A stretch of DNA of 20,000 nt. Source: an uncultured virus (IMG/VR IMGVR_UViG_3300025108_004750). Its lineage: Duplodnaviria; Heunggongvirae; Uroviricota; Caudoviricetes. Positions 1 through 20,000 of the stretch are shown here, in pieces. The translations under genes and the position numbers were made by a program. Position 1 is the stretch's first letter; the number at the start of each line of letters is the position of its first letter. The notes under the pieces were generated by a model, which saw only the letters and a list, made by a program, of their open reading frames with translations, was not told the DNA's origin and ran no database searches. The stretch is taken from the IMG/VR virus record IMGVR_UViG_3300025108_004750. The stretch is one strand, 5' to 3'.

Positions 1-2
1 CA

Positions 3-185
3 AAGCCGTTATTACAAGCAGATTGGAAAGCGAGCTGTGTTCTATCTTTTGATAGTTCTAAGTTAACATTTAACAATGTAACTAATTATGTAGACGGATT
101 TGATTTGCGTATTACATATGATGAGATTGCAATTGGCGGACTTTGGGATAGAGGCGAGAGGAGATACTTACGTGCGAACATGTAA
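3..185 (+). CDS. 3' end of a hypothetical protein, truncated by the window start
   Basis: Frame 3 is open from the window edge (KPLLQADWKASCVLSF...RYLRANM) to TAA at 183-185. It overlaps the next gene's GTG start, as coupled phage genes do. Confidence 0.7.
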   Translation, partial: KPLLQADWKASCVLSFDSSKLTFNNVTNYVDGFDLRITYDEIAIGGLWDRGERRYLRANM

Positions 186-1635
186 ACTAGTCATTGAAGA
201 CGAAGTAAATATCAAACTAGAAGGACTAGAGGTAGACGTACGAAGAAAACTTGCAAGTGCATTGAAGTTTGAAGTACCATATGCACGTTATATGCCACAA
301 TATAAACTAGGACGTTGGGATGGCAAAGTTGCTTTCTTTGGTATTGGCGGTACTGGTTATGTTAATCATCTTAATGTAGTACAAGAAGTTCTTGATAGAA
401 ATAATGTACAAATAGTTGATATTGAGGATAGAAGACATCCTATTGATTTAAAATTTACACATTGTAATGAACGCTATTGGGCAGACCAAGGCGTGCGTTG
501 GCCAGAAGGTCATCCAGCAGAAGGCGAAGAAATTATCCTGCGTGATTATCAAGTTGAAGCTATTAATAACTTCCTTGACAATCCGCAGAGCTTGCAACAG
601 ATCGCTACTGGTGCAGGCAAGACTATCACCACAGCAACACTAAGTCACATGACAGAGAAATACGGGCGTAGCCTTGTTATTGTCCCCAATAAAAGTCTCG
701 TCGAGCAAACGGAAGAGGACTACATTAATTGTAATCTTGATGTGGGTGTGTACTTTGGTGATAGGAAACAATTAGGTAAGACTCATACTATTTGCACTTG
801 GCAGAGTTTGAATATACTCGACAAGAAGCACAAGGACGGCTCAGCAGTATTATCACTAGCAGAGTTTCTTGAAGGTGTGAGCACAATTATTATTGACGAA
901 GTACACCAAGCAAAAGCAGAAGTACTTAAAAACTTGTTAACACGTAACTTACGTAATGCTCCAATTCGTTGGGGACTTACTGGTACTGTACCTAAAGAGA
1001 AGTTTGAGTTTGAAAGTATACATGCAAGTTTAGGACCTGTAATAGGCAACATTACAGCAAAAGAACTTCAAGACAAAGGTGTACTATCAAACTGTCATGT
1101 TAATGTGTGTCAGTTACTTGATACTGTAGCACACAGCGATTATCAATCAGAATTAAAATACCTTGTTACAAACAAAGCACGTATTGAATATATTGCTAAG
1201 TTTTTAAATAAGGTATCACAATCAGGCAATACTCTAATCCTTGTTGATAGGATTAGTGCAGGCGAAATGTTAGCAGAGCTAATACCAGATAGCACTTTTG
1301 TAAGCGGAAGTGTTAAAGTAAAAGACAGAAAAGAAACATATGACGAAATTAAAGACGAAGATAATAAAGTTATTATTGCAACATATGGAGTTGCGGCAGT
1401 AGGACTTAACATACCTCGTATCTTTAACCTAGTTCTTATTGAGCCAGGTAAAAGTTTTGTAAGAGTTATTCAATCTATCGGTAGAGGCGTTCGTAAAGCA
1501 AAAGATAAAGACTTCGTACAAATATGGGACTTGACATCAACATGCAAGTTTGCGAAGCGACATCTGACTCAACGCAAGAAGTTTTATAAAGAGGCAGAGT
1601 ATCCTTTTACAATTGAAAAAATAGACTGGAACTAA
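172..1635 (+). CDS. uvsW: UvsW-like superfamily 2 DEAD/DEAH-box DNA helicase
   Basis: Motifs IATGAGKT (Walker A), IIIDEVH (motif II), GLTGT (motif III) and QSIGRGVR (motif VI). Start moved from 100 to in-frame GTG 172, which follows AGGAGA at 159-164. Confidence 0.9.
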   Translation: MRTCKLVIEDEVNIKLEGLEVDVRRKLASALKFEVPYARYMPQYKLGRWDGKVAFFGIGGTGYVNHLNVVQEVLDRNNVQIVDIEDRRHPIDLKFTHCNERYWADQGVRWPEGHPAEGEEIILRDYQVEAINNFLDNPQSLQQIATGAGKTITTATLSHMTEKYGRSLVIVPNKSLVEQTEEDYINCNLDVGVYFGDRKQLGKTHTICTWQSLNILDKKHKDGSAVLSLAEFLEGVSTIIIDEVHQAKAEVLKNLLTRNLRNAPIRWGLTGTVPKEKFEFESIHASLGPVIGNITAKELQDKGVLSNCHVNVCQLLDTVAHSDYQSELKYLVTNKARIEYIAKFLNKVSQSGNTLILVDRISAGEMLAELIPDSTFVSGSVKVKDRKETYDEIKDEDNKVIIATYGVAAVGLNIPRIFNLVLIEPGKSFVRVIQSIGRGVRKAKDKDFVQIWDLTSTCKFAKRHLTQRKKFYKEAEYPFTIEKIDWN

Positions 1636-1638
1636 TAT

Positions 1639-2145
1639 ATGCAAATATTAACATTAGAAAATGAAGCATTAGATTTAAACACATTACCTGATCAAATTGA
1701 GGAAGACATTAGATTTAGTGTATTAGATAATTCGGATAAAGAAAATCCTGATTTCTTTTATATTCCTTTAATTTTCTTAGAATCATTTAGCTCACCTGGC
1801 GTTGTTTTAAAAGTTGGCGAAACAGAAATACAAATGCCAATTGATTGGCACATTGCTGTAGGCTGTAGTGAAAGTGGAAACGATTTAGAAGTATTACCTT
1901 TAACAAGTATAGGCGACAGAGGATTTGAAGCATTTTTGTTTAATCCACTAGCCAGCTTCAAACCTGAGTTTGGAGAAGTAAAGGTAATTAATTATTATAA
2001 CGATGTTAAATGGTACTTCCCTAAGATGCGTAATGGACAACTTCTTACTGTACCTATGGAAACAAAAAAAGAACCGCTATGTGCATTTTTCATCAAAGAT
2101 ATTACAAGACAAACGGAAGTAATCAAATATGGAGAGTTATTCTAA
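1639..2145 (+). CDS. Phage hypothetical protein, beta-rich, possible degenerate Hint-like fold
   Basis: 168-aa ORF tightly packed 3 nt after uvsW. No clear catalytic motif. Confidence 0.75.
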   Translation: MQILTLENEALDLNTLPDQIEEDIRFSVLDNSDKENPDFFYIPLIFLESFSSPGVVLKVGETEIQMPIDWHIAVGCSESGNDLEVLPLTSIGDRGFEAFLFNPLASFKPEFGEVKVINYYNDVKWYFPKMRNGQLLTVPMETKKEPLCAFFIKDITRQTEVIKYGELF

Positions 2146-2146
2146 A

Positions 2147-2503
2147 ATGAAAGCAGGAAAGATTTGGGGTCAAACAGAATTGATCCACGCAAACGGTGTA
2201 CTAGAGTTTCACCGTATTGAATACAAAGCAGGATACAAATGTTCAGAACACGAACATCAATATAAATGGAACGGATTCTTTGTTGAATCGGGCAAGATGA
2301 TTGTTCGAGTTTGGCAAGATGATCAAGGATTAGTAGACGAAACTATTCTTGAAGCAGGGGACTTTACACAAGTGAAGCCCGGAAAAATTCACCAGTTTGA
2401 AGGTTTAGAAGACGGTGTCGCTTTTGAACTTTATTGGGCTGAATTTAATCATGACGACATTGTTCGTCGTACATCAGGCACCAATGTAAAAAAAGGAAAA
2501 TAA
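2147..2503 (+). CDS. Cupin-domain protein (sugar isomerase-like)
   Basis: Cupin motif 1 CSEHEHQYKWNGFFVESG and motif 2 GDFTQVKPGKIHQF. ATG 2147 lies directly after the upstream stop and is preferred over 2129. Confidence 0.85.
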   Translation: MKAGKIWGQTELIHANGVLEFHRIEYKAGYKCSEHEHQYKWNGFFVESGKMIVRVWQDDQGLVDETILEAGDFTQVKPGKIHQFEGLEDGVAFELYWAEFNHDDIVRRTSGTNVKKGK

Positions 2504-2506
2504 AAT

Positions 2507-3220
2507 ATGTTTAGTAACATTGATAAAAGTATGATGCTTAAACTTGCACTTCTGCACGTTGTAGTGATTACTATTTCAAATGCTTTAGTTTCTATTCCGG
2601 TAGAAATTGCAGGCATTAAATTAACATGGGCGGCGTTTACATTCCCGCTTGTGGTATTAGCAACTGACTTAACTGTTAGAATGCTAGGCAAGAACATTGC
2701 TAGAGCAACTATTGCGGCGGCATATCCACTTGCTATTATTGGATCAATCGCAGTAGTACTTGCTGAAGGTGCTCCACAGTCAGTAGCAATGCGTATTGGT
2801 TTTGCATCAGCAACTGCATACGCCGTAGGTACAATGCTCGATGTATATGTATTCCAATATATTAGAGAGAAGATGTCAGCATGGTGGTTAGCACCAGCAT
2901 TGTCAACAGTTGTTGCAAACATCATCGATACATACACATTCTTCGCAGTAGCGTTTAATAACTCAGCAGATGAGTATATGGCCGCTAACTGGATGGAGAT
3001 TGCAGGATCGCAAGTTGTGATTAAGATTGCAGTAGGTTTAATTATCTTCCTACCAGCATACGGTGTACTACTACGTTACCTAAACGGTAAACTAGGAGAG
3101 GACATTCTTGTGCTAAAAGATGAAGTAGTTGAAAAGCCAAAAGCAAAGGCAAAAGTAAAAGCCCCAGCTAAAAAGACTACTGCTAAAAAGACTACTAAGT
3201 CTAAAGCGAAAAAAGGCTAA
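2507..3220 (+). CDS. yhhQ: Queuosine precursor (preQ0/preQ1) transporter, YhhQ/VUT family, with a Lys/Ala-rich C-terminal tail
   Basis: Multi-pass membrane protein. Motifs TWAAFTFP..LATDLTVR, LDVYVF, WWLAP, WMEIA and FLPAYGVLL match my recollection of E. coli YhhQ. Confidence 0.9.
   Translation: MFSNIDKSMMLKLALLHVVVITISNALVSIPVEIAGIKLTWAAFTFPLVVLATDLTVRMLGKNIARATIAAAYPLAIIGSIAVVLAEGAPQSVAMRIGFASATAYAVGTMLDVYVFQYIREKMSAWWLAPALSTVVANIIDTYTFFAVAFNNSADEYMAANWMEIAGSQVVIKIAVGLIIFLPAYGVLLRYLNGKLGEDILVLKDEVVEKPKAKAKVKAPAKKTTAKKTTKSKAKKG
3167..3196 (+). repeat. Perfect 15-bp tandem repeat (GCTAAAAAGACTACT x2) encoding AKKTT AKKTT
   Basis: Read directly at 3167-3181 and 3182-3196. Confidence 0.9.
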
Positions 3221-3225
3221 TTGAT

Positions 3226-3498
3226 ATGGGTAAACTTATACCCAATCAAGCACTGATATACGAGCGTAGCGAAGGAGTCGTCTACGCTCGTTATCGTGAT
3301 CCGCCACATAATAAAATACCTCGTTGGGTAATAGGTGGCGAGCCAGATGCAACTGCAAAAGCATTAGGCATTGTAAGTTATGACGAATGGAAAAATGTAA
3401 TGCGAATTGCAGAAAGTAATGCAAATGTTAAAAAACAATTTGATAGACTAATGACAATGTATTATGTAGTCAAAGATGAACAAGAGGAAATCCAATGA
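3226..3498 (+). CDS. Phage hypothetical protein
   Basis: 90-aa ORF with an ATGA overlap into kdsA. LIYER..GVVYAR N-terminal pattern. Confidence 0.75.
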   Translation: MGKLIPNQALIYERSEGVVYARYRDPPHNKIPRWVIGGEPDATAKALGIVSYDEWKNVMRIAESNANVKKQFDRLMTMYYVVKDEQEEIQ

Positions 3499-4268
3499 GA
3501 ATTATAGCAGGGCCATGCCAACACGAAACACTTACAGAAAGTTTAATGATTGCTAAAGAGTGTCAACGTGTATGTGATAAACACGGCATTGAATATTATT
3601 TTAAAGCAAGTTTTGATAAAGCAAATAGAAGCAGTATGCAGGGCAAGCGAGGTGTTGGATTAAATGCAACACTAACTGACTTTCAACAAATAAAAGACAC
3701 AGTGGGCTCTAAGACGCTCACAGACGTTCATACAGTAGAGCAAATTAGTCACGTTACTACTTTCTTTAATAATGCTGTAGACGTACTACAAATACCCGCA
3801 TTTCTTTGTAGACAAACTGACCTATTACAGGCGGCTTGTTCTACAGATAAAATAGTAAATATAAAGAAGGGACAATTTTTAGCTCCCTGGGATGTCAAAG
3901 GTATACTAAGCAAGTGTACAGATGCCAACGAAGTTTGGATTACTGAGAGAGGAACAAGTTTTGGATACAATAGTCTTGTTGTGGATTATACTGGTCTTAT
4001 CTATATGCTCGATAATTATGATAATGATATTGTGTTTGATGTTACGCACTCTGTCCAAAAACCCGGAGGACTGGGGGATAGTAGCGGCGGGAATCGTGAT
4101 TACGTGCCTGGGCTCGCTCGTGCTGGGTCTGCTCTTGGGATCACTTCCTTCTTCCTCGAAGTCCACCCTATGCCTGATGACTCGCCAAGCGATGGTCCAA
4201 ATATGCTTAGACTAGATGACTTCGAACAAGTAGTGGATGACTTAGTTAAATATCAGTATGAACAATAA
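3495..4268 (+). CDS. kdsA: 3-deoxy-8-phosphooctulonate (KDO8P) synthase
   Basis: IIAGPC, FKASFDKANRSS, LQIPAFLCRQTDL, NIKKGQFLAP, TERGTSFGY, FDVTHSVQ and SDGPN signatures. The N-terminal Cys suggests the metal-dependent class. Confidence 0.97.
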   Translation: MRIIAGPCQHETLTESLMIAKECQRVCDKHGIEYYFKASFDKANRSSMQGKRGVGLNATLTDFQQIKDTVGSKTLTDVHTVEQISHVTTFFNNAVDVLQIPAFLCRQTDLLQAACSTDKIVNIKKGQFLAPWDVKGILSKCTDANEVWITERGTSFGYNSLVVDYTGLIYMLDNYDNDIVFDVTHSVQKPGGLGDSSGGNRDYVPGLARAGSALGITSFFLEVHPMPDDSPSDGPNMLRLDDFEQVVDDLVKYQYEQ

Positions 4269-5259
4269 ATTTGAAAATGCTTATAACCAAGTAGCACAAG
4301 CCTGTCCTCCTATATGGATGATGCGACAAGCTGGCAGATATCAAAAAGGTTATATGGAAATGAAAGAACATTGGTCGTTTGAACAAATGTGTAAACTACC
4401 AAGACTAGCAAGCCAAGTTGCTATGCTACCAATTAATCAGTTTGACTTTGACATTGCAATACTGTTTAGTGATATATTATTTCCTATTGAAGGATTAGGT
4501 GTACCATTAAAGTTTGATCCAGGTCCAAAATTTGAATGGCACATTAACGAAGAAAATTATAAACAACATTCTAATATTCAACTTGCTGTAAACCATATGG
4601 AGTTTCAAGCAAAGGCAGTAACAGCAACAAGAGAAGCACTACCTGCTAAAAAAAGTTTAATAGGTTTTGTTGGCGGACCGTGGACACTACTAAACTATGC
4701 TATAGGCAAAGATGCAAAAGTAAGTTTAGGTTGGAAAACAAAATACATGAATGAAGTTATTATGCCTTTGCTTGTACGTAATATTCATTTGCAATTAGAT
4801 GCTGGTGCTGAAAAAGTAATGATACTTGATAGTGGTGTAGGTAATATGAGCGAAAGCTATTTTAAGAAGCACTACGTTAACACACTACAACCAATGATAC
4901 AAACTGACACAGGCTATTACACACAACACTTAAATTCAAGATGCTTACCTACTCTATATAAAATGGGGTGGGCAGGTATAGGTATTGATAGTACTGTTGA
5001 TATTACTAACACATTTAAAAAATATAAAGACGGATTTATTCAGGGCAATTTTGACGAAAAACTTTTACTGTTACCAAAAGAAGAATGTAGAGCACACATT
5101 GAAGATTTTTGTAACACAATGCAAACAATCGACCGTACAGGTTGGATCTGCGGACTAGGACATGGTATAACTAAAGAAACACCAGAAGAAAATGTTAAAA
5201 TGTTTGTAGATATGATAAGAGAAAGATTCGATGAAAACAGCAATACTAATACCCGCTAG
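4258..5259 (+). CDS. hemE: Uroporphyrinogen III decarboxylase
   Basis: PIWMMRQAGRY, AILFSDIL, LIGFVGGPWTLLNY, IQGNFD and LGHGI...TPEENV signatures, full length at 333 aa. Confidence 0.95.
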   Translation: MNNKFENAYNQVAQACPPIWMMRQAGRYQKGYMEMKEHWSFEQMCKLPRLASQVAMLPINQFDFDIAILFSDILFPIEGLGVPLKFDPGPKFEWHINEENYKQHSNIQLAVNHMEFQAKAVTATREALPAKKSLIGFVGGPWTLLNYAIGKDAKVSLGWKTKYMNEVIMPLLVRNIHLQLDAGAEKVMILDSGVGNMSESYFKKHYVNTLQPMIQTDTGYYTQHLNSRCLPTLYKMGWAGIGIDSTVDITNTFKKYKDGFIQGNFDEKLLLLPKEECRAHIEDFCNTMQTIDRTGWICGLGHGITKETPEENVKMFVDMIRERFDENSNTNTR

Positions 5260-5893
5260 ATTAAAGAGTACACGATTAGCTGATAAGATGTTAGTCGAAC
5301 TAGACGGCGTACCATTAATTAAAAGAGTATTTGATATATGTAATGCAACTAAGTTTGACACTTACATTGTAACAGATAGTTTAGAGATTGCAGAAATATC
5401 TCCTAACTTTATTCTTACAGGAGAAGCAAGTAACGGCACAGAAAGATGTGCATTAGCCGCACGTGAGTTAAATTATGATCAGTATATTAACGTGCAAGGC
5501 GATATGCCTGACATACGACCTGATATGATAAAAGACGTAGCAGATTATCTACAGTATTATCCAATTACAACTTTGTTTACTGGTATGGATAAGGAAGAAC
5601 AAAATAAACCTAGCACTGTTAAAATGATACGTGCAGGTGACAAAGCTCTTTGGTTTGGTAGAGGTATGCAGGGTTATGGTGAATGGCACTTAGGTGTGTA
5701 CGGTTATAGGGCGGATGCATTAAACTTATATCCAAACCTAGAAGTAACAGTAGAAGAAGAAACAGAAAAATTAGAACAACTACGTTGGCTCAAAGCAGGC
5801 TGGGATATAGGTTGCACAAGAGTAGATTTTAAAGGCGTAGAGATAAACACACAAGAAGATATTCTTCTTTGGAATCACAAAAATAATGCTTGA
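5231..5893 (+). CDS. kdsB: 3-deoxy-manno-octulosonate cytidylyltransferase (CMP-KDO synthetase)
   Basis: IPARLKSTRL..K, NGTER, INVQGDMP, HLGVYGY, EKLEQLRWL and EINT.ED motifs. Confidence 0.95.
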   Translation: MKTAILIPARLKSTRLADKMLVELDGVPLIKRVFDICNATKFDTYIVTDSLEIAEISPNFILTGEASNGTERCALAARELNYDQYINVQGDMPDIRPDMIKDVADYLQYYPITTLFTGMDKEEQNKPSTVKMIRAGDKALWFGRGMQGYGEWHLGVYGYRADALNLYPNLEVTVEEETEKLEQLRWLKAGWDIGCTRVDFKGVEINTQEDILLWNHKNNA

Positions 5894-5918
5894 CTTTATT
5901 ACTAAAAGGTACTATAAT
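5890..5918 (+). promoter_or_regulatory. Sigma70-type promoter TTGACT-N17-TATAAT, probably leaderless
   Basis: -35 at 5890-5895, -10 at 5913-5918, ATG 6 nt downstream at 5925, no Shine-Dalgarno in between. Confidence 0.8.
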
Positions 5919-5924
5919 TAAACT

Positions 5925-6377
5925 ATGAACAAACTTCCAATTAAAGATATATTAGCCGCAGTTGATATGGGTGCATTAACCGTATGGGATGAACTATCAG
6001 ATGAAGAACGCAAACAAGTTAGTTTTTACTTGTTGAATAGATATGTTAGTAGTGTCAAAGGTAATAGAGAAAGTCAAGAACTTGCAGTATTCAAAACAAA
6101 TGAATATTACAACAAACATTTCTTTACACTACAGAAACACAAGAAACTTCTTTGGCAACTACTGTGTTTAAGTGGCAACACTAAAAGCATTGCATACCAC
6201 GAATGGATTGGACACAAGAAAAAAGGTACAGGTGATAATAGCAAAGCAACTAAGTTTCTAATGCAAATGTATCCTAATATGAAACAAGATGAAGTAGAAC
6301 TAATGGCCCAATTATCTACTAAGAAAGAAATAAAAGCATGGGCAAAAGATCACGGCATTGAGGATTTAAAATTATGA
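5925..6377 (+). CDS. Putative clamp-loader small subunit (T4 gp62-like)
   Basis: 150-aa helical protein with FYLLNRYVS, N.Y.N.HFF.L..H..L.W.LL and YHEWI..KKK pattern reminiscent of the gp62 family. Replication gene context. Confidence 0.6.
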   Translation: MNKLPIKDILAAVDMGALTVWDELSDEERKQVSFYLLNRYVSSVKGNRESQELAVFKTNEYYNKHFFTLQKHKKLLWQLLCLSGNTKSIAYHEWIGHKKKGTGDNSKATKFLMQMYPNMKQDEVELMAQLSTKKEIKAWAKDHGIEDLKL

Positions 6378-6703
6378 AAGTAAGTATTAATGACATTGGT
6401 GGAGAGATTGCTAAAGAAGATGAAAGGTATATTGTTAAAGATAATACAACATTAAAAAATTTAGTAATTAGTAGCACACGCCTACGACCAAGAAAAGCAA
6501 CATCAGGACATAAGCATGAAGGACAAGAGGAAGTATATTACTTCATTGAAGGTACTGGTAAAATGGAATTAGATGATGAAATGATCAAAGTACAACCAGG
6601 TGATGTAGTACTAATTGAAGACGGAGTATTTCATCGTGTACATGCAGGTATGTATGAAGAATTATATTTTGTATGTGTGTTTGACGGACGGAGATCTCAT
6701 TGA
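6374..6703 (+). CDS. Cupin_2 domain protein
   Basis: GHKHEGQEEVYYFIEGTG and GDVVLIEDGVFHRV metal-binding cupin motifs. Confidence 0.88.
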   Translation: MKVSINDIGGEIAKEDERYIVKDNTTLKNLVISSTRLRPRKATSGHKHEGQEEVYYFIEGTGKMELDDEMIKVQPGDVVLIEDGVFHRVHAGMYEELYFVCVFDGRRSH

Positions 6704-6718
6704 AGGAGACAATAAAGA

Positions 6719-7453
6719 ATGATAGAGTTTTTAGCTCAAGAAAAGAAGAACGGGCTATTTAAAAAAATGTCTACACCTAAACCTTATACGTGTGAATACT
6801 GCGGAGCCTCTTTTACAAGAGAGAAGACTCTTGCAGTTCATATGTGTGAAAAGAAAAGACGTAGGTTACAAAAAAATGAAAAGCGTGTCCAAACAGGATA
6901 TTATGCATTTACACGTTTCTATACATTAAGTGCAGGTACTAAAAAAGAAAAAACATATGAAGACTTTTGTGCAAGTCCTTACTATAATGCATTTGTAAAG
7001 TTTGGATCATTTGTAAACAATGTACGTCCGTTGTATCCAGAAAAATACATTGACTGGGTAGTAACAAGCAGAGTAAAACTTGATCATTGGTGTAGAGATG
7101 AATTGTATGAAAAGTATGCAACAGAACTAGTACTTAAAGAAAGTATGGAAACTGCTATTGAGAGATCAATACAAACTATGATGGACTGGGCTACTGAAGC
7201 CGAAGCACCTTGGAATGATTACTTTAGGTATGCAAGTTTGAATAGAGTTACTAGAGATATTAAGGACGGTAAAGTTAGTCCTTGGCTTATACTAAATTGT
7301 GCAAGCGGAAAAGAAATGTTAAGCAAATTTAGTGATGAACAATTAGGATTTGTATATGAAGTAATAGAACCTAAGCATTGGGCATTACGCTTTAGAAGAG
7401 CATCAAGTGATGTTGAAGTAGTAAAAGAAGTAGCTAGGGAAAGTAAATTATGA
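6719..7453 (+). CDS. Phage protein with N-terminal zinc finger (C2HC/C2H2-like)
   Basis: YTCEYCGASFTREKTLAVHMCE zinc-finger pattern. AAGGAG at 6703-6708 supports the start; alternative ATG at 6767. Confidence 0.75.
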   Translation: MIEFLAQEKKNGLFKKMSTPKPYTCEYCGASFTREKTLAVHMCEKKRRRLQKNEKRVQTGYYAFTRFYTLSAGTKKEKTYEDFCASPYYNAFVKFGSFVNNVRPLYPEKYIDWVVTSRVKLDHWCRDELYEKYATELVLKESMETAIERSIQTMMDWATEAEAPWNDYFRYASLNRVTRDIKDGKVSPWLILNCASGKEMLSKFSDEQLGFVYEVIEPKHWALRFRRASSDVEVVKEVARESKL

Positions 7454-8013
7454 AAACACATTTATTAGGTAATGAACATCAATGGATTATTGAAACCCAT
7501 TATGCAGACAGTGAAGAGTTTGACTACCATTGGGATAAGAAAGTTTTCCCGGCAGAAACACGTGAAGATGTAAGTGATCAAACAAGTACATATAGAGGTA
7601 AGCAGTGGAATATTCATCCACAAGCATTTTTAAATGAATGGAAGTATAAGCCATTTCTACAGTCTAAAATTGATGAAGTTGGGTTAAATATAGAGTTAAC
7701 AGAGTTATGTGCATTGTGGACAGTTGAGTATCGCAAAGGCGGTTGGCAGAAAGCACATAGGCACAGTGATCAAACGGTAAAGAAGATTAGTGCAGTATGT
7801 TACTTAACTGAGCCAGATGATGATTCATCGACATTCCACGGAGCAACTTTTGCATACTTATATGACGGCGAAGGTAACACACATGACTTATGTTACAAGC
7901 CTAATATAGGCGATGTACTAATATTTAAAAGCACAGTATTACATGGCTCATATCCTGTAAGGCAAAACAAAAGAGTATTTGTAGTTGACTACTTTTACAA
8001 AGATAAACAATAG
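7450..8013 (+). CDS. Putative 2OG-Fe(II) oxygenase (double-stranded beta-helix, HxH...H...R)
   Basis: W..EY..GGWQKAHRH, ISAVCYL, GDVLIF.S.VLHG and KRVFVVD motifs. Confidence 0.75.
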   Translation: MKTHLLGNEHQWIIETHYADSEEFDYHWDKKVFPAETREDVSDQTSTYRGKQWNIHPQAFLNEWKYKPFLQSKIDEVGLNIELTELCALWTVEYRKGGWQKAHRHSDQTVKKISAVCYLTEPDDDSSTFHGATFAYLYDGEGNTHDLCYKPNIGDVLIFKSTVLHGSYPVRQNKRVFVVDYFYKDKQ

Positions 8014-8025
8014 GAGATTAATAAT

Positions 8026-8550
8026 ATGAAACTAGAACTTATTATTGCACCGGACGAAAGATTAGATACAGCAGTTACTAAAGAATGGGATTTTGATAAT
8101 CCACAGTATGATGCAAAAGAACTTAAAGAGGCAATGATTGCAGTAATGGTAAAGCATCGTGGTCTTGGATTATCTGCAAACCAAGTAGGTATAATGGACG
8201 CAAGATGTTTTGTATTTCAAAATAATCAAGCAAACAACGACTATGATAGAAACGTATTAGCATTACATCCATCATATGAAGCAGTTACAGAAACAGAACA
8301 TTCCGAAGTTGGAATGTTTGAAGGCTGTTTAAGTTTTCCAGATATTACATTGAACATTGTCCGTCCAGCACGTATTAAAGCTAAATGGAAAGACGCAGAT
8401 GGAAAACCGTGGGAAGAAGAATTGTATGGATATCAAGCACGTTGCTTTATGCATGAAATGGATCACTTAGATGGTATGAGCATGAGCGAACATGTTTCAC
8501 CTAAGATATGGAGAGAAGCTGTAGCAAATGCAGAAGCAAAGAAAACTTAA
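8026..8550 (+). CDS. def: Peptide deformylase
   Basis: GLGLSANQVG, EGCLSFP and HEMDHLDG motifs. AGGAGA RBS at 8012-8017. Confidence 0.96.
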   Translation: MKLELIIAPDERLDTAVTKEWDFDNPQYDAKELKEAMIAVMVKHRGLGLSANQVGIMDARCFVFQNNQANNDYDRNVLALHPSYEAVTETEHSEVGMFEGCLSFPDITLNIVRPARIKAKWKDADGKPWEEELYGYQARCFMHEMDHLDGMSMSEHVSPKIWREAVANAEAKKT

Positions 8551-8707
8551 GAACGGAGTTACAGTGTATGAGCTTGATGAACCAGTTGAGCTTATAGTAA
8601 AAACAAAAGCACCTATGAAGTGGAAACTAATTGATCAAGAAACAGGAGAAGAGTACGTTGGACAAACTCCTAAAGAAGGACAACCTAACAGTTGGAGGAA
8701 ACTATGA
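8528..8707 (+). CDS. Small hypothetical protein (59 aa), not in the ORF track
   Basis: MQKQRKLKNGVTVYELDEPVELIVKTKAPMKWKLIDQETGEEYVG...WRKL. Fills the gap after def and ends in an ATGA overlap with the next ORF. Confidence 0.75.
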   Translation: MQKQRKLKNGVTVYELDEPVELIVKTKAPMKWKLIDQETGEEYVGQTPKEGQPNSWRKL

Positions 8708-8871
8708 TTAGAGATACTAAAGATAAAAAAGACTATACGATTCCGTCACCACAAGAACTACAACAACAACTTGATGAACGTATGGCTAAGTTTTTAGCAA
8801 AGGGTGGCAAGATAGAAAAAGTAGATCCTATGAAGCCTACTAAAGAACAACTAAAGAGCTGGACAATCTAA
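8704..8871 (+). CDS. Small protein (55 aa) with SutA-like RNAP-binding motif, not in the ORF track
   Basis: MIRDTKDKKDYTIPSPQELQQQLDERMAKFLAKGGKIEKVDPMKPTKEQLKSWTI. GGAGG RBS at 8694-8698; the stop abuts the next ATG at 8872. Confidence 0.75.
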   Translation: MIRDTKDKKDYTIPSPQELQQQLDERMAKFLAKGGKIEKVDPMKPTKEQLKSWTI

Positions 8872-9426
8872 ATGCCTGATATTGATATTGACTTTGCTGA
8901 TAGAGATGTTGTTTTAAATAAAATACAACACCGTGTAGCAAAACTAGATAGTGGTAAGAAACATAACACAGGTGTGTATGCAACTGAAGTTCCGCACAAC
9001 CCTGTCGACAACATAAGTACTATTGAACACAAGACTGCAGAAGAACGCGGTTACTTCAAACTAGACTTTCTTAATGTAAGCATATACCAAAACGTTAAGA
9101 ATGAACAACACCTAATAGAACTAATGGAAAGGACACCACTATGGCAACTTTTGGAGCACAAAGACTTCGTAGACAAAGTTTTTCATCTCTCAGGACACGA
9201 CAAACTGTTGAAACAATTGAAGCCCACATCGGTAGAACAATTGGCTGTCACCCTTGCGATTATAAGGCCTGCCAAGAGGCATTTAGCAAATCAAAGTTGG
9301 GAAGAAATATTAAAAGAAGTTTGGATAAAGCCGACCAACGGTGATTACTTCTTTAAGAAGGCACATGCCTTTGCTTACGCAATGAGCGTAATAGTACACA
9401 TGAACTTAATATGCGAAGAGGTGTAA
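8872..9426 (+). CDS. Miniature/split DNA polymerase III alpha (C-family) catalytic-core-like protein
   Basis: Starts at PDIDIDF, then HNTGVY, FKLDFL, LAIIRP and FFKKAHAFAYA. These are the DnaE palm and fingers motifs in the correct order within 184 aa. Confidence 0.8.
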   Translation: MPDIDIDFADRDVVLNKIQHRVAKLDSGKKHNTGVYATEVPHNPVDNISTIEHKTAEERGYFKLDFLNVSIYQNVKNEQHLIELMERTPLWQLLEHKDFVDKVFHLSGHDKLLKQLKPTSVEQLAVTLAIIRPAKRHLANQSWEEILKEVWIKPTNGDYFFKKAHAFAYAMSVIVHMNLICEEV

Positions 9427-9427
9427 T

Positions 9428-9664
9428 ATGGATTGGGAAGTACAAGACTTTAGGCGAAAGAAACCTAAACAAGATCCAGGACCTTGGTTACAGTGGGCAT
9501 GGCCTAGAGAGTTAGTTGGATCGTATGTAGGACGTATTGCTTTCTGGACTATAGTACTACCATTCTTTTTATTCGGAACGATACTATCGCCGTTAGGTTT
9601 CTTCTTACAATTACTAGTAATTGATTACTTTCACTATCTACAATATAAGAATAGTATTACTTAG
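9428..9664 (+). CDS. Small membrane protein
   Basis: 78 aa with hydrophobic stretch IAFWTIVLPFFLFGTILSPLGFFLQLLVI. Starts 1 nt after the upstream stop. Confidence 0.65.
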   Translation: MDWEVQDFRRKKPKQDPGPWLQWAWPRELVGSYVGRIAFWTIVLPFFLFGTILSPLGFFLQLLVIDYFHYLQYKNSIT

Positions 9665-10028
9665 AGGGCTTCTTAAGTAACTGGACGCTTTTACGTTTCA
9701 CTCGTTTTACAGATAACTTGTTAAGATTAACTGTAGGCCCTAATGATACTTTAACATCTTTGCTATTCATAGTCATCATAATATACTTGAACTGCTCCAT
9801 ATCTTTGTTTAAAAATATGTTAATAGGAATCATTCTATTTGATTCCCACCACCAAACTTCTCCAAGTTCAACAAACTTAGATCTGTCAGCGTCAGAACGT
9901 AAATTGGTGTAGATGTACATGCTCGTTATAAAAGCATCTTGATTGTTAATGATTCCGATGTATTCGTTGCCACCATACGTAACAACGCTTAAAAACGGAA
10001 ATTTTTCTTCTATATCTTTTCTCAACAT
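9657..10028 (-). CDS. Phage hypothetical protein; the only convincing minus-strand gene
   Basis: 123 aa occupying the gap between plus-strand genes. FPFLS...EYIGII.N.D and WWWESNRMIPINIFL patterns, basic C-terminus. Confidence 0.8.
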   Translation of the reverse strand: MLRKDIEEKFPFLSVVTYGGNEYIGIINNQDAFITSMYIYTNLRSDADRSKFVELGEVWWWESNRMIPINIFLNKDMEQFKYIMMTMNSKDVKVSLGPTVNLNKLSVKRVKRKSVQLLKKPSK

Positions 10029-10034
10029 AATCCA

Positions 10035-10041
10035 ATAAATA
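10035..10041 (+). promoter_or_regulatory. Possible T4-like late promoter (ATAAATA)
   Basis: Matches 7 of 8 bases of T4 TATAAATA, in the divergent intergenic gap 23 nt before ATG 10065. No -35 element seen. Confidence 0.45.
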
Positions 10042-10064
10042 CAACTAGTGTTAGGAAATTAATT

Positions 10065-10832
10065 ATGCAACTAGTTACAAGATATTTAGCAACTAATCAA
10101 TCGGTGGTAGTCACAGATGGCTTTACCGGCAACGTGGAGTATAGGAAAGTGTACCAGAACAATATAAAAGTTACTAAAGGGATAGACAATGTTATCACCT
10201 TTACAATTAAAAACAGTGATCATAAGCCTGTATCAATACTCAATACATACACACCGTATGTAGAAGTGTTTACAGAAGATAAAGTAATGCTCAAGCGTTA
10301 CACAGGAACTATTAAGGAAACTAGTACCCCAAACTACAAAGGGCAGTTTACAATAAACATAGCAGACGGAGACACGTTAAATGTTGACGGACAGTATATG
10401 AGTTATGTTGTATACCTTAATAAAGTTTCTGACAGTACTAACACACTAACATATGCTGACACACAATTTGGACCATCAGGAACAATTGAACTAATAGGCT
10501 CTGCTTTCCCAGGTGCTATTGATTCAAAATTAGTCCAAACATTTGTTGATAACATCAGTGAAGTAGTAGATGCCCAACCACAAATTAATAGCAATGAAGC
10601 ATTACACACAGCGGCAATATACTCAACTGGGTTTGCAGGTACTATTAAAGTACAAGGAACTCTAGGTGATAATACTAGCACTAGCTGGTTTGATATTTCA
10701 ACTGAAACGTTATCAAGTCCAAGTGCCCCGCATTACGTAAACTTTAATGGTGTTTTTAGCAATATAAGGTTTATAAAAGCAAATGATGCCGGCAATGCAG
10801 GAACTATAGATAAGATCCTAGTTAGAAATTAA
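10065..10832 (+). CDS. Hypothetical protein, probably a virion/structural beta-sandwich protein
   Basis: 255 aa, Thr/Ser/Asn/Gly-rich with alternating beta patterns. Preceded by a late-promoter-like motif. Confidence 0.6.
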   Translation: MQLVTRYLATNQSVVVTDGFTGNVEYRKVYQNNIKVTKGIDNVITFTIKNSDHKPVSILNTYTPYVEVFTEDKVMLKRYTGTIKETSTPNYKGQFTINIADGDTLNVDGQYMSYVVYLNKVSDSTNTLTYADTQFGPSGTIELIGSAFPGAIDSKLVQTFVDNISEVVDAQPQINSNEALHTAAIYSTGFAGTIKVQGTLGDNTSTSWFDISTETLSSPSAPHYVNFNGVFSNIRFIKANDAGNAGTIDKILVRN

Positions 10833-10857
10833 TTTGTTCAAATTAGTAAAATAATAC

Positions 10858-10886
10858 TTGACATAGTGGGCTAATGATAGTATACT
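10858..10886 (+). promoter_or_regulatory. Sigma70-type promoter TTGACA-N17-TATACT, probably leaderless
   Basis: -35 at 10858-10863, -10 at 10881-10886, ATG 7 nt downstream at 10894, no Shine-Dalgarno. Confidence 0.8.
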
Positions 10887-10893
10887 ATGTAGT

Positions 10894-11889
10894 ATGAGTA
10901 TAGTCTTTGACACATTAACACAATATTTGCCTCCGAAGCGTAAGACTACCCCTAGTGGTTGGACTTCGTTTAATGCACCCTGTTGTATACACAATGGAGA
11001 TAGTGCAGATAAAAGACAGCGTGGTGGATTAATATCTAATGGTGATGACGGTGTAAGTTATCACTGCTTTAACTGTGGATTCAAATGTAGTTGGCAACCA
11101 GGACGTAACCTTAGTGGCAAGATGCGTAGACTACTAGCATGGCTTAACGCACCTGATGATACTATTAACAAACTTGCACTTACTGTTATGCAAGAGAATG
11201 AAGGCCTTAAGCCAACACAACAATTAGTAGAATTGCCTACATTTAAAACAGTACCATTACCAGATGATGCAATTAAGATTGCAGACATAACAGAATTCAA
11301 CAAGTATAGTTTAGCAATACTTGAATACATGTCAGCACGAGGACTTAACTTAGATGATACGGACTACTATTGGTCACCTAGTTTAGGATATCGTGATAGA
11401 CTAATTATTCCTTTTTATTATGAGAAACGTATTGTAGGTTGGACTGCTAGAACTGTTACAGCAGACAAGCAACCTAAATATATGAGTGAGCAACAGCCTG
11501 GCTTTGTATATGGATTAGATGAACAAGGATATAATAAAGTATTTTGCATAGTGTGTGAAGGTCCTATGGATGCTATACATATTGATGGTACAGCACTTCT
11601 CGGATCAGAAGTAAAGGACCAACAAGCTATGCTAATTAATAAAGTAGGCAAACAAATTATTGTAGTACCAGATAGAGATCAAGCAGGTGCTAAGTTAATA
11701 GATCAAGCAATAGAGCTTGGCTGGTCAGTTAGTTTACCAGAGTGGACTGATGACATTAACGACATTGGTGATGCTGTTGCAAAGTATGGTAGACTGTATA
11801 CATTGTATAGTATTGTTAATAACGCAGAGTCTAACGAACTTAAAATTAGACTACGGAGTAAAAAATGGTTAAGTGGATTAAAAGATTAA
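10894..11889 (+). CDS. DNA primase (DnaG/T4 gp61-like: Zn-binding domain plus TOPRIM)
   Basis: PCCIH...YHCFNCG zinc ribbon, RLIIPF...GWTAR...PKY, EGPMDA and PDRDQAG TOPRIM motifs. Confidence 0.92.
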   Translation: MSIVFDTLTQYLPPKRKTTPSGWTSFNAPCCIHNGDSADKRQRGGLISNGDDGVSYHCFNCGFKCSWQPGRNLSGKMRRLLAWLNAPDDTINKLALTVMQENEGLKPTQQLVELPTFKTVPLPDDAIKIADITEFNKYSLAILEYMSARGLNLDDTDYYWSPSLGYRDRLIIPFYYEKRIVGWTARTVTADKQPKYMSEQQPGFVYGLDEQGYNKVFCIVCEGPMDAIHIDGTALLGSEVKDQQAMLINKVGKQIIVVPDRDQAGAKLIDQAIELGWSVSLPEWTDDINDIGDAVAKYGRLYTLYSIVNNAESNELKIRLRSKKWLSGLKD

Positions 11890-11969
11890 TTGCTGATTAC
11901 AAACGTAAGAAGGCATTGAAAAAGAAGATAGAGGAACTTAAAAGGCGCGATCCTTTTATTTACAAATAG
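11865..11969 (+). CDS. Small basic protein (34 aa) MVKWIKRLIADYKRKKALKKKIEELKRRDPFIYK, not in the ORF track
   Basis: GGAG at 11855-11858, ATG 11865, TAG 11967-11969, and the next ATG at 11971. It fills the gap exactly. Confidence 0.7.
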   Translation: MVKWIKRLIADYKRKKALKKKIEELKRRDPFIYK

Positions 11970-11970
11970 T

Positions 11971-12969
11971 ATGATTACTTGGGGTATGGTTGGTAACAGC
12001 CACGATGCTAGTTTAGCAGTTTTTGAAACAAAGCTTCTAGGAATTTCTAGTCGTGTGGGAACAAACTTACTGTGGGCAGGACTATCAAAAGACTTTAGTG
12101 GAGTACCTAATGATCCCGATTTTAATTGGGAAATGTTACAACACGTTACTGTTACACAAGGACTACCTCGTCCAGATAAAGTCATTTGGTATGAACGTCC
12201 TTTTCTTAAGACACTACGTCAATGGAGAGCAGGACAAGGCTGGCTACACAAAGAAAATAACATACGTAAATATCTAAGTGAATGGAATATATCTTGTAAG
12301 ATAGAATACACACAACACCACGAGTCACATGCGGCATATGCTTATTATACACAACCACATGATGATTGTGCAGTAGTGTGTTTAGATAGTATTGGAGAAT
12401 TTGAAACACTAACAGTATGGCACGGTAAGGACAACAAACTAAAGAAGATACACTCGCAAGGATATCCGCATAGTTTAGGATTGTTTTATAGTGCAATGAC
12501 ACAACGTCTTGGACTTGTACCTAATCGTGATGAATACCTAGTTAGTCAAATGGCTAGTAAAGGAAACTATAAAATATACAGTAAGCGTATTATGAACGAG
12601 CTATTAGAAGTATGTGCAACTGAGCCTTACATCAAATGTAGAGAAAACTTTCATAGAGGTTGTATGTGGTGGGCTGAAGATATTCAATCCGAACAACAAC
12701 TAAACGACTTAGCGGCCGCAACACAAAGAGTATTTGAACTTGCAGTTAAACACGTTACACAATGGGCAAAGAATAAAACAGGTAGTAAGAACCTAGCATT
12801 AGCAGGAGGCGGAGCATTAAATAAAAATGCTGTTGACTTAATTAGGCCTAAGTGGAACAATGTTCATGTACCACAAAACCCAGGAGACCCTGGATCTTGT
12901 ATAGGTGCTGTATTAGCTAAAACAAAAACCAAAATAGAGCTTGACAACCAATGGCATCAGAAGCTATAA
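11971..12969 (+). CDS. Carbamoyltransferase (NodU/CmcH/TobZ family), N-terminal Kae1-like domain only
   Basis: HDAS, HHESHAAYAYY, DSIGE, SLGLFYSAMT, LAAATQ, LAGGGALN and PGDPGSCIGA motifs. The protein ends about 20 aa after the last motif. Confidence 0.85.
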   Translation: MITWGMVGNSHDASLAVFETKLLGISSRVGTNLLWAGLSKDFSGVPNDPDFNWEMLQHVTVTQGLPRPDKVIWYERPFLKTLRQWRAGQGWLHKENNIRKYLSEWNISCKIEYTQHHESHAAYAYYTQPHDDCAVVCLDSIGEFETLTVWHGKDNKLKKIHSQGYPHSLGLFYSAMTQRLGLVPNRDEYLVSQMASKGNYKIYSKRIMNELLEVCATEPYIKCRENFHRGCMWWAEDIQSEQQLNDLAAATQRVFELAVKHVTQWAKNKTGSKNLALAGGGALNKNAVDLIRPKWNNVHVPQNPGDPGSCIGAVLAKTKTKIELDNQWHQKL

Positions 12970-12970
12970 T
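12941..12970 (+). promoter_or_regulatory. Sigma70-type promoter TTGACA-N18-TATAAT upstream of the replicative helicase
   Basis: Perfect hexamers at 12941-12946 and 12965-12970, embedded in the end of the carbamoyltransferase gene. Confidence 0.65.
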
Positions 12971-13112
12971 AAACAAGAAACTCACAGAAGAGTTTCCAAA
13001 GATGATGGACGTTGTAAACGGTGATACAACGCAAGAGGAAAAACTAAAGGCTGTGTTAGATTATACAGAAATATTAAAGGACTTAGAAAAGGTAATTTAT
13101 GAGCGACACTAG
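12951..13112 (+). CDS. Small hypothetical protein (53 aa), not in the ORF track
   Basis: MASEAIINKKLTEEFPKMMDVV...LKDLEKVIYERH. Overlaps both neighbours; alternative start at 13002. Confidence 0.55.
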   Translation: MASEAIINKKLTEEFPKMMDVVNGDTTQEEKLKAVLDYTEILKDLEKVIYERH

Positions 13113-14553
13113 ACAGAATACAGACTACGGGTATGATATACAAAAAGTATATCTAGAGATGATGCTACAAGACGCAGAAAGTTTTGTACGTTGTCAGGCT
13201 GTGTTTGATCCAGGTAGTTTTGATAGAAGACTAAAGCCAGCGGCAGAGTTTCTAAGTAACTACGTTACAGAATTTAATACATTGCCTACACTTGATATGA
13301 TTAATGCGGCGGCTGAACTACAAGGGCCTAATGTATTAAAGCATACAGGCGAGTTAAATGAAGCTCATTATGATTGGTTACTTGCAGAGTTTGAAACGTT
13401 TAGTAAGCACAAAGCACTAGAAGCGGCAATCCTAAAGAGTGCTGACTTACTTGAAAAGGGCGAGTATGGACAGTGTGAAGATATAGTAAAGAAGGCTGTG
13501 CAGATTGGTTTACAAAAAGACTTAGGTACAAACTACTTTGCTGATCCTAGAGCAAGACTAGAAGGCATTAAGAGTAGTAATGGACAAGTAAGCACAGGTT
13601 GGAACGCTATTGATAAGAAACTGTTTGGTGGATTCAATAGAGGAGAGCTAAACATTTTTGCAGGTGGTTCGGGTGCAGGTAAGAGTTTGTTCCTTGCTAA
13701 CATTGGTGTTAACATGGCTGAGAAAGGACTTAATGTAATTTACTTAACATTAGAACTTAGTGAAGCATTAGTTAGTATGCGTGTTGATAGTATGGTAACA
13801 GGCATTCCAAGTCGTGATGTATTTAAAAACATTGATGATGTTGAAATGAAAGTTAAGATGATTGGTAAGAAGTCAGGTAAGTTTCAAGTCAAGTATATGC
13901 CTAGTGGCAAGACAGCAAATGATGTACGTAGTTACATTAAAGAATATGAAATTAAAACAGGCACTAGAGTAGACGTACTGTTGATTGACTACTTGGACTT
14001 GTTGATGCCAGCAAGCACAAAGGTAAGTGCAGAGAACTTGTTTATCAAAGACAAGTATGTAAGTGAAGAACTACGTAACCTAGCAATGGAATTGAACACA
14101 GTGTTTGTTACAGCGGCACAGTTGAATCGTGGTGCTGTGGAAGAGATTGAATTTGATCACTCGCACATATCAGGTGGACTTAGTAAGATTCAAACAGCAG
14201 ACAATGTGTTTGGTATCTTTACAAGTAGAGCAATGCGTGAACGTGGACGCTATCAACTACAGTTAATGAAGACACGTAACAGTGGTGGTGTAGGACAAAA
14301 GATCGATTTAGAGTTTGACTTAGACACATTGCGTATTAGCGATTGTGACGAAGATGATGACATGGGTAATAACACAAGCGGGTATACAAGTGGTGGGCAG
14401 AATACAAATAGTATTGTAAGTAATTTAAAACGTCAGAACACACAAGATCCAAATGCAGATCCAAGTGATGGCGAAACAGTAAAGAAAACCAAAGCAGAAG
14501 TTGATTCAACTAAACTTAGGTCTTTCATTAATAATCTTGGCAGTGATGAATAG
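13099..14553 (+). CDS. Replicative DNA helicase, DnaB/T4 gp41-like
   Basis: STGW..ID..L.GGF.RGEL, GGSGAGKS (Walker A), TLELS, LLIDYLDL, TAAQLNR and MKTR motifs. Confidence 0.95.
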   Translation: MSDTRQNTDYGYDIQKVYLEMMLQDAESFVRCQAVFDPGSFDRRLKPAAEFLSNYVTEFNTLPTLDMINAAAELQGPNVLKHTGELNEAHYDWLLAEFETFSKHKALEAAILKSADLLEKGEYGQCEDIVKKAVQIGLQKDLGTNYFADPRARLEGIKSSNGQVSTGWNAIDKKLFGGFNRGELNIFAGGSGAGKSLFLANIGVNMAEKGLNVIYLTLELSEALVSMRVDSMVTGIPSRDVFKNIDDVEMKVKMIGKKSGKFQVKYMPSGKTANDVRSYIKEYEIKTGTRVDVLLIDYLDLLMPASTKVSAENLFIKDKYVSEELRNLAMELNTVFVTAAQLNRGAVEEIEFDHSHISGGLSKIQTADNVFGIFTSRAMRERGRYQLQLMKTRNSGGVGQKIDLEFDLDTLRISDCDEDDDMGNNTSGYTSGGQNTNSIVSNLKRQNTQDPNADPSDGETVKKTKAEVDSTKLRSFINNLGSDE

Positions 14554-14562
14554 GAGAATAGC

Positions 14563-15315
14563 ATGGCTACAACTGAAGAAAAAACTGAATTAGTAGAAAC
14601 ACTTAAAGGCCCACGCTTTTATCGATTAACTCTTTGGGGATATGGTGGCGAGTCAGCATACTTAAATCTAAGTAAAGAAGCATATGAATTTTGGAACACA
14701 CATACAGAAGAACACGGTGACAGCGACCTTGTATCATACCTAGTTAATGAAGAAGAAGCTGATGCAGAGTACAGTGACCTAACAGAGGTTCCTAAAGAAG
14801 CAGATTTTTTGCGTGATATGAGTGATCCAGAAGATACATGGAAAACACCTTGGTACGAAGCTGAAAAAGAGTTCTGTCACCAAAACGGTGTAGAGTATAC
14901 TAATGCACGTATCAATGTTGAAGAAGTTGATAGCGATGAATATATGAGTAAGCACATACGAGATGTTGAATTTGAAAATGACGATCTATGTGATGTAATT
15001 AACAAGCTCGAAGAAGACTCTAATTATGAATTAGAACTAACCAGTGGCGGTGAAGGTTATGAATGGGATAACATGGGCAAGCATGTATTGCAGATGTACT
15101 CAGCAGAAAAAGGTACATTCTTTGATGCTATTATTGAAACTGTAGGCGACTTTGATCTTAAGAAACTAAAGGTTTATATTAATGAATACCCAAATGGCGA
15201 AGACATTGTTGATGGTATGGAATATGATGGTGTTGAATTAGATAACCAAGGTGGCGACACCAACGGCAAAGGTTACTCTGCACACGTATGGGTTAATGAA
15301 CAAGCAAAATTATGA
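14563..15315 (+). CDS. Highly acidic hypothetical protein
   Basis: 250 aa, very Asp/Glu-rich. AGGAGA RBS at 14552-14557. GYGGE and GGDTNGKGY patterns. Confidence 0.75.
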   Translation: MATTEEKTELVETLKGPRFYRLTLWGYGGESAYLNLSKEAYEFWNTHTEEHGDSDLVSYLVNEEEADAEYSDLTEVPKEADFLRDMSDPEDTWKTPWYEAEKEFCHQNGVEYTNARINVEEVDSDEYMSKHIRDVEFENDDLCDVINKLEEDSNYELELTSGGEGYEWDNMGKHVLQMYSAEKGTFFDAIIETVGDFDLKKLKVYINEYPNGEDIVDGMEYDGVELDNQGGDTNGKGYSAHVWVNEQAKL

Positions 15316-16004
15316 AGATTAAATTTATCACAGGTGACCCACACGTAGAGAAATACTTTCCACCTACTCCTATGAGTAAGGCAAGACCCGATTGGTATAA
15401 TAACCTAGGGGGTTGGTTAGGTGAAGCTCACAACAGTTGGCCCACTATTAAAAAGTGTATGCCTGTGTATGATCTAATCACAGCAGGCTATATGATTTAT
15501 AACCCTGTTGAACAAGAGATAGTACGTGCTGACAAAGAAGGACACCCTGACGTTAAAAAGTTTATGCGTAGGTATCCAATGGCATGGGAAAGACAAGACC
15601 CACAAGAAGGACATGACTATTCACAATGTCCTGTAGCACACAAAGGTGAGAAGCAAGACTATGTAACCTTTAGTGTACCATGGCGTATAGAAACACCCCC
15701 GGGTTATTCATGTCTTATCATGCAACCGTTTTATAATATGGAAGATCGTTTTACTGTGTTTCCTGCTATTGTTGATACAGATGTAATTGACGTACCTTGG
15801 AACAACTGGCCTGGACAAGTACACAAAGACCGTGTGCTGATTGAACCAGGAGCCCCACTAGTACAAGTAATACCTTTCAAACGTGAAGACTGGGATATGC
15901 AAGTTGAATATGACCCAAGTGCTGACAACAGAGACACAGGACTAAAGTTTTGGTTAGGCAATGCTTATGCTAGAATGTTTCACAAAAAGAAGAAGTTCAA
16001 ATGA
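15312..16004 (+). CDS. Hypothetical protein, DUF6065-like/dUTPase-fold-like
   Basis: TIKKCMPVYD...GY, PWRIETPPGYSCL, IVDTD and G.PLVQVIPFKR pattern. Confidence 0.6.
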   Translation: MKIKFITGDPHVEKYFPPTPMSKARPDWYNNLGGWLGEAHNSWPTIKKCMPVYDLITAGYMIYNPVEQEIVRADKEGHPDVKKFMRRYPMAWERQDPQEGHDYSQCPVAHKGEKQDYVTFSVPWRIETPPGYSCLIMQPFYNMEDRFTVFPAIVDTDVIDVPWNNWPGQVHKDRVLIEPGAPLVQVIPFKREDWDMQVEYDPSADNRDTGLKFWLGNAYARMFHKKKKFK

Positions 16005-16780
16005 TATTTACAGCAAGCCAACAACCTGTATTCAAACAAGTAAAAGAAAACTACGAGTGCATACATGATGTACTAGAGAGTACCAAAGATTCAGATTGGT
16101 TGCTAACACCTGAAGGTAGCCTCAGTGGATATTGCGAAGGCCCTGTACACAACTGTACACAAGAAACAAAAGATGAATACAACGACTATATACTCAAACT
16201 AGAAAACTATTTGAAAGAGAATAGACGTAACCTAGCACTGGGTACAGGACATATAGAACAAGACAAACTACCCTATAACGAAATACGTTTTTACAAAGAG
16301 GGTAACTTTCAAAGATACTATGCCAAGCAGTTGCTAACACATGGCCCAGACTTTATGGGCGAGTATCATTTTTATGTACCTGGAGTTAAACTAGAAACAT
16401 ATGACCTAGCACCCAATGTTCGAGCAGGAGCTCTTATATGTAACGATGCTTGGGCATACCCTCTAGCAAGTCCAAACGGTAACCCATACTATTGGCGTAC
16501 ACTGAGAGAGATGGGCTGTAGTATTGTGTTTGTGAGTGCTAACTGTACAATGGATGTAAGAGATGAAGTAGTCTACAACTTCCACGAAAGTATGCTACGT
16601 ATTATGGCCAAGAGCTATAACATGCACGTTGTGGTAAGTTCAGCATGTACAGACATGAACGGCGTAGTAGTACAACACACACAAGCACCAAGCGGTATTA
16701 TATCAGACACAGGTGAATGGATTGCCAAGTGTAAAGAACAAGGCATGGACACTGTGTCAGCGGAGATAGATTTTGGATAG
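16001..16780 (+). CDS. Carbon-nitrogen hydrolase (nitrilase superfamily)
   Basis: Glu-Lys-Cys triad contexts LTPEGSLSGY, YAKQLL and GALICNDAW; C-terminal SGII...G. Confidence 0.85.
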   Translation: MIFTASQQPVFKQVKENYECIHDVLESTKDSDWLLTPEGSLSGYCEGPVHNCTQETKDEYNDYILKLENYLKENRRNLALGTGHIEQDKLPYNEIRFYKEGNFQRYYAKQLLTHGPDFMGEYHFYVPGVKLETYDLAPNVRAGALICNDAWAYPLASPNGNPYYWRTLREMGCSIVFVSANCTMDVRDEVVYNFHESMLRIMAKSYNMHVVVSSACTDMNGVVVQHTQAPSGIISDTGEWIAKCKEQGMDTVSAEIDFG

Positions 16781-17558
16781 AAAACAAACAGGTAGAACAC
16801 TATGGATATACGGAGACAGTTTCGCAGTTGACTGGAAGGTTGATTGGGGTTGGCAAAGACAAGCGGCTGTTATGCTAGATGTAGATAGAGTTGTTAACCA
16901 AGCATGTGCTGGTTCATCAAATGAATGGAGTGCTATGCAGTTGCGTAACGACGAACAAAAGCCCGGAGACATTGTTGTGTTCTTTACTACAGAAAACTCT
17001 CGTCAATGGTTCTTTGAAGATAGACCCTATCTCTCAAACCTTGCTAGTATTACTGACACACAAGATGCCAAAGAACTAGAACGAGCAGAGCCAGAAAAGT
17101 ATCGTGCTATCATGGACTACTGGTTACACCTACAGCGTGATGACGTTGATCAACTGCGTATGGAACATATGATTGACAGCATACGTGTACAGACCATCGA
17201 AGGCGAACTGAGACTAATAGTAATTCCAAGTTTTATTTCAAACATGAGCTTTACTGACCTTATACCTGTGTATGGCAACATGACCTTTAGTGTGTGCGAT
17301 GGTGAGTTTGCAAATGAACAAGAAATGAGACTGTGGTACAATCAATCAATTGATACTAGAGCCAATCACATGACACTAGCAAATCATGGAGTGTTTGCAC
17401 GTAAACTAGTGACCAGTCTAGATGAAGGTAAGCCTTTGGATCTTGAATCAGGATTTGATCGTGGTATGCTCACACACAAAGACAAACTCACACACCCAGG
17501 ATTGTTGCCAGAGTTAATTGAAATGGCACGAGCACCTGGCAATACTATTCCAAAATAG
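16773..17558 (+). CDS. SGNH/GDSL hydrolase-like protein
   Basis: IYGDSF (block I), NQACAGSSN (block II) and NHMT..NH (block V-like). Confidence 0.6.
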   Translation: MDRKQTGRTLWIYGDSFAVDWKVDWGWQRQAAVMLDVDRVVNQACAGSSNEWSAMQLRNDEQKPGDIVVFFTTENSRQWFFEDRPYLSNLASITDTQDAKELERAEPEKYRAIMDYWLHLQRDDVDQLRMEHMIDSIRVQTIEGELRLIVIPSFISNMSFTDLIPVYGNMTFSVCDGEFANEQEMRLWYNQSIDTRANHMTLANHGVFARKLVTSLDEGKPLDLESGFDRGMLTHKDKLTHPGLLPELIEMARAPGNTIPK

Positions 17559-17559
17559 G

Positions 17560-17588
17560 TTGACAAACAAAGCAAAATAGTATAATAT
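17560..17588 (+). promoter_or_regulatory. Sigma70-type promoter TTGACA-N17-TAATAT (or N15-TATAAT), probably leaderless
   Basis: -35 at 17560-17565, AT-rich -10 at 17581-17588, ATG at 17596, no Shine-Dalgarno. Confidence 0.7.
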
Positions 17589-17595
17589 ATATAAA

Positions 17596-17982
17596 ATGAA
17601 CATAACACCAATATTCGCTGTAGCAATACTATTGCCACAGGTCACGGATAATAGGTACTTGCAATTATTAATTCCTTTGTTACTGATGTTGACAAAGGAT
17701 TTTTTTATTGGTTTCCATTCACTGATGCTTCCTGTATATGCTTGTACAATACTGTTTTGTTTGTTTGGCAAATACTTTAAACCAATCACAGCTACATTCA
17801 CAGGAGTGTTTTTGTGGCACATAGTGGTGAACTGGGCAGTATGGTATTCATATGGCGGCGATCTACTACAAACATATATCCAAGCTATTCCCTTTGATTT
17901 TAATCTATTAGTTAGTACGTTGATATGTGTACTAATAGGAGACTTATGTATAAAATATTACTATCGCTATTATTCTTATTAA
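17596..17982 (+). CDS. Small inner-membrane transporter, DUF6580/BtuM-like (ECF S-component-like)
   Basis: Hydrophobic 128-aa protein with NITPIFAVA, PLLLML.KD.FIGFH, VVNWAVW and YIQAIPF..N.L motifs, which I recall from the DUF6580 family. Overlaps the downstream receptor gene. Confidence 0.65.
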   Translation: MNITPIFAVAILLPQVTDNRYLQLLIPLLLMLTKDFFIGFHSLMLPVYACTILFCLFGKYFKPITATFTGVFLWHIVVNWAVWYSYGGDLLQTYIQAIPFDFNLLVSTLICVLIGDLCIKYYYRYYSY

Positions 17983-19715
17983 TGGCAACGCCTGCAAAGG
18001 CAACACTTGAATTAACAATCTATATGATACGTAGTGCAACAGATGCTACTACTGCTACAACAACATATGACTACGTTGACTCATACACTATTAGTCATAC
18101 CAATAGTACAGACTTTGTGCAAGCAGTAAACACAGTTACAGGACTCAATCTAGTACAAAGCGGACCAACAGGACAGAATGTTAGTTTGTTTATGCGTGGT
18201 GGCGACAGCAATCACACACTGGTAACTATGAACGGACTACCAATAGGTGATGCTAGTACAACCAACGGACTACATGACTTTGGTAACAACTTCATGGGTA
18301 CTATTACAGCAATAGAAATAGTCAAGAACCCAAGTGGTGCAATGGTAGGTCCTAACTCAATAGGTGGTGTAGTAAACTTTATTACAGGTGATGTATATGA
18401 AAGTAGTATAGACTTTGGCATAGCATCAAACGACACACGTAGCGTTAGAGCAAAAACTTTTACAACTGTAGACAATACTGTGGTCAGCATAAGCATAGAT
18501 GGTACCCAATCAGATGGTATCAGTGTTGTACCCAACGGTGCAGAGTCAGATGGCTATGATGCACGTAGCATTAATGTTACTACCAACACTCTTACTGAAT
18601 CAGGCAAACTAAAGACCAGTCACACAGTAACCAACAACAACAGTGACCTAGACACAACTGTGGACGACCCAGACTACACAGCAACAGTAGGCTCACACAT
18701 ACACAGCGTACACTACACACAGGGCAACTCAAGCCTAGCATATGGATACAGTGCATATGACAGAACATACACAAACGGTTCAGAGACAGACACTTACGAT
18801 AGCAAAAGACACACCCTATTGGGTACGTATACAATCACAGGCAATGGTGTTGATATAGTACCTGGCATAGAATATTCACATGTGAGTGCAGACTTCAACA
18901 ACACAGGCTCATACGCCAGCAGTGTAGATGCATGGGAATACAACACAGCAGTATTTGTAAACACCAATTGGATTGCAACAGAAGATTGGATCATAAGCAC
19001 AGGTGTTAGACAGGACACACTAGAAGACTATGATGACTATACAACTGCACGTATAGGATCAAGTTACAGTGTGACCAGTGATCTACAACTGCGTACCAAC
19101 TGGAGCAACAGTGTGCGTACACCTACACTGTATGAACGCTATGGTGCAGACAACTATGGATACACCGGCAACACACAACTTGAAGTAGAACGTGGATCTA
19201 CAGTTGATGTTGGCTTCACACTGGGTACATTAGATGTTGTATACTACACAACTTGGATAGACAATGCAATAACATACGGCAATAGCACATACACAAACAC
19301 TCGTGGAACAAGCACACGCAAGGGTGTTGAACTGGAGTATGCACAGGATCTCTCACACCAGTGGCATCACACTATAGGCGCTCATTGGAGTGTAGCACAA
19401 GACAGTTCGCACACGCAACTACTGCGTAGACCTCGTTGGCGTATAAACAACAGCCTATCAAAGACTGTGGACACAGCTAGTACAACACTAGCACACACCT
19501 ACACAGGTGCTCACCGGGATCTAGATGCAAGCACATACCTTGCCAAGACAATGCCAGGTGTGCATACGTTTGATCTACATCACACAGTATACTTTAACAC
19601 CACCCAAAGCATAAGTGCAAGCATACGCAATATCACAGATGAATCATACCAACAACCAGACGGCTATGCACAGGCAGGACGTAACTTTGCTATTACATAT
19701 AGCGTGAAATTTTAA
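17946..19715 (+). CDS. btuB: TonB-dependent outer membrane receptor, BtuB (cobalamin receptor)-like
   Basis: Signal peptide MYKILLSLLFLLMATPAKA from ATG 17946. Plug SGPTGQNVSLFMRGGDSNHTLV..NG, GGVVNFIT, PTLYE.YG..GN..L..E, LLRRPR, NITDESYQ...GY...GR and a terminal Phe. TonB-dependent receptor call is secure; B12 specificity is inferred. Confidence 0.8.
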   Translation: MYKILLSLLFLLMATPAKATLELTIYMIRSATDATTATTTYDYVDSYTISHTNSTDFVQAVNTVTGLNLVQSGPTGQNVSLFMRGGDSNHTLVTMNGLPIGDASTTNGLHDFGNNFMGTITAIEIVKNPSGAMVGPNSIGGVVNFITGDVYESSIDFGIASNDTRSVRAKTFTTVDNTVVSISIDGTQSDGISVVPNGAESDGYDARSINVTTNTLTESGKLKTSHTVTNNNSDLDTTVDDPDYTATVGSHIHSVHYTQGNSSLAYGYSAYDRTYTNGSETDTYDSKRHTLLGTYTITGNGVDIVPGIEYSHVSADFNNTGSYASSVDAWEYNTAVFVNTNWIATEDWIISTGVRQDTLEDYDDYTTARIGSSYSVTSDLQLRTNWSNSVRTPTLYERYGADNYGYTGNTQLEVERGSTVDVGFTLGTLDVVYYTTWIDNAITYGNSTYTNTRGTSTRKGVELEYAQDLSHQWHHTIGAHWSVAQDSSHTQLLRRPRWRINNSLSKTVDTASTTLAHTYTGAHRDLDASTYLAKTMPGVHTFDLHHTVYFNTTQSISASIRNITDESYQQPDGYAQAGRNFAITYSVKF

Positions 19716-19719
19716 AAAG

Positions 19720-19746
19720 CCACCGTTTAATTCACCCACCATTTAA
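19720..19746. repeat. Direct repeat CCACCRTTTAA x2, 16-bp period
   Basis: CCACCGTTTAA at 19720-19730 and CCACCATTTAA at 19736-19746. Confidence 0.7.
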
Positions 19747-19771
19747 ATAGTCTGTCGTGCATGAAAAACAC

Positions 19772-19871
19772 GCCTATATGGCTCTTAAATTGCACTTAAG
19801 GCAAAAAGCTATACATTGTACTGCCTAAGCGAACTTCACCTGTTAAACACCTATTTAATACACATATAGGC
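19772..19871. repeat. Nested inverted repeats forming a ~100-nt branched stem-loop
   Basis: GCCTATATG (19772-19780)/CATATAGGC (19863-19871), TTAAAT (19785-19790)/ATTTAA (19853-19858), and inner CTTAAGGCA (19795-19803)/TGCCTAAG (19822-19829). Confidence 0.7.
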
Positions 19872-19890
19872 ACCATGTACATAAGAACAA

Positions 19891-19935
19891 AGCCGCGAAG
19901 CGGTAACGCAGATCACGCACAGCTACGAAGTAGTT
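19891..19935 (+). repeat. Two GAA-triloop mini-hairpins 30 nt apart
   Basis: AG-CCGC-GAA-GCGG-T (19891-19904) and AG-CTAC-GAA-GTAG-T (19921-19934). Confidence 0.75.
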
Positions 19936-20000
19936 TCGCAGAAAAATCGGAAGCAGAAATTGAACCTCTTGGCACACACAGTTTGCACACACTAGCTACA

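Follow-up and report, generated by a model that had tools for sequence, protein, structure and literature searches.

The stretch of viral DNA analysed here (20,000 nt, hereafter the window) carries, at positions 17560-19715, a promoter followed by two overlapping + strand genes that code for a DUF6580 protein and a TonB-dependent transporter; the open reading frames span 17596-17982 (128 aa) and 17925-19715 (596 aa), respectively. The sigma70-like promoter (17560..17588, + strand) consists of TTGACA (17560-17565), a 17-nt spacer and TAATAT ending at 17588, and agrees with the consensus at 10 of 12 positions. A consensus match by itself is not above chance, with 10 sites in the window and a mean of 9.6 in shuffled sequences. 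TTGAC and TAGTATAA-AT are, however, unchanged in all five aligned phage sequences, and the first-pass annotation, which had placed a promoter ahead of two overlapping genes, is borne out by a TTGACA-17 nt-TAATAT element whose hexamers are invariant in 5/5 phages. The window contains three copies of the motif TTGAC-N16-19-TAWAAT, each of them on the + strand, where 0.24 would be expected and none of 200 shuffles reached three. Since the promoter ends 7 nt 5' of the ATG of the DUF6580 gene, the mRNA of the pair is probably leaderless or nearly so.

The DUF6580 gene (17596..17982, + strand; Pfam PF20221) codes for 128 aa. For the transporter gene (17946..19715, + strand), hereafter the receptor, the ATG at 17946, giving 589 aa, is the more likely start on sequence grounds; the alternative at 17925 would give 596 aa. 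The shorter form is preferred because an AGGAG ribosome-binding site, read from the sequence within the DUF6580 gene (17937..17941, + strand), lies 4 nt 5' of this ATG, because an independent gene call (P0030, 589 aa) is 100% identical to the receptor, and because the N-termini of relatives align there. The overlap with the DUF6580 gene would therefore be 37 nt.

About 60 nt 3' of the receptor stop codon, an alignment of relatives revealed a conserved non-coding block, CCTATATGGCTCTTAAATTGCACTTAAGGC (19773..19802, no strand assigned), that is near-invariant in 5/5 aligned relatives and has variable flanks. It has no second copy within the window and no conserved secondary structure, and a tRNA search of the window found none. 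GC content is a little higher, and GC skew negative, across 18-20 kb of the window. A HemE-like URO-D protein is also encoded in the window.

The receptor and its relationship to BtuB

The receptor is intact. Its signal peptide, MYKILLSLLFLLMATPAKA (17946..18002, + strand), was read by eye, with the cut placed after ...PAKA and before TLE; pLDDT in the AF2 model is low at residues 8-27. The TonB-box-like segment that follows, LELTIYM (18006..18026, + strand), is aligned with DTLVVTA of E. coli BtuB (alignment A4), and its E-x-T-I-Y is kept across the phage family. Pfam recognizes a plug domain (18054..18371, + strand; PF07715, residues 44-149 of the 596-aa frame, E 1.8e-14) and a beta-barrel domain (18480..19634, + strand; PF00593, TonB_dep_Rec_b-barrel, residues 186-570, E 2.5e-24), and the protein ends in ...SVKF at 19712, that is, with a terminal Phe. 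The AF2 model (pLDDT 83.3) has ~22 strands. Thus signal peptide, plug, barrel and terminal Phe, all named in the first-pass annotation, were each found by Pfam, AF2 or eye. The same holds for the BtuB-like motifs, as GQNVSLFMRGGDSNHTLV, LLRR and DGYAQAGRNF all occur in the protein and can be aligned with E. coli BtuB. With a dN/dS of 0.20-0.24, the gene is under purifying selection.

Family searches point to BtuB but show the receptor to be highly divergent. The best family is TIGR01779 (BtuB), matched over its full length at 164 bits, 92 bits more than the next family (72). These scores are nevertheless far below the BtuB equivalog cut-offs (164 versus 599.7 for TIGR01779, 122.1 versus 836 for NF007926), so that the proposed relationship to BtuB stands at the level of best family and fails at that of equivalog. 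Identity to cellular BtuB-type proteins is 21-27%, the nearest cellular protein reaching 27%. E. coli BtuB is the best sequence match in the PDB (E 1.6e-16), and a Foldseek search with the receptor model returned E. coli BtuB in all of the top 12 rows, with a TMq of up to 0.87 (2gsk_A) versus 0.82 for Cir. In a quick LG+G4 tree, inferred under a simple model and with many rows of odd composition, a clade marked 96* (69 of 75 rows) unites E. coli BtuB, cellular relatives and the phage family, and a receptor from Pelagibacteraceae falls within a 100* clade containing the phage family. The six other E. coli receptors (CirA, FepA, FhuA, FecA, Fiu and PqqU) lie outside the 96* clade, and a grouping with siderophore, heme or other receptors was thus not seen. 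The receptor is, as judged from its sequence, a member of the BtuB clade.

Compared with E. coli BtuB (PDB 1NQE-1NQH, 2GSK), the receptor shares the signal peptide, the position of a putative TonB box, plug, ~22-strand barrel and terminal Phe, and is slightly shorter (589 versus 614 aa). Identity is 22%, and the putative TonB box reads ELTIYM in the phage protein where BtuB has DTLVVTA. The acidic Ca2+ site of E. coli BtuB, which aids the binding of B12, comprises D179, Q191, D193, D195, D230 and D241. At these columns the receptor has S, a gap, E, D, D and D. Thus, four of six positions are acidic, as in BtuB, whereas D179 and Q191 are without equivalents. Unlike E. coli BtuB, the receptor is phage-encoded and has no riboswitch.

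The DUF6580 protein

The 128-aa protein matches DUF6580 (Pfam PF20221) with E 1e-14 and 55.5 bits against a gathering cut-off of 27. It spans only positions 27-146 of the 162-position profile and is not a full-length domain: in alignment A3 it is missing the N-terminal transmembrane helix (helix 1) that is present in cellular homologues and in the phage relative L003, which has a full 157-aa DUF6580 behind the same promoter; a full-length form is also found in phage locus L127. Without helix 1, its topology and activity may differ. All 18 members of alignment A3 match DUF6580, and no second Pfam family is common to them at E <= 5. A search at E <= 0.001 gave 29 homologues, most of 119-143 aa; 6213 cluster representatives were found at the same threshold, and a protein atlas search returned DUF6580 clusters only. 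The gene has a dN/dS of 0.05-0.09, indicating purifying selection, and amino-acid identity is 91-98% between phages whose receptors are down to 68% identical. A literature search found no paper naming 'DUF6580' or 'PF20221'.

The AF2 model has a pLDDT of 92.8, and its top structural match is BtuM (8ovv_A; rmsd 2.5 Å, 124/128 residues) with a Z of 11.6, which for a helical bundle is in the range flagged by the tool as a possibly common arrangement. Apart from the MreC-MreD entry 9dvb at rank 11, ranks 2-16 are occupied by ECF-type components; most of these are S-components, and CbiM and a truncated metal transporter are also among them. Foldseek with the same model gave no match at E <= 0.001. 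A PDB search with the single sequence gave no match at E <= 10, and neither this search nor one with the family profile brought up a BtuM chain at that threshold. The sole near match of the profile in the PDB was to ECF-CbrT (entry 6FNP), where it extends over nearly the whole of a 182-aa chain at a non-significant E of 0.031; judging from length and label this chain is presumably CbrT, the cobalamin S-component. The model thus predicts an ECF S-component fold, and we propose that DUF6580 is a putative inner-membrane corrinoid carrier. Of the earlier description of this small membrane protein as DUF6580/BtuM-like, the family (E 1e-14) and the structural likeness to BtuM were upheld, but the domain proved to be truncated, with helix 1 missing.

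BtuM of Thiobacillus denitrificans is a solitary S-component-type B12 transporter that needs no ECF module and was predicted partly from its co-localisation with btuB (Rempel et al. 2018, PMC6072759). BtuM (PDB 8OVV) and the phage protein are both small polytopic membrane proteins, with the S-component fold predicted for the latter. There is, however, no detectable sequence similarity (7% identity in the structural alignment), although the two may be distantly homologous, and the phage protein, being without helix 1, aligns only from BtuM residue 27 on. Alignment A3 of the DUF6580 family contains no invariant Cys that might stand for the essential, cobalt-ligating Cys80 in loop 3 of BtuM; Cys50 is kept only in the phage subclade, inside a predicted helix. 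CbrT sits in an nrdJ-cbrS-cbrT-pduO cluster and requires an ECF module (Santos et al. 2018, PMC5997447). Cellular DUF6580 genes likewise adjoin pduO, but no ECF module (EcfT, EcfA/A') was among the Pfam matches of 24 window ORFs.

Cobalamin riboswitches and viral setting

Among 40 cellular relatives of the receptor, 36 are preceded on their own strand, at a distance of no more than ~340 nt, by a cobalamin riboswitch; in the closest one, a Pelagibacteraceae single-cell genome (L005), RF01689 scores 86.4 bits. A link to B12 also exists at eight of 12 DUF6580 loci from cells, through a riboswitch (5), a PduO adenosyltransferase (3) or a B12-binding radical SAM protein (1). The two families can occur together, as in cellular locus L103, where the order is riboswitch-receptor-DUF6580-Dph6-like-BtuF-like-PduO; among the 40 cellular genomes, DUF6580 lies beside the receptor in none of the 5 having both. 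Of 11 viral loci tested, 5 have RF01689, the AdoCbl-II riboswitch, inside the cassette, and these sister phage cassettes have receptors 41-45% identical to that of the window. Riboswitches thus connect cobalamin with the receptor family, with DUF6580 and with the cassette as found in phages. No riboswitch was detected in the window at gathering score or E <= 1, nor in its four closest relatives (L001-L004). The cellular modules (L103, L005) resemble the phage pair in their two families and, as regards the sister cassettes, in RF01689. They differ in that L103 has the opposite gene order, with the receptor first, in that no salvage enzymes lie beside the phage pair, and in that the promoter replaces the riboswitch in the window's lineage.

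The genome to which the window belongs is that of a giant marine phage; CheckV estimates for relatives suggest a size of about 350-480 kb. Its DnaB is 49.9% identical to that of the Pseudomonas jumbo phage PA5oct (E 2e-133), phage-specific PHROGs lie on the flanks of the pair, and Terminase_6C is present in 3 of 5 related records. Four IMG/VR contigs share the order primase..DnaB..DUF6065-CN hydrolase-261 aa-DUF6580-receptor, with receptors 58-88% identical, and the junction is bridged by contigs from independent runs, X6 (6972 bp) over 16800-20000 and X2 over 16800-19357. The contig is thus viral and the pair does not lie on a chimeric part of it, which settles a doubt raised in the first-pass annotation. 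A run with a metatranscriptomic label (X23), flagged as probably DNA, contains only a ~93%-similar relative.

Relatives are encoded in 149 viral stretches. Of 80 viral loci, 53 have DUF6580 immediately before the receptor, at distances from -67 to +185 nt, and this linkage persists to receptor identities as low as 31%. Among 50,697 phage records, Megablast found no match to the window. In the same records, tblastn of the receptor found 6 at 23-36% identity, annotated with terms such as 16S rRNA and btuB; as these annotations look bacterial, there appears to be no described phage relative in the collection. Within PHROGs, the receptor matched only phrog_5687, a family without a name, and did so weakly.

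Proposed role of the gene pair

We suggest, with a probability of roughly 0.7, that the phage carries the BtuB-clade receptor and DUF6580 as a two-gene corrinoid uptake cassette behind a host-type promoter. The transporter would be exported and placed in the host outer membrane, where it would import cobalamin or a related corrinoid, powered by the TonB-ExbBD of the host. DUF6580, needing no ATPase module, might then carry the corrinoid over the inner membrane, like the solitary S-component BtuM. Related cassettes would still be turned off by B12 via their AdoCbl-II riboswitch. The window's lineage seems to have lost both this riboswitch and the first helix of DUF6580, and expression of the pair is therefore likely to be early and unconditional.

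As regards the partners of such a system, TonB was found in 0 of 5 phage records and in 0 of 1 Pelagibacteraceae single-cell genome, with a model that is insensitive, since no more than 3 of the 14 control genomes gave a TonB match. It had also been supposed that the imported vitamin supplies B12-dependent enzymes during infection, and this gained no support. The PF02310 B12-binding domain (14 of 43 related viral records overall) is in none of the 13 records of the window's clade, most of which are fragments. Neither NrdJ above its cut-off nor PduO is present in any of the 43, and a Pfam scan of 24 window ORFs found no B12-dependent enzyme family. NrdJ, the MetH-type B12-binding domain and PduO were thus not found in the 13 clade records, and neither these nor the window scan gave a consumer of the vitamin.

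Transporters of this general kind have been reported from other large phages. Marine megaphage Mar_Mega_1 has a SusC-like TonB-dependent transporter as an auxiliary gene (PMC9723777), and phages of ammonia oxidisers have siderophore/heme-type TonB-dependent transporters (bioRxiv 10.64898/2026.05.02.722434). As in the window, a TonB-dependent transporter of a large phage is taken in these reports as a nutrient-uptake gene. In the portions of the two reports available to us, those transporters are of carbohydrate, siderophore or heme classes without a described inner-membrane partner, whereas that of the window is of the BtuB class and fixed to DUF6580. A literature search on phage btuB, B12 and TonB found no report of a phage B12 cassette, in line with the first-pass annotation, to which no characterised phage system of this kind was known.

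The resemblance to BtuB and S-components might reflect ancestry only, the pair importing another substrate, be it a corrinoid precursor, heme or some other tetrapyrrole, or a metabolite unrelated to these. This would agree with a receptor only 21-27% identical to its cellular relatives and far under the equivalog cut-off, with the Ser in place of D179 at a putative Ca2+ site with only four of six positions acidic, with the HemE-like URO-D protein, with the failure to find a B12-dependent enzyme, and with a riboswitch loss in the window's lineage that might accompany a change of ligand. We consider it unlikely, since sister cassettes at 41-45% receptor identity retain the AdoCbl-II riboswitch, the entire surrounding receptor clade is riboswitch-linked, and in cells DUF6580 loci are accompanied by cobalamin riboswitches, PduO and BtuF-like proteins. 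TonB-dependent transporters, BtuB among them, are also classic phage and colicin receptors, and the phage protein might be a surface device (a decoy, or a means of receptor conversion, superinfection exclusion or envelope change) with DUF6580 as accessory or passenger; such a receptor role is also raised for phage-borne transporters in bioRxiv 10.64898/2026.05.02.722434. The receptor changes faster than DUF6580 (68% versus 91-92% identity in the same phage pairs, dN/dS 0.2 versus 0.05), as expected for a surface protein under pressure. The B12 riboswitch control of related cassettes, however, suits nutrient homeostasis and not exclusion, the long-lived linkage with an S-component-fold protein (53/80 loci) has no role in a decoy model, and plug, the position of the putative TonB box and C-terminal Phe are retained. 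This explanation therefore seems to us distinctly improbable.

Only the receptor might be functional, the 128-aa DUF6580 being a remnant in decay that lost its 5' end along with the riboswitch. The protein does begin at profile position 27, without helix 1; a TAG in the same frame at 17578-17580 precludes any extension of it upstream, and L003 retains the 157-aa form behind the same promoter. Decay is very improbable, however, for a gene with a dN/dS of 0.05-0.09 that stays 91-98% identical where receptors diverge to 68%, that has 29 homologues at E <= 0.001, most of them 119-143 aa in length, and that yields a confident model (pLDDT 92.8). Misassembly of bacterial DNA onto phage DNA might explain cellular-type genes at the window edge and the slight rise in GC with negative GC skew over 18-20 kb. 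Given that four IMG/VR contigs share this junction and gene order, that contigs of independent runs span the junction, that relatives occur in 149 viral stretches and that the nearest cellular protein is no more than 27% identical, it has next to no probability, and a bacterial-phage chimera was rejected on the shared junction and the independent contigs across it.

A more specific version of the uptake cassette can be put forward only tentatively, and we would not quite call it probable. It holds that the pair forms a self-sufficient two-membrane corrinoid route whose solitary S-component-fold carrier belongs to a hitherto uncharacterised family, DUF6580, and that the cassette entered phages with the AdoCbl-II riboswitch in place, probably by exchange with SAR11-type bacteria. 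In the window's lineage it would have become a constitutive, leaderless early transcript with a five-helix carrier devoid of the ECF-docking helix. Infected cells would then be B12 scavengers whatever their own B12 status.

B12 is a scarce resource that marine microbes trade with one another. If corrinoid uptake is indeed what the cassette provides, viruses would join the marine B12 economy, and outer-membrane active transport combined with an inner-membrane carrier would constitute a new class of auxiliary gene, and a common one, with 149 viral stretches encoding relatives. Its fixed linkage to a BtuB-type receptor and, in cells, its association with riboswitches, PduO and BtuF give DUF6580 a testable function and make this large orphan family a candidate for a new type of B12 transporter. 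Phage versions with and without the riboswitch occur side by side, and might serve as a natural experiment on rewired host regulation.

The gene pair and its receptor

The first-pass annotation placed a phage-encoded two-membrane vitamin B12 import module at 17560..19715, read as a sigma70-like promoter followed by two overlapping genes, and these parts are confirmed. The DUF6580 ORF (17596-17982, + strand, 128 aa) matches Pfam DUF6580 at E 1e-14, with protein residues 1-113 corresponding to profile positions 27-146 of 162. The receptor ORF (17925-19715, + strand, 596 aa) contains Plug (Pfam, E 1.8e-14) and TonB_dep_Rec_b-barrel (E 2.5e-24) domains. The receptor start is most likely ATG 17946, because AGGAG sits 4 nt before this codon, an independent 589-aa gene call (P0030) is 100% identical to the receptor from this point, and the N-termini of relatives line up here in the alignment; the genes would therefore overlap by 37 nt. 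The N-terminus, MYKILLSLLFLLMATPAKA / TLE, was judged by eye to be a signal peptide and the C-terminal residue is Phe, consistent with the intact receptor that had been proposed.

The promoter (+ strand) pairs TTGACA at 17560-17565 with TAATAT across a 17-nt spacer; TAATAT stops 7 nt short of the DUF6580 start codon. A consensus scan of the region found no excess of promoters over chance: 10 sites turned up, and shuffled sequences averaged 9.6. Neither hexamer varies among the five aligned phage sequences, one with a receptor just 58% identical, and the pattern has 3 copies in the window, all on the + strand, when 0.24 would be expected. Since there is neither leader space nor a Shine-Dalgarno sequence, the mRNA of the DUF6580 gene is probably leaderless or close to it. 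About 60 nt 3' of the receptor stop codon, a 30-nt block (19773-19802) is almost invariant in five phage relatives and has variable flanks; it occurs once in the window, no conserved fold was found in it, and possibly it binds a protein or serves as a promoter element.

The receptor's highest-scoring NCBIfam model is TIGR01779 (TonB-dependent vitamin B12 receptor; 164 bits at E 5e-48, with both ends aligned), followed by the BtuB model for enterobacteria (122 bits), the best non-BtuB family (72 bits) and CirA (45), in keeping with the BtuB-like character first suspected. Both BtuB scores are far under the equivalog cut-offs (164 vs 599.7 and 122 vs 836, respectively), thus the protein is not filed as a BtuB equivalog. 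Its best solved homologue by sequence is E. coli BtuB (E 1.6e-16), with Cir second. When an AlphaFold model built from 22 input sequences (pLDDT 83.3, pTM 0.84) was searched with Foldseek, the first 12 rows were all E. coli BtuB (E 2.8e-33, TMq 0.87), with rmsd values of 2.7-3.4 A excepting one cross-link-derived model entry; the first non-BtuB protein was Cir (TMq 0.82).

A receptor tree of 75 rows (quick IQ-TREE search, LG+G4) comprised the phage/metagenome family, 39 cellular relatives, the receptor of the cellular DUF6580 locus L103 and, from E. coli K-12, seven receptors. E. coli BtuB, all cellular relatives and the phage family form one clade (SH-aLRT 96%), and CirA, FepA, FhuA, FecA, Fiu and PqqU are placed outside it; clustering with siderophore or heme receptors was thus not observed. 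All except four of the cellular relatives in this clade have a riboswitch close upstream. Inside this clade, the window receptor belongs to a 100% group of 22 rows that includes the Pelagibacteraceae protein described below. Its exact sister relation is tentative, because many rows were flagged for odd composition, and a link of the phage cassette to Pelagibacteraceae, drawn from a quick tree of compositionally biased proteins, is likewise tentative. The TonB box of E. coli BtuB, DTLVVTA, aligns with LELTIYM in the window receptor, a TonB-box-like segment whose E-x-T-I-Y is conserved throughout the aligned phage family. The six positions that we take to be the Ca2+ site of E. coli BtuB, each occupied there by D or Q, are S, gap, E, D, D and D in the window receptor.

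Cellular relatives and the fold of DUF6580

When one genome per species was scanned, 371 stretches proved to encode receptor relatives. The best 80 of the 371 were retained; 40 of these, mostly near-full-length matches, were taken, their genomes were searched with the cobalamin riboswitch model RF00174, and coordinates were compared. A same-strand riboswitch lies at most about 340 nt 5' of the receptor in 36 of the 40 (35/39 excluding L062, whose genome is flagged unpublished), and 1.7 and 3.6 kb upstream in two more; the RF00174 search found none in the last two, one of which starts ~170 nt from a contig end. The association is specific, since such riboswitches are few per genome (mostly one to three, and five in two of the 40 genomes). 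The closest cellular relative among the best 80 of 371 comes from a single-cell genome of Pelagibacteraceae and is 27% identical across residues 49-586. Its locus has a weak RF00174 score and a clear AdoCbl-II riboswitch (RF01689, 86.4 bits) ~100 nt before the start.

DUF6580 is rare, being found in 5/40 receptor-bearing genomes, 3/301 Pseudomonadota and 6/151 Planctomycetota sampled, and in none of 14 control genomes; its profile gave 6213 matches at E <= 0.001 among 1.84 billion cluster representatives, with a typical length of 170-190 aa. Twelve cellular DUF6580 loci were retrieved and their neighbour genes annotated, and eight proved cobalamin-linked, the others being L098, L101, L102 and L106. 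A same-strand cobalamin riboswitch is upstream in 5/12 (L103, L104, L105, L107, L108), a PduO-type cobalamin adenosyltransferase gene directly follows DUF6580 in L099 and L100, BtuF-like binding proteins are encoded in L103 and L105, and a B12-binding radical SAM gene follows a DUF6580 fragment in L109, from the Pelagibacteraceae genome. The L103 operon reads riboswitch, TonB-dependent receptor, DUF6580, Dph6-like ATP pyrophosphatase, BtuF-like protein and, as last gene, PduO.

The Dph6-like gene (Diphthami_syn_2) adjoins DUF6580 in three riboswitch-controlled cellular operons (L103 4409-5074; L104 4689-5387; L105 5957-6655) and, judged by eye, in L085/L098 too. In Pelagibacteraceae, the AdoCbl-II riboswitch and receptor lie at one contig end (L005 5635-7668), and the 5'-truncated DUF6580 gene with its radical SAM neighbour opens another (L109 1247-3044); these ends may be adjacent, giving riboswitch-receptor-DUF6580-radical SAM.

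A PDB sequence search with a single DUF6580 protein gave no match, and an 18-member profile gave only the 182-aa membrane chain of 6FNP (E 0.031, almost full length). 6FNP is the B12-specific ECF-CbrT transporter (PMC5997447); the chain is presumably CbrT. The DUF6580 AlphaFold model is confident (pLDDT 92.8) and has six helices. Foldseek returned nothing for it at E <= 0.001, with S-components among the weak rows. In an alignment-based search of 48,161 chains the top match was BtuM with hydroxycobalamin (8ovv_A; Z 11.6, rmsd 2.5 A, 124/128 residues, onto BtuM residues 27-182). Ranks 2-16 (Z 7.4-10.5, alignments of 104-127 residues) are taken up by membrane components of ECF type, chiefly S-components, with the exception of an MreC-MreD entry at rank 11, and unrelated lower rows align just 52-88 residues.

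Helical bundles with Z below about 13 can share a common arrangement, and Z 11.6 lies in this caution range; an S-component fold is nevertheless a reasonable reading of the model, because the match list is uniform and coverage near-full. BtuM and the other S-components are nearly tied as matches. Invariant cysteines, one of which might have corresponded to the essential Cys80 of BtuM, are lacking in the DUF6580 family, which is not filed in the BtuM family. The suggestion of a BtuM-like protein agrees with the top structural match; by analogy, the DUF6580 protein probably works like BtuM.

The cassette in phage genomes

Among the window's products are a UvsW-like helicase, a primase, a DnaB-type helicase, DNA polymerase pieces and members of several phage-only PHROG families. 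The window's DnaB is closest to its counterpart in Pseudomonas jumbo phage PA5oct (49.9% identity), with Agrobacterium phage Atu_ph07 second, and near-identical DNA is absent among 50,697 phage records. Four IMG/VR contigs (L001-L004; receptors 58-88% identical) share the order primase, DnaB, DUF6065, CN hydrolase, 261-aa protein, DUF6580, receptor, and a large terminase domain occurs in 3/5 related records, once ~4 kb from the cassette. At least 92% of sampled words of 16800-20000 were found in ten marine metagenome runs, and contigs from two independent runs cover all of 16800-20000 (X6, 6972 bp) or 16800-19357 (X2, 3443 bp). Misassembly of phage with host DNA was rejected because of this conserved gene order and the contigs spanning the junction. 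The contig is thus viral, and the chimeric origin considered in the first-pass annotation is contradicted.

A second small-molecule import gene within the 20 kb encodes a YhhQ/Vut_1-type queuosine-precursor transporter (2507-3220, +; TIGR00697 113.6 bits, above its 50.95 cut-off; 195 bits against a cut-off of 252 for the preQ0/preQ1 transporter model NF008406). A series of envelope and tetrapyrrole-type genes spans 3495-5893 (+): a KdsA-like DAHP_synth_1 (3495-4268, +), a HemE-like URO-D protein (4258-5259, +; TIGR01464 214 bits, under the 303 cut-off) with weak matches also to corrinoid methyltransferases MtaA/MtbA, and a KdsB-like cytidylyltransferase (5231-5893, +). A 184-aa ORF (8872-9426, +) matches phrog_11778, a family of phage DNA polymerases, at E 1.9e-58 and has a weak match to the Pol III alpha finger domain, which suggests a split polymerase gene.

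A search of IMG/VR with the receptor alignment turned up relatives in 149 stretches, of which the best 80 are 26-88% identical to the window receptor and lie on contigs of up to 328 kb. With the 18-member profile (A3), a same-strand DUF6580 gene was found immediately 5' of the receptor in 53 of these best 80, at gaps of -67 to +185 nt and down to 31% receptor identity. Among the 27 without it, one lacks upstream sequence and one group stands alone. Receptors without DUF6580 include L182-L192 and L161-L167, and the group at 26-27% identity is shorter (e.g. a 535-aa ORF in L186). A metagenomic 922-aa ORF (P0142) holds DUF6580, Plug and barrel in a single frame; this may be a genuine fusion, or else an adjacent pair merged in gene calling.

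Rfam was run at gathering score on 11 viral cassette loci. An AdoCbl-II riboswitch, the class found at the Pelagibacteraceae locus, lies just 5' of DUF6580 in L120, L124, L127 and L134, whose receptors share 41-44% identity with the window receptor, and between the two genes in L159; the other six gave none, and Rfam found none in the window (even at E <= 1) or in L001-L004. In the simplest history the cassette would have arrived with its riboswitch, which the window's lineage would have swapped for a promoter.

The closest phage subgroup has in addition lost the first DUF6580 helix, and L003 retains a 157-aa form behind the same promoter; in the window an in-frame TAG (17578-17580) rules out a longer frame. 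Judging from substitution patterns, the truncated gene is not decaying, since its dN/dS is 0.05-0.09 and its product keeps 91-98% amino-acid identity where the receptors of the same phages share 68-96%. Receptor dN/dS is 0.20-0.24. In the same phage pairs (window, L001, L002, L004), identity is 68% for the receptor vs 91-92% for DUF6580, and dN/dS 0.2 vs 0.05; faster receptor divergence would be expected from pressure on exposed loops.

Proposed corrinoid use and uptake

The proposal that the imported vitamin supplies B12-dependent enzymes such as NrdJ found no support here: neither NrdJ at or above cut-off nor PduO was found in 43 related viral records, all but one of them fragments, and a Pfam scan of 24 window ORFs found no B12-binding domain, NrdJ or PduO. 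B12-binding domains occur in 14 of the 43 (above cut-off in 10), as a rule in two large proteins close to the cassette, but the 13 records from the window's clade, again mostly fragments, yielded none. In G504-G510, G520 and G525 (loci L196-L201; receptors 32-34% identical) the two proteins (open frames of 574-581 and 617-622 aa) are on the same contig, some within ~10 kb of the cassette, and are candidate consumers of the vitamin in that clade. A search of five related records, one complete, found no TonB, which fits use of host TonB.

A SusC-like TonB-dependent transporter gene has been described in marine megaphage Mar_Mega_1 (PMC9723777), and siderophore and heme TonB-dependent transporters in phages of ammonia oxidisers (bioRxiv 10.64898/2026.05.02.722434). 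In literature coverage that mostly excludes subscription journals, we found no paper with 'DUF6580' or 'PF20221' and no report of a B12 receptor or B12 cassette in a phage, or of a phage cobalamin riboswitch accompanying btuB.

The BtuB-clade receptor, the S-component-fold DUF6580 protein, the riboswitch links and the cassette's recurrence uphold the two-membrane module as a candidate. We consider it probable, at roughly 0.7, that the pair is a phage-encoded corrinoid uptake cassette, with the BtuB-clade receptor at one membrane and the DUF6580 carrier at the other. The window's lineage would then carry a riboswitch-less version of this cassette, with a truncated DUF6580 carrier.
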